This document shows positions 1-64,000 of a stretch of DNA of 64,000 bases, piece by piece. A program made the translations under genes and the position numbers. The notes beneath the pieces are model-generated. The model saw only the letters and a list, made by a program, of their open reading frames with translations, was not told the DNA's origin and made no database searches. Position 1 is the first letter of the stretch. Each line of letters opens with the position of its first letter. The DNA is from Candidatus Calditenuis fumarioli (GTDB taxonomy: Archaea > Thermoproteota > Nitrososphaeria_A > Caldarchaeales > Calditenuaceae): NCBI GenBank assembly GCA_030059665.1, contig JANVYR010000001.1, positions 128,001 to 192,000 of the forward strand, read 5' to 3'.

Positions 1-340
1 GGACCAGCTCCGCCTTGAAGATCCCGTTGGCAACCCTGACGGGCCTCGTGAAGTTGACGGGCCTCAATCCGTCGGTGACGACGACGTACGCCGTGACCTC
101 CGCGGGCCTCCCCTGAAGGTCGCTGATCACCGCGGTCACCCGGAACCTCTCACCCGCCTTCGGCTCGTTGGGCTCCAGGAGGACCTGCACCCTGTACTCT
201 CCCACCTGCCTCGCGACGCAGACGAGCTGGCTGAACTCGTAGACCCTGAAGTCTGGCGGGCTGTAATTCTCGGCCGCGAGCGATGGCTGGAGCGCAACCG
301 CAGTTATCAGCAGGGCAACTGCTAGCGCCCGGTGGTTCAT
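1..340 (-). CDS. Exported protein, 3' end runs off the window (possible YtkA/FixH-like partner of SCO)
   Basis: Manual translation MNHRALAVALLITAVALQPSLAAENYSPP... gives a signal peptide followed by a beta-rich domain. ATG (338-340) overlaps the SCO stop as ATGA. Confidence 0.7.
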   Translation of the reverse strand, partial: MNHRALAVALLITAVALQPSLAAENYSPPDFRVYEFSQLVCVARQVGEYRVQVLLEPNEPKAGERFRVTAVISDLQGRPAEVTAYVVVTDGLRPVNFTRPVRVANGIFKAELV

Positions 341-1011
341 TGCGAGATCAGCCATCGGGCCGCATCGACGTACTCCTTTTCATCCATTTCCGGCGTCAGC
401 GCGAGCCTCAGACTGTGGCCCCTGTCGGCACCGAGCACCCAGGAGAAGTGGCTGACGAAGTACCTCGTTCCGGGTGGGAGCTCCTCCGGGTTGACCGGGT
501 TGCCCTTCTCGTCGGTGTAGTACACGGGCACCTTGTACTCCGCGATGATTTGGAAGATCTTCTCCTTCGGACCGGTGAGGGCTATGATCCTCGGATCGAA
601 GTACCTGTTCACCCAGTCCCTCAGGGCCTCTGGCGTGTCGCGCCACGGGTCGACAGATACGAAGACGAAGGCTATCTTGTCGGCGTCAGCACCCAGCGCG
701 TTCAAGGTCTTGGTGAACTTCTGCAGGACCACCGGGCAGACGTCGGGACAGTTGGTGTAACCGAAGTAGATCAGGACCGCCTTCCCCTTCACCATGTCCA
801 GATTGAAGGGCCTGCCGTACTGGTCCGTCAGCTCCAGCGGCGGAAGCGTTCCGCCCTCCAGCTTTATGGTCGGCTGATATTTGGAACCGGCTCCGGAGAT
901 CGACGGGATCCCGTAATTCCAGATCACAAGCCCGACGACCAGGCCCACAACTACCGCCAGGAAACCCCAGAGGTACGTCTTGGAGAGGCCCTTGGTCTTG
1001 AGGGCAGCCAT
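337..1011 (-). CDS. SCO1/SenC family copper chaperone
   Basis: N-terminal TM helix, FGYTNCPDVCP (CxxxC) motif and downstream His (FVSHFS). Start placed at ATG 1011 (MAALK). Confidence 0.92.
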   Translation of the reverse strand: MAALKTKGLSKTYLWGFLAVVVGLVVGLVIWNYGIPSISGAGSKYQPTIKLEGGTLPPLELTDQYGRPFNLDMVKGKAVLIYFGYTNCPDVCPVVLQKFTKTLNALGADADKIAFVFVSVDPWRDTPEALRDWVNRYFDPRIIALTGPKEKIFQIIAEYKVPVYYTDEKGNPVNPEELPPGTRYFVSHFSWVLGADRGHSLRLALTPEMDEKEYVDAARWLISQ

Positions 1012-1048
1012 CTGAGTCTCAATCGACTGCGGAGTTGTTAACGATAAC

Positions 1049-1582
1049 TCAGCTACCCTGAGGTGCCTGCCCACTGCGCTCAGAGATGAGCCTCAGGACG
1101 AGGTCCACCGCCTCCCTCGGCGTCTCTGCAGCGTGGACCAGCACCGTTCTCCGCTGGTCGAGATATCTCCCCGCGTACTCGTCCGCAACGCCCCCGGAAC
1201 CCTTCAGCGCCACGATGGGTTTGCCCTCTATGTAGGCGGCTGCGATCTCGGAGAGCGTGCCCGCCCCTCCGCCGACGACGATGACCCCATCGGCCGAGTA
1301 GACGTTGACGAAGTTCCGGAGGTGCCCGATCCCCGTCGCCACTACCACGGTGCTGTATGGGTTGGCCTGGCTCGCGTCCTTCTGCGGTATGATCGAGACC
1401 GTGATCCCTCCGGCCTCGTAGGCTCCCTTGCTCGCCGCCTCCATCACGCCGCCGAGCCCTCCTGTTATCAGCACAGCGCCCCTCAGGGCCACCTCCCTGC
1501 CCACCTCGTACGCGAGCCTCCAGGCCCTCTCGTCGCAGGCGTCGCGGTTGTAACCGATCACCAGTATCTGCTTCCTCCTCAT
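1049..1582 (-). CDS. TIGR00725/LOG (SLOG) family Rossmann-fold protein
   Basis: ITGGLGGVMEAASKGA, RN..NV, GGGAGTLSEI motifs. Confidence 0.88.
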   Translation of the reverse strand: MRRKQILVIGYNRDACDERAWRLAYEVGREVALRGAVLITGGLGGVMEAASKGAYEAGGITVSIIPQKDASQANPYSTVVVATGIGHLRNFVNVYSADGVIVVGGGAGTLSEIAAAYIEGKPIVALKGSGGVADEYAGRYLDQRRTVLVHAAETPREAVDLVLRLISERSGQAPQGS

Positions 1583-1688
1583 CCCGGTCCGCGGATCCCT
1601 GACCCGGAGAAAAATGCAACCCGGTCGGCCGCCATGGGAGCGCGGCTCACGACAACTACATATCCGTGCCGGGATCCCATACGTCCGG

Positions 1689-2126
1689 ATGCCAACGAGG
1701 TTCAGGAAGGTGAGGAAGCGCAGGGGATCGCGGACGTACGGCTGGGGTCAGATAGGGCAGCACAGGAAGCACGGCGCGAAGGGAGGGCGCGGCAACGCGG
1801 GGAAGCACAAGCACAAGTGGACCTACGTCATCAAGTACGAGCCGGACCACTTCGGCGAGAAGGGTTTCGTGCCGCCGACGCGGAGGGAGCTGAGGGAGAT
1901 CAACCTCACGGAGCTGTCTGCGATCGCGGAGCGCCTCTCCCGTGACCCCAACGCTCCGAGGGACGAGGAGGGGAGGCTCGTGGTGGACCTGAGGGGCCCG
2001 GAACCCGTCAAGCTCATCGGCTCGGGCGTCCTCCACGTCTCAGGCCTGAAGGTGATCGCCGACTCCTGGAGCAAGGGCGCGGAGGAGAAGCTGAGGGCAG
2101 CGGGATCTGTCGTCTCGGTGAGGTAG
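1689..2126 (+). CDS. rpl15: 50S ribosomal protein uL15
   Basis: RKVRKRRGSRTYGWG...GGRGNAG, HFGEKGF, KLIGSG; directly upstream of secY. Confidence 0.96.
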   Translation: MPTRFRKVRKRRGSRTYGWGQIGQHRKHGAKGGRGNAGKHKHKWTYVIKYEPDHFGEKGFVPPTRRELREINLTELSAIAERLSRDPNAPRDEEGRLVVDLRGPEPVKLIGSGVLHVSGLKVIADSWSKGAEEKLRAAGSVVSVR

Positions 2127-2129
2127 GGC

Positions 2130-3569
2130 TTGTCGGAGGAGAAGGGCGGGCTGAGGAGGATCGTCGAGGCGCTGACCTATGCGATCCCCGAGATCAAGAA
2201 GCCGACGAGGAAGCTCGGGCTCGGCGAGAAGCTGCTCTGGACCGCTCTGGTGCTGATCGTCTACGAGTCGATGGCCTCCGTCACCCTCTACGGCCTCCCC
2301 CGTGAGTTCACCGGCGGCACCAGTCCAACGCTGCTCAACATCATCTTCGCATCCAGCGTCGGGACGCTGACGACCCTCGGGATAGGGCCGATCGTCACGG
2401 CAGGTCTGATACTCCAGCTGCTGGTGGGAGCGGAGATCATCAGGCTCGACCTGAAGAAGCCCGAGGACAGGAGGCTCTTCACGTCCGCGAGCAGGCTCCT
2501 GACCGTCGTGATAGCGCTCTTCCAAGGAGCGGTCTACGTCTACGCGGGCTTCTTCGGCAACGTGAGCCCCAACGTAGCCCCACTGCTCTTCGTCCAGCTG
2601 GTGGCTGCCACCGTGATAATCATGCTGCTGGACGAGACGGTCCAGAAATGGGGCCTCGGGAGCGGGATATCGCTCTTCATCGCAGCCGGGGTCGCGAGCC
2701 AGATCTTCAACGACCTCTTCTCGCCCTTCGTCCTCCAGGACGGTTTCTACCACGGAGTGATCCTCGCGATGGGTCAGGCGATAGCGGAGGGGAAGCCGCT
2801 TAGCGACGTCTTCATCAGGCAGGTCGGAGGCAGGGGCGACATACTCGGGCTGATATCGACCGTCGCGATCATAGCGCTGCTGCTCTACGCGGAGGGCGTC
2901 CGGGTCGAGATACCGGTCTCGCACGCGAGGTTCGCGGGATACAGGGGGACCTACCCGGTGAAGCTACTCTACGTCTCGAACGTCCCCGTCATCCTCGCCT
3001 CCACCGTCTTCACGAACATCTACTACCTCTCATCGATCGTCTGGTCGAGGTTCAACCCGGACAACTCCAACCAGATCCTGAACCTGCTCGGGACCTTCCG
3101 GATCGACGAGACGCACAGGACTCCAGTTCCCACCGGCGGACTAGCGTACTACGTGATCGGCCCCAACTCGTTCACCGACGCGGTGGCGGACCCGGTGAGG
3201 GCCGCGGTCTTCGCGGTGCTGATGGTGGGCTTCTGCGTCCTCCTCGGCAAGTTCTGGATCTCCGTCGCAGGCCTCGCACCGGAGCGGATAGCGGACCAGC
3301 TGATCAGCGCTGGGATGCAGGTCCCGGGCTTCAGGAGGGCACCCGAGATAGTCGCCTCCATCATCAGGAGGTACATCGACGTGGTCACCATCATCGGATC
3401 GGTCATCGTAGGTCTGCTGGCAAGCGTGGCGGGGTACGTCAACGCCTTCGGCACCGGAACCGGCCTGCTCCTGATGATCGGCATCCTTTACCAGTACTAC
3501 ACGCTGCTCCTGAGGGAGAGGATCGTCGAGATGTACCCGGCGATATCGAGGGTTCTGGGTGAGGCCTGA
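2130..3569 (+). CDS. secY: Preprotein translocase SecY/Sec61alpha
   Basis: LGIGPIVTAGLILQLL, GLGSGISLFI, YVSNVPVIL, GTGTGLLL; about 10 TM helices. Confidence 0.98.
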   Translation: MSEEKGGLRRIVEALTYAIPEIKKPTRKLGLGEKLLWTALVLIVYESMASVTLYGLPREFTGGTSPTLLNIIFASSVGTLTTLGIGPIVTAGLILQLLVGAEIIRLDLKKPEDRRLFTSASRLLTVVIALFQGAVYVYAGFFGNVSPNVAPLLFVQLVAATVIIMLLDETVQKWGLGSGISLFIAAGVASQIFNDLFSPFVLQDGFYHGVILAMGQAIAEGKPLSDVFIRQVGGRGDILGLISTVAIIALLLYAEGVRVEIPVSHARFAGYRGTYPVKLLYVSNVPVILASTVFTNIYYLSSIVWSRFNPDNSNQILNLLGTFRIDETHRTPVPTGGLAYYVIGPNSFTDAVADPVRAAVFAVLMVGFCVLLGKFWISVAGLAPERIADQLISAGMQVPGFRRAPEIVASIIRRYIDVVTIIGSVIVGLLASVAGYVNAFGTGTGLLLMIGILYQYYTLLLRERIVEMYPAISRVLGEA

Positions 3570-4081
3570 TGCCGATTGCTCCGCAGGCGATCGAGATAAT
3601 GGCCCTGACAGCGGCGCTCTCACTGGCGACGGCCCTCCTGAGGCGCATGGTCTTCACCCGGGAGGACATGCTCCTGATGGCGGAGGTTCAGGAGTACCAT
3701 AGGGAGGTGCTGAAGGCGGTGAGGGAGAAGGACCCGAAGGCCCTCCAGCGCCTGGAGAAGAGGAAGGAGTACTACCAGCGGGTCCAGGCGAGGCTGATGG
3801 GGAAGAACGTGATGCTGATGTTCGCGACGCTCGCCATTTACTTGGGCTTCCTGAGCTGGGCGACGGCCCACTACGGAACCGGTCCCATCCTGAGGGCACC
3901 TCCGGGCTTCTACCTGCCCTTCGTCGTGCACGGGGACGGCATACCTTTCTTCGGCTGGTACATACTCTCGGCCTTCGCCTTCGGTACCCTGCTGAATAGG
4001 GTTATCAATCCGCCGGTCCAGACCTCCCGAAGGCAGCCAGCTCGGGGTGAGAGGGTTGCCGAGCAGAAGGCTGAGGGTTAG
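3569..4081 (+). CDS. DUF106 / EMC3-TMCO1-like (Oxa1 superfamily) membrane protein
   Basis: TM-coiled coil-TM-TM layout, FFGWYILSAF motif, conserved position after secY. Confidence 0.85.
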   Translation: MPIAPQAIEIMALTAALSLATALLRRMVFTREDMLLMAEVQEYHREVLKAVREKDPKALQRLEKRKEYYQRVQARLMGKNVMLMFATLAIYLGFLSWATAHYGTGPILRAPPGFYLPFVVHGDGIPFFGWYILSAFAFGTLLNRVINPPVQTSRRQPARGERVAEQKAEG

Positions 4082-4340
4082 GAAGGGGATCAGGCGCGTC
4101 TTCGTCAGGACGCCCGGCGGCAGGACCGTCGTCCACTACGAGGACAAGAGGCCCAACTTCAGGCGATGCGCCGTCTGCGGAGAGGTGCTCCACGGCATCA
4201 GGCGCGACGACGAGCGGCCCCTTCCCAAGTCGCAGAAGAGGGTGAGCCGCTACCACGGCGGCAACGTCTGCCACCGCTGCCTCGAATCCAGGATAAGGGA
4301 AGTCGTGATGGCCGAGTGGGCCGCTCAGACGTCGAAGTAG
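4056..4340 (+). CDS. rpl34e: 50S ribosomal protein eL34
   Basis: RTPGGRTVVHY, CAVC...CHRC zinc finger, SQKRVSRYHGG; TTG start preceded by GGGGTGA SD. Confidence 0.95.
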   Translation: MPSRRLRVRKGIRRVFVRTPGGRTVVHYEDKRPNFRRCAVCGEVLHGIRRDDERPLPKSQKRVSRYHGGNVCHRCLESRIREVVMAEWAAQTSK

Positions 4341-4912
4341 TACCTGACCGCCGTGAGGACGAGCCTCAGCACCTCCTCCTTCCCCAGCCTCGTCGAGTCC
4401 AGCACCAGGTGGAAGGGGCTGAGGTCTTCCCCCCATCGTATCCCGTAAAGGCGCTGGTACAGCTCCCTGTTCCGGGCCTCTCGCTCCGTCAGTACCCTCA
4501 GCGCCTCCTCGTAAGCGAAGCGACCCCTCTTGGCGAGACGCCTCGCCCTCGTCTCGAGCTCGGCCTTAAGCCAGATCTTGAAGCCGTCCTGCACGAGCCA
4601 AGGTATCACCCATCCGTCGATGACCGCGGGCCCCTCCCTCGCTATCTGGATCAGCTCCTCATCGACCTTCCTGTCGAACTCGAAGTTCTCCTCCCGCATC
4701 CTGAGGAACCTCATCCCCTCCTCCGTGTCCCACCACTTCCTCCCCTTCGCGTTGAAGCCCATCTTCCTCGCCAGCCTCATCAGCGCGTCCCCTCCCGAGT
4801 AGTACGGGATACCGAGGCGTCTGGCCAAGGCCCGTCCTAGCGTGCTCTTCCCCGTCGCCGCCTGCCCGGAGATCAGCACCAGCAACCTCTCCCTCCTCGA
4901 TCCCACGACCAA
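4325..4912 (-). CDS. cmk: Archaeal-type cytidylate kinase
   Basis: ISGQAATGKST P-loop, DRKVD, KIWLKA..ETRARR, YQRLYGI, DLVLDS-like C-terminus. Confidence 0.88.
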   Translation of the reverse strand: MVVGSRRERLLVLISGQAATGKSTLGRALARRLGIPYYSGGDALMRLARKMGFNAKGRKWWDTEEGMRFLRMREENFEFDRKVDEELIQIAREGPAVIDGWVIPWLVQDGFKIWLKAELETRARRLAKRGRFAYEEALRVLTEREARNRELYQRLYGIRWGEDLSPFHLVLDSTRLGKEEVLRLVLTAVRYYFDV

Positions 4913-4978
4913 CCCTCCTCGGGCCGGTGTTCAGGTCGTCGGCAAAATAGACTTAGCAGCCCACCAGCAACCTCTCCC
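4877..4978. repeat. 17-bp perfect direct repeat CACCAGCAACCTCTCCC at 4877-4893 and 4962-4978
   Basis: Read directly from the sequence; one copy in the cmk 5' coding region, one upstream. Confidence 0.9.
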
Positions 4979-5041
4979 GGTCTTCCGTCCCTTTGAATCC
5001 GTGACGGTCGCGACCTGCCTGTGAGGCGCGCGTAATCTGGA

Positions 5042-5317
5042 TCAGATCTCCAGGCCGAAGGCCCTCACAAGCCTATCGAAGCGCTGGAACTCCTCGACGA
5101 ACCGCACGCCCTTGTCGGTCACGTGGAAGAGCGTGGGGTCGTTCTGGTGACGGCCCAGAAGGCCCTTCGCGACGAGCTCCTCGAGGTAGCGCTGGAGCCT
5201 GTCGTAGGGGAGGTTAGCGTCCCGCATGATCGTGGTGATCCTCGCGTGCCCTTCGCTCATCACCGCGTTCAGGATGTCGTAGTAGATCCTCACCCGCGAG
5301 CGGTAGGCCCTCCTCAA
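5042..5317 (-). CDS. Small winged-helix DNA-binding protein
   Basis: RSRVRIYYDIL...ITTIMRDANL..DRLQRYLEELVAKGLL...FHVTDKG wHTH signature. Confidence 0.88.
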   Translation of the reverse strand: MRRAYRSRVRIYYDILNAVMSEGHARITTIMRDANLPYDRLQRYLEELVAKGLLGRHQNDPTLFHVTDKGVRFVEEFQRFDRLVRAFGLEI

Positions 5318-5946
5318 CCCCTCATCGCCTCGAGGGCACCGAAGAGGATGAGGAGGAGTGAGAGGAGCTGGACCGCGTGGCCGGCGAAGTACAGGATGAA
5401 GTTGAGCGGCGTGAGCGCGAAGAGGAGGTGGCTCGCGAGCAGCGCCCAGAACCCTAATGCGACGCTCCCGGAGCCCTTGGAATTGGTCCTCTTCCAGTTG
5501 CCGGTGGACGCGGCGACCACGTAGGCCAGCAGGACCACCGACATCAGCTCGAAGGCCGGGTTGTAGATGAGCAGGACCGGAGGTGGAACAACCGCCAGCT
5601 CCGTTGGCGCCCTCGGAGCCTGATAGAGGACGTATGCGAGCACGAAGAGGAGATAGGCAGTGAGCCTGACGAAGGAGTACAGAAGCTCCACCTGGAAGAG
5701 GTACGGCATAAGGGTCCTGCTGAGGTCCCGGCCGAAGAACCCGAACAGGGATGCGCCGACGATCAGGGCCCTGACGAGCATCGCACCGCCCATCAGCCCG
5801 AACCCCGCGCTGAGCATGGCGAAGACCCTGGAGCCGAGGTTCAGGTGAGCTCGTAGGAAGCTGAGGGAGATGAAGGCGCAGATCGCGAAGCTGATGAGCT
5901 CAAGCACCACGTCTATCCTGATAACGCTGAAAAGGATCCCGATCAT
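5314..5946 (-). CDS. Polytopic membrane protein (about 6-7 TM), unknown function
   Basis: Successive hydrophobic segments; stop overlaps the start of the wHTH gene. Confidence 0.8.
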   Translation of the reverse strand: MIGILFSVIRIDVVLELISFAICAFISLSFLRAHLNLGSRVFAMLSAGFGLMGGAMLVRALIVGASLFGFFGRDLSRTLMPYLFQVELLYSFVRLTAYLLFVLAYVLYQAPRAPTELAVVPPPVLLIYNPAFELMSVVLLAYVVAASTGNWKRTNSKGSGSVALGFWALLASHLLFALTPLNFILYFAGHAVQLLSLLLILFGALEAMRG

Positions 5947-6000
5947 CGGGTCGCAGGAGCACGGGTCGTTATAATGGTTTGACGTCTGCGCTGAGCGTTA

Positions 6001-6020
6001 GGAAAAAAGGAAAAAAACGG
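6001..6020 (-). terminator. Oligo-T archaeal terminator after the 6044..6553 gene
   Basis: Minus strand reads TTTTTTTCCTTTTTT about 25 nt after the stop, in otherwise GC-rich DNA. Confidence 0.7.
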
Positions 6021-6043
6021 TTTGCGGGGTTGTACCTGTGGTT

Positions 6044-6553
6044 TCAGGCGGTCGTCTGCTGCTGTGTGGATGGTGTCGACGGTGGCACGCGAGCCCCTCC
6101 CCAAGACGATGCGACCAGGCCGGTGTCGAGGTCCCTGATCTGCTGCACGATCACGGACGTCCTCGAGGACCCATTCGGCAGCGTAACCGTCACCCTCAGC
6201 GCGTCGACCTCGATCCTGTCGCCCTTGCGCAGCTTGCCGTCGAAGACGAGCTTGACGAGGCTCACGAACCGGTTCTCGACCACGAGGACGTTCGGTACCG
6301 AGAGCTTCACCTCGCCCTGCTGGGTGCTCAGGACCATCAGGCCCAGATCGAGGTCCGACAAAGTGCCGGTATACTGGACCTGCTCCTGGGTGACCGTCGC
6401 GTTCCTCCACCATCCTCCCCTTCCTCCGAATCCCCTGCCGCCGTGGACGAAGACCGTCTCGGCGTACCCAGCCATCGCCGGAAGTAGCGCTGCGATCATC
6501 AGCACTCCCACCGCGCCTAACGCAACTCCGACCAGCAGGCTCTTCCGGACCAT
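6044..6553 (-). CDS. Exported hypothetical protein
   Basis: N-terminal signal/TM, Gly/Arg-rich segment HGGRGFGGRGGWW, beta-rich body, own terminator. Confidence 0.75.
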   Translation of the reverse strand: MVRKSLLVGVALGAVGVLMIAALLPAMAGYAETVFVHGGRGFGGRGGWWRNATVTQEQVQYTGTLSDLDLGLMVLSTQQGEVKLSVPNVLVVENRFVSLVKLVFDGKLRKGDRIEVDALRVTVTLPNGSSRTSVIVQQIRDLDTGLVASSWGGARVPPSTPSTQQQTTA

Positions 6554-6603
6554 CTCGTACCTCCGATGTCTGATCCTCGCTTAAAACGTGGTGAACGAAT
6601 CGT

Positions 6604-7200
6604 CTATGGACCCTTCCACCAGAAGCTGTCGATCGTGATCTGCTGCGCCACGGGACTCTCCAGCGCCGCCGCGATCGCATCCGCCAGCCTCCTGAGGTCG
6701 AGGCCGGCGAGCTCCTCGAGCCCCGATGTCTCCAGCGCCCTCAGCGCCCTCCTCAGAACTCTCCTGTAACCCGTCTCGTCGCCCCGCTGGAGCTTGACGT
6801 GGGCCGCCGCGAAGAGGATCAGGCCGTTCAGCGCTGCCTTCTCCCTCCCCTGGGCAGTCCTCCAGACGCCCTCCAGCACCTCGTGGGCCTCCCAGTACCT
6901 GTTCTGACCGATCAGCTCGACTGCCTCCCTCACAGCCTCGGCGATCGACCCTGCAGATTTCTCGCCGACCTGTACCGCGTACTCCACCTCCGAGAGCGTC
7001 GAGAGGCGCCTCCGGACCGCCTCCACGTCAACCGCCATCAGGTCCACCTCGAGCCTCCTCGGGCCGATCCTGACGTCTATCACCTGCTCGGAGATCCCCC
7101 TCAGGAGCTCCCTGACCTCCTTCAGGAGCTCGTTGTGCTGGGATGGATCGACGCCCCAGTTCCTGAGGGCGACGATGAACCTGCGCGCGGGAGAGGCCAT
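6604..7200 (-). CDS. DUF309 domain protein with N-terminal extension
   Basis: RYWEAHEVLEGVW...GLILFAAAHVK signature. Confidence 0.88.
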   Translation of the reverse strand: MASPARRFIVALRNWGVDPSQHNELLKEVRELLRGISEQVIDVRIGPRRLEVDLMAVDVEAVRRRLSTLSEVEYAVQVGEKSAGSIAEAVREAVELIGQNRYWEAHEVLEGVWRTAQGREKAALNGLILFAAAHVKLQRGDETGYRRVLRRALRALETSGLEELAGLDLRRLADAIAAALESPVAQQITIDSFWWKGP

Positions 7201-7225
7201 CGCCAGGGAGAGCGCTTGAAACCGC

Positions 7226-7777
7226 TCAGGGCTCGAAGGGCTGGAGGACCTGGCCCACGGGCTTGACGCCCCTCCTGAGAAGCCGCTTCACCACCCTCCT
7301 CCGCAGCGGGTCCGGTATCCTCAGCTGCCTGTCGTTGTAGACGGAGGGATGGTACGGGTCTATTGCGATCACCTCGAACCAGTAGTACATGCTGTCGTAC
7401 GTCAGAGGATAGCCGCCGATGACGTGGAGGTTCGGGTGCTCCTTCCTGACCCTGTTGATGGCCTCCTCCAGCATGGTGACGTTGACCTTGTGCTTCACGA
7501 CTCCGAGCGCCTTCGGCCTCCTGCCCGAGTCGGGCCTCGGCTTTGCGAACCCTCCCCTCCTCACCCTAACCCTGAAGACGACGAAGCCCTGCTTCGCCCT
7601 GTAGCCTATCTGCCTGGCCCTGTCCAGCCGGAGCGGCTTCTCGACCCTGACGACCGCGGGCTCCCGCCGCCACCTGATCCTCCTCTCCCTCAGCAGCTTG
7701 ATCAGCTCATCGGGCTTCTCGCGCCAAAGCTGGTTGAGCCTCGCGTATGCTCCGGGCATCTCCTTTTCCCGTCTCAC
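7226..7777 (-). CDS. rpl15e: 50S ribosomal protein eL15
   Basis: WRREPAVVRVEKPLRLDRARQIGYRAKQG, YYWFEVIAIDPYHP. Confidence 0.97.
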   Translation of the reverse strand: MRREKEMPGAYARLNQLWREKPDELIKLLRERRIRWRREPAVVRVEKPLRLDRARQIGYRAKQGFVVFRVRVRRGGFAKPRPDSGRRPKALGVVKHKVNVTMLEEAINRVRKEHPNLHVIGGYPLTYDSMYYWFEVIAIDPYHPSVYNDRQLRIPDPLRRRVVKRLLRRGVKPVGQVLQPFEP

Positions 7778-7804
7778 CGCTCAGAACCGCCTAAAGAACG
7801 TCCC

Positions 7805-9520
7805 TCACAGCAGCAGGGGAATCAGCGCGGATAGGGCCATCAGCAGCAGGTAGATCGCGATCGACCTCCTCATCAGGGCCGCGAACTTCTCCATCGCCCG
7901 CTCCCCGAGGACCGGAACCTCCCTGTGTTTCACCTCGACCACCGAGACCTCGGCACGCTCCAGCCCCGCGAGTGCGGCCGCGGACAGCTGCCGGAAGACC
8001 TCGGCCACCTCCTTCGCGCTCACCCCCTCGCCGACCGGCCTGTAACCACGGCCTCCGAGCCTGACGCCGTTGACCGCGTGCGTGTCGGTCGTCAGCAGCT
8101 CCGCGAAGTCCCATCCGTCCCCCTTCAGGACGCCGAGGACCTCATCCCTGACGTGGGGGAGGGCGTTGTTCCCGTCGACCACGGCCAGAGCCATCTTCTT
8201 GCCGCCGACCTCGATTCCTAGCAGCGCGAGCCCTGATGGGCCGATGCCGTCGTGGGGGCCGTACTCCTCCGGGATCTTCCTGACCAGTGCCACCCTCACG
8301 GGCCCCTTCACCCTCTCGGATCCGAGCAGCTCGCCGATCGCCCTAGCAATCCTCCGCAGCTCGCCCTCTCCGAGGCCGTCGTAGCCGTCGTGGTACGAGT
8401 TGTGTGGGTCGATCACCCTGATTCTACCCTGCGGGAAGAGGCGCTCCAGCTCCGGAGGTATGTCCTCCATCGGCTCCGGGTTCAGCGTCGGCACCACGAG
8501 GGTCAGGCCGTCGGCCTCCAGACCCATCACCTTGACGCCCTCCACCTCCCGCTGCGGCAAAAGGGAGAGCGTAGCCGACCTAACGCCTGCTGGCACTTCG
8601 CTCAGGGCCTCAGCCACCTCGACCGCCACCCTCCGCACCTCGCTGCCGTCGAAGAGGTCCGCTCCATGACCCGAGCAGCCCTTCACGACGAGGCCGTCGA
8701 CGCCGCGCCGAGACAGCTCCAGCTCGATCAGGTAGTTCATCATCGAGCTCCCGACGTTCCTGAAAGGTCCGAAGTGGAAGCCCGTCACCAGGAGAGCGAC
8801 CCTCCTTCCGGAGGCGCAGTCGAAGAGGAGCGCTGTGGTGGTGAACTCTTTCCGCTCCATGAGGGGCCTCAGCTCCCGCTCGAGCGATTCGGCCCGTCCT
8901 CCGAGGATCACGCCGACGAACCCCGCCGCGAGCCTGATCGGCGATAGCCCCTCCGGTCCCAGCGAGAGCAGGATCACCGAGAGCGCGGAGAGCGAGAGAC
9001 CCCAGAGGATCGACGCGATGACGGGCAGGGCAAGCTCCTCCCGCACGAGTCCCAGAGGGGCCCTCACCAGTGACCCTGTGACGCCAGCCACGACCCCCTT
9101 CCACCTCCTGGAGTCGAAGGTCGCAAGGACCGTGGTCCTCACGTAGGCCGCGAGCGAGAGCGATGCGAGGAGGGCACCGTAGGCGATTCGTGGTGTGCCC
9201 AGCACGAGTGCTGCCAGCGCGCCGATCACCGAGCCAGCGAGAATGAAGTAGTTCTCGAGCAGTGTCATCATGTTCAGCCTCCTGACGGTGGCCACGTCCG
9301 AGCCGCGGAAAGCCGTCACCGAAGCGAGCAGGTTGAGCGCGATCGGCCCGATTCCCAGGGAGAGGACCCAGAGGAGGGCCTGCTGTGGAGGGAGACTGCC
9401 CTGACCGAGCACGGCGCCAACCAGCGCAGCCGTCAGCAGGATCAGGACCGGTGCGAGGCGCGAGCCGGGAGGCCTGAAGAGGTACCTGTACTTGGCTGCG
9501 ATCCGAGAGGTGGCATCCAA
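7805..9520 (-). CDS. DUF2070 family membrane protein
   Basis: N-terminal TM bundle, HFGPFRNVGSS, IDPHNS, VVDGNN, TTDTH motifs. Confidence 0.88.
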   Translation of the reverse strand: MDATSRIAAKYRYLFRPPGSRLAPVLILLTAALVGAVLGQGSLPPQQALLWVLSLGIGPIALNLLASVTAFRGSDVATVRRLNMMTLLENYFILAGSVIGALAALVLGTPRIAYGALLASLSLAAYVRTTVLATFDSRRWKGVVAGVTGSLVRAPLGLVREELALPVIASILWGLSLSALSVILLSLGPEGLSPIRLAAGFVGVILGGRAESLERELRPLMERKEFTTTALLFDCASGRRVALLVTGFHFGPFRNVGSSMMNYLIELELSRRGVDGLVVKGCSGHGADLFDGSEVRRVAVEVAEALSEVPAGVRSATLSLLPQREVEGVKVMGLEADGLTLVVPTLNPEPMEDIPPELERLFPQGRIRVIDPHNSYHDGYDGLGEGELRRIARAIGELLGSERVKGPVRVALVRKIPEEYGPHDGIGPSGLALLGIEVGGKKMALAVVDGNNALPHVRDEVLGVLKGDGWDFAELLTTDTHAVNGVRLGGRGYRPVGEGVSAKEVAEVFRQLSAAALAGLERAEVSVVEVKHREVPVLGERAMEKFAALMRRSIAIYLLLMALSALIPLLL

Positions 9521-9625
9521 CCCGATGTGCCACCGGCAGGTCCGATAATAACTGCATCTTGAGGGGAAGAGCAGAGGAACCTTTGGCGTAAGGCGATCGG
9601 ATGCGAAACCGCTCCGCAGCTGCCT

Positions 9626-11344
9626 TCAGGCCCGCAGCTCGTAAACTGGCTTCGGAGACCACCCGGGTGGAAGGATGATCTCCTCGACGGAGCGTCCCGG
9701 CGGTACCATCGGGAAGACCTTCTCGTCCCTGCTGACGGGTACGTCCAGCACGACAGCCTGGTCGTTCCGGACGGCCCTCCTGACGTGGGACCTGAGCTCC
9801 TCGTAGCTTTGGACGAAGTGCCCCTCGACCCCGAAGGCCTCCGATAGCCTGACCAGGTTCGTGATGTCGGAGAAGTCAACGTCCTTGAACCTCTTGCGGT
9901 AGAAGAGGTCCTGCCACTGCCTGACCATCCCCAGCGACCTGTTGTCGAGTATCACGGTTATGACCGGAAGGTCGTACTCGGCCACGTTGCTGAGCGTCTG
10001 GCAGGTCATCAGGAAGCTCCCGTCGCCGTCGATGTTCAGGACGGTCCTGTTGGGAGCGGCCACCTTCGCACCGAAGGCCGCAGGGAGCCCGAAGCCCATG
10101 GTCCCGAGGCCCCAGCTGCTGATGAAGGTCCCAGGCTCGAGGACGCGGTAGAAGAGCTGCGCCCACATCTGGTGCTGGCCGACGCCGGTGGTGACGATGG
10201 CTGACCTCGGCATCTCCTCCCTCAGCACCTTGACCACCTTCGCCGAGGAGAGGGTGCCCTCGTCGTTCTGGGAGAGCATGTACTCGTCATACGCAGCACC
10301 TATCTCCTTCAGACGCGATATCCAAAGAGGGTCAACCTCAGCCCTGCCCGGCCTGAGCGATCTAAGGATCGACCTGAGGACCTGCTTCGCGTCGCCGCAG
10401 AGGAAGACGTCAGGTTTCACGGCCTTCGCGTTCTCGGATGGATCGACGTCGATGTGGATGACCCTTCGCTTGCTGGAGAACTCCGCCGGCGGCCCTATGG
10501 CCCTGTCCGAGAGCCTCGTGCCGACGCAGATGGCGAGGTCCGACTCGACCAACGCGAGGTTCGCCTCGACCCTTCCGTGCATGCCCACGACGCCGAGCAC
10601 GTTCGGGTGGTCCTCTGGGACGCAGTTCTTCCCTGGAGACGTTGTGACGATTGGGGCCTGGAGCTTCTCCGAGAGTTCCAGGACCTCCGAGGTCGCGTCG
10701 CTGAAGTGAACGCCCCCGCCGACCAGGATGATCGGCTTCCTCGCTGACGACATCAGCTCGACGGCCCTCTCGATGGCTTCGGGATCCGGTACCGGAGTCG
10801 GAAGGACGAAGCCCTCTTCGGGCTCAGGGAGGCCCTCCCATTCGCCGACATCGGCCTGGAAGACGTCGCGGGGGACGTCGATGAGCGTCGGTCCGGGCCT
10901 GAGGGAGATCGAGCAGCGGTATGCGTTCACGAACTCCCGGTGAAGCCTGCTCGGGTCCAGAACCGTGGTGGCGTACTTCACGTGGGCCGTCACCAGACCC
11001 ACTATGTCGGCCTCCTGGAAGGCATCGGTGCCCATGAAAGAGCGGACAACCTGGCCGGTTATCGCCACGAGGGGCGAGCTGTCCATGGCCGCGTTGACGA
11101 TCCCCGTGATGAGGTTCGTCGCCCCGGGTCCGGAGGTCGCCGTCACGACTCCAGGCCTTCTCTTCACCCTGGCGTAGCCCTCTGCTGCGTGGGCAGCCTG
11201 CTGCTCGTGCTTCATCAGGAAGGACCTGATCTCCGAGTCGACCAGCGCGTCGTAGAGCGGCAGGTTGGCGCCACCGGGGATGCCGAAGACGGTGTCGACG
11301 CCGAGCCCCTCCATGGTCCTGACCAGCTTACGCGCGGCGTCCAT
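9626..11344 (-). CDS. ilvB: Acetolactate synthase large (catalytic) subunit
   Basis: FGIPGGANL, KHEQQAAHAAEGYAR, TSGPGATN, VGQHQMW, GDGSF..N ThDP motif. Confidence 0.96.
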   Translation of the reverse strand: MDAARKLVRTMEGLGVDTVFGIPGGANLPLYDALVDSEIRSFLMKHEQQAAHAAEGYARVKRRPGVVTATSGPGATNLITGIVNAAMDSSPLVAITGQVVRSFMGTDAFQEADIVGLVTAHVKYATTVLDPSRLHREFVNAYRCSISLRPGPTLIDVPRDVFQADVGEWEGLPEPEEGFVLPTPVPDPEAIERAVELMSSARKPIILVGGGVHFSDATSEVLELSEKLQAPIVTTSPGKNCVPEDHPNVLGVVGMHGRVEANLALVESDLAICVGTRLSDRAIGPPAEFSSKRRVIHIDVDPSENAKAVKPDVFLCGDAKQVLRSILRSLRPGRAEVDPLWISRLKEIGAAYDEYMLSQNDEGTLSSAKVVKVLREEMPRSAIVTTGVGQHQMWAQLFYRVLEPGTFISSWGLGTMGFGLPAAFGAKVAAPNRTVLNIDGDGSFLMTCQTLSNVAEYDLPVITVILDNRSLGMVRQWQDLFYRKRFKDVDFSDITNLVRLSEAFGVEGHFVQSYEELRSHVRRAVRNDQAVVLDVPVSRDEKVFPMVPPGRSVEEIILPPGWSPKPVYELRA

Positions 11345-11345
11345 C

Positions 11346-12872
11346 TCAGCCCCTCGCCTCCACCGACAGGGCCTGCGAGACCGCTCCCGCCACGGCCATG
11401 GCCACCGCCAGCCCCGGGTCGTGGGCTAGGCCCCTTCCCGTGAGGGTTTTGGAGTTGACAACGACCACGACCTCCGCCTCAGCGGGGTACCTGTCCGGGT
11501 CCGGCGGGACGTACAACGCCAAGTCCTCCAGGCGCACGTCGCCAACAAGCGCGCTGACCGCTCTCCTCATCGCATCGATCGAGGCGGAAACGGTCGACCT
11601 TCCGATTCCCCTGGACTCCATCCGCTCGCCCCTGACGTTGAGGACGAGGCTGCAGGCGAAGGTCTCGCCGTCCTTCGCGTACGAGATCGACTCGACGGAT
11701 ATCGATGGCTTCGAACCGTCCAATACGCCTATCACGTCCCTCAGCAGCAGCTCCTCCGTCACCCGCATCCCCATATCGCCCAGCTCCTTCACCCTCTCCA
11801 GCACGCGCCTCGTCTCCTCGTGGCTGAGGTTGAAACCGTGCTGCTTCAGGACCTCAAGCACCGCATGCGTCCCCGAGTGCTTCCCCAGCACTATCCTCCT
11901 CCTCTTACCGACGACCTCTGGCATGACCGGTTCGTACGTCGCAGGGTTGTTGATCACGCCGTGGACGTGGATACCGCTCTCGTGCGAGAAGGCGTTGTCA
12001 CCCACCACGGCCTTGTTCTTCTGGACGACCATCCCCGTCAGCCGGGAGACGAGCCGCGAGACGCTCGCCAGCTTCTCGAGCCTTATGCCTGTCTTTACGC
12101 CGTACAGCGTCTCCAGCGCCAGCACCACCTCCTCGAGGCTCGTGTTGCCAGCCCTCTCGCCGATGCCGTTCACGGTGACGTGGACGATCTCCGCTCCGCC
12201 CTCGACGCCGGCCAGCGTGTTGGCAGTTGCGAGCCCCATGTCGTCGTGGCAGTGAACGGCCACCGGAAGTCCCGTGACGCCCTTCACCTCCCTCACCAGC
12301 TCCTTCATCACCTCCGGTATCGCGACGCCCACCGTGTCCGGGATGTCGACGCTGTCCGCCCCCGCCTCTGCCGCTCCCCTGTACACCTTCAGGAGGAACT
12401 TCCTTTCGGACCTCGTGGCGTCCTCGCAGGAGAAGTGGACCGTCACGCCCCTCGACTTGGCGTACTCGACCATCTCGACGGCCCTGCTGTAGACCTCATC
12501 CGGCGTCATCCGGAGCTTGTACTTCATGTGGAGCTCCGAGGTGGCTATGAAGACGTGGACCCAGTCGACCCCAGCGTCGACGGCCCTGTCGATGTCTCCC
12601 TTCTCGCACCTGCTCAGCGCGCAGATTTTCGACGGGAGCCCGAGCCTAGCGATGGACCTGACGGCCTCCATCTCGCCCCTCGAGACCGCCGGATATCCGG
12701 CCTCGATCACCGCTACGCCGAGATCCGCCAGCGCCTCCGCTATCCTCAGCTTCTCCTCCACCCTCAGCGCCACACCGGGACTCTGCTCGCCGTCGCGCAG
12801 CGTCGTGTCGAAGACCTGGACCCTCTCCGGCAGCGATGGATTCCGTCCCAGAACGAACTCTCTCCAGACCAT
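11346..12872 (-). CDS. leuA: 2-isopropylmalate synthase (LeuA/CimA family)
   Basis: DTTLRDGEQ, HCHDDMGLA, GERAGN, HESGIH, GKHSG plus C-terminal regulatory domain. ATG 12872 follows a GAGGTGA SD (GTG 12881 is the alternative). LeuA versus CimA is not resolved. Confidence 0.85.
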   Translation of the reverse strand: MVWREFVLGRNPSLPERVQVFDTTLRDGEQSPGVALRVEEKLRIAEALADLGVAVIEAGYPAVSRGEMEAVRSIARLGLPSKICALSRCEKGDIDRAVDAGVDWVHVFIATSELHMKYKLRMTPDEVYSRAVEMVEYAKSRGVTVHFSCEDATRSERKFLLKVYRGAAEAGADSVDIPDTVGVAIPEVMKELVREVKGVTGLPVAVHCHDDMGLATANTLAGVEGGAEIVHVTVNGIGERAGNTSLEEVVLALETLYGVKTGIRLEKLASVSRLVSRLTGMVVQKNKAVVGDNAFSHESGIHVHGVINNPATYEPVMPEVVGKRRRIVLGKHSGTHAVLEVLKQHGFNLSHEETRRVLERVKELGDMGMRVTEELLLRDVIGVLDGSKPSISVESISYAKDGETFACSLVLNVRGERMESRGIGRSTVSASIDAMRRAVSALVGDVRLEDLALYVPPDPDRYPAEAEVVVVVNSKTLTGRGLAHDPGLAVAMAVAGAVSQALSVEARG

Positions 12873-12882
12873 CTCGATCACC

Positions 12883-12951
12883 TCAGAGGAGGAGCAGCGG
12901 GGAGGGCGCCTCGATCACGCTACTCGTCGCGCACCCCAGGAACGAGCTCAT
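12883..12951 (-). CDS. Putative leucine-rich leader peptide MSSFLGCATSSVIEAPSPLLLL upstream of leuA
   Basis: ATG at 12951, four tandem Leu codons (CTG CTC CTC CTC), TGA at 12885-12883 overlapping the leuA SD. Confidence 0.6.
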   Translation of the reverse strand: MSSFLGCATSSVIEAPSPLLLL

Positions 12952-13006
12952 TCGGGACCAAGCAATACAGCCCCACCCGCTTGCTCCAACGTCAGAAACC
13001 GGCCTG

Positions 13007-13014
13007 ATTTAAAC
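13007..13014 (-). promoter_or_regulatory. TATA box of the leuA-ilvB operon
   Basis: GTTTAAAT on the minus strand in GC-rich context; predicts a start site near 12985-12988. Confidence 0.6.
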
Positions 13015-13207
13015 CTACGCTTAGGAGCGTGCCGGTCCTATCCCAGAGGGGAACTTGTCCCGCAGCGCTCCACGAACAAACTGCGAACGACCTGCGAGGA
13101 TTCCCGGATCGATGGGGGTACAACGACACGGGCGATCGCGGCCTGTCGGCCTCGTGATTGCTCAGCTCTCTTTGCGTTTTTTACCGCGAAGGGAACCCCA
13201 TCACCGG

Positions 13208-15094
13208 ATGGAGGGCCCTGTGATACGGAGGCTGATCCGAGAGGCGAGCGAGGCCCTCGAGGCCGCCGGCCTGAAGGACCCGAAGGTGACGCTGACGAAG
13301 TCAGTGAAGTTCGGACTCCTCACGTCCACTTCGTCCTTCGAGGAGGCCCGCAGGACAGGCGTGGATCCCATGGAGAGGGCGAGGTCGGTCCTGGGGCAGC
13401 TCAGGCTTCCGGAGGGCTCGCTGCTCGAGAAGGTCGAGGCCGCACCTCCAGGTTACATCAACTTCCATCCCAGCTGGGGCGAGCTGGCCCGCGCGGTGGT
13501 GAGCGAGGTCCTCGCAGCTCCGGACGCTTACTTCAGGGTTGAGGACGGACCGAGGGAGGTCGTGGTCGAGCACACGAGCGTCAACCCCAACAAGGCGCTC
13601 CACATAGGCCACGCGAGGAACGTCTGCATCGGCGACACGATAGCCCGGGTGATGAGGAAGGCCGGTGCGAGGGTTCTGGTGATCAACTACGTCGACGACA
13701 GCGGCGTCCAGATGGCGGAGCTCCTCCTCGGCTTCCGGCTCCTCGGTTACCCGCTCGAGCCGAGGGAGGGGATGAGGTTCGACGAGTACTGCGGCGACGT
13801 CGTCTACGTCGAGGTCAACAGGAGGGCTGAGGCGGATCCGGAGGTCGAGAGGCAGAGGAGGGAGATAGCGAGGAGGATCGAGCAGAGGGGGACCGAAGAG
13901 TTCGAGCAGGCCAGGAGGGTGGCGCTGATGGTCCTCAGGGACCAGCTCAAGACGACCTCGAGGCTCGGTGCGACGTACGACCTGCTGGTCAGGGAGAGCG
14001 ACGTGGTGGTCACGGGCCTCTGGGCCGAGGCCTTCCGGAGGATGAAGGAGGCCGGACTGGTCAGGTTCGTTGAGGAGGGCCCCAAGAAGGGTTGCTGGGT
14101 CGTGGACCTCTCCGGACACCCGGTCCTCTCGAAGGAGGGAGACGAGGTCTTGGTCAAGAGCGACGGCGCAACCACCTACGTCGCGAGGGACATAGCGTTC
14201 GCGATGTGGAAGATGGGCGCGTCGGAGACGAGGCTCCTCTTCAGGCGCATCGAGCTCGACGGCCAGACCGTCACGATGTCCGACGTCGAGGGCGAGGACC
14301 TCGGGCCCTTCAGATCCGATCTGGTGGTGACGGTGGTGGACTCGAGGCAGAGGAGGCCGCAGGAGGTGGTCAGGTACGCGCTGGAGAGGATGGGCGTCAA
14401 GGGCAGGTACGTCCACTACTCGTACGAGCCGGTTGCCCTCAGCAGGAGGTCGGCGGAGCTCCTGGGAGTGAAAGCCGAGGGCGAGGTGGTCCACATGAGC
14501 GGCCGGAGGGGACTGTACTTCAAGGCGGAGGAGGTGTTAGACAAGCTGAAGGAGGTCGCGGCCCGCGAGACAAGGGCCAGGAGGCCCGATTGGAGCGAGG
14601 AGAAGGTGAGGGAGGTGGCCGAGGCGCTCGCGGTGGGAGCGTTCAGGTACGGCATGCTGCGGATCGAGAGCGACCGTCAGATCGTCTTCGATCTGGAGGA
14701 GTCGCTCCGCCTCGAGGGAGACACCGGACCATACCTCCAGTACTCGGTCGTGAGGGCGAGGAAGATCCTGCAGAAGGCCAGGGAAGCGGGAATCGGACAG
14801 ATCGCCCCCGATCGCTCACCACCGGCCGAGCTGAGCGAGCACGAGCTGCAGCTGGTCAGGGAGCTCGCGGTGACGCCGCTGGTGATGGAGGAGGTGGTCA
14901 GGACGCTCTACATCAGGTCGCTCGTGACCCACGCGAGGAACCTCGCCATGCGCTTCAACGAGTTCTACGAGCGGTGCCCGGTCATCGGCAGCGGCGAGTG
15001 GGAGGGTTTCAGGCTCTCGCTGGTCGGCGCTTACGATCGGATCGAGTCGAGGCTGCTGGAGCTCCTCGGCATACCGGTGCTCGACGAGATCTGA
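13208..15094 (+). CDS. argS: Arginyl-tRNA synthetase
   Basis: EHTSVNPNKALHIGHARN (HIGH), KSDGATTYVARD, MSGRRG, GDTGPYLQYS; DALR domain. Confidence 0.96.
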   Translation: MEGPVIRRLIREASEALEAAGLKDPKVTLTKSVKFGLLTSTSSFEEARRTGVDPMERARSVLGQLRLPEGSLLEKVEAAPPGYINFHPSWGELARAVVSEVLAAPDAYFRVEDGPREVVVEHTSVNPNKALHIGHARNVCIGDTIARVMRKAGARVLVINYVDDSGVQMAELLLGFRLLGYPLEPREGMRFDEYCGDVVYVEVNRRAEADPEVERQRREIARRIEQRGTEEFEQARRVALMVLRDQLKTTSRLGATYDLLVRESDVVVTGLWAEAFRRMKEAGLVRFVEEGPKKGCWVVDLSGHPVLSKEGDEVLVKSDGATTYVARDIAFAMWKMGASETRLLFRRIELDGQTVTMSDVEGEDLGPFRSDLVVTVVDSRQRRPQEVVRYALERMGVKGRYVHYSYEPVALSRRSAELLGVKAEGEVVHMSGRRGLYFKAEEVLDKLKEVAARETRARRPDWSEEKVREVAEALAVGAFRYGMLRIESDRQIVFDLEESLRLEGDTGPYLQYSVVRARKILQKAREAGIGQIAPDRSPPAELSEHELQLVRELAVTPLVMEEVVRTLYIRSLVTHARNLAMRFNEFYERCPVIGSGEWEGFRLSLVGAYDRIESRLLELLGIPVLDEI

Positions 15095-15148
15095 GACCGG
15101 CGGAGGCCGCGTGCAAACCAAAATAGGACCGCAGAAGACGTCAGGGTG

Positions 15149-15210
15149 CGGATGAAGAGACCGACCTGCAACGACGGGTCTCCCGGATGAGATGCATGCC
15201 TCCTCTCTGA
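15149..15210 (+). ncRNA. Candidate C/D-box guide sRNA (sR-A)
   Basis: C CGGATGA (15149-55), guide AGAGACCGACCTG, D' ACGA (15171-74), C' CGGATGA (15184-90), guide GCATGCCTCCTCT, D CTGA (15207-10). Guides are complementary to recalled conserved rRNA segments. Confidence 0.7.
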
Positions 15211-15275
15211 CGACGCGTTGGCCAGTAGCTCCCGATCCTCCGCAGTCGAGGTTCCGGCTTTTGGGGTTCCGCGCG

Positions 15276-16178
15276 TCAGCTCCTCGGAAGCCTCCTGTAG
15301 GAGCCCTCCGGAGCCAGATCTCGCACCGCCTCGGGGTGTATCATCTCCGCAAGGGCCTCCACGCCCTCCACGATAGACGGGCCGTGGCCGCTGAACCTGG
15401 CCTTGGCGTCGACCGCGTAGATCGTTCCCGTCGAGAAAGCGGGCGTGGACCTCACCCAACCGGATTCGAGGAGCTGTAGCGCATCGCGGTAGGAGCGCTC
15501 AAGCCTGAACCCGCACGGCCCCACCACGATGACCTCGGGACCGTACGCCGCCGCGTCCTCCCCGCGGATCCTCTTGGAGGGCCTTCCGGGATCTCCGAAG
15601 TCGACGCCGCCGGCGACCTCGATCATGTCCGGAACCCAGTGACCCGAGCAGAAAGGCGGATCCACCCATTCCAGGAAGAGCGTCCTCCTTCTCCGGAGAC
15701 CGCTCACCAGCTCCCTGACGTTTTGGAGCCTCAGCTCGACCCTCTCCACCAGCTCCCTGGCCTCCCGAAGCCTTCCGGTGACCTCACCCAGCCGGAGGTA
15801 CTCCTTCAGCACGTCCTCAAGCCTCTCCGGCCCGACCTCAACGACCCTCGCGATGGCGTGCAACCTATCGCCGAGCGCGTCCGGTGTCACCGCGCAGACG
15901 TTGCAGAGCCTCTGGACCACTATGAGGTCAGGGTTGAGCTGCTCGATCAGACGGAGGTCGACCTCGTAGGGGTTCTCTCCGCGCTCCGAGAAGGACCTGA
16001 CGGCCGCGTCGATCTCCGCCTCGGTCATCGAGTCCGGATCGATCTTCGACCTCACCACGACGGCCCTTCTCCCCGGCTCCGGATCAGGGCAGGCGTAGGT
16101 GATGCCCACGACCTCGTCCTCGAGCCCCAGTGCGTAGAGCGTCTCCGTGGCGCTCGGCACGAGCGAGACGATCCTCAC
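15276..16178 (-). CDS. BtuF-like cobalamin/Fe-siderophore-class substrate-binding protein
   Basis: MRIVSLVPSATETLYALG, LNPDLIV, EW.DPPFCSGHWVPDMIEVAGG; no signal peptide seen. Confidence 0.85.
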   Translation of the reverse strand: MRIVSLVPSATETLYALGLEDEVVGITYACPDPEPGRRAVVVRSKIDPDSMTEAEIDAAVRSFSERGENPYEVDLRLIEQLNPDLIVVQRLCNVCAVTPDALGDRLHAIARVVEVGPERLEDVLKEYLRLGEVTGRLREARELVERVELRLQNVRELVSGLRRRRTLFLEWVDPPFCSGHWVPDMIEVAGGVDFGDPGRPSKRIRGEDAAAYGPEVIVVGPCGFRLERSYRDALQLLESGWVRSTPAFSTGTIYAVDAKARFSGHGPSIVEGVEALAEMIHPEAVRDLAPEGSYRRLPRS

Positions 16179-16342
16179 GGCACTTGGAAATCTCTGCGCG
16201 GATATCTCGTTATCGGAGCGACGCGCTCCTCAGGGTATTAGTCCAATGATTGAGAGGACCGATTTCGGGTTAAGAGCGCTCGAACTCATGGTAGGGGTTG
16301 AAGGGTGAAGGATATCTACCACGAGCAAGAATTGGTCCGGGC

Positions 16343-16771
16343 ATGAGCGGGTTGGACGACTCGGAGCTGGAGCGGATCAAAATGCGGAAGCTGATGGAGA
16401 TGATGAGGGAGACCTCTCAGCCGAAGAGCCAGCCGGAAAAGCCGGTTCTCGACCACCCGGTTGACCTGACCGACGCAGACTTCGACGAGTTCGTGAGGTC
16501 CCACGACCTGGTGGTGGTAGACTTCTGGGCCGACTGGTGCATGCCCTGCAGGTTCATGGCGCCGGTGGTCAAGGAGCTGGCCAAGGAGATGGCGGGCAAG
16601 GTAGCCTTCGGGAAGCTGAACGTCGACGAGAACCCGAGGACCGCGGCCAGGTTCGGGATAATGAGCATACCGACTTTCCTGGTCTTCAGGAACGGCAAAC
16701 TGGTGGACGCCCTGGTCGGCGCGATGCCGAAGCAGAGGTTCAAGGCGGCCATCGAGCGCTACCTAAGCTGA
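16343..16771 (+). CDS. trxA: Thioredoxin with N-terminal helical extension
   Basis: DFWADWCMPC active site, KLNVDENP..A.RFGIMSIPT. Confidence 0.95.
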   Translation: MSGLDDSELERIKMRKLMEMMRETSQPKSQPEKPVLDHPVDLTDADFDEFVRSHDLVVVDFWADWCMPCRFMAPVVKELAKEMAGKVAFGKLNVDENPRTAARFGIMSIPTFLVFRNGKLVDALVGAMPKQRFKAAIERYLS

Positions 16772-16773
16772 GC

Positions 16774-17268
16774 TCACACGCCGAGGTAAAGGTCGGGCTC
16801 CTTTATCCCCACCGAGTGGAAGACCTCTGCCTCAACCCTTCCCATACCCTCACCGCCGCGCATCCTGAGCTCGTTGTACCTCCGGTAGAAGGCCGCCCTG
16901 ACCTCCTCCACATATGAGAAGAGCTCGTTCATGTCCCTGTACTGGCCCCTCATGGTCCTGTACCTTATGCCGTCCCGTTCGACCTCCGCGAAGAGGGCGG
17001 TGATGGTTCCCGGAGCCTTCTCGTACCCCTTCTTCTTACCCCGGCCTGAACCCCTCGCGACGGCCTCGACCAGCACCGAGACGCGCCTCGCGCCCTGTCC
17101 CGACCCGAGCTGCATGTCCAGCGCGAACCCGCACCTTCCGAACCTCGCGTAGATCCTCTTCTCCATCGGGTAGTGCCTCAGCGTCGCAAGCCCCGTGAGC
17201 CCCTCGTCCTCCAGGTACTTCAGTATCTCACGGACTATCCTCGAACCAGCCCGTTGCACGTCCTCCAC
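16774..17268 (-). CDS. Hypothetical protein, co-oriented downstream of rfcS
   Basis: 164-aa ORF filling the gap; GTG start preceded by GAGGAAGG. Confidence 0.7.
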   Translation of the reverse strand: MEDVQRAGSRIVREILKYLEDEGLTGLATLRHYPMEKRIYARFGRCGFALDMQLGSGQGARRVSVLVEAVARGSGRGKKKGYEKAPGTITALFAEVERDGIRYRTMRGQYRDMNELFSYVEEVRAAFYRRYNELRMRGGEGMGRVEAEVFHSVGIKEPDLYLGV

Positions 17269-17312
17269 CGATTGCCTTCCTCATTTATATGTTTGGTAAG
17301 TCGATCGGCTAT

Positions 17313-18296
17313 TCACGAACGCTTGCCGGATAGGGCGTGGAGGGCGGAGAGGACCGTCATGATCTGGACCTCGGGCGTGGCTCCTTGGGAGATGCGGTAG
17401 TCGACCTCGCCGAGCAGGCTGAAGAGTTTGGCCTTCTCCGTCTCGGGTATCGAGAGGTAGAAGAGCTCGCTGTACATGCTCGAGACGATCTCGCGCTCGG
17501 AGACGCCGTCGACGTACAGCGCCTGCCAGAGGAGCTTCCTCGCCTCCGTCAGGTTCCCGGAGAGGGCGAGCTCCATCATCCGCCTGGCCTCTATCCCAGC
17601 CGCGAGGCCCGCAACCCGGTAGAGCAGGTCCACGGTTATCCTCTTGGAGTAGACGGATGCCGTCTGGAGGAGGTTCAGGACCTTCCTCAGGTCGCCCTCC
17701 GAGATCCTGTAGAGCTCCTTCACCACCTGTTCGTCCACCTCGAGCCCCTCGTTCCGCGCTACACGCTCCACCATCTGACGTACCCCGTCCTCCTCTATCG
17801 GCTTGAACCTGAACACAGCGCAGCGCGACTGTATCGGCTCGATGATCCGGTTGAAGTAGTTGGCTGCCAGGATGAACCTGCACGTGGTCGAGAACTGCTC
17901 CATCACCCTCCTGAAGGCGTGCTGGGCCTCTGCGGTCAGCATGTCCGACTCGTCCAAGAGCAGTATCTTGAAGCCGGGGCCTGCCATGGGGATCGTCCTG
18001 GCGAAGTTCTTCACCTTCTCCCTGATCACGTCTATCCCCCTCTCGTCGCTGGCGTTGATCTCGAGGAAGTGGCCGTCCTCGATGTAGCGCTCGCCGTAGA
18101 GGTCCCTCGCGAAGGCATGGGCGGTCGCTGTCTTGCCCACACCGGGTGGACCCGTGAAGAGCATGTGGGGGATGTTGCCGGTGCGGATCGCGTTGGTCAG
18201 CGCCGTCACGATCGCCTCCTGGTTGATCACCTCCTTCAGCGTCTTGGGCCTGTACTTCTCAATCCACGGTATGGCCTCGGTCAACCCATTGAGCAC
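17313..18296 (-). CDS. rfcS: Replication factor C small subunit
   Basis: PWIEKYRP, GPPGVGKT, EINASDERG, LLDESD, IQSRC; no intein. Confidence 0.97.
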   Translation of the reverse strand: MLNGLTEAIPWIEKYRPKTLKEVINQEAIVTALTNAIRTGNIPHMLFTGPPGVGKTATAHAFARDLYGERYIEDGHFLEINASDERGIDVIREKVKNFARTIPMAGPGFKILLLDESDMLTAEAQHAFRRVMEQFSTTCRFILAANYFNRIIEPIQSRCAVFRFKPIEEDGVRQMVERVARNEGLEVDEQVVKELYRISEGDLRKVLNLLQTASVYSKRITVDLLYRVAGLAAGIEARRMMELALSGNLTEARKLLWQALYVDGVSEREIVSSMYSELFYLSIPETEKAKLFSLLGEVDYRISQGATPEVQIMTVLSALHALSGKRS

Positions 18297-18383
18297 CTGA
18301 GGAAGACGCTAAAAACGCTTCACAGTAAGCCCGGCACAAATGTCACAAAAATGGAGAGGGTTCGACTCCGTTTAAGTCTGGGG

Positions 18384-18983
18384 TCAGATGTTCCTGCTCG
18401 CCTCTGAGGTGGCTGACCTCAGCGCCTCCGGCACGTCGGGGAAGGCGGTCTTCATCCTCTGGGCTGCGATCTCCGCGGCCTCCTGGAGGATCTTCTGGGC
18501 CTCCGGGTCCGAGACGGTCACCGTCGTGGTGGTGCCGGTCACGCTTCCCACCTCGGCGATCAGGTTCTCGAGGACCTCGTCGACGTACTTCAGGTTCTGG
18601 GCCACCTCCGGGACCACGCCGGAGAGGTCGGACTGGACCTGCCGGATGATCGCGGCCGCCGGGCCGAGGACGTGCATCACGTCGCCGAACTCCTTGACGG
18701 TCTCCAGCCTCAGGATCACCTTCTCCAGCGACAGCTGGCTCCGCATCACAACCCTCGTCATCTTCCTCAGCTGCGCTATCTCGTTGGCGTAGACCGTCGC
18801 CCTGCTGACGTCGCCCTCCTGCTGGGCCCTGACGCACTGCTCGAAGAGCTCCTTACCCCGTGCGGAGAGCCTGGCCGCGGTCCGGTTCAGCTTGTCGGCC
18901 TGAAGCCGGAGCGTCATCATCACCTCTGTGAACCTGGCGTCGTTGGGTCCGATCAGCTCCTGCCTGCCGAACGGAAGTCTCAT
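18384..18983 (-). CDS. ESCRT-III / CdvB (Snf7 family) paralog
   Basis: Helical hairpin with RATVYANEIAQLRK, LEKVILRLETV..FGD, AQKILQEA. Confidence 0.88.
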   Translation of the reverse strand: MRLPFGRQELIGPNDARFTEVMMTLRLQADKLNRTAARLSARGKELFEQCVRAQQEGDVSRATVYANEIAQLRKMTRVVMRSQLSLEKVILRLETVKEFGDVMHVLGPAAAIIRQVQSDLSGVVPEVAQNLKYVDEVLENLIAEVGSVTGTTTTVTVSDPEAQKILQEAAEIAAQRMKTAFPDVPEALRSATSEASRNI

Positions 18984-19069
18984 CTCGGCAGGTTAGGGAC
19001 CGCTGTGCGAATTTAGCTGCTCGCGCCCTTTCGGAGCCGATACATTCGCCGTGAATACTCCGATAATCC

Positions 19070-19825
19070 TCAGGACCTCTCCGGAGGGCTCCTGGTTGAG
19101 AGCTCGTCCGCGAGGTGCGCTGCGAGGACCGGTAGGTGTTCCGGAGCCAGCTCCCTCACCCTCAGGCCCTCGAGCTCCGGGGGGCATGATAGGCCCAGCT
19201 CCTTGAGAGCCCTCGCGAGTTTCTTCCTCCTGAGCGTGAACAGTCTCCGCAGGACGTCAACGAGCGACTCAGGCGGGGTCATCGGGTCCTCCCTCCTCCT
19301 GAGCACCACCACCCTCGAGGTCACCTTGGGCCTCGGCGAGAAGGCGGACCTTCCCACCTTGAACTGGGGCTCGACGCGGTAACAGGACCTGATGAGTAGG
19401 CTCGTGAGCACGTACCTGTCTTCTCCTGGCTCGGCTGTCAGCTTCTCCGCGAACTCCTCCTGGAGCAGGAGGACCGCCAGCTCGGGCCTCGCCCTGAGGG
19501 AGAGCCACCTGAGGAGACGGGTCGAGATGTAGTACGGCGGGGAGGAGACGACCTTGTTGAAAGGTGGCAGATCCAAGCTCAACGCGTCGCCGTTCAAGAC
19601 CGTCACGTTGGGATACTCCCTGAGGGCCTCCCGCGCTCTCCTCGCGAGGAACGGATCCAGCTCGACCGTCACCACCCTGCAGCCTGTCGAGGCGATGAAC
19701 CTTGTCAGGAAGCCGTCGCCGGTGCCGACCTCGAGGACCACGTCATTACCTCCCAGCTCCGCAAGCTCGACCATCATCTCGGCGACGCGCTCGTCCCTCA
19801 GGAAGTGCTGCCCGAGCCGGGCCAT
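19070..19825 (-). CDS. ksgA: 16S rRNA adenine dimethyltransferase KsgA/Dim1
   Basis: LGQHFL, VLEVGTGDG, VVSSPPYYIS, AFSPRPKVTS. Confidence 0.95.
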   Translation of the reverse strand: MARLGQHFLRDERVAEMMVELAELGGNDVVLEVGTGDGFLTRFIASTGCRVVTVELDPFLARRAREALREYPNVTVLNGDALSLDLPPFNKVVSSPPYYISTRLLRWLSLRARPELAVLLLQEEFAEKLTAEPGEDRYVLTSLLIRSCYRVEPQFKVGRSAFSPRPKVTSRVVVLRRREDPMTPPESLVDVLRRLFTLRRKKLARALKELGLSCPPELEGLRVRELAPEHLPVLAAHLADELSTRSPPERS

Positions 19826-19917
19826 CGGCCCGATAGCTGATCGGGATCGCCGCGTGAAAGGTCTTTGCAGGGGTTCGACGGTAGGCGTTATCAGGGGCGT
19901 CGGGTCCGTTAGTCCGC

Positions 19918-21246
19918 ATGACCTTCGCCGTTCCCGGAAGGGTCCTGGGGATATCCGGAAGGACCCTCTTCTGCCTCCACGGATATGCGCCGCACTACGC
20001 AGAGGACGTCATCGACCCAGTATCGGGCGAGAGGGTGCTGGTGATGGCCGATCCGCACATCAGGAGGTCCGCGTACGTCTATTCGCTCGAGACCGGCAGG
20101 TTCCTGTGGGAGTTCAGGGTTCCAGGAGGGGCCATCAGCTCCAACCCCCACATAGCCCGTATGGTCACGGAGGAGGTGCGATCAATAGGTGCGGAGCCAG
20201 GTGACGTTATCTGCGCCGACCTGGACAACAACTTCCTGCTCGTCGATCGTAAGACGAGGCGCGTCAAGTGGAGCTACAGGCCCCCCGACGCGAGGTGGTC
20301 CCACGACTGCATCCCCCTCGAGGGCGGGGACCTCGTGATCACCGACTACGCATCCGGTTTCGTCAGGAGGATAGGGCCCGACGGAACTTTGCGGTGGAAC
20401 CTTCAGCTGGGACCTGGGGTAGCCAAGCTTTCAAAGGTCGAGGGGAAGACTCCGAGCGGAATCCACCGGAACGACTTCGGCGGCGACCTCCTCGTGGCAG
20501 TCAACAGGAGCACCTATGGCGTCTACGAGGTCGACTCCGGGAGCGGTCGCATCACGTGGAGGTGTCCGCCGGAAAGGGATGAACGTGGACTGAAGAACGC
20601 CTTCTGGACGCTGAAGCCCCACTCGGCGTTGAGGATGGGCCTCGCGGAGCTCGACGGCAACCTGACCGTCATCGGCCTCGAGGCGGGCGGAGGGGTGGTC
20701 GCGGTGGACAGGGACTGCAGGCCGAGGTGGGGGTGGATGAAGCCGCTCTCGGCGATTACGGACCCGTTGCGTGGTAGGTGGGAGATCTACAGACCGACCG
20801 CGCTGGGCCTCTTCGAGACGACCCACGTCTTCGCAACGCTCGACGGCAAGATCGGTTTGATCGACTGGGGATCGAGGTACGCGTCGAGGGTCCTGGAGCT
20901 GGACAGCATACCCACCTCGAACCTCTACTGGCTTCTGGCCTACAGGAGGATGGCGCTCGAGGAGCCGGAGTTCCTGGATCCGCCCGTGGAGACGGCGGAG
21001 TGGAGGGCGGTCCGGTTCACCGCGTTCAACCACGGAGGTTCCACCCTCGTCCTCGAGTTCCTCGTCACGCCAAGCCCCTACGTCGACTGCACCGACGGAT
21101 CGATGTGGAGGAAGTTCCTGGAGCTCAGGGTAGACCCGGGAGGTTCGGAGGAGGTGGAGCTCTCTGGGCACGCGGCCTGCAGGGTCTCCGCCAGATCCGC
21201 CGGAGGGGAGACGGAGTACTCGGTTTTCGTGACGATGATGGTTTAG
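19918..21246 (+). CDS. Cytoplasmic beta-propeller protein (ASST/PQQ-like repeats) with extra C-terminal beta domain
   Basis: Repeated blade motifs ETGRFLWEF, TRRVKWSY, DGTLRWNL, SGRITWRC, DCRPRWGW; no signal peptide. Confidence 0.75.
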   Translation: MTFAVPGRVLGISGRTLFCLHGYAPHYAEDVIDPVSGERVLVMADPHIRRSAYVYSLETGRFLWEFRVPGGAISSNPHIARMVTEEVRSIGAEPGDVICADLDNNFLLVDRKTRRVKWSYRPPDARWSHDCIPLEGGDLVITDYASGFVRRIGPDGTLRWNLQLGPGVAKLSKVEGKTPSGIHRNDFGGDLLVAVNRSTYGVYEVDSGSGRITWRCPPERDERGLKNAFWTLKPHSALRMGLAELDGNLTVIGLEAGGGVVAVDRDCRPRWGWMKPLSAITDPLRGRWEIYRPTALGLFETTHVFATLDGKIGLIDWGSRYASRVLELDSIPTSNLYWLLAYRRMALEEPEFLDPPVETAEWRAVRFTAFNHGGSTLVLEFLVTPSPYVDCTDGSMWRKFLELRVDPGGSEEVELSGHAACRVSARSAGGETEYSVFVTMMV

Positions 21247-22166
21247 CCCCGACGCAGCGTTCTGGAGCGGGCCGAGAAGACCAGAAGCAGCGCCAGACCG
21301 TAGACGGCTACTGAGGCCGCACCCACTGCCCTCGTCAGCTCCTTCAGCGCCAGCAACACCACTCCCCCAAGCAGAGCACCCAGCGGGCTTCCGAGGCCGC
21401 CCATCGCCGCGATCAGGTACGCCGGTATGTCGGACTCCGCGAGCGTGAAGGTGGAGGGCGAGATGTACCCGGTGGAGAAGGCGTAGAGGAGGCCCGAGGA
21501 GGCCGCGAGAAACGAAGCTGCTGCAGCGGCCAGCTCCTTGTACCTCGCCGGCGATATGGCGTTGGCTTTGAGCAGGTCCGGGTCCTGGCCGGCGGCCGTA
21601 AGCAGCAACCAGAAACGCCCTCCCCTCACGCGGTGCAGCAGCAGGGACGCGGAGGCCGTCAGCACCAGGCCCAGAACGGCGTAGGTCCTCAGCGAGGCGA
21701 TCGGGCTCAGGCCCGCTGACTGGAGCGGGTCGTCGACGGGCAGTCCGACCTCTCCGAAGGTCACCGATCTGTTTCCCAGGATCACCGCCTCGAAGGCCAG
21801 CGAGGCCAGGATCGTGAGGATCCCCACCCGTATTCCCCTCAGGTCCCAGGACGACGCGAGCCGGATCAGAGCCACGCCGAGGCCAGTTCCCGAGAGGAGG
21901 CCGAGCGGCACGGCGACCGATGGGCTCAGGCCAGCGTGGACCTGGGTCAGGGCTGCGACGTAGGCCGACGTTCCGGCTATGGCTCCGAAGCAGATCACCA
22001 CCTGGTTTCCGACGCCGAAGAGGAGCGTCACCGCTAGGCCGAGCGAGGTGTGGAAGGCGTAGACCGTGTAGAGCCTTAGCAGGTAGACGCTGTCGGTCAG
22101 CACCGCTGCGGCTCCGAGGGCCGAGGAGCACGCCAGCACGAGCGCCTGAAGGCTCTGGGACCTCAA
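21243..22166 (-). CDS. livM: Branched-chain amino acid ABC transporter permease (LivM-like)
   Basis: Multi-TM, GVGNQVVICFGA, GGLGSPLGALLG. Confidence 0.85.
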   Translation of the reverse strand: MRSQSLQALVLACSSALGAAAVLTDSVYLLRLYTVYAFHTSLGLAVTLLFGVGNQVVICFGAIAGTSAYVAALTQVHAGLSPSVAVPLGLLSGTGLGVALIRLASSWDLRGIRVGILTILASLAFEAVILGNRSVTFGEVGLPVDDPLQSAGLSPIASLRTYAVLGLVLTASASLLLHRVRGGRFWLLLTAAGQDPDLLKANAISPARYKELAAAAASFLAASSGLLYAFSTGYISPSTFTLAESDIPAYLIAAMGGLGSPLGALLGGVVLLALKELTRAVGAASVAVYGLALLLVFSARSRTLRRG

Positions 22167-23002
22167 TCCCCAGCACCGACCGCCCTCAGCAGGAGAGCCG
22201 CAGCCAGGAGGATCGCCAGGTAGGTCAGGTACGTGCCCATCAGGTACGCGAGGAGCGAGTTGACGAGGCCGATCGCGATCCCCGCGAGGACCGTGCCCGC
22301 AACATTCCTCATGCCGCCGGCGACCGAGACCACCAGCGAGAGAACGGTCAGCTCCATTCCCCGAGACGGCTCAACCGGGACCGTGAGGCCCCTGATCAGG
22401 CCAGAGAGGCCGGCGAAGAGCGAGGCCATCAGCACCGTGAGCAGGGCGATCCTTCCGACGTCAACCCCGAGCGACTCCGCGAGCTCCCTGTTCTGGAACG
22501 ATGCCCTCACGGACCTCCCGAACTTGGTCGCAGTGAGCAGCAGGTGAAGCGCCGCTATGGTAACCGCTGAGAGCGCGAGGGCCAGAAGGGACGAGAACCT
22601 GACCACGAGGCCCACGATCTCCACCTGGAGAGGGCCCACGACCAACGAGTAGTGCGCTGTCGGGAAGAGGTATACCAGGGAGCCGTGGATCGTGAGCGCG
22701 AGGCCCAGCGTCATCACGAGCCCCAGCACTCCCCTCATCCTCTCGCCAACACCGGAGACGTAGGATGAGACGGCCCAGACCGCGAGGCCCACCAGGAGCG
22801 ACGAGCAGAGCCCCAGGATGAGCGCGACGGGAAGCGGTGCGCCGAGGGAGAGGAGGACCGCAGCGGTCACGGTCGCTACCACGACCGATTCGCCGTGTGC
22901 CAGGTTCAGGACGCCTGCGATCCCGTGGACGACGGTCATTCCCACCGCGATGAGCGCGAGCTGGAGGCCGTTCGAGAGGCCGTCGATCAGGAGGTCCAGC
23001 AT
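22163..23002 (-). CDS. livH: Branched-chain amino acid ABC transporter permease (LivH-like)
   Basis: GLSNGLQLALIAVG, GVLNLAHGE, TKFGRSVRA. Confidence 0.9.
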   Translation of the reverse strand: MLDLLIDGLSNGLQLALIAVGMTVVHGIAGVLNLAHGESVVVATVTAAVLLSLGAPLPVALILGLCSSLLVGLAVWAVSSYVSGVGERMRGVLGLVMTLGLALTIHGSLVYLFPTAHYSLVVGPLQVEIVGLVVRFSSLLALALSAVTIAALHLLLTATKFGRSVRASFQNRELAESLGVDVGRIALLTVLMASLFAGLSGLIRGLTVPVEPSRGMELTVLSLVVSVAGGMRNVAGTVLAGIAIGLVNSLLAYLMGTYLTYLAILLAAALLLRAVGAGD

Positions 23003-23004
23003 GC

Positions 23005-23718
23005 TCAGCCCCAGAGAAGGCTCCTGATGAGCGCAGAGACAGCGACCGGGTCGGAGACCTCTCGCTCCGCCAGGACCTCTCCGGAACGCATCACGAGGAT
23101 CCGACGGGAGAGCTTCAGCGCGACCTCCAGGTTCTGCTCCGCCAGCAGGACCGATAGGCCCGACCCCTCAAGGGAACGCATTGATCCGAGGACCGCGGCC
23201 ACCGCTCTCGGTGAGAGGCCGGAGCTGGGCTCGTCCACCAGCAGCAGCCTGGGGGAGGACATCAGGGCCATCGCGATCGCGAGCATCCTCCTCTCGCCGC
23301 CGCTGAGGTTGCCTGCCTTGACGCGGAGCCGCTGCCTCATCCACGGGAAGACCTCGAGGACCCTCTCCAATGCCTCACCGAAGCTCTCCTTCCTGGGGCC
23401 AGCCTCCCACGAGACTAGCAGGTTCTCCCGCAGGGTCATGAGCGGAAAGACCTCCCTCTCGGATGGCACCAGCCTGATCCCGAGCCTTGCCCTTTCGTTC
23501 GCGGGCAGAGCCGTGACGTCCGAGCCGTTGAAGATCACCCTGCCGCCATCGGGCCTCAGGAGGCCCATGATCGCCATGAGCAGGGTCGACTTTCCGGAAC
23601 CGTTGGGACCCACGATGGATACCACCTCGCCCTCGCGGACCGAGAGGCTGACTCCCCTCACCGCTCTCGATCCGTTGAGCGTCACCGTCAGGCCCTCCAC
23701 CCTTAGTAGCGCGCTCAC
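23005..23718 (-). CDS. livF: ABC transporter ATP-binding protein (LivF-like)
   Basis: GPNGSGKS, LSGGERRML, LLVDEPSSGL, AEQN. Confidence 0.92.
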   Translation of the reverse strand: MSALLRVEGLTVTLNGSRAVRGVSLSVREGEVVSIVGPNGSGKSTLLMAIMGLLRPDGGRVIFNGSDVTALPANERARLGIRLVPSEREVFPLMTLRENLLVSWEAGPRKESFGEALERVLEVFPWMRQRLRVKAGNLSGGERRMLAIAMALMSSPRLLLVDEPSSGLSPRAVAAVLGSMRSLEGSGLSVLLAEQNLEVALKLSRRILVMRSGEVLAEREVSDPVAVSALIRSLLWG

Positions 23719-24425
23719 GTCCCGAAGTAGACCTCCAGGACCTCCCTCCTGACGGCGACCTCTTCAGGCCTCCCCTCCGCCAGCAGGGACCCCTCGTGGA
23801 GCACCAGCACCCTATCGGCCGCCCTCATCAGGCCTGAGATGACGTGCTCGACCCAGATCGCCGCGAAGCCCAGCTCCCTCTTCAGCTCCAGCAGGGCGTC
23901 CACCGCAATGGCAGCCTCACGCTCGGTGAGCCCGCTCAGGTACTCGTCGATCAGTATCGCCTTCGGGCGTGCGATCACGGCCCTCGCCAGCTCGGCCCTC
24001 CTCCGGTCCGCCATCGGAACCCTCGACGGCCTCTCGCCCGGTCTGCTGACCCCGAGCCTCTCAAGGAGCTCTTCGGCCACTCTCCTCGCCTCATCGGGTT
24101 CGAATTCTTCCAGCAGAGGTAGGGCGACGTTGTCCAGCAGCGAAAGGTCCTCTATCAGCCTGGGAACCTGGAAGGTCCTCCGAACGCCGAGCCTCGCAAC
24201 GGCCTCAGGCCCCTTCCCGGTCACGTCCACACCTCCCACCAGGACCCTCCCTCCGTCGGGTCTGAGGAAACCGCTAACGACGTTGAGGAGCGTGGACTTG
24301 CCTGAGCCGTTCGGACCAATCACGCCGAGCACCTCGCCCTCCCTCAGCTCCAGCGAGACCTCTCGGAGCGCCCAGGTCGACCCGAACCTCCTCGAGACCC
24401 CATCGCACCTGATCAGCGCGCTCAT
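23715..24425 (-). CDS. livG: ABC transporter ATP-binding protein (LivG-like)
   Basis: GPNGSGKS, RRTFQ, ILIDE, WVEH, VLEVYFG. Confidence 0.9.
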   Translation of the reverse strand: MSALIRCDGVSRRFGSTWALREVSLELREGEVLGVIGPNGSGKSTLLNVVSGFLRPDGGRVLVGGVDVTGKGPEAVARLGVRRTFQVPRLIEDLSLLDNVALPLLEEFEPDEARRVAEELLERLGVSRPGERPSRVPMADRRRAELARAVIARPKAILIDEYLSGLTEREAAIAVDALLELKRELGFAAIWVEHVISGLMRAADRVLVLHEGSLLAEGRPEEVAVRREVLEVYFGT

Positions 24426-25636
24426 TCCTTAGGGACGTACGGCTTTACCGGTTCGGAGGTGATGAAGAAAATCCTGAGGTGCCATCCGGATCCGGGGTTC
24501 ACCCTTCCCGGCGGGTCGCCGCGCTCGATCACCGCGAAGCTCATCCTCGCCTCCTTCAGCTCCCCCCATTCGGTGTAGGAGAGGGGCCACAGGTAGAGCG
24601 GTGATACATACCTGCCGCTCCTGATGTGGTCCGCTATCACGCTGGGATCCGTGCTCCCGGTCTTCTCGATGGCGTCCGCGATCATCATCACCGTGACGTA
24701 TCCGGTCACCGCGAACTGCTCCATCAGCGTCCCGAACCTCTCCCTGAACCTCTCCGCAAGGGCCACGTACTCAGGGCTCTCGTAGTTCGCGCAGTTGGTC
24801 AGCAGCACCCTCCCGAAGGCCAGCTCGCCTAGGGCGTTCACCAGAGGCGTCGCTGGAGGTACCGAGCCGGTTATCCACTTCACGTCCAGTCCGAGCTCGA
24901 GCGACTGCCTGACGATGGCCGAGAGCCCCGGCGGATGACCCGTTGCGATGATCAGCTCCGGGTTCAGGTCCCTCAGCCTCCGCAGGTACGGCGTGAAGTC
25001 GCTCTCGGTCAGGGGAGCCACCTCGGTCCTGAGCTGGATTCCGGTGCGTGCGGCGACGCGCTCAACCGCCTCTCTTATCGAATGACCCCACTCGTAATCG
25101 GCTATGACGTTTCCGACCCGCGTGACCTTCATGGCCCTGATGAACTCCTCGAAGAGCTGCTCGTGCATCGAGGCCGACGGGAGGCAAGTCCTGAAGGTGT
25201 ACCTGCTCGACCTCGTCAGAACCCTGTCGGATCCAGCTGCCAGCAGGAAGAGCGGAACGCGGTACCTCTCGGCCTCTTTCGAGAGCGCCAGACCTATGTC
25301 GCTCGAGACGGGCCCAGCCACCGCCACGACCCTCTGGACCTCGACGAGCTCCCTGAAGGCAGATACGGCCTCCGACGGGCTGTTCCTGTCGTCCCTCACG
25401 ACCAGCTCCAACCTCCTGCCGAGGACGCCGCCGCGGTCGTTGACCTCCTCGACCGCAAGGAGCATCCCGTCCCTGTGGTTGACGCCCCAGGCCGCGAAGG
25501 GGCCGCTCAGGGGACCGAGGAACCCTATCCTGATGGGCTCCTGTGCGGAGGGTCTGAGGGTGAGGAGGACCGCTATCCCAGCGGCCGCAGCTGCGAGCAC
25601 GAGAGCCGCGACGAGCAGCAGCGCAGCGCGCCTCAC
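24422..25636 (-). CDS. livK: ABC transporter substrate-binding protein (LivK/Peripla_BP_6 class)
   Basis: N-terminal TM anchor, IRIGFLGPLSG, VNDRGGVLGRRLELVVRDD, GPVSS. Confidence 0.92.
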   Translation of the reverse strand: MRRAALLLVAALVLAAAAAGIAVLLTLRPSAQEPIRIGFLGPLSGPFAAWGVNHRDGMLLAVEEVNDRGGVLGRRLELVVRDDRNSPSEAVSAFRELVEVQRVVAVAGPVSSDIGLALSKEAERYRVPLFLLAAGSDRVLTRSSRYTFRTCLPSASMHEQLFEEFIRAMKVTRVGNVIADYEWGHSIREAVERVAARTGIQLRTEVAPLTESDFTPYLRRLRDLNPELIIATGHPPGLSAIVRQSLELGLDVKWITGSVPPATPLVNALGELAFGRVLLTNCANYESPEYVALAERFRERFGTLMEQFAVTGYVTVMMIADAIEKTGSTDPSVIADHIRSGRYVSPLYLWPLSYTEWGELKEARMSFAVIERGDPPGRVNPGSGWHLRIFFITSEPVKPYVPKE

Positions 25637-25678
25637 GCGTCTCCCTTCCTTCCGCCCTCACCTATACCTTGAATTCGG

Positions 25679-25720
25679 TGCAAAGTTCGCGGTGGGAAGC
25701 AGGACGCTCCGCGATTTGCA
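25679..25720. repeat. Imperfect inverted repeat between the NADK-wHTH stop and the livK promoter
   Basis: TGCAAA(GT)TCGCGG ... CCGCGATTTGCA, 12-bp stem with a 2-nt bulge. Confidence 0.55.
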
Positions 25721-25729
25721 GACGACACC

Positions 25730-26740
25730 TCACCTCCTGAGCTGGTAAAGCTTCCTCCTGAAGTCGTCGGGGTCGTTGGTTCGCCTGACGACTCCCCTGG
25801 CGACCAGCACGCTGAGACAGTACCTCAGGGTCCTCTCGGGGAGACCGGTCTCGGCCAGCAGCTCCTCGAAGGTCATGGTCCCCCGGTACTCGAGGACCTT
25901 CCTGACGAGCCTCGCCGACGGCGGCAGGGGCAGGTTCTCCTCCGCCAACAGCACCTTCCTCTCCATCTTCCCCGCGATCGCAGGCCTTCCGGGGAACCTG
26001 ATCAGCCTCAGCGGCCTCTCGGAACGCGTGAAGACCACCTCCGAGCCGACGGGTCTCCTGATCAGGCCGTCGACGACGAGCTCGACACCGCCCTCCGCCT
26101 CTATCTCCGAGACCCTGACCTCGCTTCCTGCGGAGACGACAAGGGGCCTCCTCGTGAGGTCGACCGAGTTGATCGGAACCACCTGGAAGACCTGCGCGTC
26201 GTGGTGGATCAGCACGCCACCGGCAGAGAGGGCGTAGGCGCTCGATCCAATGGGCGTCGAGACCAGAACGCCGTCGGCCCTGTCACCCCAGACGGGTTCG
26301 CCGTCCAGGAAGAGCATGTATCCCATCAGCGTCGCCGTCCTCTTAGGGAAGACCGCGCCCTCGTTGACCGCGACGAACGAGTCGCCCTCGTCGACGGTGC
26401 ACCTCAGCAGGGGGACCTGCTCGACCCTGAAGTTCCCCTCAACCAGGTGAGCTGCGGCCTCGGCGAGGTCCTCCAGCTCGACGGAGGTCAGGAACGACCT
26501 GGTGGGCTCGAGCCCGACGATCAGCAGGCTCGCCTCCGGCAGCGGTCCCGAGTGGAGGAACCTCAGAACGTCCCTGTCGTCGCCGACCACCACGAGCACC
26601 TCGCCCTCGAGCTCTGAGGCGCGCTGCGGTTGCACCGCTGAGGCCCTCACCCCTGCCCTCTCCAGGACCCTGCAGACCTCCCTCACCAGGTCCGAGACGC
26701 CAAGCCCCGTTACCGTCACCGAGGTCACAACGTCCCCCAT
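25730..26740 (-). CDS. NAD kinase-family protein fused to a C-terminal winged HTH
   Basis: AVNEG and ADGVLVSTPIGSSAYALSAGG NADK motifs; GGDG motif reads GDDR; C-terminal LPPSARLV..VL...TFEELLAETGLPERTLRYCLSVLVARGVV wHTH. Confidence 0.88.
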   Translation of the reverse strand: MGDVVTSVTVTGLGVSDLVREVCRVLERAGVRASAVQPQRASELEGEVLVVVGDDRDVLRFLHSGPLPEASLLIVGLEPTRSFLTSVELEDLAEAAAHLVEGNFRVEQVPLLRCTVDEGDSFVAVNEGAVFPKRTATLMGYMLFLDGEPVWGDRADGVLVSTPIGSSAYALSAGGVLIHHDAQVFQVVPINSVDLTRRPLVVSAGSEVRVSEIEAEGGVELVVDGLIRRPVGSEVVFTRSERPLRLIRFPGRPAIAGKMERKVLLAEENLPLPPSARLVRKVLEYRGTMTFEELLAETGLPERTLRYCLSVLVARGVVRRTNDPDDFRRKLYQLRR

Positions 26741-26876
26741 GACGTCCCCTGCGCTGACTGGCCGGCTGCGGCGATATCTCCCTTCCAGCCAGGTGTTGGC
26801 GGCCTTCGGGGAGGCTCGTGCGTTTCGATGCCGCTCGAGGCGGGCGCAAAGGACCAGTCATCCCTAAAGTACCGGC

Positions 26877-27530
26877 TTGAGAGGCGATGTGGGGTTGGAT
26901 CTGGCTGGGGCGCTGAGGGCGATCGCCGAGAGCTACGGTTACGGCGGCGTCTTCCTCGTCTCGCTGGTGGGGAGCCTCGTCCCCTTCCTGCCGGTGCCAT
27001 ACCTGTTCGTGGTGGTCCTGCTCAGCAAGACGCTCGACCCGCTGCTGCTGGGGTTAGTCTCAGGCGCAGGCGGGGCCCTGGGGAAGCTGACCTCGTACGC
27101 CTTGGGCAGAACCGGGTACAGGCTGCTGGCCGAGCCGAAGAGGAGGCAGATGGACGCCCTCAGGGAGCTGCTGGGGAGGTACGGAGACTTGGCGGTCTTC
27201 CTCTTCGCGCTCACCCCTCTGCCCGATGACGTCTACTACATTCCCGCAGGGATGATCAAGATGCCCCTCTGGAGGTTCATGCTGGCCAACACCGCTGGGA
27301 AGGTGGTGCTCGCGGTCTTCGTGGCCTACACGGGCGGGATCTACCTGGACGTTCTGGAGACGGCGCTGGGCAACACGCTCGGCGTCCTCGTCGGCATCGC
27401 AGCCCTCTCGGTCATCACCGTTCTGGTCCTGCGCACCGACTGGGAGAAGGTGCTGATTCACCTCAGGTCCGGCGGCGTGCGGGAAGTGGTGAGGAACCTC
27501 GACGAGATCCTGGGGTTGAGGAGGAGGTGA
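26877..27530 (+). CDS. VTT/DedA (SNARE-associated) membrane protein
   Basis: FLPVPY, SYALGR, LFALTPLPDD, G..KMPLWRF..AN..GK. Confidence 0.88.
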   Translation: MRGDVGLDLAGALRAIAESYGYGGVFLVSLVGSLVPFLPVPYLFVVVLLSKTLDPLLLGLVSGAGGALGKLTSYALGRTGYRLLAEPKRRQMDALRELLGRYGDLAVFLFALTPLPDDVYYIPAGMIKMPLWRFMLANTAGKVVLAVFVAYTGGIYLDVLETALGNTLGVLVGIAALSVITVLVLRTDWEKVLIHLRSGGVREVVRNLDEILGLRRR

Positions 27531-28756
27531 CCGGGAGGCGCCTGAGGAGCAGGGACATCACCGCGATCGACCTGAACTCGGAGTACCTTGGGGTTCCTCG
27601 CCGGATCCTGATGGAGAACGCGGGCGCCGAGGTGGCGAGGGCCGTGGCTGAGAACGTGGATGACCTCGGCTCCAAGCGCGTGGTCGTGCTCGCGGGGTCT
27701 GGCAACAACGGGGGCGACGCGCTGGTAGCTGCCAGGCACCTCGCGTCGTTGGCTAAAGAGGTGCACGTGCTCCTCATCTCGAGGACCGGTGAGCCGAGGA
27801 CGGAGGAGGCCAGGGACGCGTGGGAGGCCGTCAGGAGGATGGCGTTTACCGTCAGGTGCCACGTCCTCACGGGCGATGAGGTGCCCACCGAGCTGAGGGA
27901 GCTGATCTCCTCCGCGGACGTCATCATCGACGGGGTCTTCGGTACCGGTATCAGGGGCGATATCGGAAGGCCGTACTCGGAGGTCTTCGCGCTGGTCAAC
28001 TCCTCCAGGGCCACCGTCTTCGCCGTCGACGTCCCTTCGGGCGTAAACCCGGATACCGGAGAATACAGCAAACGGGTGAGGGCGGACTTCACCGTCTGCC
28101 TCCACGCGGCGAAACCCTTCGTCGACCTCGTGGACGCCGGGAGGGTTCTGGTCAGGCCGATAGGCGCGCCGCCGGAGGCGGAGCTCATCGCGGGCCCCGG
28201 CGATGCTGAGGTCGCCCTCTCTGGACTCAGGCGTGACGTGACCGTGCGGATGACGTACGACGGCTCCGAGCTGGCCCTGGGCGCGCGGCTCCTCCTCGAG
28301 CGCTTGGTTGCAGACCTAAGGGTTGTCGGGGGAGAAGGCTTCTCGGTGGACGCGGAAGGTGGGGCCCAGTTCTCGACCGTGCGTGGGAGAGGCGTGCTGC
28401 TAATCACCTCAGGTGCCCACCGCGATCCAGGCGAGGCGCTCAGCAGCGTGAGGGCGCGCTCCGAGTCGGCCGGATGTCCTGTGTGGGCCCTCGGAGGCTT
28501 CGACCCCTTCGCATCGAAGGATCACCTCAAGGCCAACTGGCTCGAGCCCGAGCACGTCACAGAGCCGACGAGGGGGGCCATGGTGGCGCTCGCGGCGCTG
28601 CTCTCGGCATCGGTCGAGCTGCACTACGCTGTTGGAGCCTCGATCTACCTGACCCGCAGGGTCCTGAGGGAGACGGCCAACCCGCCGTCGGACGTCGGAG
28701 CGTACCTGAACGCTCTGTGCGACCGGATCGAGTCGTCCAGTCGTCAGAACAGGTAG
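27527..28756 (+). CDS. nnrE: NAD(P)HX epimerase NnrE fused to a degenerate NnrD-like domain
   Basis: LMENAG, GSGNNGGDA, IIDGVFGTG, AVDVPSG intact; C-terminal half short and lacking recognisable NnrD catalytic motifs. Confidence 0.85.
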   Translation: MTGRRLRSRDITAIDLNSEYLGVPRRILMENAGAEVARAVAENVDDLGSKRVVVLAGSGNNGGDALVAARHLASLAKEVHVLLISRTGEPRTEEARDAWEAVRRMAFTVRCHVLTGDEVPTELRELISSADVIIDGVFGTGIRGDIGRPYSEVFALVNSSRATVFAVDVPSGVNPDTGEYSKRVRADFTVCLHAAKPFVDLVDAGRVLVRPIGAPPEAELIAGPGDAEVALSGLRRDVTVRMTYDGSELALGARLLLERLVADLRVVGGEGFSVDAEGGAQFSTVRGRGVLLITSGAHRDPGEALSSVRARSESAGCPVWALGGFDPFASKDHLKANWLEPEHVTEPTRGAMVALAALLSASVELHYAVGASIYLTRRVLRETANPPSDVGAYLNALCDRIESSSRQNR

Positions 28757-29640
28757 GTTCGGAGGACGAGCAGGACCAGCGAGAGGCCGAGCGGGATCGA
28801 GAGGCCCGGGACCTGATCCCACCTGCGCAGCATCGCGAGCGTTGCGTAGTAGCCGGCGATCACGACGGCGTTGACCGCGACGGCCGTGGTCAGGCCCGCG
28901 ATCCTGAACGACACCGATATGGCCATCGCGTAGAAGATCAGGTCCCCGAGGCCCACGCTGGCGTCGCGCATCTCCACCACCATCCCCCTGATGGTCCTGT
29001 ATCCCTCCGAGGGCAGCGCCCTCATCGCCGAGAGGTAGCCCCTCCATACCATGAGGAGATCGAAGAGGGCCGCGGCTCCCATCAGGACCAGAGAGGTGAA
29101 GGGAGGGACGACCGAGGCGATCACGAGCCCTCCCAGCGCGCCGGTAATGGAGCCAGAGACGGCCGCGGCCAGCCCCGTTCTCCTACGGATGAGGTACGTG
29201 CAGAGGGCACCGAGCCCGTAGGAGAGGAGCAGCGTGAGGGAGACGCTCCCGGCGATCACGTGCCCCGATGAGAGGAGCAGGTAGGACATGGACGAACCTG
29301 TGACCAGCAGGTAGAGGGCGGCCGAGAGGAGGGAGGCGAGTGACGGCCTTTTCTTGAGGAGGAGCACGAAGAGCGTTCCCGAGACGCCCACGGCTGCGAG
29401 AAGGACCGTTGCGTTCAGGTACGGCGCGGAGGAGACCTCTGGTGCGCTCGGGGGCTCCTCGAAGGTCACAACCGGCGGCAACGTCTTGATCGGCGGAGGC
29501 GATGGCACGAGTGTGGCTATCGCGGCCCACGTCATGACCGAGAGGATGACCGGAAGGATCAGCGGTGCCGGGTCCGGACGGGAGCCGTCCTTCTTCACCG
29601 GGGAAGATCCGCAATCCGATCCCTGAGGACCATCTGACAT
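28744..29640 (-). CDS. Presenilin/signal-peptide-peptidase-like GxGD intramembrane aspartyl protease
   Basis: About 8-9 TM, ALFDLLMV and GLGDLIFY aspartates, C-terminal VPGL (PAL-like). Confidence 0.82.
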   Translation of the reverse strand: MSDGPQGSDCGSSPVKKDGSRPDPAPLILPVILSVMTWAAIATLVPSPPPIKTLPPVVTFEEPPSAPEVSSAPYLNATVLLAAVGVSGTLFVLLLKKRPSLASLLSAALYLLVTGSSMSYLLLSSGHVIAGSVSLTLLLSYGLGALCTYLIRRRTGLAAAVSGSITGALGGLVIASVVPPFTSLVLMGAAALFDLLMVWRGYLSAMRALPSEGYRTIRGMVVEMRDASVGLGDLIFYAMAISVSFRIAGLTTAVAVNAVVIAGYYATLAMLRRWDQVPGLSIPLGLSLVLLVLRTYLF

Positions 29641-29644
29641 CTTC

Positions 29645-30073
29645 TCACATCGAGAGCAGCAGGACCGCGACGGCCGAGAGCGCTATGCCCAGCGCCTTGG
29701 TCAGCGTGACCGGTTCGCCGAGGAGGAGGATGCTGAGGATCGATGCGAGCGAGAGCCCCAGCCGTGAGATCGGGATCACCACGCTCCCCTGGCCGTGCTG
29801 GAGGCCGTGCAGCAGTGCCAAAAGGCCGACGCCTATCGTGATGGCGGAGATCGGCGCGTACATCGCTGCAGCCCTGTTGGGCATGAAACCCGGGCCGGTC
29901 GTGAGCAGGGCGAAGGCTCCGACGAAGCCGAGCAGGATCAGCGTCTCGAGCAGGAGGTATTGCGCCGGCTGGGCTCCCTCGATGGACCCCTTCTTCCTGA
30001 TGAAGTCGGTGAGGCCTATCCCCACGAACGCCACGAGCGCGAACATCAGGTCCGGTCTCAGACCCTGCTCCAA
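29645..30073 (-). CDS. Single-EamA DMT-family membrane protein
   Basis: 4-5 TM, GQGSVVIPISRL..ILSILLLGEPVT..KALGI; start TTG 30073 or ATG 30046. Confidence 0.82.
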   Translation of the reverse strand: MEQGLRPDLMFALVAFVGIGLTDFIRKKGSIEGAQPAQYLLLETLILLGFVGAFALLTTGPGFMPNRAAAMYAPISAITIGVGLLALLHGLQHGQGSVVIPISRLGLSLASILSILLLGEPVTLTKALGIALSAVAVLLLSM

Positions 30074-30170
30074 ACCCAACCGGCGTGAAGCAGGGCGGTT
30101 AATCTCCGTTATGCGGTAAACCGCGGGCGGCCCTGCAAAGGATTTCTCTGAGCGTGTAGCAGCTCCCCCG

Positions 30171-30593
30171 ATGCCCCGGTCCCTCTCGCCGGAGCTGCTG
30201 ATCGCCGTGGTGGCAGGAGCTGCCATGGTCGTGATCGGGCTGGCGCTCGTCGTGGCGGTCTTCCTGATACCTGCACAGGTATCCACTACCGAGGCCCGTG
30301 TGAGGGTTACTGCGGCCTACTGGAGCCCGGAGCGGAAGAGCGTGGTCGTCCTCCTCCGGAACGAGGGCGGGGCGCCGACCTACGTGACGAGGGTGCTCGT
30401 GGACGGTGTGACCTGCAACGCTCCGGGAACTCCGTCGCCCTCAAGCCCCCTGCACCTGGGCGTGGGCGAGGAGGCGAGGATCGAGGTGCCAGCTGGCCAC
30501 TGCGGGATCGTCACGGGCCTTGCGAAGAGCTACGCGATCGAGCTAGAGATCTCGGGAGGGCCCAGGGTTCAGGTATCCGTCACGGTCTACTGA
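30171..30593 (+). CDS. Putative archaeal type IV pilin-like protein
   Basis: Class III-like signal MPRS|[10 protein letters not shown], hydrophobic helix, then [18 protein letters not shown] Ig-like strand pattern; two Cys. Confidence 0.6.
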
Positions 30594-30705
30594 GCGGCTA
30601 CAGGACGACGATTGCTGTTCACGCGGCTCCCAACGTGCCGGAAAGACCCGGGGACCGTTTCCCCTCAGATCATGCTTAAATGAGGCGGGCAAGCCTTCTC
30701 CGTGG

Positions 30706-31101
30706 ATGGTCCGGGAGTTCACGTACCGCGGCTACACGCTGGAGCAGCTGCAGCAGATGAGCATGGACGAGTTCATCAAGCTGCTGCCGAGCAGGCAGAG
30801 GCGGAGCCTGAGAAGGGGTCTGACGGAGGCCCAGAAGGCGCTCCTCGCGAAGGTGAGGAAGTACCGGAGGCTCGGGATCAACAAGGCGATCAGGACCCAC
30901 GCGCGGGACATGGTGATACTTCCGGAGATGGTGGGTATGACGATTGCAGTCCACAACGGCAAGGAGTTCGTCCCGGTGGAGATCGTGCCGGAGATGATCG
31001 GTCACCGTCTCGGCGAGTTCGCCATAACCAACAAGCGCGTCGTCCACGGAAGGCCCGGCGTGGGCGCGACGAAGAGCAGCATGTATGTACCGTTGAAGTG
31101 A
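30706..31101 (+). CDS. rps19: 30S ribosomal protein uS19
   Basis: [40 protein letters not shown]. Confidence 0.98.
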
Positions 31102-31171
31102 CGGAAGGACCGTCATTTCAGCTGAGGGATTTCTACAGAGTTTTGTCGTCACCGTCAGGTTTAACCCTCCA

Positions 31172-31224
31172 CCTCGATGTGCCTTGCGGCCTGATTCCCC
31201 CAGCTCGATGCTCTTCTCCCCTGA
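31172..31224 (+). ncRNA. Candidate C/D-box guide sRNA (sR-B)
   Basis: C TCGATGT (31174-80), guide GCCTTGCGGC, D' CTGA (31191-94), C' TCGATGC (31205-11), guide CTCTTCTCCC, D CTGA (31221-24). The first guide is the exact complement of the conserved 16S GCCGCAAGGC. Confidence 0.72.
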
Positions 31225-31421
31225 CGCTCATTTGTCTCAGGTTAACGCTGCGTTCATCCCAACTTAACGCAAGCCGGAAACGGACCGCTCGTCCGCCGGA
31301 ATCTCGCAGAGGGAGTTGAAAGATCAACCGCGAAGCCGAGGGCTGGACTGCAATGGCAGGGGTACGGTTCTCCGCACACCGAATCGAGGTCAGACAGGAA
31401 GAGGCGTAAAGAGCGGTGCGT

Positions 31422-31868
31422 TCACTTGGCCTCCTTCTCCACGATCTTCCGGAGGTTCTCGATGATCTGGGTCACTTTGTCCTTGGTGACGCTCTCGATC
31501 AGCCGGCCGCCGACGCTCGCCACGAGACCTCCGACCGTCAGGTCAGCTGACCAGTCGACCTTCGACCCGGAAGGAGAGGGGGACACCCTAGCGTCGATAC
31601 GGACGTTGACGGTGGACTGGAGGCCGCTTCCCTTGCCGACGACGGAGAGGAAGCTGGGGGGCTCGACCTTCTCGTAGTTGAAGTCCACCTTCATCGTTCC
31701 CCGAATGGGGCCAAGCGAGATCGTGAACTCGACGTTGAAGTTGTCCTTGTCCTTCACGGTCACCTTCTTCACGTCCGGTATCGCCTTGCTGAACTTGTTC
31801 GGGTCCGTTGCCACCTTGAAGAAGACCTCCGGAGGGGCCTTGAGATCGAACGAGCCCTCGAACTTCAC
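31422..31868 (-). CDS. coxG: CoxG / SRPBCC family protein
   Basis: MKFEGSF, IPDVK, LGPIRG, VGGLVASVGGRLI. Confidence 0.88.
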   Translation of the reverse strand: MKFEGSFDLKAPPEVFFKVATDPNKFSKAIPDVKKVTVKDKDNFNVEFTISLGPIRGTMKVDFNYEKVEPPSFLSVVGKGSGLQSTVNVRIDARVSPSPSGSKVDWSADLTVGGLVASVGGRLIESVTKDKVTQIIENLRKIVEKEAK

Positions 31869-32048
31869 GCCACCCGACCATTATGCGTCAATTTATACCG
31901 GATCGCGGCAGTTGGGTTCAGTGGCGGTCGAGGTTCCGCATCCGTCCAGCGCCTCGGAGAGCACCGGACCAACGGTTGGCCTGCGGCAGCTTAACGATGG
32001 AGACGGGAGCACCGAGATCATATACAGCTGACTCTGTCGTTGAGGTGG

Positions 32049-32903
32049 ATGCCGGACGCGAAGGTGCCCATCAAGGAGCTCGAGATCGATCCCGGACCGG
32101 TGGTCGAGTACCTCACCAGGAGGCTCCGGCAGTACGTCGCCGAATTCGCGGGTAAGAAAGGCGGCGTTTTGGGGCTGAGCGGCGGCATCGACTCGACGGT
32201 CACCGCGTACATAGCCGTCAGGGCCCTGGGCCCCGAGAACGTGACGTGCATGATCATGCCCTCAGCGGTCACGCCGAAGGAGGACCTGGAGGACGCCTTC
32301 GAGGTCGTCGACAGGCTCGGCATCCCGGAGCGGAACGTCAAGCTCATCGACGTCGAGCCGATCGTCGGTTCCATCGTCACGGCACTCGGCGTAAGGGACC
32401 GCGTCGTGAAGGGGAACGTAACCGCGCGTGTCAGGATGGTCCTCCTCCACGCTGAGGCCGCCGTCAGGAACGCCCTCGTGATAGGCACCAGCGACAAGTC
32501 GGAGCTCACCATCGGCTACTTCACGAAGTACGGCGACGCTGGGGTCGACGTGATGCCGCTCGCTGACCTGTACAAGACGCAGGTGAGGCAGCTCGCGAGG
32601 TACCTGGGCGTTCCGGAGCGGGTGATCGCGAAGCCCCCTTCGCCCAGGCTCTGGGAGGACCAGACGGCAGAGGGCGAGCTCGGCATCAGCTACGACCTCC
32701 TCGACAGCATCCTCTACCTCAGGTTCGACAGGTGGATGGACGTCGATAGGGTGGCAGAGCAGCTCGGCATAGATAGGGAGACGGTCATGAGGGTTGAGCG
32801 GATGGTGAGGTCCTCGCAGCACAAGAGGACGCTTCCGGAGGTCTTCAGGGTAAGCATGAGGGCCCACGGATCAGACTGGAGGTATCCGAGGGAGTGGAGG
32901 TGA
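32049..32903 (+). CDS. nadE: NH3-dependent NAD+ synthetase
   Basis: LGLSGGIDS, GNVTARVRM, GYFTKYGD, KPPSPRLW..QTAE.ELG. Confidence 0.96.
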   Translation: MPDAKVPIKELEIDPGPVVEYLTRRLRQYVAEFAGKKGGVLGLSGGIDSTVTAYIAVRALGPENVTCMIMPSAVTPKEDLEDAFEVVDRLGIPERNVKLIDVEPIVGSIVTALGVRDRVVKGNVTARVRMVLLHAEAAVRNALVIGTSDKSELTIGYFTKYGDAGVDVMPLADLYKTQVRQLARYLGVPERVIAKPPSPRLWEDQTAEGELGISYDLLDSILYLRFDRWMDVDRVAEQLGIDRETVMRVERMVRSSQHKRTLPEVFRVSMRAHGSDWRYPREWR

Positions 32904-32906
32904 GCA

Positions 32907-34130
32907 TCAGTAGATCGGCCCCACAACCCTCAGTTTCCTTGCCCTCCTCCTGACCAGGACCACCGAAAGGACCGCGATGGCCGCTGCTGCCGAGGCCAGT
33001 CCAGCGATGAGGAGGTGGAACTGCAGCGACGAGAGCGGAGCACCACCAATCTCGATGTAGACGGGAAGCACGACCCTCATCGGCTCACCGGACAGCGCCT
33101 GCGGTGTCAACCGGATCGTCTGGGTCAACCCCTTGTACTCCACCCGGAGGAAGTGCTCGACCGGGATCACGTTCTCGAGGACGGCGCGGCCTCCGGCATC
33201 GGTGAAGGCCGTTCCCACCTCGTTGCCCTCCCTCAGCAGCGAGACCCTCGCTCCCTGAAGGCCCTGTCCGCTCTCGCCGAGGACCAGCACGGTCAGCGTC
33301 CTTAGGTCTGCGGTGACGGTGAACGTGTAGCTCGTCGACGACGCGGTCAACGACCCTCGGTACAGCACGTACCCCATGTAGGTGACCTCCAGGTCGTACC
33401 TCACGGGCTCGCCCTTGTACTCCAGCGGGGCCCTCATGAGAACCGCCTTGCCGTCCTCCGCGGTGGTCAGGAGCTGGTTGGCGATCCTGACCTGGGCGCC
33501 TCCGATTCCCCTTCCTTGTTTGTCGATGACGGTCACCGTCAGGTCCCCTACGGGCAGCTTAACCACGCCCCTGCTCCTCAGCGACCACGCAGGCTCGGTC
33601 AGGTTCAGGCTCGCGCGCCTGACGTAGAGGGGGCTTTCCCACTCGACGTAGAGCGAGTACGCGATTGGCTCGAGCGCCCTCCGGATCACTATGGAGCTGC
33701 CGGTGACGGTGAGCTCGCTGTAGGCGTCCCTCGGCTCAGCGACGGCGTAGAGGCGACCCGAGAGCTCCCTGCCGCTCAGGTCCACGGCCCTCAGGACCAC
33801 GTCCACGAACGGTATCCCGATCTCGACCGCCACGTTCTCCCGGTTCACGGCCACAACCCGGGTCGCCACGAGGTAACCCCTGTAGTAGATCCGGACGGCG
33901 TAGGTGCCGCTGGTGACGCCGGACAGCGAGATCGTGGTCCTGCCCTCGAAGGTCCAGGTTCCGCCGGGCCCCTCGATCACCACCCTGATGTCGTACGGGT
34001 CGGGCGAGTTCGGCACCGTCACCTCGAGCTTGGGCCCCTCAGCGACGGCGATACGTGCAGTGTGCGCGGTGACTAAGAGCAACAACATCAGGAGCAGCGC
34101 GAGCGGCCCGATATCGACCCGTTCGGTCAA
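32907..34130 (-). CDS. Membrane-anchored surface protein with repeated carboxypeptidase-regulatory-like (Ig) domains
   Basis: N-terminal signal, repeats of TVTV.D..G..I.GA.V / TD..G.A.L, C-terminal TM plus RRRARK tail. Confidence 0.8.
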   Translation of the reverse strand: MTERVDIGPLALLLMLLLLVTAHTARIAVAEGPKLEVTVPNSPDPYDIRVVIEGPGGTWTFEGRTTISLSGVTSGTYAVRIYYRGYLVATRVVAVNRENVAVEIGIPFVDVVLRAVDLSGRELSGRLYAVAEPRDAYSELTVTGSSIVIRRALEPIAYSLYVEWESPLYVRRASLNLTEPAWSLRSRGVVKLPVGDLTVTVIDKQGRGIGGAQVRIANQLLTTAEDGKAVLMRAPLEYKGEPVRYDLEVTYMGYVLYRGSLTASSTSYTFTVTADLRTLTVLVLGESGQGLQGARVSLLREGNEVGTAFTDAGGRAVLENVIPVEHFLRVEYKGLTQTIRLTPQALSGEPMRVVLPVYIEIGGAPLSSLQFHLLIAGLASAAAAIAVLSVVLVRRRARKLRVVGPIY

Positions 34131-34141
34131 GGCCCTTCACC

Positions 34142-34954
34142 TCACAGGGTCATCCCTCTTCTCCCAGCGGCCCCGAGGAGCAGAAGCGCGGCCAGCAGCA
34201 GGAGGACCGTCAGCGACCCGGGAGGGAGGCCCACGAGGTAGGAGAGGGTGATGGCGGAGAAGGTCGAGAGTTCGGCGACGGCGACGGACGTGAGGATCGA
34301 CTTCCTCAGGGACGTGCAGACCGATGACGCGGCGACGACCGGGAGCACCAGAAGCGAGGTCACCATCAGGACGCCCATCAACTTCATCGACTCGATCACC
34401 GCGACCGCGACCACCACGGCGAATAGCGTCTCGAGCACTCCAGTCCTGACGCCCTTCAGGCGCGCCAGCTCCTCGTTCAGCGTGAAGAGTATCAGGTCGC
34501 CGAACCTCGTCACCACTATCCCGATGACGGCCGCGGTCACGACGAGCATGGCCATCAGGTCCTCGGGGCCCACGAGGAGGACGGAGCCGAAGAGCGCCGC
34601 CTGCAGGTTGACGCGGGAGCCGAGGCTTATCGAGGCCGAAGCGAGGGCCGCACCGGCCGTGAGGAAGACCGTGAGGGCCACGTCACCGCTCACGCCCATC
34701 CCCCTGATCAGCCTCAGCATGAGGACCGTCGCGAGGGCCGTTACGGGAACCGAGAGGGCGTCGGTGAACGCGAGGCCGATGAGGGACGCGAAGGCGGCAG
34801 CTCCGAAGGCGATGTGGGCCGACGTGTCGCCGAGCAGCGACAGCCTCTTCGGGACCACGAAGCTCCCGACGGTGGGCAGGAGCGCCCCGACCAGAAGCGC
34901 TGCCAGGTAGGCCCTCTGCATGAACGGGAGCGTGAAGACCTCGGGTGGCACCAT
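34142..34954 (-). CDS. Zn/Mn ABC transporter permease (ZnuB family)
   Basis: FMQRAYLA, RLSLLGDTSAHIAFG, LFGSVL, MGVLMVTSLLVLP. Start moved to ATG 34954 because the longer ORF runs into tRNA-His. Confidence 0.9.
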   Translation of the reverse strand: MVPPEVFTLPFMQRAYLAALLVGALLPTVGSFVVPKRLSLLGDTSAHIAFGAAAFASLIGLAFTDALSVPVTALATVLMLRLIRGMGVSGDVALTVFLTAGAALASASISLGSRVNLQAALFGSVLLVGPEDLMAMLVVTAAVIGIVVTRFGDLILFTLNEELARLKGVRTGVLETLFAVVVAVAVIESMKLMGVLMVTSLLVLPVVAASSVCTSLRKSILTSVAVAELSTFSAITLSYLVGLPPGSLTVLLLLAALLLLGAAGRRGMTL

Positions 34955-35010
34955 CCGGACCTGATCCCGTGCAGACGTTAAAAAGTTGGAAGGTGGCTTG
35001 AGCGGCGGGC

Positions 35011-35103
35011 GGCCGCGGTGGTGTAGCGGTAGCACCCCGGGCTGTGGACCACAGCGGAACGGCGGACACCCGGTGGTCGTGGGTTCGATTCCCACCCGCG
35101 GCC
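35011..35103 (+). tRNA. tRNA-His(GUG) with a 20-nt intron at 37/38 (35048-35067)
   Basis: GCCGCGG/CCGCGGC acceptor, encoded G-1 opposite C73, anticodon arm CCGGG-CT GTG G|A-CCCGG, T-arm GTGGG TTCGATT CCCAC; TTAAAA TATA about 30 nt upstream. Confidence 0.95.
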
Positions 35104-35158
35104 TGTTCAAGGTTGGGTCCTTGAGGGATCTCGGACCGGGCGAACGGAAAATATTGAG

Positions 35159-35233
35159 TGCCCCGGCCGGGATTTGAACCCGGGTCCCCGGCTCGAAAGG
35201 CCGGTATACTTGACCTGGCTATACGACCGGGGC
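35159..35233 (-). tRNA. tRNA-Glu(UUC), intronless
   Basis: GCCCCGG/CCGGGGC acceptor, CCGGC CT TTC GA GCCGG anticodon arm, CCGGG TTCAAAT CCCGG T-arm. Confidence 0.96.
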
Positions 35234-35367
35234 CTCGGAACCCAGCGGTCGACCCGACATTTACCGTTGACGCCATCTACGTCCACGACAGCAGCTCAGG
35301 CCCCGCGATGCAGCCATCCGTGGAACCCAGCATAAATGATATCTATTGGACGCATCCTTTTCGCAAC

Positions 35368-37731
35368 GTGGCCGTTACCAAACTCTTCGGTGCAAGGGTA
35401 AAGAGGAAGGAGGACCCGAGGCTGATCACCGGGAAGGGCAGGTACACGGCGAACCTCAATTTCCCGGGGACGCTCTACGTCCACTTCGTCAGGAGCAGGG
35501 TCGCCCACGCGAGGATCAGATCGGTCGACGTCTCGAGGGCGCTGAAGGTGGATGGCGTGGTTGCGGTCCTCACAGGAGAGGACCTGATGGACGGACTGGG
35601 CATGATACCGACCGCGTGGCAGATACCTGGATCGGACCTGAGGACCACGCCCTACAGGCCCGTAGCGGTGGACAAGGTAAGGTACGTGGGTGACCCGTAC
35701 GCCGTGGTGGTGGCGAGGTCTCCCTACGCGGCGGCCGATGCGGCTGAGCTCGTCCGGGCCGACCTCGAGCCCCTGCCCGCGGTGGTGGATCCGGAGAAGG
35801 CCGTCCAGCCAGGTGCGCCCCAGCTCTACGACGAGGTGCCGAACAACACCGCCTTCGTCTGGAGGGCCTCCGGCGGAGACGTGGACGAGGCCTTCGCGAG
35901 GGCCGAGGTCGTGGTGAAGCAGAGGATGGTGAACACCAGGCTCCAGCCGACCGCCATGGAGACGAGGGCGGCCGTGGCGACCTACGACAGGTTCTCCGAC
36001 AGGTTCACGCTATACGTCACGAGCCAGAACCCGCACGTCCACCGGCTCCTGCTGAGCCTGATCACGGGGATACCCGAGCACAAGCTGAGGGTGATCTCGG
36101 CCGACGTGGGAGGTGGTTTCGGGTCGAAGATCCACGTCTACGGCCCCGAGGCGGTGGTGCTTCACCTGGCCAGGAAGTTCGAGGTTCCGATCAAGTGGGT
36201 GGAGACCAGGGAGGAGAACTTCCTCTCGACGATCCACGGAAGGGACCACGTGCAGTACGTCGAGGCCGCTGCCCTGAGATCCGGCAAGGTCCTCGGCCTG
36301 AAGGTGAGGTCGTATGCCAACATGGGAGCCTACCTCTCCACCGCTGCTCCGGGGATACCGACCATACTCTTCGGTCCGATGCTGAGCGGGCCCTACGAGA
36401 TCGGTGCGGTCTCGGTGGAGGTGATAGGAGCGCTGACCAACACCGCTCCCGTCGACGCCTACAGGGGTGCGGGGAGGCCGGAGGCGACGTACGTCCTCGA
36501 GAGGGTGATGGACCTGGTGGCGAGGGAGATCGGGAAGGACCCGGCCGACGTGAGGGCTTTGAACTTCGTGCCCAAGGAGAAGTTCCCGTACCAGGCCAAG
36601 CCCATCGGGATCACCTACGACAGCGGCGACTACATCACGGCCTTCAGGAAGGCGCTTGAGCTGGCCGAGTACAGGAAGTGGAGGGAGGAGCAGGAGAAGG
36701 CCAGGAGGAAGGGGAGGCTGATCGGGATAGGGATCTCCAGCTACGTCGAGATCTGCGGCATGGGCCCGTCGGCCGCGGTGAGGGCCACCGGATTCGGTCT
36801 GGGCCTCTGGGACAGCGCCGTCGTCAGGGTCCACCCGTCGGGGAAGGTGACGGTCTACACTGGAGGGCACCCGCACGGCCAGGGAGAGGAGACCACATTC
36901 GCCCAGATAGTGGCGGACAAGCTGGGGGTTCCGATAGAGGACGTGGAGGTCGTCCACGGAGACACGGACGCCATCCCCTTCGGCATGGGGACCTACGGCA
37001 GCAGGACCACACCGGTCGCTGGAGGCGCGATAGCCCTAGCGTGCAACAGGGTCCTGGAGAAGGCCCGTAAGATAGCGGCCCACATGCTCGAGGTGAGGGA
37101 GGAGGACCTGGTCTTCGAGCGCGGAAGGTTCTACGTGAGGGAGGCACCCGAGAAGCAGAAGACGATCCAAGAGGTGGCTTATGCCGCGTACGGTGCGGGC
37201 GCCAACGAGCTGCCTCCTGGGCTCGAGCCGGGACTCGAGGCGACGGTCTTCTACGACCCGCCGAACTTCACGTTCCCCTTCGGGACCCACGTCGCGGTAG
37301 TAGAGGTGGACCCTGAGACCGGTGCGGTCAAGGTCCTGAGGTACGTCGCGGTCGACGACTGCGGGAACCAGATCAACCCGATGATCGTCGAGGGCCAGAT
37401 TCACGGAGGGATCGCCCAGGGGCTGGCGCAGGCGCTGTACGAGTGGGCCGTCTACGACGAGAACGGTAACTTGCTAACCTCCACCCTGAACGACTACCTG
37501 GTGCCGACCGCCTGCGAGGTCCCGGACATCGTCACCGACCACACGGTCACGCCGTCTCCGCACAACCCGCTCGGCGTGAAGGGGATAGGTGAGGCAGGGA
37601 CGATCGCGGCGACTCCCGCGTTGGTGAACGCCGTCCTGGACGCTCTCTCCCACTTGGGCGTGAAGCACATCGACATGCCTCTGTGGCCGGAGAGGGTCCT
37701 CAGGGCGATAAAAGGGGCTAAGTCAGGTTAG
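35368..37731 (+). CDS. Xanthine dehydrogenase-family molybdopterin large subunit (form II CoxL/CutA-like)
   Basis: RKEDPRLITG, VGGGFGSK, active-site loop AYRGAGR, GQGEET, KGIGEAG. GTG start at 35368; the longer ORF overlaps tRNA-Glu. Confidence 0.93.
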   Translation: MAVTKLFGARVKRKEDPRLITGKGRYTANLNFPGTLYVHFVRSRVAHARIRSVDVSRALKVDGVVAVLTGEDLMDGLGMIPTAWQIPGSDLRTTPYRPVAVDKVRYVGDPYAVVVARSPYAAADAAELVRADLEPLPAVVDPEKAVQPGAPQLYDEVPNNTAFVWRASGGDVDEAFARAEVVVKQRMVNTRLQPTAMETRAAVATYDRFSDRFTLYVTSQNPHVHRLLLSLITGIPEHKLRVISADVGGGFGSKIHVYGPEAVVLHLARKFEVPIKWVETREENFLSTIHGRDHVQYVEAAALRSGKVLGLKVRSYANMGAYLSTAAPGIPTILFGPMLSGPYEIGAVSVEVIGALTNTAPVDAYRGAGRPEATYVLERVMDLVAREIGKDPADVRALNFVPKEKFPYQAKPIGITYDSGDYITAFRKALELAEYRKWREEQEKARRKGRLIGIGISSYVEICGMGPSAAVRATGFGLGLWDSAVVRVHPSGKVTVYTGGHPHGQGEETTFAQIVADKLGVPIEDVEVVHGDTDAIPFGMGTYGSRTTPVAGGAIALACNRVLEKARKIAAHMLEVREEDLVFERGRFYVREAPEKQKTIQEVAYAAYGAGANELPPGLEPGLEATVFYDPPNFTFPFGTHVAVVEVDPETGAVKVLRYVAVDDCGNQINPMIVEGQIHGGIAQGLAQALYEWAVYDENGNLLTSTLNDYLVPTACEVPDIVTDHTVTPSPHNPLGVKGIGEAGTIAATPALVNAVLDALSHLGVKHIDMPLWPERVLRAIKGAKSG

Positions 37732-37740
37732 AGGCAAGAC

Positions 37741-38781
37741 TCAGATCGCGATCGTCTCGAGCAACCTGTTCTTGGGCATGCCCAGCTCGATCCCGGCACA
37801 GATCCCTGCCAGCTTCCTGACCTCCTCCTCTATGAGCATCAGGGAGCCGACGGCGAGGACCAGGTGGGAAACGGAGGTCAGGTACAGCTTCCGGAACCTC
37901 TCGACGGCGCTCCTCCATCCCCTCTCCCTGAGCTCGCCCGCCATCTCACCGTAGCTGCTCCTGGCGCTGATCCTGGGAACGGACTTGCCCTCGATCAGCT
38001 GGAGGGCCCTCGAGACCTCGTCGACGTCCTTGGACTCCAGGAGGACCTCGAGCACCTGCCTCGGAACCGTGAACCTGATGCCCTCGATCGCCCTCCGGAG
38101 CTCGGCCTGCTCGAACCCCCACTCCTTCCCCCTCAGGACCGTCTCGACGGCGAGGGAGTTGAGGTGCCATTCGAAGGCCCACGCGAGCCATCTCCTGTCC
38201 CAGCCCCTCAGGCGCCCGATTGCCCGCGTGAAGCCCGCAGCCGCCTCCCGGTCGAACTCCAGGTCTATTGCCGCCGGATCGCCGGTCCTCTCGTAGAGCG
38301 CGAGGGCCCTGGTGACGGGCCCCTCGAACCGCGTCCCCCTGACGGACCCGAGGAGCTCCTGGAAGTCCCTCGAGGCGAGGGCCCTGGCGAAGACGTCCCG
38401 CTCCTCGACGAGCTCCGCCGCGGTCGTGTCCACCTCCCTCATCAGGTCCTCCTGGGGGAGACGGGAGGCCATTCCGCGAACCAGCGCCTTCATGGCCCTG
38501 AACAGGTGACGCTCGTAGAGCGCCCAGAGGACCGGGCTCCAGCCAGTGAGCCGGAGTAGCCTCACGTGGTAGCGGTAGAGGTGGGACCAGAGGGCCCTCT
38601 CGACGACCCTCGCGTTGGGCCTCTGAGGCAGGGAGGTCAGGGCCTCGAAGTAGTGGGTGGCCCGCAAGGCCGCGACGAAGTCCTCAACGCTCTTCGATGA
38701 AGCCAGCTCCTCCAGGTCCCTCCTTCCGAGGAGCCTCCCCTTCACCGAGAACGCGAGGGCGTAAACGTATCCAGAGTCCAT
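37741..38781 (-). CDS. A/V-type ATP synthase subunit C (AhaC/vATP-synt_AC39)
   Basis: YALAFSVKGRLL, LRATHY, E.EVRKL..I..G..LG C-terminus; about 345 aa, helical. Confidence 0.82.
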   Translation of the reverse strand: MDSGYVYALAFSVKGRLLGRRDLEELASSKSVEDFVAALRATHYFEALTSLPQRPNARVVERALWSHLYRYHVRLLRLTGWSPVLWALYERHLFRAMKALVRGMASRLPQEDLMREVDTTAAELVEERDVFARALASRDFQELLGSVRGTRFEGPVTRALALYERTGDPAAIDLEFDREAAAGFTRAIGRLRGWDRRWLAWAFEWHLNSLAVETVLRGKEWGFEQAELRRAIEGIRFTVPRQVLEVLLESKDVDEVSRALQLIEGKSVPRISARSSYGEMAGELRERGWRSAVERFRKLYLTSVSHLVLAVGSLMLIEEEVRKLAGICAGIELGMPKNRLLETIAI

Positions 38782-38786
38782 GACGA

Positions 38787-39095
38787 TCAGCCCAGGATGG
38801 CCCTGACCAGTTCCTCTGCGATCTGTCCTGACCTCCGCTCGAAGGCCTCGGTGAGCGCCTTGATCCTGGTCCTCGACTCGGACCTCAGCCTCTCCGCATG
38901 GGAATTGACCTCCTGCTCCATCTCACGCATCATCCTGGCCCTCTCCGACTCAATCAGCCTGGATATTCCCTCCCTCAGCTCCGCGACCCTTTTCCTGACG
39001 TGCTCCTCGAGGTCCCTGATCTCCGTCTCGATCTCGCTCCCCAACTCGTCGAGGGCCCTGTCGACGTCCCTGACAGCCTCGAGGGTCTCCCTCAT
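38787..39095 (-). CDS. A/V-type ATP synthase peripheral-stalk subunit H/G-like coiled-coil protein
   Basis: About 100-aa E/R-rich coiled coil directly upstream of subunit C, ending AEELVRAILG. Confidence 0.65.
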   Translation of the reverse strand: MRETLEAVRDVDRALDELGSEIETEIRDLEEHVRKRVAELREGISRLIESERARMMREMEQEVNSHAERLRSESRTRIKALTEAFERRSGQIAEELVRAILG

Positions 39096-39186
39096 GCCGG
39101 CCGTCCAGCTAACCGGCACCTGATAACCCCTTCAGGACATGGGACTGCCCGTCGTCGGTCTGGGGCCTTCGGCGCAACGCGGTGCC

Positions 39187-39595
39187 TCAGGAGGTCCAGT
39201 CGGTCACGAGCCTCCTGCAGAGCCCGAAGGCCTCCTCTGCCCGGCGAAGGGCCTCCAGAGCGTCCTCCCTTCTGAAGAGCGCGGAGGGTGGTTTGAGCGC
39301 TGTCTCGTCGCCGTACATCGCGAGGCCCCTCAGCGTCGCAAGCCTCCTGACGGTCTCCTGGATTGAGAGTCGCTCAAGACCCGATCCGACGGGCCATCGT
39401 GATGCCGGAGAGGTCCTCCACCACCAGCAGTACGTCCACGTCGGACTCGAGGTTGAACCTGCCAGTCGCCAGCGAGCCGAAGATCGCCGCCGAGACGAGC
39501 CTCTCTCCGAAAAGGTCCCGAACCAGCTTGACGAACCTGACCGCCAGCGCGAAGGCCAGCGCGCCGATCCCCTCCTCGCCAGCCCCGGAACCCAT
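39187..39595 (-). pseudogene. Degraded MNT-HEPN module: MNT N-terminal part (39595-39374) joined out of frame to a HEPN C-terminal part (to 39187)
   Basis: IFGSLATGRFNLESDVDVLLVV MNT motif stops after about 73 aa; another frame gives R..AMYGDE...PPSALF.REDALEALRRAE HEPN tail. Confidence 0.75.
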
Positions 39596-39650
39596 CCAGT
39601 CCACAGTGGAACCCACAAGGGTATTAATCACGTCGAGATCGTCCGGTCGG

Positions 39651-40499
39651 ATGCTACTGCTCGGTGCCCACGTCTCCATCTCGGGATCGATCGCGAAGTC
39701 CGTGGACCGCGCAAAGGAGCTCGGCTGCACGACCTTCCAGATCTTCACCAGGAACCCCAGGGGATGGAGGGCGCAGAAGCTGAAGCAGGAGGAGGTGGAG
39801 GAGTTCAAGCGGAGGAGGAGGGAGGAGGGTTACCGCGTGGTCGTCGCCCACATGCCCTACCTCCCCAACATAGCCTCTCCGAAGCAGGACGGCTGGAGGA
39901 AGTCCGTGAACGTCTTGATCGACGAGCTGAGGAGGTGCGACGCGCTGGAGATCGACTACCTCGTCTGCCACCTGGGAAGCCACCTGGGTAAGGGCGTCCA
40001 GGCGGGGATCGAGAGGGTCGCGAGGGCGGTGAACGAGGCCCTCTCCAAGGTCGAGACGGGGTGCGTCCTGCTGCTGGAGAACATGGCCGGGCAGAAGGGG
40101 AGCGTGGGCTCGAGGTTCGAGGAGATCGGCGAGATCTTCTCGCGGATCGAGCAGCCGGACAGGGTCGGCGTCTGCCTGGACACGTGCCACCTCTATGCCG
40201 CCGGGTACGACGTCAGGAGCGAGGCGGGGCTCGAGGAGACGCTGAGGGCCTTCGAGGAGAAGGTCGGCCTCAGGAGGCTTAAGGTCCTTCACCTCAACGA
40301 CTCGAAGGGAGGCCTCGGGAGCGGGCTGGACAGGCACGAGCACATCGGTCACGGCCACATCGGAAAGGAGGGTTTCAGGAGGATCGTCAACCACAAAGTG
40401 CTCCGGGGGCTGCCGATGATCATAGAGACGCCCGAGGACGAGAAGGGCGACTACTCGTACGACCTGGGTGTGCTGAGGTCCCTCTACCGTCCGGAGTGA
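39651..40499 (+). CDS. nfo: Endonuclease IV
   Basis: LLGAHVSI, QIF..NPR, HMPYLPN, LLENMAG, CLDTCH, HLNDS, DRHEHIG, IIETP. Confidence 0.96.
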   Translation: MLLLGAHVSISGSIAKSVDRAKELGCTTFQIFTRNPRGWRAQKLKQEEVEEFKRRRREEGYRVVVAHMPYLPNIASPKQDGWRKSVNVLIDELRRCDALEIDYLVCHLGSHLGKGVQAGIERVARAVNEALSKVETGCVLLLENMAGQKGSVGSRFEEIGEIFSRIEQPDRVGVCLDTCHLYAAGYDVRSEAGLEETLRAFEEKVGLRRLKVLHLNDSKGGLGSGLDRHEHIGHGHIGKEGFRRIVNHKVLRGLPMIIETPEDEKGDYSYDLGVLRSLYRPE

Positions 40500-40505
40500 G
40501 CGGGG

Positions 40506-41042
40506 ATGAAATGCGCTCTGAGGGGCCTGCTCGGATTCGCCCTCTCACTGCTGCGCGACGTAAGGACTTACAAGTTCGTGGCGATCGGCGTTTCGACGCT
40601 GGTACTAGCCGAGGGGTTGATGTTCGTCTCGGTGGATCTGATGGGGATCGACTCCTTCCTCTCCGCGGTCCTGATAACGGAGGTCGTCCTCCTGATCAAC
40701 TTCCTCCTGAACGACCGACTCGTCTTCGGAGAGGAGGGCCGGAGGGGCAACCCGTTACTCCAAAGGCTGTTCAAGTACCACGTCTCCCGCGTCCTGAGCA
40801 TAGCCGTGAACCTCGCGGTCTTCTTCGCGCTGAACAAGCTGCTGTTGCTCAACCACCTACTGGCCTACTTCCTCGCCGTCGTCGTCGCCTTCGGCGTCAA
40901 CCTCCTGACGAGCTTCGTCTGGGTCTGGCGGGTCCGGCCCGTGGAGGGGAGGGAGGTCGTGGTGGGTGCCCGGCTCACCTCCTCGACCAGTCGAGCCAGT
41001 CCCACATCAGCTGCCAGTACCACTCGTCGCCCTCCTCGATGA
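40506..41042 (+). CDS. GtrA family membrane protein
   Basis: KFVAIG, NFLLNDRLVF, NLLTSFVWVW; 4 TM. Confidence 0.88.
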   Translation: MKCALRGLLGFALSLLRDVRTYKFVAIGVSTLVLAEGLMFVSVDLMGIDSFLSAVLITEVVLLINFLLNDRLVFGEEGRRGNPLLQRLFKYHVSRVLSIAVNLAVFFALNKLLLLNHLLAYFLAVVVAFGVNLLTSFVWVWRVRPVEGREVVVGARLTSSTSRASPTSAASTTRRPPR

Positions 41043-41301
41043 CCTCGTAGTTGCCCGACTCGGAGGCCATGCGGACCGCCATCAGGTGATAGCACATGGG
41101 CTTCTCGTTGTTGATCACCCGGAAGAAGAAGTCGTCGCAGGTGCAGTAGGGCACGTCCGGCATCACGAGGTAGTCCCGGTGCCTGCCGACCACGACCCAG
41201 ACGGACCTGCCGCTCGGCCTGAAGACGTAACGCTTCACCCTCCTCTCGGAGACGAGCTGCCGTGCCGCCGACTCCGCGTCAACCCTCCGCTGCCTCTGCA
41301 C
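40975..41301 (-). CDS. SWIM zinc-finger protein
   Basis: CTCDDF...CYH SWIM motif. Confidence 0.88.
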   Translation of the reverse strand: MQRQRRVDAESAARQLVSERRVKRYVFRPSGRSVWVVVGRHRDYLVMPDVPYCTCDDFFFRVINNEKPMCYHLMAVRMASESGNYEVIEEGDEWYWQLMWDWLDWSRR

Positions 41302-42085
41302 GGATCTCCCCCAACCTCCCTATCGGCTGGGCGTCGAGCGTAATGACCTCTGCACCCGCTAGGTCGAAGACCCCTGACCTGATCAGCGGGCTCGTCCCCG
41401 GAGAGCCCCTCAGCTCTTGGACGTCGACACCCGGCGCCAGAGGGCTGAAGTGCGCCAACACCACCAGCCTGAGCTTCCCCCGCGGCTTCCGACCCTCGAG
41501 CAGACGAGCGTAGCCCGGTCTCGATGTCAGCTCCTTCGCGAGCCTGGACCTGCTCGCCTCCATCAGCAGGTGGACCCTGGCCCTGACGGTCCCCTCCTCT
41601 GACCTGATCCTCAGGGTCGGATGTGTGTGGCCGATCACAACGGTTCTGGCCGAGAGGCAGTCGGGATGTGGCCAGGTGTGGCCGTGCATCACCCAGTAGT
41701 CGCCGAGCATGATTCCCCTGCTGTCCTCTATCCTCGCAAGCCCGGCCAGGAGCTCCGAGATGCCGCCGTCGTGGTTCCCCGGGAGGACGAGCACCTCTTC
41801 GAAGGAGGCCTTGACGATCCCGACGAGCTTCCGGACGCCGACCGCATCCCTCCAGCTGTAACCCGCGACGCGGTGCTTCACGTCGCCCAGCAGCACGAGG
41901 ACCTGGGCGCCGGTCTCCTCGCCGAGCCTCACCAGCTCGTTCGCTATCCTCTCCTCGTGGGGAGGGACGCGGACGCCCTTTGAGGATAGCTCCAGCTCGT
42001 AGCCCACGTGCAGGTCAGCGACCACCAGGTACCTGGTCGAGCCGACGTCGATCGTGACCGCGGGCCTTCCTGTCGGCCTCAGCAT
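41279..42085 (-). CDS. Calcineurin-like metallophosphoesterase (archaeal SbcD-related / ligase-associated type)
   Basis: ADLHVG, LGDVKH, PGNHD, MHGH, IGHTHP. Confidence 0.9.
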   Translation of the reverse strand: MLRPTGRPAVTIDVGSTRYLVVADLHVGYELELSSKGVRVPPHEERIANELVRLGEETGAQVLVLLGDVKHRVAGYSWRDAVGVRKLVGIVKASFEEVLVLPGNHDGGISELLAGLARIEDSRGIMLGDYWVMHGHTWPHPDCLSARTVVIGHTHPTLRIRSEEGTVRARVHLLMEASRSRLAKELTSRPGYARLLEGRKPRGKLRLVVLAHFSPLAPGVDVQELRGSPGTSPLIRSGVFDLAGAEVITLDAQPIGRLGEIRAEAAEG

Positions 42086-42206
42086 CCTCCATCACTTGAT
42101 CGCCTGCGAAGGTAATAGGGACTTTCGCCCGGTCATCCCCAGGAGCTCGCGGCCCACGTGGACGCGAACCGATTTTTAGCGGGGAGAGGCCGCAGCTCTG
42201 AAGGCG

Positions 42207-42404
42207 ATGGGCCTGCTCCGGTGGATCGGGTCGCTTCTGAGGAGAAAGGGCCGGAGGGTGGAGCCCGATCCGGTGAGGGTGGAGGAGCTGAGGCGGCTGC
42301 TCTCCGATTTCAGGAGGGAGGACCCGAGGGCCACCCGGCTGAGGGAGCTGAGGAGGAGGGTCGAGGAGGAGCTCGGAACCGGTGGGTCGGGCGATGGAGC
42401 CTGA
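42207..42404 (+). CDS. Small basic hypothetical protein
   Basis: 65 aa, amphipathic N-terminus, TTTTTA upstream, overlaps the rpiA start. Confidence 0.5.
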   Translation: MGLLRWIGSLLRRKGRRVEPDPVRVEELRRLLSDFRREDPRATRLRELRRRVEEELGTGGSGDGA

Positions 42405-43083
42405 GGTGCTCGCGGCGAGGAGGGCCGCCGCATCGAGGGCTGTCGAGGTCGTCCTCTCATCGGGCAAAGTGATCCTCGGCCTCGGAACCGGAACCACGGT
42501 GGCCACCTTCGTGGAGGTTTTGACGGAGGCGGGCGCTTCGGGGTCGATCGAGGCGGTGGTCCCGAGCTCCAGGCAGTCGGAGGAGCTGGCACGGAGGGCG
42601 GGCATCAGGGTGGCATCCCTGGCGGACTTCCCCGAGCTCGACGTCTACGTGGACTCCTTCGACCAGGTCGACCTTCGGGGGAACTCCGTGAAGGGAGGTG
42701 GTGCGGCGCACGCCAGGGAGAAGGTGCTGATGGCCGCATCGAGGAGGGTCGTGCTGGTGGGCGACCATCTCAAGCTGAGGGACAGGCTGACCGGGCCCGT
42801 GCCGGTCGAGGTGCTTCCGTTCGCTGTCGATTTCCTGCTCCGGAGCTTCGCATCGAAGGGGCTGAGGCCGGAGCTACGGCATTCTGGAAAGGGAAAGGTG
42901 GGCCCGGTGGTCACCGAGAACGGCAACTTCCTGATCGACATTTACCCTGATGAGATACGGGATCCAGCGGCCCTGGAGGCGGAGTTAAAGCTGATGCCCG
43001 GGGTCGTCGAGGTGGGGATCTGCCCCAACCGAGGGTACACCGTCTTCGTCGGACGTCCCGACGGCAGCGTGATCGAGCTTTAG
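42394..43083 (+). CDS. rpiA: Ribose-5-phosphate isomerase A
   Basis: GLGTGTT, KGGGAAHAREK, VPVEV, VTENGNFLID; canonical DGADE reads DSFDQ. Confidence 0.92.
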   Translation: MEPEVLAARRAAASRAVEVVLSSGKVILGLGTGTTVATFVEVLTEAGASGSIEAVVPSSRQSEELARRAGIRVASLADFPELDVYVDSFDQVDLRGNSVKGGGAAHAREKVLMAASRRVVLVGDHLKLRDRLTGPVPVEVLPFAVDFLLRSFASKGLRPELRHSGKGKVGPVVTENGNFLIDIYPDEIRDPAALEAELKLMPGVVEVGICPNRGYTVFVGRPDGSVIEL

Positions 43084-43119
43084 CAGCGCCTAGGCGGAGT
43101 GCGGTGCGAGGTCGGGCCC

Positions 43120-44541
43120 TCAGTCGGTTATGAGGACCTTCATCTCCTCCACAACGCCCTGGTAGCGACGCCTGAGCCGCTCCACCAGGTTGTCCGGACC
43201 TATTGCGACCTTCCCCACCACCACCAGGTCAGCGTCGCCGTAGACCTCGTCGACCGACTCGACCTCGGGCCAGGTTAGGAGGTCCTCGACGATCGAGGTG
43301 ACATCCACCTGAGGCCTCAGCTTCATCAGAACGTAGGCCCGCTCGAGGCCGAAGTAGGCCCTCATCGCCTCCTCCGGGACATCGAATCCCAGGACGTTCC
43401 GGAGCAGCTCTCTGAGCTCGGAGCTCCTGACGCGGCCGTTGTGCATGAGGTACAGCTGGGAGACCTGCTCCGCGGCCTTCCGCGCCTCCTCCTCGGTGAT
43501 CTTCACCCCGGCCCTCTTGGCCAGCTCGAGGAAGACCTTGTGGCTCATCAGCGGCGACGGCGCCAGCGTGAGGTCCTCGAAGTCGTTCCGCAGCTTCCCG
43601 GCCGGGACGTAGCCGTCGGGCCTCTTGAGCACCATCGCCTGGTGGACTCCAGCCCTCACGGTCCTGGCGTCCGATGAGAGGGGATGCCTCCATGGCAGCC
43701 TTATCCCGGTCAGGCGTGAGAACTCCGCGTAGGCCCACGCGAGCCTGTCCCTCCTGACCCCGAGGTCGATGCCGTGAAGGTCGGAGAGCGGAGCCACAAC
43801 CTCGTAAAGGTCAGCGATGCCGTTCCTGTCACCGATCCCCATCAGGGTCACGTGGGCCTCCTCCACGCCCTCCAGCACCGAGACCACTGTGTTGGCCGAG
43901 GCGAAGCCGTAGTCGTTGTGGTAGTGGCACGCGATCGGGAGCGCCGACCTCTCCCTGCAGTACCTGATGAAGGAGGAGGCCTGGGACGGGGTCATGAGGC
44001 CACTCGTGTCGGGTAGGCTCACCATCGTTGCGCCGGCGCTCCTCAGCTCCTCCGTGAAGGCCAGCAGCCCGTCCAGCTCGTCCCTGTTGCCCTCGACGTA
44101 GAGCCTCGAGACGTCCTCGAGCGTGACCCTGATGTACCTGTACCCGTAGGAGCGGCAGAGCTCCACCGCTTCCAGGAGCCTCAACCTCATCTCCTCCTCC
44201 GTCATCCCCCTCAGCTTGTGCTCCCGGTGAATTCTCGAGACCGCGAGGTAGACGGCGACTCCGTGAAGCTCGTACTTCCCGAAGGCCTCCACGTCGGACC
44301 TGTGGGCCCTTCCGTGCATGACGACCTCTATTCCGCGATCGTTCAGGTAATCGACGACCGGCCTCACCTCGGCCTCCGTGGTCTTCGGAGGGTAGTCCAA
44401 CGTCACCTCAACCCTCTTCAGACCGAGCTCCGCCAGGATCCCGGCGACCCGCAGCTTCTTCCTGAGCGGAAGGACCCTGTACAGCTCCCCCTCCCGGAGC
44501 GTAGAGTCGAGCAACACCGTACCGCTTCCCGCTTCAGGCAT
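43120..44541 (-). CDS. Homocitrate synthase (AAA lysine pathway) with C-terminal RAM/Lrp-like domain
   Basis: LDSTLREGE, HYHNDYG, GIGDRNG, AGVH; C-terminal VESVDEVYGDADLVV RAM domain. Confidence 0.85.
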   Translation of the reverse strand: MPEAGSGTVLLDSTLREGELYRVLPLRKKLRVAGILAELGLKRVEVTLDYPPKTTEAEVRPVVDYLNDRGIEVVMHGRAHRSDVEAFGKYELHGVAVYLAVSRIHREHKLRGMTEEEMRLRLLEAVELCRSYGYRYIRVTLEDVSRLYVEGNRDELDGLLAFTEELRSAGATMVSLPDTSGLMTPSQASSFIRYCRERSALPIACHYHNDYGFASANTVVSVLEGVEEAHVTLMGIGDRNGIADLYEVVAPLSDLHGIDLGVRRDRLAWAYAEFSRLTGIRLPWRHPLSSDARTVRAGVHQAMVLKRPDGYVPAGKLRNDFEDLTLAPSPLMSHKVFLELAKRAGVKITEEEARKAAEQVSQLYLMHNGRVRSSELRELLRNVLGFDVPEEAMRAYFGLERAYVLMKLRPQVDVTSIVEDLLTWPEVESVDEVYGDADLVVVGKVAIGPDNLVERLRRRYQGVVEEMKVLITD

Positions 44542-44588
44542 CTTCGCAGTCGTCTCTAAACCGAAAATAAGAGGGTTTATTCGGACGT

Positions 44589-45482
44589 TTGTCGAGGTCG
44601 GTCCGCATGGATCAGCAGCAGGCAGGGCTCTCGCTGGCGCTGCTCACCGCTCTCCTCTGGGGTGCGACCTCGCTGGAGATGAGGAAGGCGATGGTCAGGC
44701 TGTCGCCGCTCACGGTCACGGCGCTCACCTCCGCGATGGGAGCTGCGATGGGTTTCCTGGGCTCGGTGGTCGATGGGTCCGCGGGCAGGTACGCATCGCT
44801 GAGGACGGACGGCTTGATTTACGCGGCCCTCTCCGGTTTCCTCGTCTTCACGCTCGGCCGGTTCCTGTGGTACCTCGCCATCAACGAGATCGGCGCTTCC
44901 CGGTCCAACTCGGTGGTGGCCTCTGAGGCCTTGATAGCGCCGCTCGCGTCCATCGCCATCACCCGAGAGGGCTTCGGGCCCCTAACGGTCCTCGGGTCGG
45001 TGCTGGTAGTGTCTGGAGTCTGGATGGTCTACAGGTCCATGGGAGACCGCGACAGGTCGGGAAGGAGGTACCTCGGGCTCGGGGCCTCGATCGCCGCGGC
45101 GTTCGTCTTCGCCTTCGGCTCGGCCTTCGCGAGGCTGGCCAACTTCTCCATCGGATCGCCCACTGCGACCTACGCGATCAGCTCAGCTGCGGCGCTGCTC
45201 GCGGTCTCTCCTTTGCTGCCGCGGCACGGCGGCCTCAAGGGGGCCCTCAGGAACGGCCACGCAGCGCTCGGCGGCCTCTTCAACTCGCTCGCCAGCTTCT
45301 CCTACTGGGGCGCCCTCTCGCTCGCACCGGTCCCAGTTGTTGTCCCTGCCTCGCAGTCCTTCCCGGTCTTCACGGTGGTCCTCTCGCTCACCGCCTACAG
45401 GGGTTCGGAGCGGGTCGACGCCTACACGCTGCTCGGCGCCCTCCTCACGACTCTTGGCGTGGTCCTGGTCAGCGCGGCGTAG
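44589..45482 (+). CDS. DMT/EamA transporter (two EamA repeats)
   Basis: 10 TM, YLAINEIGASR, GSERV. Confidence 0.88.
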   Translation: MSRSVRMDQQQAGLSLALLTALLWGATSLEMRKAMVRLSPLTVTALTSAMGAAMGFLGSVVDGSAGRYASLRTDGLIYAALSGFLVFTLGRFLWYLAINEIGASRSNSVVASEALIAPLASIAITREGFGPLTVLGSVLVVSGVWMVYRSMGDRDRSGRRYLGLGASIAAAFVFAFGSAFARLANFSIGSPTATYAISSAAALLAVSPLLPRHGGLKGALRNGHAALGGLFNSLASFSYWGALSLAPVPVVVPASQSFPVFTVVLSLTAYRGSERVDAYTLLGALLTTLGVVLVSAA

Positions 45483-45519
45483 GGATGATATTGCCTGAGG
45501 TGTTCTGGGGGGAAGAGGT

Positions 45520-46587
45520 TTGCTGAAGCTCGTCGGCCTCGGCCTCGGATCTCCGGAGTACTTCACGAGGGCTGCGCTGAGGGAGCTGGAGGACTCGGAC
45601 GTCGTCTACCTCGACACCTACACGGGCTTCCTCGATGAGCGGGCCGTCTCGGAGCTCAGGTCGCTACTCGGCGAGAGGCTGGTCCTTGCCGGCAGGAGGG
45701 ACCTCGAGGAGGGGTCGCGGAGGCTGGTCGAGCTCGCGGAGAAGGAGGAGGTCTCGGTCGCCGTCCCAGGTGATCCCCTGATAGCCACGACCCACTCTTC
45801 CCTTCTCGTCGAGGCCGCAAGGCGCGGCGTGAGCTGGCGCGTCGTCCACGGCGTCTCCGTCCTCTCGGCCGCCGTCTCGAGGTCTGGCCTCTCGGCCTAC
45901 CGCTTCGGCAGGACCGTCACGGTTCCCAGGCGTGCAGGTGCGGAGGAGTACGAGGGGATCTACAGGACCATCGCCTCGAACGTCGAGCTCGGCCTCCACA
46001 CGCTCGTCCTGCTCGACACAGCTGAGGGAGGGCTGACGGCCCATGAGGCCCTCAGGTCGTTGCTGGAGGTCGAGGCGTCGATGGGCTCAGAGGTCCTCTC
46101 GAGGTCGACCCTGATCACGCTGACGAGGATCGGGCTCGAGGGCGAAGCTGTGGTGTGCGGCGACGCGGACCGGGTGATGTGGTCCTCCCTCCCTCCGCCT
46201 CCCCACGTCCTGATAGTTCCCGGGAAGCTCCACTTCGCCGAGCGCGAGTTCCTCGAGCGGGTCCTGGGGTGCGAGGCTCCCCGATCCCGTGAGACGGTTA
46301 GCCCGACCGCGGCGAGGGCCAGGAGCTACATCGAGAAGGCGAGGGAGGTCATCGGGAAGCTCGAGGTGGTGGTTGAGGGCGGGGAGACGAGGCGTCTCCT
46401 CGAGCTGGCGGAGTCGTACGTGAACGACGCGGAGACGTTCCTTCGCTCCGGAAGGTCTGAGGACGCCCTCGTCGCGGTCTCCTACGCGGAGGGTATTTTC
46501 GATGCCCTCAGGCTTCTGGGGCTGGTGAGGTTCGAGTGGCCACGAGGAAGGGGAGGGTCGTTCTCACCACGGGAGCCTTCGAGGTGA
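45520..46587 (+). CDS. dph5: Diphthine synthase fused to C-terminal DUF357
   Basis: LVGLGLG, YLDTYT, GDPLIATTH, YRFGRTVT, LHTLVLLD; tail SYVNDAETFL...SYAEGIFDALRLLG. Confidence 0.92.
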   Translation: MLKLVGLGLGSPEYFTRAALRELEDSDVVYLDTYTGFLDERAVSELRSLLGERLVLAGRRDLEEGSRRLVELAEKEEVSVAVPGDPLIATTHSSLLVEAARRGVSWRVVHGVSVLSAAVSRSGLSAYRFGRTVTVPRRAGAEEYEGIYRTIASNVELGLHTLVLLDTAEGGLTAHEALRSLLEVEASMGSEVLSRSTLITLTRIGLEGEAVVCGDADRVMWSSLPPPPHVLIVPGKLHFAEREFLERVLGCEAPRSRETVSPTAARARSYIEKAREVIGKLEVVVEGGETRRLLELAESYVNDAETFLRSGRSEDALVAVSYAEGIFDALRLLGLVRFEWPRGRGGSFSPREPSR

Positions 46588-47000
46588 TCCACCCCGGACA
46601 CGTCTACCTGCTCCGTCAGGCCAGGCGCCTCGCGGGGAAGAGGGGGAAGGTGATCGTGGTCCTGGCGACCGACGAAACCATCAGGCAGAGGAAGGGAAGG
46701 GAGCCGGTGATGGGCGAGCGCGAGCGGCTCCAGGTCGTCTCCAGCATCAGGTACGTCGACAAAGCGGTCATCGGTTACAGGCCCATGAGCTTCGAGAAGG
46801 TGCTGAGGCGCTTCAAACCCGACGTCGTCCTCTTCGGCTACGACCAGGGAGAGATCGAGCGGGCCTTCAGGGAGTTCGTCGCCTCGAAGGGGATCAAGGT
46901 CAGGATCGTCCGGGCTAAAGCCATGCCGGGTACCGAGAGGATCAGCACCACCGTCATTTTGAACAGGGCGCTGAGGAACGCCTCGCAGGGCACCGGGTGA
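46536..47000 (+). CDS. ribL: Cytidylyltransferase-family FAD synthetase RibL
   Basis: GAFEVIHPGH (HxGH), R.QVVSSIRYVD, KPDVVLFGYDQ; overlaps the dph5 3' end by 52 nt. Confidence 0.8.
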   Translation: MATRKGRVVLTTGAFEVIHPGHVYLLRQARRLAGKRGKVIVVLATDETIRQRKGREPVMGERERLQVVSSIRYVDKAVIGYRPMSFEKVLRRFKPDVVLFGYDQGEIERAFREFVASKGIKVRIVRAKAMPGTERISTTVILNRALRNASQGTG

Positions 47001-47076
47001 CCTAACGTCGGATTCTACGGTTGCGGTCTCGCGTTCCGGATGGGTTTAATTGACGGTACGGCAGCTGGGGGGAGGG

Positions 47077-47478
47077 ATGTCCCAGAAGCCCAACGTGCCA
47101 CGGCTGGTGCTCTCAGACCCGAGCACCGGGACCGCGAAGACCATCCAGCTGACGCCCCAGCAGTTCGCCGTCTTCAGGGGAAAGAGGATCGGAGACGTCA
47201 TCGACGGAGGGCCGCTCGGGCTCGGCGACTTCAAGATCAGGATAACCGGCGGCAGCGACTTCGCGGGGTTCCCGATGAGACCTGACGTGAGCGGTGCGAG
47301 GCTGGTACAGGTGCTGCTGACGAAGGGCATCGGGTTCAAGGCGCGCCGCAAGCCGCCCTCGAAGGCCAAGAAGCGGAGGAACAGGAGGACCGTGAAGGGC
47401 CTGAGGAAGAGGGTATCGGTCAGGGGCAACACGATCAGCGACGCGATAGTCCAGATCAACGCCGTCATCGTGAGGTGA
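47077..47478 (+). CDS. rps6e: 30S ribosomal protein eS6
   Basis: SDPSTG, GKRIGDVIDG, ITGGSDFAGFPMRPD, VRGNTISD.IVQIN. Confidence 0.96.
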   Translation: MSQKPNVPRLVLSDPSTGTAKTIQLTPQQFAVFRGKRIGDVIDGGPLGLGDFKIRITGGSDFAGFPMRPDVSGARLVQVLLTKGIGFKARRKPPSKAKKRRNRRTVKGLRKRVSVRGNTISDAIVQINAVIVR

Positions 47479-47789
47479 GGCCCTTGTCCCTCCCTGAGGT
47501 GAGGGTGGTCGAGCGGAGGAGGAACGAGCTGCTGAAGAGGGTCGAGTACGTCCTGGAGGTCGCCAACCAGAGCGGCACGCCGAGCAGGGCCGACCTGAGG
47601 AAGGTCCTCTCGACGGTGCTCGACGCGAAGGAGGACAACCTCGTGCTGGTGAAGGTGCTCACGCCCGCAGGAAGGAACTGGACCAGGGTGATCGCGAGGG
47701 TTTACGACTCGAGGGAGCAGCTGATGAGGATCGAGCCGAAGTACCTGCTGATGAGGGAGGGGTTCCTAGAGAGGCCCAAGAAGGGCTGA
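47475..47789 (+). CDS. rps24e: 30S ribosomal protein eS24
   Basis: RNELLKRVE, TPSRADL, ARVYDS, IEPKYLLMR. Confidence 0.92.
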   Translation: MRPLSLPEVRVVERRRNELLKRVEYVLEVANQSGTPSRADLRKVLSTVLDAKEDNLVLVKVLTPAGRNWTRVIARVYDSREQLMRIEPKYLLMREGFLERPKKG

Positions 47790-47792
47790 CCC

Positions 47793-48842
47793 TCAGGCCC
47801 TGATCGTTTCTCCGCCGCTCGCCTTCCTGAGCCGGTTCATTATCGCGAGGCCGAGCCCCCGCTCCTCCACGCCCTCCGCGACGATCACGTCGACGCCCCT
47901 CTCGTCCAGCTCCCGGATCGAGGTGAAGAGCGATCTCGCCACCCTCCTGAGGTCGGATCTTGGGCCCAAGTCGATCACCTCAGCACCAGGGTACTCTGCT
48001 CCGTCCAGCGCCAGGACTCCGACGCGCTTGCCCTGGGAGGTCAGCTCCGCCACGAGCTCAGCGACCTTACGCCTCACGGACACCGGATCGCCCTCGACCA
48101 ACACAACCCTGCACCTCGGAGCGTAGTGCCGGTACTTCATCCCCGGAGACCTGGGTCGGCCCGAGAAGGATCCCAGGCCCCTCGCCGCCTCGGTCACACT
48201 CACCCTTCCCAGCACTCCCTCGATCTCCTCCACGGGCACCCCTCCCGGCCTCAGAAGCTCCGGCGGGTCCACCGTCAGGTCGATCACCGTCGACTCGACG
48301 CCGATCTCCGTCGGCCCTCCGTCCAGTACCATCTCGATCCTTCCACCGAGGTCCCTCAGCACGTGCTCGGCGGTGGTCGGGCTAGGGGATCCGGAGAGGT
48401 TGGCGCTCGGTGCTGCTATGGGTACGCCGGACTCCCTGATCAGGTCGAGAGCCACCCGGTGCGCAGGCATCCTGACAGCCACGGTCTCGAGCCCTCCGCA
48501 GGTGATCGGGGGAACCAACTCCGTCCTTTTCAGGACCAGCGTCAGCGGACCGGGCCAGAACCTCGAGATGAGCTCCTCTGCAGCAGGAGGGACCTCCGCA
48601 GCCAGCAAATAGATGCTGTCCTTGTCGGCCACGTGGACGATGATCGGGTTGTCGGGTGGTCTCCCCTTTACCTCGAAGATCCTCCGGACGGCCCGCTCGT
48701 TCAGCGCGTCGGCACCGAGTCCGTAGACCGTCTCCGTCGGGAACGCCACGAGCCCGCCTGCCCTGATCACCTCAGCCGCCTCCGCGATCGCCTCCCGCTC
48801 CGGTTCGTGCGGGTTCACCCTCAGCACCCGCGTCGTTCGCAT
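47793..48842 (-). CDS. sua5: L-threonylcarbamoyladenylate synthase Sua5
   Basis: AFPTETVYGLG, KGRP.DNP.IVH, APSAN.SG..SPT, SPGMKYRHYAP, Sua5 C-terminal domain. Confidence 0.96.
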   Translation of the reverse strand: MRTTRVLRVNPHEPEREAIAEAAEVIRAGGLVAFPTETVYGLGADALNERAVRRIFEVKGRPPDNPIIVHVADKDSIYLLAAEVPPAAEELISRFWPGPLTLVLKRTELVPPITCGGLETVAVRMPAHRVALDLIRESGVPIAAPSANLSGSPSPTTAEHVLRDLGGRIEMVLDGGPTEIGVESTVIDLTVDPPELLRPGGVPVEEIEGVLGRVSVTEAARGLGSFSGRPRSPGMKYRHYAPRCRVVLVEGDPVSVRRKVAELVAELTSQGKRVGVLALDGAEYPGAEVIDLGPRSDLRRVARSLFTSIRELDERGVDVIVAEGVEERGLGLAIMNRLRKASGGETIRA

Positions 48843-49234
48843 CCCGATGTTGGTAGATCCTCTCAGCACAAAAACTCCGAGCTTGGTGCGCGCCTGATCC
48901 TCGCGCCTGTATTGGACGCCAGCTCTCGAGGCCGCAAAGGTCCCTCCATTGACATCCCCCGAAACCTTGAAGCCGCCTGAGCCTGACGGCAAGGCGCAGA
49001 GACGGACGTTCGGGAGCTCGACGGGGCCACCAACCACCCGAGCTGCCCGTTTTCACACGATTCGCCCCTCTTTTGCAGAACTCATGGGAAATAGATGTAA
49101 CTGCGATTCCGAGAGCCGCCTAATGCCGGGCCCCGAGAAGCGCGTGAACGGTTCGCGGTTGAGGTATGGAGCTAGATGTGAGGGCCTGGCGTGCCACAAG
49201 GCACTTAAAGCGGTGGTCCGCTTTCGGTGATGGA

Positions 49235-49987
49235 TTGAGTCTGGACCTGAAGAAGGAGTTCCTGCGGCTCCTCGAGGAGGACGAGGAGTTCAGGTACGCG
49301 GTCGCCGGCAGGATAGGGATACTGGAGATACTGAAGAGGATGGACGCCCTGGAGGAGAGAATGGACAGGCTCTGGGAGAACCAGAACAAACTTTGGGAGG
49401 AGGTCAGATACCTTAGGGAAGGGCAGAACAGACTTTGGGAGAGCCTAAACAGACTTTGGGAGAGCGTGAAGCGACTCGAGGAGAACCAGAACAGACTGTG
49501 GGAGAATATCACCAAGCTGTGGGAGGAAGTGAAGGCCTTAAGGGAGGAATACCGAAAGCTCCGGAATTACGTGGTGGCCGGCTTCTCCGATCTGAGGTCT
49601 GCCCTGGGGGTTACGTTCGAGATGCAGGCGGCCTCATACCTCCAGCTGGTTCTCGAGCAGATGGGCTACGGATTAGCGCGGGTTGAGAGGAAGTTTCTGG
49701 TTCACGACGGCGACGTGATCGAGATCAACCTCTTCTGCGAGGAGCCCCTGGTCGTCGGCGAGGTGACCTTGACCGTCAGGAGTGAGGAGGAGGCAGTGCG
49801 CGAGGTCTCCAAGCTGTTGAAGAGGATCGAGGCGGTCGTCTCGAGGTACGGAAGGAGGCCCGTGTTATCGGTCCTGTCTGTGGCCAGGGCTACACCCGAA
49901 GCAGCCCAGAAGCTGAGGAGCGAGGCGGAGAAACACGGTATCAGATTGATCCTGGGAGCCGAGATAGAGGAAGCGCTGCGGATTTGA
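49235..49987 (+). CDS. Coiled-coil heptad-repeat protein with C-terminal PD-(D/E)XK-like domain (DUF3782-type)
   Basis: EFRYAVAG.IG N-terminus, repeated (N/D)RLWE heptads, EINL...GEVT; TTG start after GGTGA. Confidence 0.8.
   Translation: MSLDLKKEFLRLLEEDEEFRYAVAGRIGILEILKRMDALEERMDRLWENQNKLWEEVRYLREGQNRLWESLNRLWESVKRLEENQNRLWENITKLWEEVKALREEYRKLRNYVVAGFSDLRSALGVTFEMQAASYLQLVLEQMGYGLARVERKFLVHDGDVIEINLFCEEPLVVGEVTLTVRSEEEAVREVSKLLKRIEAVVSRYGRRPVLSVLSVARATPEAAQKLRSEAEKHGIRLILGAEIEEALRI
49365..49545 (+). repeat. 21-bp-period degenerate tandem repeats encoding heptads
   Basis: AACAGACTTTGGGAGAGC identical at 49427-49444 and 49448-49465, with further degenerate copies. Confidence 0.85.
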
Positions 49988-50152
49988 ATTGGGCCCATTG
50001 TCGAATTGGACCGGTGACCTAGGAGGGTCGCGGGGGCGTCGACCTTTCCTCAGAAACATCCCCAAAATTCCTGATGGGTAGACGCGCATGTTCGGTCATA
50101 GCTGAGGTTCTCTCCCACTGCGCCCGTAATGCAACGCGGAACGTTCCCTGCG

Positions 50153-50653
50153 CTACGGCACCAGAAGCACCGGAACCCTGGATCGCCTGGCCACCTCCAC
50201 CGCAACGCGCCAGAAGAAGTCGCCCTCGTCGTCCCCCCTGCCCATCACGATCATCGCGCATCCCTCCTCCGCCTCAGCCAGGATCCCTGACCAGGCGTCA
50301 CCGGTCCTTTTGACTGGCTTGAAGGTGGCGGTTATCCCGAGCTCCCTTGCCCTAGCGAGCACTTGATCAGCCGTCTCGTGGACCCTGATCACCTCCTTCG
50401 TCCGTGCAGTCGTCGGGAGGGGTACGGGTGCGACCGGCCCCCGCTCGGCCGTTGAGGGCTTCAGGAGCTGGTCCAGCGGCCCCTGGAGCACGTGGGGTGA
50501 CGTCACCGCCGTTATCCTCAGGTCCAGTCCGAGCTCTTCCGCCAGCCAGAGGGCCGTCTCCCCCGCCCTCCTCGACGATTCGCCCGCGGTAACCACCAGC
50601 AGCAGGTAACGCCTCGATTCGCGACCGCCGGCCCGCTCCTCAGCACCCGTCAA
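50153..50653 (-). CDS. Universal stress protein UspA
   Basis: GDAWSGILAEAEE...IVMGRG...VAVEVARRSRVPVLLVP. Confidence 0.85.
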   Translation of the reverse strand: MTGAEERAGGRESRRYLLLVVTAGESSRRAGETALWLAEELGLDLRITAVTSPHVLQGPLDQLLKPSTAERGPVAPVPLPTTARTKEVIRVHETADQVLARARELGITATFKPVKRTGDAWSGILAEAEEGCAMIVMGRGDDEGDFFWRVAVEVARRSRVPVLLVP

Positions 50654-50921
50654 TCGTCATCACCCGCCTCTTCCCGAATCGGAAGTCCTTGCAGCCGGAC
50701 GTGACGATCCATGAGCCGTTCGCCGACCCAATCAAGTGGCTTCTGCCCACCGCGTTCTCCTTCTTTGCTATCGAATAAAGGATGAAGGACCAAGATGACT
50801 TGGCAGCATACATGGAACCTCATTGAGTTGCACCAGTGCGGTCTGGTGTTCCGTGAACCCTCATTGACGTTAGCGGGTGCTGATTGGCATGTGTCAAATC
50901 GCAGGCCAGCCACCTCAGCCC

Positions 50922-52115
50922 TCACCGCACATACCTGTTAAGCCTGAAGTGCAGCACACCAAAGACGAACCTCCCCACAGTAGAGAGCAGGTACACCGGG
51001 ATCATGGCCGCTGCGACGTCCCCGTTCAGCGACGTCAGCTGATCCACCAGGGCCCCGCCCACCGTCGAGCCGACGAAGCTGGAGATCCCCTGGAGCACGT
51101 TCGCTATGGCAACGTACGTAGCCCTCCCCTCGACCGGAACCACCGCGAGCAGGTAGAGGGTCCTTGCGGTGTTAATCACCGGGAACAAAAGGCCCGTCAT
51201 CACGTTCACTGCCACCAGCATCGGAACCACCGGCGTGAAGCCGTATACCAGCGGAACCGCAGCGAATGCCGCCCTCGAGATCGCCTGAAGCTTCACGAAC
51301 CCAATCAGGTCCACGTTTGCCCTCGAGACCAGGTAGATCGTCGCGATCGAGGCGATATCGCTAACGACGCTGAGCGCCGCTATCACGGAGAGGTCGAGCC
51401 GCGCGACCCTTGTCACTGTGATCGTGAAGAGGGGCCAGGCGATCGACATGAAGAGTATGTAAAGGGTGTTCAGTAGGACGTACTGCAGGTACGCCGAGTT
51501 CGCGGTTATCTCGCTGATCACAGAAAGGGAAGGCATCCTCTTTCCAACTTTCTGTTCCCTGATGCCTAGCAAAACCACCGCAGAGGCGAGCTCCGCGACC
51601 ATTGCGATCAGGAAGCCTATGTGGTAACCGTTCAGGCCGAACAGGCTCACGGCAGCCACCGTCGATGTTGCCACCGCAGCTCCCACGGTGCTCCAGGCAT
51701 TGATCTGGACGGTCACCCGCGTGCGCTCGGCCGGCTCCGTCACATCGGCTATGAGGGCCGTGAAGGTCGGGAGAGTCATCGAGTAGAAGGCGAACCTGAG
51801 AGCCATCAGCAGGACGAATGTGCCCGGAGAGGTGGTCATCAGGGCCAGCGGCCAGATGGCCGCCGAGAGCAGTCCTCCCGCCACAAGAAGCGGCACCCTC
51901 CTTCCCATCGCGTCCGATATCGAACCCCAGATCAGCTGGGCCGCGTTCGTCGTGAAGTTCATCGAGGCGTGCAGGAGGCCGAGCTCCGTCGGCGACGCGC
52001 CTAACTGGGCCGCATAGACCGCTATGAAGGGCTGAGCCGATCCCATTGCGACCGAAGAGGCGAGCGAGTTGGCGTACAGCGCTTTGGTCCTGCTCAACCC
52101 GATCCCTCCGTTCAT
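50922..52115 (-). CDS. MFS transporter
   Basis: 12 TM, GSISDAMGRRV motif A; start placed at ATG 52115. Confidence 0.9.
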   Translation of the reverse strand: MNGGIGLSRTKALYANSLASSVAMGSAQPFIAVYAAQLGASPTELGLLHASMNFTTNAAQLIWGSISDAMGRRVPLLVAGGLLSAAIWPLALMTTSPGTFVLLMALRFAFYSMTLPTFTALIADVTEPAERTRVTVQINAWSTVGAAVATSTVAAVSLFGLNGYHIGFLIAMVAELASAVVLLGIREQKVGKRMPSLSVISEITANSAYLQYVLLNTLYILFMSIAWPLFTITVTRVARLDLSVIAALSVVSDIASIATIYLVSRANVDLIGFVKLQAISRAAFAAVPLVYGFTPVVPMLVAVNVMTGLLFPVINTARTLYLLAVVPVEGRATYVAIANVLQGISSFVGSTVGGALVDQLTSLNGDVAAAMIPVYLLSTVGRFVFGVLHFRLNRYVR

Positions 52116-52183
52116 CGGTCGCTCAAAACCCCAGCACCGGTTCAGCTCTTTACTCAGCTTAATGGCGGAATTCTGGGAGCGGG

Positions 52184-52951
52184 ATGTCGGGACTCGGCGA
52201 GGTCTGGCCGACTGTCGAGAGGGCGCTGGTGCAGATCGGCGGCACATACGACAGGATAAACCGGTTCCTCTCCCTCGGGTTCGATGTGCGGCTCAGGGAG
52301 AGGGCCATCCGGATCGCTGGGAGGGACTGCAACGGCAGGGTTCTCGACGCAGGAAGCGGTCCTGGAACTTTCTCGCAGCTGGCCCTGAGGATCTGGCGCG
52401 GTGCTGACTTGGTGGCGATGGATCCCTTGGACGTCATGGTCAACCTCTGCAAGCGGAGGATCAGAACCGAGCGGTTCGATGCCGTCAGGGGTGTCTTCGA
52501 GAGGATGCCCTTCAGGGACGGTTGCTTTGACGTCGTGCTGACCGGGTTCTCGATCAGGGACGCGATAGACCTCAGGAAGGCCATCTCGGAGGTGAGGGGG
52601 GTCCTTAGAGAGGGCGGAAGTTACGTCCTATGCGACATCTCAAAGCCCGACCTGGCACCGATGAGGTTCATCGTCTCCGCTTACTGGTTCCTCGTGGCAC
52701 CTCTGCTAGGACTGCTTGCAGCGGGCGTTAAGGGCCTAAGGGTCTGGGACATTTACCGGACCTACCGGAGGTGGCCGGAGAGGGGGAAACTGATAGGGCT
52801 TCTTAGAAGGTACTTCTCGGTCGAGAAAGTGGTGAATGCGCTGTTGGGCGGCGCACTTATCGTTATGTGCAGGAAAAATACTTTCCGGAAATTTTTGTCA
52901 CTAACATCGAATGTAGAAATTCGCCCGGGTAACTCTCGGAATGAGGGATGA
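52184..52951 (+). CDS. UbiE/MenG-family class I SAM methyltransferase
   Basis: YDRINRFLSLG, VLDAGSGPG, MPFRDGCFD, GFSIRD. Confidence 0.88.
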   Translation: MSGLGEVWPTVERALVQIGGTYDRINRFLSLGFDVRLRERAIRIAGRDCNGRVLDAGSGPGTFSQLALRIWRGADLVAMDPLDVMVNLCKRRIRTERFDAVRGVFERMPFRDGCFDVVLTGFSIRDAIDLRKAISEVRGVLREGGSYVLCDISKPDLAPMRFIVSAYWFLVAPLLGLLAAGVKGLRVWDIYRTYRRWPERGKLIGLLRRYFSVEKVVNALLGGALIVMCRKNTFRKFLSLTSNVEIRPGNSRNEG

Positions 52952-53208
52952 CCTCATCGTTGATAATTCTGATAAGTTTAAATCTTAGTTGTAATTGATA
53001 AAATGTGCGAATTACTGCAAGATCATGCGAAAAAGGGGAGGGTTGGTGGGTTTAAAGCAGATCTTTCAGCTGTAATCCGCTAGGGGGCCACCAAAAAGGG
53101 GATGGTATCAGGTGAATGGATATATTAAAAACTTAAAATGGAAAGTTGGGAGGCGCTTTGAATCTTTCTTAAGATACGTTTTTATAAAACTAATGTATAA
53201 TTGGATTT

Positions 53209-54381
53209 ATGAAGATTGATAACAGAAAATCACTAATAATCGTCGGCATTTTAGCTGCAACTAGTAGTTTGGTCCACTTCGGAAATGCTAATCAGGTTCG
53301 TGGCAACCCAATGCTAGATTTCGATTCACCTTACTATGTTCATTTGATTCTATGGATGGGGGGAGAAATCGACAGTTTACCACCTCAACCCTTCCGAATG
53401 AGGATTACCGTTCCAGCTCTCGCAAGTTTAATATATAGGTATATAGGGGTGAACAACGCATTTGGATTGATAAACTCGATTTTGTGGATAGCAACAGTTT
53501 TAATATACTTCTATGCAGTCAGAAAACTCTACGATATAAAGACAGCAACCGTCACCTCTGTTCTTTTCTCTTATTCTGTCCCTGTTATGGTCTATGGGGC
53601 AGCTATTTCGACTGATATGCTAGGATATTTGGCTTTAGCGGCAACGACTTTATATCTCGTAAAAAGCTCGTCCCAAGAAACAAAGTCGATGATTTTGCTA
53701 GGTGTTTTATTATATTTCGCAACTATGGGCAGGGAGGTAAGCATCCTCGCTATAGCGTATGTGTTTATATATAGAATTCTTACCGATAGGAAAAGATTTT
53801 ATTCTGCGGTCGTGGAGGTTTTCTATCTCTTAGTTTTTGCCGTTTTAGGTCTAGTAACGGCAAGTCTATTGATACCTCAACCTGGATATACCGCATACTT
53901 TTATCAAGCGTTACAGGGTTCGTTATCAGTGGATAAAGTATTGAGAGAAGCCTATCAAATCATAGCCACTTATCATATTGGATGGATATTCATCTGCTGG
54001 AATTTAATTAATGTAAGGCGTTCGGAAAAGGATAGGGGAGACGTACTATTTCTAACGTCACTGATTGTGGGAAGCACTTTCCTTATTATCGATCATTTTA
54101 TAGGAGTTATCAGTTCTCGGTTTGTTTTCTTAACATATCTAGGTTTTATAATCGCAATCTATAGGGGAATGGAATCTATTAGGGATTTGTTATGCCTGAA
54201 GCCAAAATTAGGTTTTTGTCGGCACATCAGCTGGATGGTTTTTACCGTGTACGTCGGAGTTGGCTTAATTTTCACAGCCGAGAGCAATTTATCTTTCCCA
54301 ACAATATCTGATACCCAAATCGCTCAACTTTTTCCGAAAAATTATCCCATAGAAAAACTTTGGCGAATCAAGGGTGAATGA
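53209..54381 (+). CDS. AT-rich polytopic membrane protein, GT-C glycosyltransferase-like
   Basis: About 10 TM, DFDSPYY in the first loop, PFRMRI, STD, GRE; very low GC. Confidence 0.6.
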   Translation: MKIDNRKSLIIVGILAATSSLVHFGNANQVRGNPMLDFDSPYYVHLILWMGGEIDSLPPQPFRMRITVPALASLIYRYIGVNNAFGLINSILWIATVLIYFYAVRKLYDIKTATVTSVLFSYSVPVMVYGAAISTDMLGYLALAATTLYLVKSSSQETKSMILLGVLLYFATMGREVSILAIAYVFIYRILTDRKRFYSAVVEVFYLLVFAVLGLVTASLLIPQPGYTAYFYQALQGSLSVDKVLREAYQIIATYHIGWIFICWNLINVRRSEKDRGDVLFLTSLIVGSTFLIIDHFIGVISSRFVFLTYLGFIIAIYRGMESIRDLLCLKPKLGFCRHISWMVFTVYVGVGLIFTAESNLSFPTISDTQIAQLFPKNYPIEKLWRIKGE

Positions 54382-54667
54382 TAATTTTGTTTTTACTTAT
54401 AATGCTATCCGTATATCCTCGCTACGAATAAAATATACTTTAAGTTTATATAAAAAATCTTGATCGAACACCAGCAGTTTATTATTATATCCTTTAAAGG
54501 TAGTTTCCTTAAGTTAATCATTTACTAGTGAGGAGTACAGGTAATGGCTTGTGAAGGGCGGGTTCTCTCTTTCAGGCAGCTTCGAGGAAGGGAGGTCAGG
54601 CAGCCGCGACAGCCCGTATTTTCCAATTGTTAAATAAGGGCTCCGGACGAGATGGTGAAGCGAAAGG

Positions 54668-55876
54668 ATGGTAAGACGCCGCCTGCGGATCCTCTTCACC
54701 TCTAGCGGATACAGCATTGGAGGGGCTACGATGGCTATGATGCACTTGGCAATCGGACTGGCCAGTCTCGGACACGAGCCGATCGTGCTGACCTCAAGAC
54801 CGGCATCGAGATACTCTCACCTCTTCGAGAGACTCAGGCGCAACGGCGTCAGGGTCTTATCGTTTGGAGGGGATTACAGGTCGATACTTTACTGGGTCTG
54901 GCTCTTCTTCAGGACATTACGTACTATAAGGGCCATGGCAGTGGACATCGTCCATTGTCACGGCACCAAGGAAGCTGTAGTTGTCGGGGTCGCCGCGAAG
55001 CTGGGCCGCAAAACGGTCGTCTACACGCTGGAAGGTGACCCGCTGATTGAACTTCAACTCGCGGGTGCTGGGCCTCTCTCGAGGCTCCTCATGCTCCTCT
55101 TGCTTCACGTGGGTCTCAGGCTTGCAGACAGGGTCGCCGCGTGCAGCAGTTGGCTCGCGGAACACGTGAGGGCAAGGTACGGTGTTGAGGCAATAGGCAT
55201 CTGGAACCCGATAGATTACGAGAGGTTCTCCGAGGTGAGGAAGGCCGAATCGGCAGTGCCCATCATAACGTTCGTCGGGAGGCTGGAGAGGGTCAAGGGG
55301 GTCGAGACGCTACTGATGGCGCTCAGCGAGCTGAGGAAAAGTGGTCGCAGCGATGTAACCCTGCGACTAATAGGCGAGGGGCCGCTGAGGAGGAGGCTGG
55401 AAAGGCTCTGCAAAGATCTGGGGATCGACGGAGGCGTGATTTTCGTGGGACATGTGGGTGACGTCGAACGTCACCTGGCGGACTCTTGGGCCTTCGTTCT
55501 ACCGTCCCTCTACGAGCCGTTTGGCATGGCCGCTGCGGAGGCATCCGTGGCCGGACTTCCTGTTATCGCATCAAACGTAGGGGGTCTCAGGGAGATCGTC
55601 GTGGAGGGCGAGACCGGATTCCTCTTCAGACCAGGAGATTACAGGGAGCTTTCAAAACTTTTAGCCACAGTTCTGGACAACGAGAATTTGAGGAGAAGGC
55701 TGGGGGAAAAAGGACGTGAGCGCGCGAAGGAATTCGCTGCTGCGAAAATAGCGGAGAAATATGTTGAACTCTATCTCAGCGTTCTTGCTAGAAAGGAGGG
55801 CCCAAACAGATGCAATAAGACGGTTAACATCCACGGCTACACCCCAGACTATCTTAAACGGTACACAATGAGGTAG
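54668..55876 (+). CDS. Glycosyltransferase family 4
   Basis: GG...., FVGRLERVKG, PSLYEPFGMAAAEA. Confidence 0.93.
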   Translation: MVRRRLRILFTSSGYSIGGATMAMMHLAIGLASLGHEPIVLTSRPASRYSHLFERLRRNGVRVLSFGGDYRSILYWVWLFFRTLRTIRAMAVDIVHCHGTKEAVVVGVAAKLGRKTVVYTLEGDPLIELQLAGAGPLSRLLMLLLLHVGLRLADRVAACSSWLAEHVRARYGVEAIGIWNPIDYERFSEVRKAESAVPIITFVGRLERVKGVETLLMALSELRKSGRSDVTLRLIGEGPLRRRLERLCKDLGIDGGVIFVGHVGDVERHLADSWAFVLPSLYEPFGMAAAEASVAGLPVIASNVGGLREIVVEGETGFLFRPGDYRELSKLLATVLDNENLRRRLGEKGRERAKEFAAAKIAEKYVELYLSVLARKEGPNRCNKTVNIHGYTPDYLKRYTMR

Positions 55877-55931
55877 TGCCTTAAGGTGAAGCATCGCTTA
55901 TCGCAGAATGCGAAACTCATTACTGGTTTAG

Positions 55932-57158
55932 ATGGGGAGCAGTACGAAGGGTATCCACATAAATTCCCAGACGATTTTTGGAGCAGGTGCTATGGTTTCG
56001 GTGATGACTTTCACTGGTAAGATCAGCGGTCTGAAAGCCTCATCGCTTCACGCCCAGTACTTTGAGGAGTACGTCGCGTTAGCAGGTCATTTAGATAGGC
56101 TACTGGTGGTTACTGACACGATCGAGTACTTGCCACCTGACCTTCCTTCTAACCTGGAGGTCGTGAAGGTCGATGTCGTCAGACTCCCTGAAGTTTACGG
56201 CGTAACTAAGATGGCCGGTTTTTGCCTCCAGCCACTTCTCAAGAGCGTAGACGTCGTCTACGTACGGACGTTCAGCCCACCGGAGCTGGCGGCCCTTTGG
56301 ATCGCAGGGACCTTGAAGGGCGTTCCCTCGGTCCTCACCATAGGCGGGACCTGGCTCTTCGGGAAGCCGCATGAGTCGCCAGGGGTTAAGAAGTCAGTCT
56401 TCAGGTGGATCCTGAGGAGGGCTGCTTACACGGCCTCGAGGGTAACCCTCTACTCCCGTTATATGTTGCCCGAGGTGATGTATTTCATTCCACGCATCGA
56501 TCTAGGTAGGGTCAGGTTCATACACAACTCGGTGAACGTTGAGAGGTTCAGGCCCGGGTTGAGACCACCCTCGAGTTGGGAGGGCGACGGCAGGCGCAAG
56601 GTCTTCTGGGTCGGTCGGATAAACGAGGGGAAGGGCGTCGAGGACCTGATAGCTGCTTTCGCCAAGGTAGCCACTAGTTTCAAGGACGTCGATTTGTGGA
56701 TCGCTGGGACTGGAGATCGACAGTACGTCGACCACCTGAAGAGGCGGTGCAGGGAACTCGGGATGGCGGACAGGGTCGTGTTTCCGGGGCCGATCCCAAA
56801 CGAGGAGGTGCCGAGGTACATGGCTAACGCCACGGTCTTCGCTTACCCCTCAAGAGGGGGAGAGGGTATCCCGAGGGCTCTGCTCGAGGCTATGGCGTGC
56901 GAGGCGGCCGTCGTTGCAACCAAGGTCTCGGGGATACCTGAGGCAGTGATAGACGGCGAGACTGGACTACTGGTTGGGAAGCAGGATGTAGAGGGGCTAT
57001 CGAGGGCACTCGAGTTGCTGTTAGCTGACGAGGGGTTGGCGCGTAGGTTGGGTCGCAACGCAAGGGCGAAGATCGTCAGCGAGTTCAGCCACGAGGTCGT
57101 AATTCCACAGATAGCGTCGCTTCTGAGAGAAGTCAGCGCCGAGAGGAGCAGATTTTGA
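55932..57158 (+). CDS. Glycosyltransferase family 4
   Basis: VGRINEGKG, PSRGGEGIPRALLEAMA; true start may be a downstream ATG. Confidence 0.92.
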   Translation: MGSSTKGIHINSQTIFGAGAMVSVMTFTGKISGLKASSLHAQYFEEYVALAGHLDRLLVVTDTIEYLPPDLPSNLEVVKVDVVRLPEVYGVTKMAGFCLQPLLKSVDVVYVRTFSPPELAALWIAGTLKGVPSVLTIGGTWLFGKPHESPGVKKSVFRWILRRAAYTASRVTLYSRYMLPEVMYFIPRIDLGRVRFIHNSVNVERFRPGLRPPSSWEGDGRRKVFWVGRINEGKGVEDLIAAFAKVATSFKDVDLWIAGTGDRQYVDHLKRRCRELGMADRVVFPGPIPNEEVPRYMANATVFAYPSRGGEGIPRALLEAMACEAAVVATKVSGIPEAVIDGETGLLVGKQDVEGLSRALELLLADEGLARRLGRNARAKIVSEFSHEVVIPQIASLLREVSAERSRF

Positions 57159-58098
57159 GGTAAGCTTCCGCGTACCTCCTGACGGCCTTCTCCCACTCGA
57201 ACTCCCTTGCCACGACCTCCCTTCCCCTCTCACCCATCTCTTCCCTCAACTCTGGGTCACCGAGCAGTGCCGATATGTATTCCGCGATCTTGACCGGGTC
57301 CCTTTCCCGGACGATGAAGCCCTCACGGCCGTGCGTGAAGACCTCTGGGACGAGACCTACTGCTGTCGAGACGAAGGGCGTCTGACAGGCCGCTGCCTCG
57401 AAGACGGTCCTTGGACCTCCCTCGTAGTGTGACGTGCAGACGAAGACCGCAGCCTCATTGTAGTGCCTCACGAGCTCGTCTTGCCCCACCCATCCGTAGA
57501 ACCTGACCACGGACCCGACCCCTAATCGGTCCGCCAGGGACTTCAGCGGCCTTCTCTCAGGGCCGTCACCGACGATCCTGACCTCCAGCCCGGGGAAATC
57601 CCTAGCCAGAACCGGAACGGCCTCGATGAGGAGCTCAAGCCCCTTTTCAGGTACTAGTCGGGAAGCCGACAGCACAATGGGCCGCCTCGATGAATGCGGG
57701 TTCAGTGGTCTGAAGAGGTCCAACTTAATGTAAACCGATGGGATGACCATCACGTTCCTGACACCCATTCTTTTCAGGCTCGAAGCTATCTGCCTGCTGA
57801 CGGCCCTAACGAATTGGGACTGCCTCAGTACGAACCTCGCGGCCAAGAGGTCCTTTAACGGCAGGAAACCGCCCTCGAGGTAGTTGCCGTGAACCTCGCA
57901 TATCATGGTCGCTCCCGAGAGCTTGGCCTGCATTAGTGCCGGTAGCCCGATCCTCAGGGTGGGCTCTTGGGCTACCACGAGGTCGTAGCGCCTAGCCCGT
58001 GGCAGATGAAGGCCGTCTGAGACCTCAACCTCTCCCCAATATCTCCGAAGCTCGTCTATGGCGATCGATGGCCTTCTGCCGACCATCAACACCCTCAA
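57133..58098 (-). CDS. Glycosyltransferase family 4 (short N-terminal domain)
   Basis: SRLVPEKG, SHYEGGPRTVFEA. Confidence 0.9.
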   Translation of the reverse strand: MRVLMVGRRPSIAIDELRRYWGEVEVSDGLHLPRARRYDLVVAQEPTLRIGLPALMQAKLSGATMICEVHGNYLEGGFLPLKDLLAARFVLRQSQFVRAVSRQIASSLKRMGVRNVMVIPSVYIKLDLFRPLNPHSSRRPIVLSASRLVPEKGLELLIEAVPVLARDFPGLEVRIVGDGPERRPLKSLADRLGVGSVVRFYGWVGQDELVRHYNEAAVFVCTSHYEGGPRTVFEAAACQTPFVSTAVGLVPEVFTHGREGFIVRERDPVKIAEYISALLGDPELREEMGERGREVVAREFEWEKAVRRYAEAYLKICSSRR

Positions 58099-58490
58099 GC
58101 CGCTTTCTACAGCAGAATTGAGATAGGATGTGAAATTAGGTGTTTCTCTGTCCGGACCTTCCGGTTATTCGATCAAGGGTTATTCATCTTGCAGGTATGG
58201 CTGGGCATTGATCCATCCATTCACGGCAATTGAGCAATTTTATAGAGTTCCTGAAAACATTGCCCGTTTAAGGGTGGGACCCATGCTATTTCTCGATCGA
58301 GACACCGGCTAAGTTGGACACGTCTAGACGGCTTCACACTTCCGTTCCACAACTAGATGGCTCGACGGGAAGAAGATGGTGTCGGCGGAGGTTCTATTTC
58401 AGATCCAACACCGAGTTTTACGCTCGGTGAAGCCTCGTTTTCGTGGTTATTAGGGGGCGAGGTTCGAAAAAGCGTATTCGTCACCATCTT

Positions 58491-58892
58491 TTAGCCATCG
58501 CTTAGCCCCAGATCGTTTAGAAGTACTTTCAGTTGATCCTTGATAATTATGCCCTTTCGGATTGCCTCAATCACCATCGGTGTCCTTAATTTCTTCTGTC
58601 TGAGGAATTCCTGCGGTGTCAGCGGTATTATCTCCAAGTCCGGATACTCTCGCAATACGTCTATGAGTTGGTCGAACCTTTTCAGTGGATTCCGTGCAAA
58701 CCTTGGTGATATTACTAAAAGGTCCACATCGCTCCACTCGTTGAAGTCCCCCCTGGCGTACGATCCTATGATTGCAGCTGAAACTGGACCTAAGATCCGT
58801 TCTATCATGCAGACTGCCTCGGCGGCCGATTCAATGGCTGCTTTTCTCACGCGCTTCCTTTCTTCAAGGATTCCCATTTCGCCTTCACCCAA
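58491..58892 (-). CDS. Minimal nucleotidyltransferase (MNT) antitoxin
   Basis: IIGSYARGDFNEWSDVDLLVIS. Confidence 0.9.
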   Translation of the reverse strand: MGEGEMGILEERKRVRKAAIESAAEAVCMIERILGPVSAAIIGSYARGDFNEWSDVDLLVISPRFARNPLKRFDQLIDVLREYPDLEIIPLTPQEFLRQKKLRTPMVIEAIRKGIIIKDQLKVLLNDLGLSDG

Positions 58893-59260
58893 CTCAGAAC
58901 CTCTTCCGCTCTCCTAATGGCTTCCAGAGCCTCGCTCTCGGAAAAGTACTCTTCAGGCATACCTGACTCCCATACATCTGGATGTCTTGTCGACGTATAA
59001 TACTTGTCGAGTCGCAGACAGTCCTCCTTAATTCTGTCATCGCCGCCGATGAGGCCTTCCAGAGCGTCGTACAATTTCTTGAGGCTGTGACCATAGCGCG
59101 GATTGCCGGAACCCCACAATAGAGCCCTCAATGCCTTCTCTGTTGCTTGGTGCGACTTGAAGCACGCCCAGTTGTATTCACCGCCCCTCAAGTCCTTGAC
59201 GGCTGAGTTCAGAGTTGCCTGAGCACTTGTTATCCACCTGCCGAACTCGTCTTCGTCCAA
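58847..59260 (-). CDS. HEPN domain protein (toxin partner of MNT)
   Basis: WACFKSHQATEKALRA, GHSL, LDKYYTSTRHPD, EALEAIRRAEE. Confidence 0.9.
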   Translation of the reverse strand: MDEDEFGRWITSAQATLNSAVKDLRGGEYNWACFKSHQATEKALRALLWGSGNPRYGHSLKKLYDALEGLIGGDDRIKEDCLRLDKYYTSTRHPDVWESGMPEEYFSESEALEAIRRAEEVLSWVKAKWESLKKGSA

Positions 59261-59476
59261 GGATCAGCACCGTAAATATTTGTCTAACCTGCTGATAAAA
59301 GTGCTCCTACAGATTGGGCTCAAGTGCGAGATCACGGACACATTAATTGGATGCGGGCGTCACATTCCATAAGTGACCTGTCCTATTCTCAGAGATATTC
59401 GGATAGGTTGCGATGCGAGGTTCTGAAGACAAAAAGGATGGGTGATGGGGATGGAAGTAGCTAGTTTCTGACAGAT

Positions 59477-60370
59477 CTATTCCTCAACAGGGTTTGAAGA
59501 GCCAACGCCAGTTGTTTCGTCAACATGGGCATGAGGCGTATGCCGGTGATTCACGGGAATAAATAACATGTTCTTAGCAGGCCTGTACATCGTTAAGTCT
59601 ATATCCTCTTTCATCATATATCCTAATTGAGATAGCAACTTTACTACGTCGTCGAAGTTTTGGTGCCAGACTTCTACGAGGAGAAGCGGATATCTTTCCC
59701 TTAATGTCCTCGTCATCCCCTTCAGGACGTCCAGTTCATGCCCTTCCACATCTATTTTGACGAACTCGGGCCCGGATTGGGGGAAGAAACGCACTACTAC
59801 GTCGTCTATTCTGATCGTTTGGACGTTGCCTGGGCCTTGCGTCACCCTAGCACTACCACCTGAACCTATTATTGCCATCGTTTTACTGGACTCCGAACTT
59901 GCAGCGTAAGGCAATACGATGACGTTTCCGATTTTGTTAAGCCTTATGTTCCTAAGGAGAACCTTTCTAACTGCCTCCTGCGGTTCGACTGCTATCACTT
60001 TCTCGCATATTTGCGAGAGAAGCAGCGAATAAGCTCCCATATGTGCTCCGACATCTATAGCAGTTCTTGGCTTCAGTTCTGCCAATAGACGCTTCTCCAC
60101 CTTTTCATACTCGTCCGAGAACACGACGATTTCTAATTTACATTCGCCGAGAAGGACCCTGATTCTAAATCTATAATAAATCACTTCAATAGGTATTTTT
60201 CTCACTAACCGCGAGTCTACAAACTTATAAAAATCGAGACCCCATCGTCGGAGTGCAACTCTTCTAAGAACGCGCAGAAGAACGTATGAACCAAGGATTA
60301 AAATCAGCTGAGGGTAGGACCGCCAGGAAATCTTCAGCCGACGCAACAGCCCGGGCAGCCCCCACCTCAA
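59477..60370 (-). CDS. FkbM family methyltransferase
   Basis: IDVGAHMG, VEPQ, FVKIDVEGHELDVLKG. Confidence 0.92.
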   Translation of the reverse strand: MRWGLPGLLRRLKISWRSYPQLILILGSYVLLRVLRRVALRRWGLDFYKFVDSRLVRKIPIEVIYYRFRIRVLLGECKLEIVVFSDEYEKVEKRLLAELKPRTAIDVGAHMGAYSLLLSQICEKVIAVEPQEAVRKVLLRNIRLNKIGNVIVLPYAASSESSKTMAIIGSGGSARVTQGPGNVQTIRIDDVVVRFFPQSGPEFVKIDVEGHELDVLKGMTRTLRERYPLLLVEVWHQNFDDVVKLLSQLGYMMKEDIDLTMYRPAKNMLFIPVNHRHTPHAHVDETTGVGSSNPVEE

Positions 60371-61470
60371 CGACCCAATTTCACCTCCTGAAAGATATCA
60401 ATGTAGCGTTCCGCGATGCGGTCCCACGAGTAGTTCCTAGCAAAGGCTACCCCTCTGGACGCGAGTTCCTGAGATAGCTTGCGATCATCTAGCAGCTTCA
60501 GGATGGCCTCCGCGAAGGCTTCTGGATCCACCGGAGTGATGATTCCTGCACCCGACTCCTTCACTAGGAAGGATTCATCGACGTCCGTCGCGACTATTGG
60601 CCTGCCGCATGCCATGTATTCCAGTAATTTAAACGATACTCTCCCTCCGAGCGAAACTGACTGGGGTAATATCCCTACAGCCCCCTTCTTGATGTAAACC
60701 GGAACCCTATCATGACTGACATAGCCAGCTAATTCAACGCTGTCAAGGCAAGCTTCTATTGACTTGATGAATCTAGGTGTTGGGTCACCTATAATTATGA
60801 ATCTTACGGTTTTGTCCCTGTGATTGACTTCTCTTATCACCTGACTGAGGAACTCAGACCTGTGGGGTGCGAGCGTGCCTACATACACCACCGTCCTAGA
60901 ATCGGGTATTGGCGTTGGCGTAAAGCTCCTCAGATCGACACCATCAGGGATGACTTCAAGCATGCGAGCGTCGAGACCGTAAAGCTCAATGAACTTCTTC
61001 TTGATCATCTCGGTGTGTACGATCACTTTCACAACCCGTCGGTCATAGAGCAAAGGATGGGGGGGTTGACTAAAATCGGGGTCGTCGGCATCGAGAACGA
61101 ATGGCTTCTCTCCGAGCAAGCGATAAACCAGCAGTGGGAACGCCGTGTCGAACAACCAGTAGACGTCCGCTCTATCGGTTCGCGTGAGGAGGGCGGCGAG
61201 GGGCCCGAGGAATTTGGTGGCATAAGGTCTCCCTAATCGCGCCCTGACTGGCAACAGAACCCTGGCATAGCGCCTCACCCCCTCTATTTCGGGATAACCG
61301 GAACCAGTGGTTGCCCAGATACGGAGGTTAAGCCTTCCTATCAATCTCTCCATCAACTCTGCATACCTGACGTTTCCGATCGGGAAGTGAGAGAGGAGCG
61401 TTGAGACGACGATATTGCCTCCTCGAACGCCCATTGGCAACACCAATTCATTCGACTCCAACTTGCACAT
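60367..61470 (-). CDS. Glycosyltransferase family 4
   Basis: IPDGVDL, YVGTL, KLLEYMACGRPIVATD. Confidence 0.9.
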   Translation of the reverse strand: MCKLESNELVLPMGVRGGNIVVSTLLSHFPIGNVRYAELMERLIGRLNLRIWATTGSGYPEIEGVRRYARVLLPVRARLGRPYATKFLGPLAALLTRTDRADVYWLFDTAFPLLVYRLLGEKPFVLDADDPDFSQPPHPLLYDRRVVKVIVHTEMIKKKFIELYGLDARMLEVIPDGVDLRSFTPTPIPDSRTVVYVGTLAPHRSEFLSQVIREVNHRDKTVRFIIIGDPTPRFIKSIEACLDSVELAGYVSHDRVPVYIKKGAVGILPQSVSLGGRVSFKLLEYMACGRPIVATDVDESFLVKESGAGIITPVDPEAFAEAILKLLDDRKLSQELASRGVAFARNYSWDRIAERYIDIFQEVKLGR

Positions 61471-61969
61471 AAGTATTGGCGTTCATTTAGATAACGTAAA
61501 CTAAAAGGATAACGAGGAACAGTATAACCCTGAGGAACCTCGACCCACAGCGACAACGATGATCGGTGTCCTTAGGATGGCATACTACGTCATCTTTAGA
61601 TCTCTGGGGATGATAAGATGGAGGATCGATTGAGCGTTCTGTTGATCCATAGAGCAAAAAAGAGAAGCGTGCTTGAAAAATTTCTTACTTACTCTGCCAA
61701 CCTTCAGACCTTATCCCCCTTAGGTGTTCGGGGCACCGTCCCTTTTGTAATAGGGGACTAGACTACATCCTTAAAGTCCATGACCAACGAATGCCGAGGC
61801 GAATCCATTGAGAGAAGGAGATGAGCTGCCACTTATTTGCCCCAAATGGGACGCTTTCCCCAGAATCGGGTTAAGGGGGCGTGGACCGACAGTCTTAAGT
61901 TACTTGATACTTCGGAGACCAACGTGTGCGAAGGCTAATATATTCAATTAAGTAAAGCTTATCCAAGGT

Positions 61970-63010
61970 TTGAACTGGAAGAGGAAAAGGGTAATCGTTA
62001 CAGGTGGTGCAGGGTTCATAGGAGGCGCTCTAACCGACAAGCTCTTATCACTAGGATCCGACGTCACAGTTGTCGACAAGTTACTGATTCCTAACGATTC
62101 ATGGATCTGGGAGGCCAAACTGCAAAGGCTTCGGGAAATTTACAGAAGTCATGGTTATGAAAACCCGCAGTTAGAAATTATGGACCTCAGAATCGACAGG
62201 TATCAATTCCAGAGTTTGGCCGAGGACCATGATATCGTTTTCCATCTCAGCGCGCTCTTCGGTGGAAGGGAATTCGTGGACAAGTATCAGACAGAGACCT
62301 CGGAGATCCTAGCAATTGATCATAATGTGATCATGGCATCCTATGAAGCAGGGATCGAGAGGTTCCACTATGCCTCATCGGCATGCGTCTATCCACCATC
62401 GTTAAACAAGCCTGGATACCTCCTGAAGGAGGATGACGTCCTCAGCACAGGCGAGGGATGGAAGAGCAGCGACAACCTATACGGATTCGCGAAGTTGATG
62501 GGCGAGCTGCCGCTCAAAGTCCTACACGAGGAGAAAGGCTTCAAAAGCAATATATGCAGATACCTTACGGTATACGGGCCGGGTCAGTTCGACACGTCTC
62601 ATGCCATACCGGCCCTGATCGATAGGGCGTTAGACCGAGAGGATCCCTATGTAGTCTGGGGATCCGGCGAACAGGAGCGTGGATTCACATACGTCGATGA
62701 CATCGTTGAGGGCACGATTTTGGCGACCGAAAAAATAGTCGATGCAACCCCCGTTAACCTAGGCTGGGACAAGAGGTACAAAATAAAGGAAGTGGTACGG
62801 ATAATCCTAGAGGTCGTCGGACATAGGCCTAAGGAGGTGGTCTTCGACAGGACTAAGCCAGAGGGGCCCTTCAGCAGGGCTCTCGATATAACCAGAGCGA
62901 GGGAGATTTTGGGCTGGTATCCACGCGTCGACCTCGAAGAAGGAATTAGGAGAACTGTGGAGTGGAGGAAGGAGATGAGAGCTAAGTTCAAAGTGAAGAT
63001 AACCGGTTGA
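61970..63010 (+). CDS. NAD-dependent epimerase/dehydratase (GDP-mannose 3,5-epimerase-like)
   Basis: TGGAGFIG, YASSACVYP, YGFAK, WGSGEQERGFTYVDD. Confidence 0.9.
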   Translation: MNWKRKRVIVTGGAGFIGGALTDKLLSLGSDVTVVDKLLIPNDSWIWEAKLQRLREIYRSHGYENPQLEIMDLRIDRYQFQSLAEDHDIVFHLSALFGGREFVDKYQTETSEILAIDHNVIMASYEAGIERFHYASSACVYPPSLNKPGYLLKEDDVLSTGEGWKSSDNLYGFAKLMGELPLKVLHEEKGFKSNICRYLTVYGPGQFDTSHAIPALIDRALDREDPYVVWGSGEQERGFTYVDDIVEGTILATEKIVDATPVNLGWDKRYKIKEVVRIILEVVGHRPKEVVFDRTKPEGPFSRALDITRAREILGWYPRVDLEEGIRRTVEWRKEMRAKFKVKITG

Positions 63011-63016
63011 TGTGGT

Positions 63017-63545
63017 ATGGCGACTATGATAAAGAGCATAACAGTGGTTGGACTGGGCAAGCTCGGCCTTTGCATAGCGGCCGTTTTGGCGGATGCAGGA
63101 TTCAAGGTCGTAGGTGTAGACGTTGACGAGGGGCGCGTGAGGGCGGTCAATTCGGGCGAGGTCTACATCAAGGAGCCTAAGTTACCCCACCTCATTCGGA
63201 AAAATCGGAAAAGAATACGGGCCACGACAGCTCTCGATGACGCTATCGCATCTTCTCAAGCCACGTTCGTAATATTGCCTACTCCCAGCGAGCCTGACGG
63301 TACCTTCTCGCTCAAGCACGTGCTGCCAGTGGTAAAAGAAGCGGCAAGGGCAATCTCAAGAAAGGACGAATACCACTTAATGGTAATAAATAGCACTATC
63401 ATGCCAGGCTCAATGGATAATTATATTAAACCAACATTGGAAGAGCACTCAGGTAAACTCGTCGGGAATGGTGTAGGGCTTTGTTATAACCCCGAGTTCG
63501 TCGCACTAGGGGACGTCATAAACGGTCTCACTCGTCCTGATCGAA
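63017..63545 (+). pseudogene. Truncated UDP-glucose/GDP-mannose dehydrogenase (N-terminal NAD-binding domain only)
   Basis: VVGLGKLG, ILPTPS, STIMPG, YNPEFVALG...PD, then homology ends and the ORF stops at 63610 with unrelated residues. Confidence 0.8.
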
Positions 63546-63593
63546 GGATTAACCCGATTCATTGCAACATATATAAATTGGGGGAGACTAGCT

Positions 63594-64000
63594 ATGACCA
63601 TCAGTTTTAGTATTATAACTACAACATTGGATAGACCTGAATTGTTGAAAGAGGCTATAGTGTCAGTGATTAATCAAAATTATGACAAGTCTTTAATTGA
63701 ACACATAATCATTGATGCGTCTCCCAAGAAAACAGCAAAGGATACGGTGGAAAAATTGTCGGGGGGAGTCGATTTCGCCATAAAATACGTCCACATGCCG
63801 CGCGTGAACATACCAACTGCTATAAACGAAGGCATTAAAATATCCACAAACGACGTCATAGTGATATTACATGATGACGATCTGTTACCTCCTGAAGCGC
63901 TCCGACATGCTGCAAACCGGTTTGATGAATTCTGTCAGCGTGGTGTTGATCTGGACATCGTATGTGGTGATGTTGCGGTCATACGGACTAATCATCGAAC
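63594..64000 (+). CDS. Glycosyltransferase family 2, partial (runs off the window)
   Basis: Manual translation MTISFSIITTTLDRPELLKEAIVSVINQNY...IIIDA...AINEGIK...VILHDDD; TATATAAA upstream. Confidence 0.88.
   Translation, partial: MTISFSIITTTLDRPELLKEAIVSVINQNYDKSLIEHIIIDASPKKTAKDTVEKLSGGVDFAIKYVHMPRVNIPTAINEGIKISTNDVIVILHDDDLLPPEALRHAANRFDEFCQRGVDLDIVCGDVAVIRTNHR

Follow-up and report, generated by a model that had tools for sequence, protein, structure and literature searches.

The leuA-ilvB operon of the hot-spring archaeon Ca. Calditenuis is preceded by a leader in which two overlapping reading frames diverge from an invariant start module. Judging from sequence comparison, we give close to an even chance to the reading that this leader is a ribosome-read sensor of leucine or branched-chain supply, in which the availability of Leu-tRNA for CUY codons would pick the frame and the longer frame would couple ribosomes to leuA. 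The result is an order-wide archaeal candidate sensor with a precisely defined anatomy, and the same 7-nt start module is found on leuA of cultured Thermoprotei (Vulcanisaeta, Caldivirga and Ignisphaera). Amino-acid sensing by ribosome-read leader peptides is a textbook bacterial mechanism; our literature search found no published archaeal case, in agreement with the original prediction, which knew of no described leucine equivalent in TACK archaea. That prediction did not contain the invariant AUUGCUY module, the overlapping UUG-CUY mini-ORF or the homology with crenarchaeal leuA starts. Positions are those of the window, i.e. the whole stretch of 64,000 nucleotides that was analysed, and both the operon and its leader lie on the minus strand.

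The first gene of this leucine/valine operon, leuA (11346–12872), encodes a 2-isopropylmalate synthase of 508 amino acids with Pfam domains HMGL-like, HCS_D2 and LeuA_dimer (NCBIfam NF002085, 553 bits against a cut-off of 517). It is followed by ilvB (9626–11344; acetolactate synthase large subunit; TIGR00118, 625 bits against a cut-off of 538), which starts 1 nt past the leuA stop, and the two genes are adjacent in every leader-bearing Caldarchaeales lineage. The leuA ATG lies at 12872 and is preceded at a distance of 3 nt by the Shine-Dalgarno (SD) sequence GAGGUGAUC (12876–12884). In this element (GAGGTGATC, 12884–12876) 9 nt match the complement of the genome's own 16S 3' end (GGAUCACCUCC), making it a very strong SD, and it overlaps the UGA that closes the leader (12885–12883). 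A TATA-like box (GTTTAAAT, 13007–13014) marks the promoter and the transcription start is predicted near 12987–12982. A similar box lies 42–51 nt upstream of the conserved ATT described below in 30 of 31 Caldarchaeales leaders, with near-constant spacing. Metatranscriptome reads at the locus (none in two runs and seven in one) were too few to test either the transcription start or expression.

The sequence features on which the original prediction was built, namely the TATA box, a 22-codon ORF, the overlap of its TGA with the SD, a short repeat and complementarity between the 5' and 3' parts of the leader, are all present. Comparison with relatives redraws the coding part. The ATG at 12951 proposed as the start is not conserved: in the closest relative, whose LeuA is 89% identical, the frame contains no ATG, GTG or TTG; the conserved frame begins instead at an ATT at 12966, 15 nt further upstream. 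From here a frame of 27 codons (IAWSRMSSFLGCATSSVIEAPSPLLLL, 12883–12966) runs from AUU to UGA, and the 22-codon ATG ORF (12951–12883), ending CTG CTC CTC CTC TGA, is its 3' part. The AUU belongs to the start module U-AUU-GCU-U (12960–12967), which was delimited by comparison and can alternatively be read as A-UUG-CUU: AUU opens the long frame, while UUG, with the Leu codon CUU next to it, begins a mini-ORF in the +1 frame, UUG CUU GGU CCC GAA UGA (12948–12965; five codons and a stop), recognised by the closure of this frame in relatives. A weak leader SD with a GGUG core (GGGUGGGG, 12971–12978), seen in this sequence and in relatives, precedes the module. At the other end, the Leu run CUG CUC CUC CUC (12886–12897) completes the leader frame. 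The ATG at 12951 overlaps the mini-ORF stop as ATGA, an arrangement that could permit reinitiation into the long frame; it has no counterpart in relatives and is therefore not part of the conserved mechanism. The repeat GTGATCGAG, present at 12918–12910 and 12881–12873, is likewise not conserved and is missing from the closest relative.

What is conserved is the long frame, its tail and its stop. Calditenuaceae, Caldarchaeaceae and the Terraquivivens/Geocrenenecus family all carry, invariably ahead of leuA-ilvB, a leader frame that closes with Leu codons and has its stop at or next to the leuA SD, as originally described. Of four Caldarchaeales families, three retain the Leu-codon run, the stop at the SD and the TATA box. 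The TATA box spacing, the Leu run and the SD-abutting stop are conserved well beyond chance. The AUU frame is open for 24–37 codons in every one of about 15 lineages and its length differences are multiples of three, whereas the other two leader frames close early or vary in length. No canonical start exists in the AUU frame of five leaders (L002, L007, L012, L018 and L019), and in L007 a TGA stands two codons before the ATT. Relative to the leuA start, the stop of all 31 leaders sits at -8 to -19 (in most at -12 to -14) or at +11; it is directly 5' of the SD or overlaps it. The Leu run ends 0–3 nt from the SD in most lineages. With one sequence taken per lineage, 28% of the last 10 leader codons are Leu codons against 9% of the rest, and CUY accounts for 60–100% of Leu codons in the run against 31–55% in leuA itself. 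Tails in genus g4 consist of Leu, Ile or Val at 9–10 of 10 codons, as do seven of the last eight codons of L020; most leaders of the Caldarchaeum group (g7) are Val-rich, with parts of the group lacking a clear run, and L003 and L019 have lost most of the Leu run. The middle of the leader is highly variable in sequence and length, and the peptide there is unconstrained. The alignment of relatives that had been suggested as a check thus bears out the Leu run and the stop/SD overlap, but neither the ATG start nor a covarying helix.

In the start module, ATTGCT is invariant in 41 of 41 sequences from two classes, and the next base is always a pyrimidine (T in 26, C in 15, A or G in none). This T/C choice is synonymous for a Leu CUY codon in the +1 frame, whereas in the AUU frame the same position changes the third residue (W, C, R, S, Y, P or Q). 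In each of the 41 sequences the +1 frame runs into a stop after 4–9 codons; multiplied over 17 representatives, the shuffle probabilities give about 1e-15, a nominal value which overstates the case since the relatives are not independent. GGTGG, GGTGA or GAGTGA lies 3–6 nt upstream of the ATT in 31 of 31 Caldarchaeales leaders and also at crenarchaeal leuA. The module is single-copy in the Ca. Calditenuis genome, where a pattern search found no further leader bearing it. Relatives carry one copy per leuA locus, other pattern matches being at the level of a reversed-pattern control. On A-UUG-CUY, initiator tRNA can form two of three pairs on UUG and likewise on AUU. The Terraquivivens family, which lacks ATTGCT, has a GUG mini-ORF variant (GUG AGC CAA CUC GAA UAA) with an open -1 frame, in which C-CAA-CUC is a poor site for -1 re-pairing.

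The leuA genes of Vulcanisaeta, Caldivirga and Ignisphaera themselves carry the module at their head, some of them having no canonical start. All 10 Thermoprotei sequences have the ATT in the reading frame of LeuA; in Vulcanisaeta a TAG stands immediately 5' of it and no canonical start lies ahead of the DTTLRD motif. In RefSeq-type records, three Thermoprotei LeuA proteins already begin at the module ATT, as MAQ... These crenarchaeal genes keep the module though they have no leader run and, on the sequence comparison, the Caldarchaeales module is homologous to the crenarchaeal leuA start. Family f13 (Thermoproteus/Pyrobaculum type) is arranged differently, with an ATG mini-ORF that contains G-GGG-CUC and LeuA in the -1 frame, which at loci L126 and L127 has no start. 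Here G-GGG-CUC re-pairs perfectly and the A-site codon after a -1 slip is again GCU; these sequences point to a frameshift beside a Leu codon. Family f20 (Sulfolobales-like) also has an out-of-frame leuA without a start. Across five different leuA architectures, a Leu codon is found within the first 2–5 codons of the start-proximal frame.

RNA structure, which the original prediction had taken for part of a switch, fared less well. The 5'/3' helix is real in Ca. Calditenuis: its strands (12969–12988, covering the leader SD, and 12890–12908, comprising the Pro-Ser-Pro codons and the first Leu codons) form a duplex of -33.4 kcal/mol in RNAduplex (z -3.7 against 300 dinucleotide shuffles), and this long-range helix is part of the minimum-free-energy fold. 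The suggested fold of the leader confirms the helix in this respect, although the leader folded as a whole is no more stable than its shuffles (z -0.90). Among relatives, the duplex exceeds dinucleotide shuffles significantly in only 4 of 31 leaders, with a combined z of about -1.8 over 15 lineages; being only weakly better than composition predicts, it was dropped as a conserved feature. RNAalifold on 18 leaders returned no consensus pairs, and on eight g3 (HR02-type) leaders it recovered the 5'/3' helix almost without covariation. For the leuA SD and AUG, the probability of being unpaired is close to the leader average in 20 leaders, both at 37 and at 75 °C, and sequestration of the SD is not predicted; leaders of AT-rich relatives reach no more than -3 to -7 kcal/mol when folded at 75 °C. 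Nor can the Leu run pair with the leuA SD in the manner of the actinobacterial LEU element, as had been suggested, because the two are adjacent. A C-rich stretch is complementary to the leader's own SD in most relatives, no better than composition predicts. An Rfam cmscan of 12000–14000 with E up to 10 gave no leader family and two chance-level matches only, and the Ca. Calditenuis leader contains no T-run. Because GGGUGGNA resembles the T-box core, a T-box-like reading was considered; it was ruled out by the lack of tRNA-Leu complementarity, structure and an Rfam match. On the folding models, the conserved leader element does not include RNA structure.

How could such a leader work? The comparison has the weak SD place ribosomes on the A-UUG-CUY / AUU-GCU module, from which two overlapping frames depart: the short UUG-CUY mini-ORF, ending 15–27 nt later, and the long frame, which runs from AUU through the leader and, past a Leu/Ile/Val run, stops at or next to the leuA SD. 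We suggest that the sensor would be the first elongation step. With ample Leu-tRNA(GAG), the UUG frame would be decoded and ribosomes would exit early; with CUY slow, initiator tRNA may re-pair one base back on AUU, so that GCU is read and the long frame translated, or else AUU-started complexes may prevail under these conditions. The last step is the least certain. Long-frame ribosomes would arrive at the leuA ribosome binding site and may raise leuA-ilvB expression, either by termination-reinitiation (the stop lies 8–11 nt before the ATG and overlaps it in Caldarchaeum) or by keeping the nascent leader covered and so protected from termination or decay. The terminal Leu/Ile/Val run would park a ribosome there and may add sensing of Ile and Val. 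In Vulcanisaeta, Caldivirga and Ignisphaera, the same module would feed straight into LeuA. The specific claim that the module senses leucine by start-codon frame choice, with scarce Leu-tRNA(GAG) letting initiator tRNA slip from UUG to AUU and into the LeuA frame (Thermoprotei) or the leuA-ilvB route (Caldarchaeales), we regard as tentative and somewhat short of an even chance.

In favour of frame choice are the conserved AUU frame with no conserved canonical start, the dedication of the module to leuA, the pyrimidine-only next base, the early closure of the +1 frame, the use of the ATT frame in Thermoprotei, the f13 architecture and the Leu/Ile/Val-rich, CUY-biased tail. On the other side, AUU initiation alone would explain the long frame, and early +1 stops could merely curb wasteful translation started at UUG. 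Leu shortage should also hold up, at the terminal Leu run, those ribosomes on which activation of leuA would depend, and with a leuA SD of 9 nt for which no masking is predicted the need for coupling is not obvious. The poor -1 re-pairing site in the Terraquivivens variant and the loss of most of the Leu run in L003 and L019 also count against frame choice. A rival reading, the original idea with its start corrected, is a leader peptide that simply starts at AUU with no frame switch: the 27-codon leader would stall at its terminal Leu/Ile/Val run when the cognate tRNAs are uncharged, and the stalled ribosome would either end traffic and termination on the leuA SD, relieving occlusion, or alter coupling. 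In its favour, conservation extends to the long frame, its branched-chain run and the stop at the SD, and a strong, unmasked SD fits repression by upstream ribosome traffic. Initiation at AUU is in keeping with the public Vulcanisaeta records that start at the module ATT and with ribosome profiling in Haloferax, where near-cognate codons make up about 30% of alternative initiation sites (PMC7261190). We nevertheless consider it unlikely, since it leaves unexplained the pyrimidine after ATTGCT together with the conserved 4–9-codon +1 ORF, the retention of the module on crenarchaeal leuA genes and the out-of-frame leuA of f13 and f20 that lacks a start; moreover, stalling at the last Leu codons would put the ribosome on top of the SD, and L003, L019 and parts of g7 have no clear run.

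The homology of the module with the crenarchaeal leuA start and the unconstrained middle of the peptide could also mean that there is no sensor at all, the leader frame being a split-off remnant of the crenarchaeal LeuA N-terminal extension which only delivers ribosomes to leuA, with an incidental tail. The tail makes this improbable, as it recurs as Leu/Ile/Val in lineages that cannot be aligned (g4 and L020) and favours CUY among its Leu codons; the dedication of the element to leuA-ilvB and the early Leu codon of the five leuA architectures speak against it too. Still more remote is a non-coding element, either an RNA akin to a riboswitch or a sequence in the leader or the promoter-proximal DNA to which a protein or transcription factor binds. 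The strong conservation of a 5' motif at a fixed distance from the TATA box would suit it, as would the stable long-range helix in Ca. Calditenuis, and protein binding was proposed for the actinobacterial LEU element (PMC1262725). However, frame conservation with whole-codon indels is not expected of a non-coding RNA, the leader middle varies greatly in sequence and length, and AT-rich relatives have almost no predicted structure at growth temperature; the Rfam search, the absence of a consensus structure and the lack of complementarity between the motif and tRNA-Leu point the same way.

Among known systems, the leader resembles in outline the enterobacterial leuL (Leu_leader, RF00512), ilvBN and ilvGMEDA leaders, in which a short translated frame carries a Leu (or Ile, Val) run upstream of a branched-chain operon and the sensor is the speed of the ribosome at the run codons, as is proposed for Caldarchaeales. 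It differs from the RF00512 type in having no terminator or antiterminator hairpins, U-tract, Rfam match or conserved canonical start and from the enterobacterial leaders in its archaeal host and in a leader stop that overlaps the first gene's SD, so that the output is probably translational or polarity-based. The actinobacterial LEU element (Seliverstov et al. 2005, PMC1262725) likewise combines a uORF and Leu run before leuA with Leu codons complementary to an SD and no obvious terminator, but there pairing between the run and the leuA SD forms the base of a pseudoknot. The archaeal run is directly next to the leuA SD, which leaves the leader's own SD as its one possible partner, and this pairing is not significantly conserved. 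Mutation of the Leu codons in Actinobacteria reportedly left regulation unchanged (PMC1262725). In translational attenuation of the ermC/cat type, the ribosome binding site is sequestered in a hairpin until a stalled leader ribosome opens it; such sequestration is not predicted for the archaeal leuA SD and AUG. A T-box relies on specifier and acceptor-end pairing within a conserved structure, whereas the archaeal leader has neither such complementarity nor an Rfam match, and the 36 tRNA genes found in the genome, tRNA-Leu included, contain no complement of UAUUGCU.

The autoregulatory +1 frameshift of prfB (release factor 2) offers a parallel for the start module, with overlapping frames, an SD-like element a few bases upstream and a slow A-site codon that reports the supply of a factor the system controls, as is proposed for the archaeal case. 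Here, as there, the productive frame (LeuA itself in Vulcanisaeta) overlaps a short frame and has no canonical start of its own. The proposed archaeal shift differs in being -1, in occurring at the initiation codon with initiator tRNA (UUG to AUU) and in depending on a slow sense codon, Leu CUY. In bacteria, the AUU start of infC is discriminated by its own product, IF3, in an autoregulatory loop. The archaeal module shares with it an AUU that is conserved where a regulated gene begins; however, LeuA has no known link to start-codon fidelity, and in the archaeal leader an overlapping UUG-CUY frame is conserved as well. The junction with leuA is similar to that of gene pairs translated by termination-reinitiation (Huber et al. 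2019, 2023; PMC6728339, PMC10666635), where the stop lies about 10 nt from the start or overlaps it and an SD is present, with the difference that the archaeal upstream frame is a regulatory mini-gene rather than a partner subunit and that coupling is here proposed. Termination-reinitiation is restricted to distances below about 20 nt (PMC10666635), and in 31 of 31 leaders the stop-to-start distance is within this range or the two overlap.

If frame choice at the start codon were true, it would be a new way of coupling tRNA charging to expression that needs no RNA structure, which would make sense at 70–90 °C, where leader hairpins melt. It would also be a natural regulatory use of hungry-codon frameshifting, of which none was known to a 2016 review of recoding (PMC5009743). 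For annotation, gene callers that require ATG, GTG or TTG miss both the leader ORF and the mini-ORF, and several archaeal leuA genes that have no canonical start are inconsistently annotated.

leuA (12872-11346, minus strand) has Pfam HMGL-like, HCS_D2 and LeuA_dimer matches and scores above the NCBIfam cut-off for 2-isopropylmalate synthase. It is followed on the minus strand by ilvB (11344-9626; above the TIGR00118 cut-off) and, third in the row, by a DUF2070 gene, while the divergent argS (plus strand, from 13208) lies across an intergenic region of 335 nt. The TATA-like box of the original prediction (GTTTAAAT, 13014-13007, minus strand) is present, and 9 nt of the strong leuA SD (GAGGUGAUC) match the complement of the 16S 3' end of the same genome. 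Metatranscriptome reads on the locus numbered only seven, too few to test expression. The ATG-started ORF that had been put forward as a leucine sensor (12951-12883, minus strand) does terminate in CTG CTC CTC CTC TGA, with its TGA overlapping the leuA SD, but the ATG is not conserved in relatives, and the closest of these, whose LeuA is 89% identical, lacks any ATG, GTG or TTG in the frame concerned.

When the sequences 5' of leuA were compared across 41 Caldarchaeales genomes and further public contigs, a leader of the same build was found in Calditenuaceae (HR02-type genomes included), Caldarchaeaceae and the Terraquivivens/Geocrenenecus family, with leuA and ilvB adjacent in all leader-bearing lineages. 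The leader was found neither in the AT-rich fourth family of the order nor in the sampled loci of Bathyarchaeia and Nitrososphaerales, in which leuA is preceded by another gene wherever the upstream gene is clear. The invariant element of the Caldarchaeales leaders (12966-12960 in the window, minus strand) is ATTGCT with a pyrimidine, T or C, after it. It is positioned 3–6 nt 3' of a box reading GGTGG, GGTGA or GAGTGA, and the start of a TATA-like box lies 42–51 nt upstream of it in 30/31 leaders. The frame opened by ATT runs for 24–37 codons with length differences of whole codons. Counted from the leuA start, it ends between -8 and -19, in most cases at -12 to -14, and its stop abuts or overlaps the SD; the Caldarchaeum group has the end at +11 instead. 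The +2 frame shows no constraint. That the ATT frame is open in 31/31 leaders, that one of them (L007) has a TGA two codons upstream of ATT, and that several lineages have no canonical start anywhere in this frame together argue that ribosomes read the leader from the ATT region and not from 12951.

The same bases can also be read as A-TTG-CTY, in which TTG, a canonical alternative start, precedes a Leu codon. The resulting +1 mini-ORF is shut after 5–9 codons in all of the Caldarchaeales leaders (shuffle probabilities multiply to a nominal ~1e-15 across 17 representatives, which are not independent). The base 3' of ATTGCT is T in 26/41 and C in 15/41, and A or G in 0/41; the choice is silent for Leu in the +1 frame because tRNA-Leu(GAG) reads both CUY codons, and it freely alters residue 3 in the ATT frame. 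Our comparison shows a leuA-specific SD-AUUGCUY site of predicted initiation at which two conserved frames start, and a branched-chain run that ends the long frame, with its stop at what would be reinitiation distance from leuA by a published distance rule (PMC10666635).

With one sequence taken per lineage, the share of Leu is 28% in the final ten leader codons versus 9% in the rest. CUY accounts for 60–100% of Leu codons in the run versus 31–55% in leuA itself. The main rival explanation is a plain AUU-started leader peptide with this terminal run as the sensor. The run reaches 9–10 Leu, Ile or Val codons in the last ten in genus g4 and reads LLLKLIIL in leader L020; it is Val-rich rather than Leu-rich in most of the Caldarchaeum group, and mostly gone in leaders L003 and L019. 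In the two-frame reading, Leu-tRNA supply at CUY may set the fraction of ribosomes entering the AUU frame, either through re-pairing of the initiator tRNA at -1 or through competition of AUU-started with UUG-started complexes, and translation of the long frame could then raise leuA-ilvB expression, through reinitiation or because ribosomes cover the nascent leader. We found no published description of an archaeal Leu leader in the literature searched; among bacterial systems the actinobacterial LEU element (PMC1262725) comes closest, and a 2016 review of recoding knew of no natural use of hungry-codon frameshifting at that time (PMC5009743).

The Leu-rich tail and the stop/SD contact of the original prediction recur when relatives are compared, but its helix is not significantly conserved. 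The whole-leader fold in the window genome is no better than shuffles (z -0.9), an Rfam search of the leader region returned no match, and RNAalifold over 18 leaders gave no consensus structure. The long-range 5'/3' duplex does exceed dinucleotide shuffles in the window genome (z -3.7), but such pairing is mostly explained by composition across leaders. Since, in addition, masking of the leuA SD is not predicted and the folds predicted for AT-rich leaders at 75 °C are weak (-3 to -7 kcal/mol), a hairpin switch is unlikely as a conserved mechanism. Both copies of the 9-nt repeat GTGATCGAG (12910-12918 and 12873-12881, minus strand) are present and add a second SD-like GUGAUC within the leader frame; because the closest relative lacks it, the repeat is probably lineage-specific. 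At 12948-12951 (minus strand) the mini-ORF stop and the ATG at 12951 overlap as ATGA, a classic stop/start overlap which would permit reinitiation into the long frame in the window genome and which is not kept in relatives.

A phylum-wide sample of leuA 5' ends placed an SD and ATTGCTC at leuA itself in Vulcanisaeta, Caldivirga and Ignisphaera, with ATT in the LeuA frame in 10/10 sequences and the +1 TTG-CTC frame stopping after 4–7 codons. Three Vulcanisaeta genomes have TAG immediately 5' of ATT and no canonical start upstream of the catalytic DTTLRD motif, and in public records three of these LeuA proteins begin at ATT (MAQ...). LeuA starts are inconsistent across the public records of these genera (P0001-P0041), lying at ATT, at an internal ATA, GTG or ATG, or at a GTG within the SD.

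Other Thermoprotei have a Leu codon at the leuA 5' end, placed in different ways. Loci of the Thermoproteus/Pyrobaculum type (f13, L123-L130) have an apparently leaderless mini-ORF, ATG GNT TCG GGG CTC..., ~16 nt 3' of the TATA box. Its G-GGG-CUC would allow perfect re-pairing at -1 beside a Leu codon; LeuA lies in the -1 frame, GCU is again the next codon after a -1 slip, and L126 and L127 lack a canonical start from the TATA box to DTTLRD. The Sulfolobales-like loci (f20, L138-L141) have a mini-ORF, ATG AGT/TCT ATT CTC ... stop. LeuA occupies the +1 frame, in which L138 and L139 lack a canonical start, and would need a +1 shift at AUU-CUC. Families f30 (L131-L133) and f19 (L143) have three consecutive branched-chain codons, CTT ATT GTT (Leu-Ile-Val), in frame at the LeuA 5' end. 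These codons directly follow ATG in L131 and are preceded by in-frame GTG/TTG codons in L132 and L133. Within Caldarchaeales, Terraquivivens leaders have a GUG AGC CAA CUC GAA UAA mini-ORF and an open -1 frame with no canonical start near the mini-ORF, and none whatever in 4/7.

Two different leuA copies occur among the Caldarchaeaceae g7 genomes G040 (L120, L122) and G036/G032 (L121, L119), with both present in G040; each has a separate ATTGCTT leader whose frame terminates 11 nt within leuA. A Caldarchaeum-type module (GTGAGATTATTGCTT) with a leuA N-terminus lies on a short contig (C25, 635-904) of a Calditenuis-genus assembly (G003), and represents either a second leuA or bin contamination from another member of the order. 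A different leader, ~190 nt upstream of leuA at locus L153 (family f10, genus g18), combines an SD and a 24-codon ATG uORF without a Leu run with a hairpin (ACTGTT...AACAGT) and T-runs 3' of the uORF, just upstream of the leuA SD, and looks like a terminator-type attenuator.
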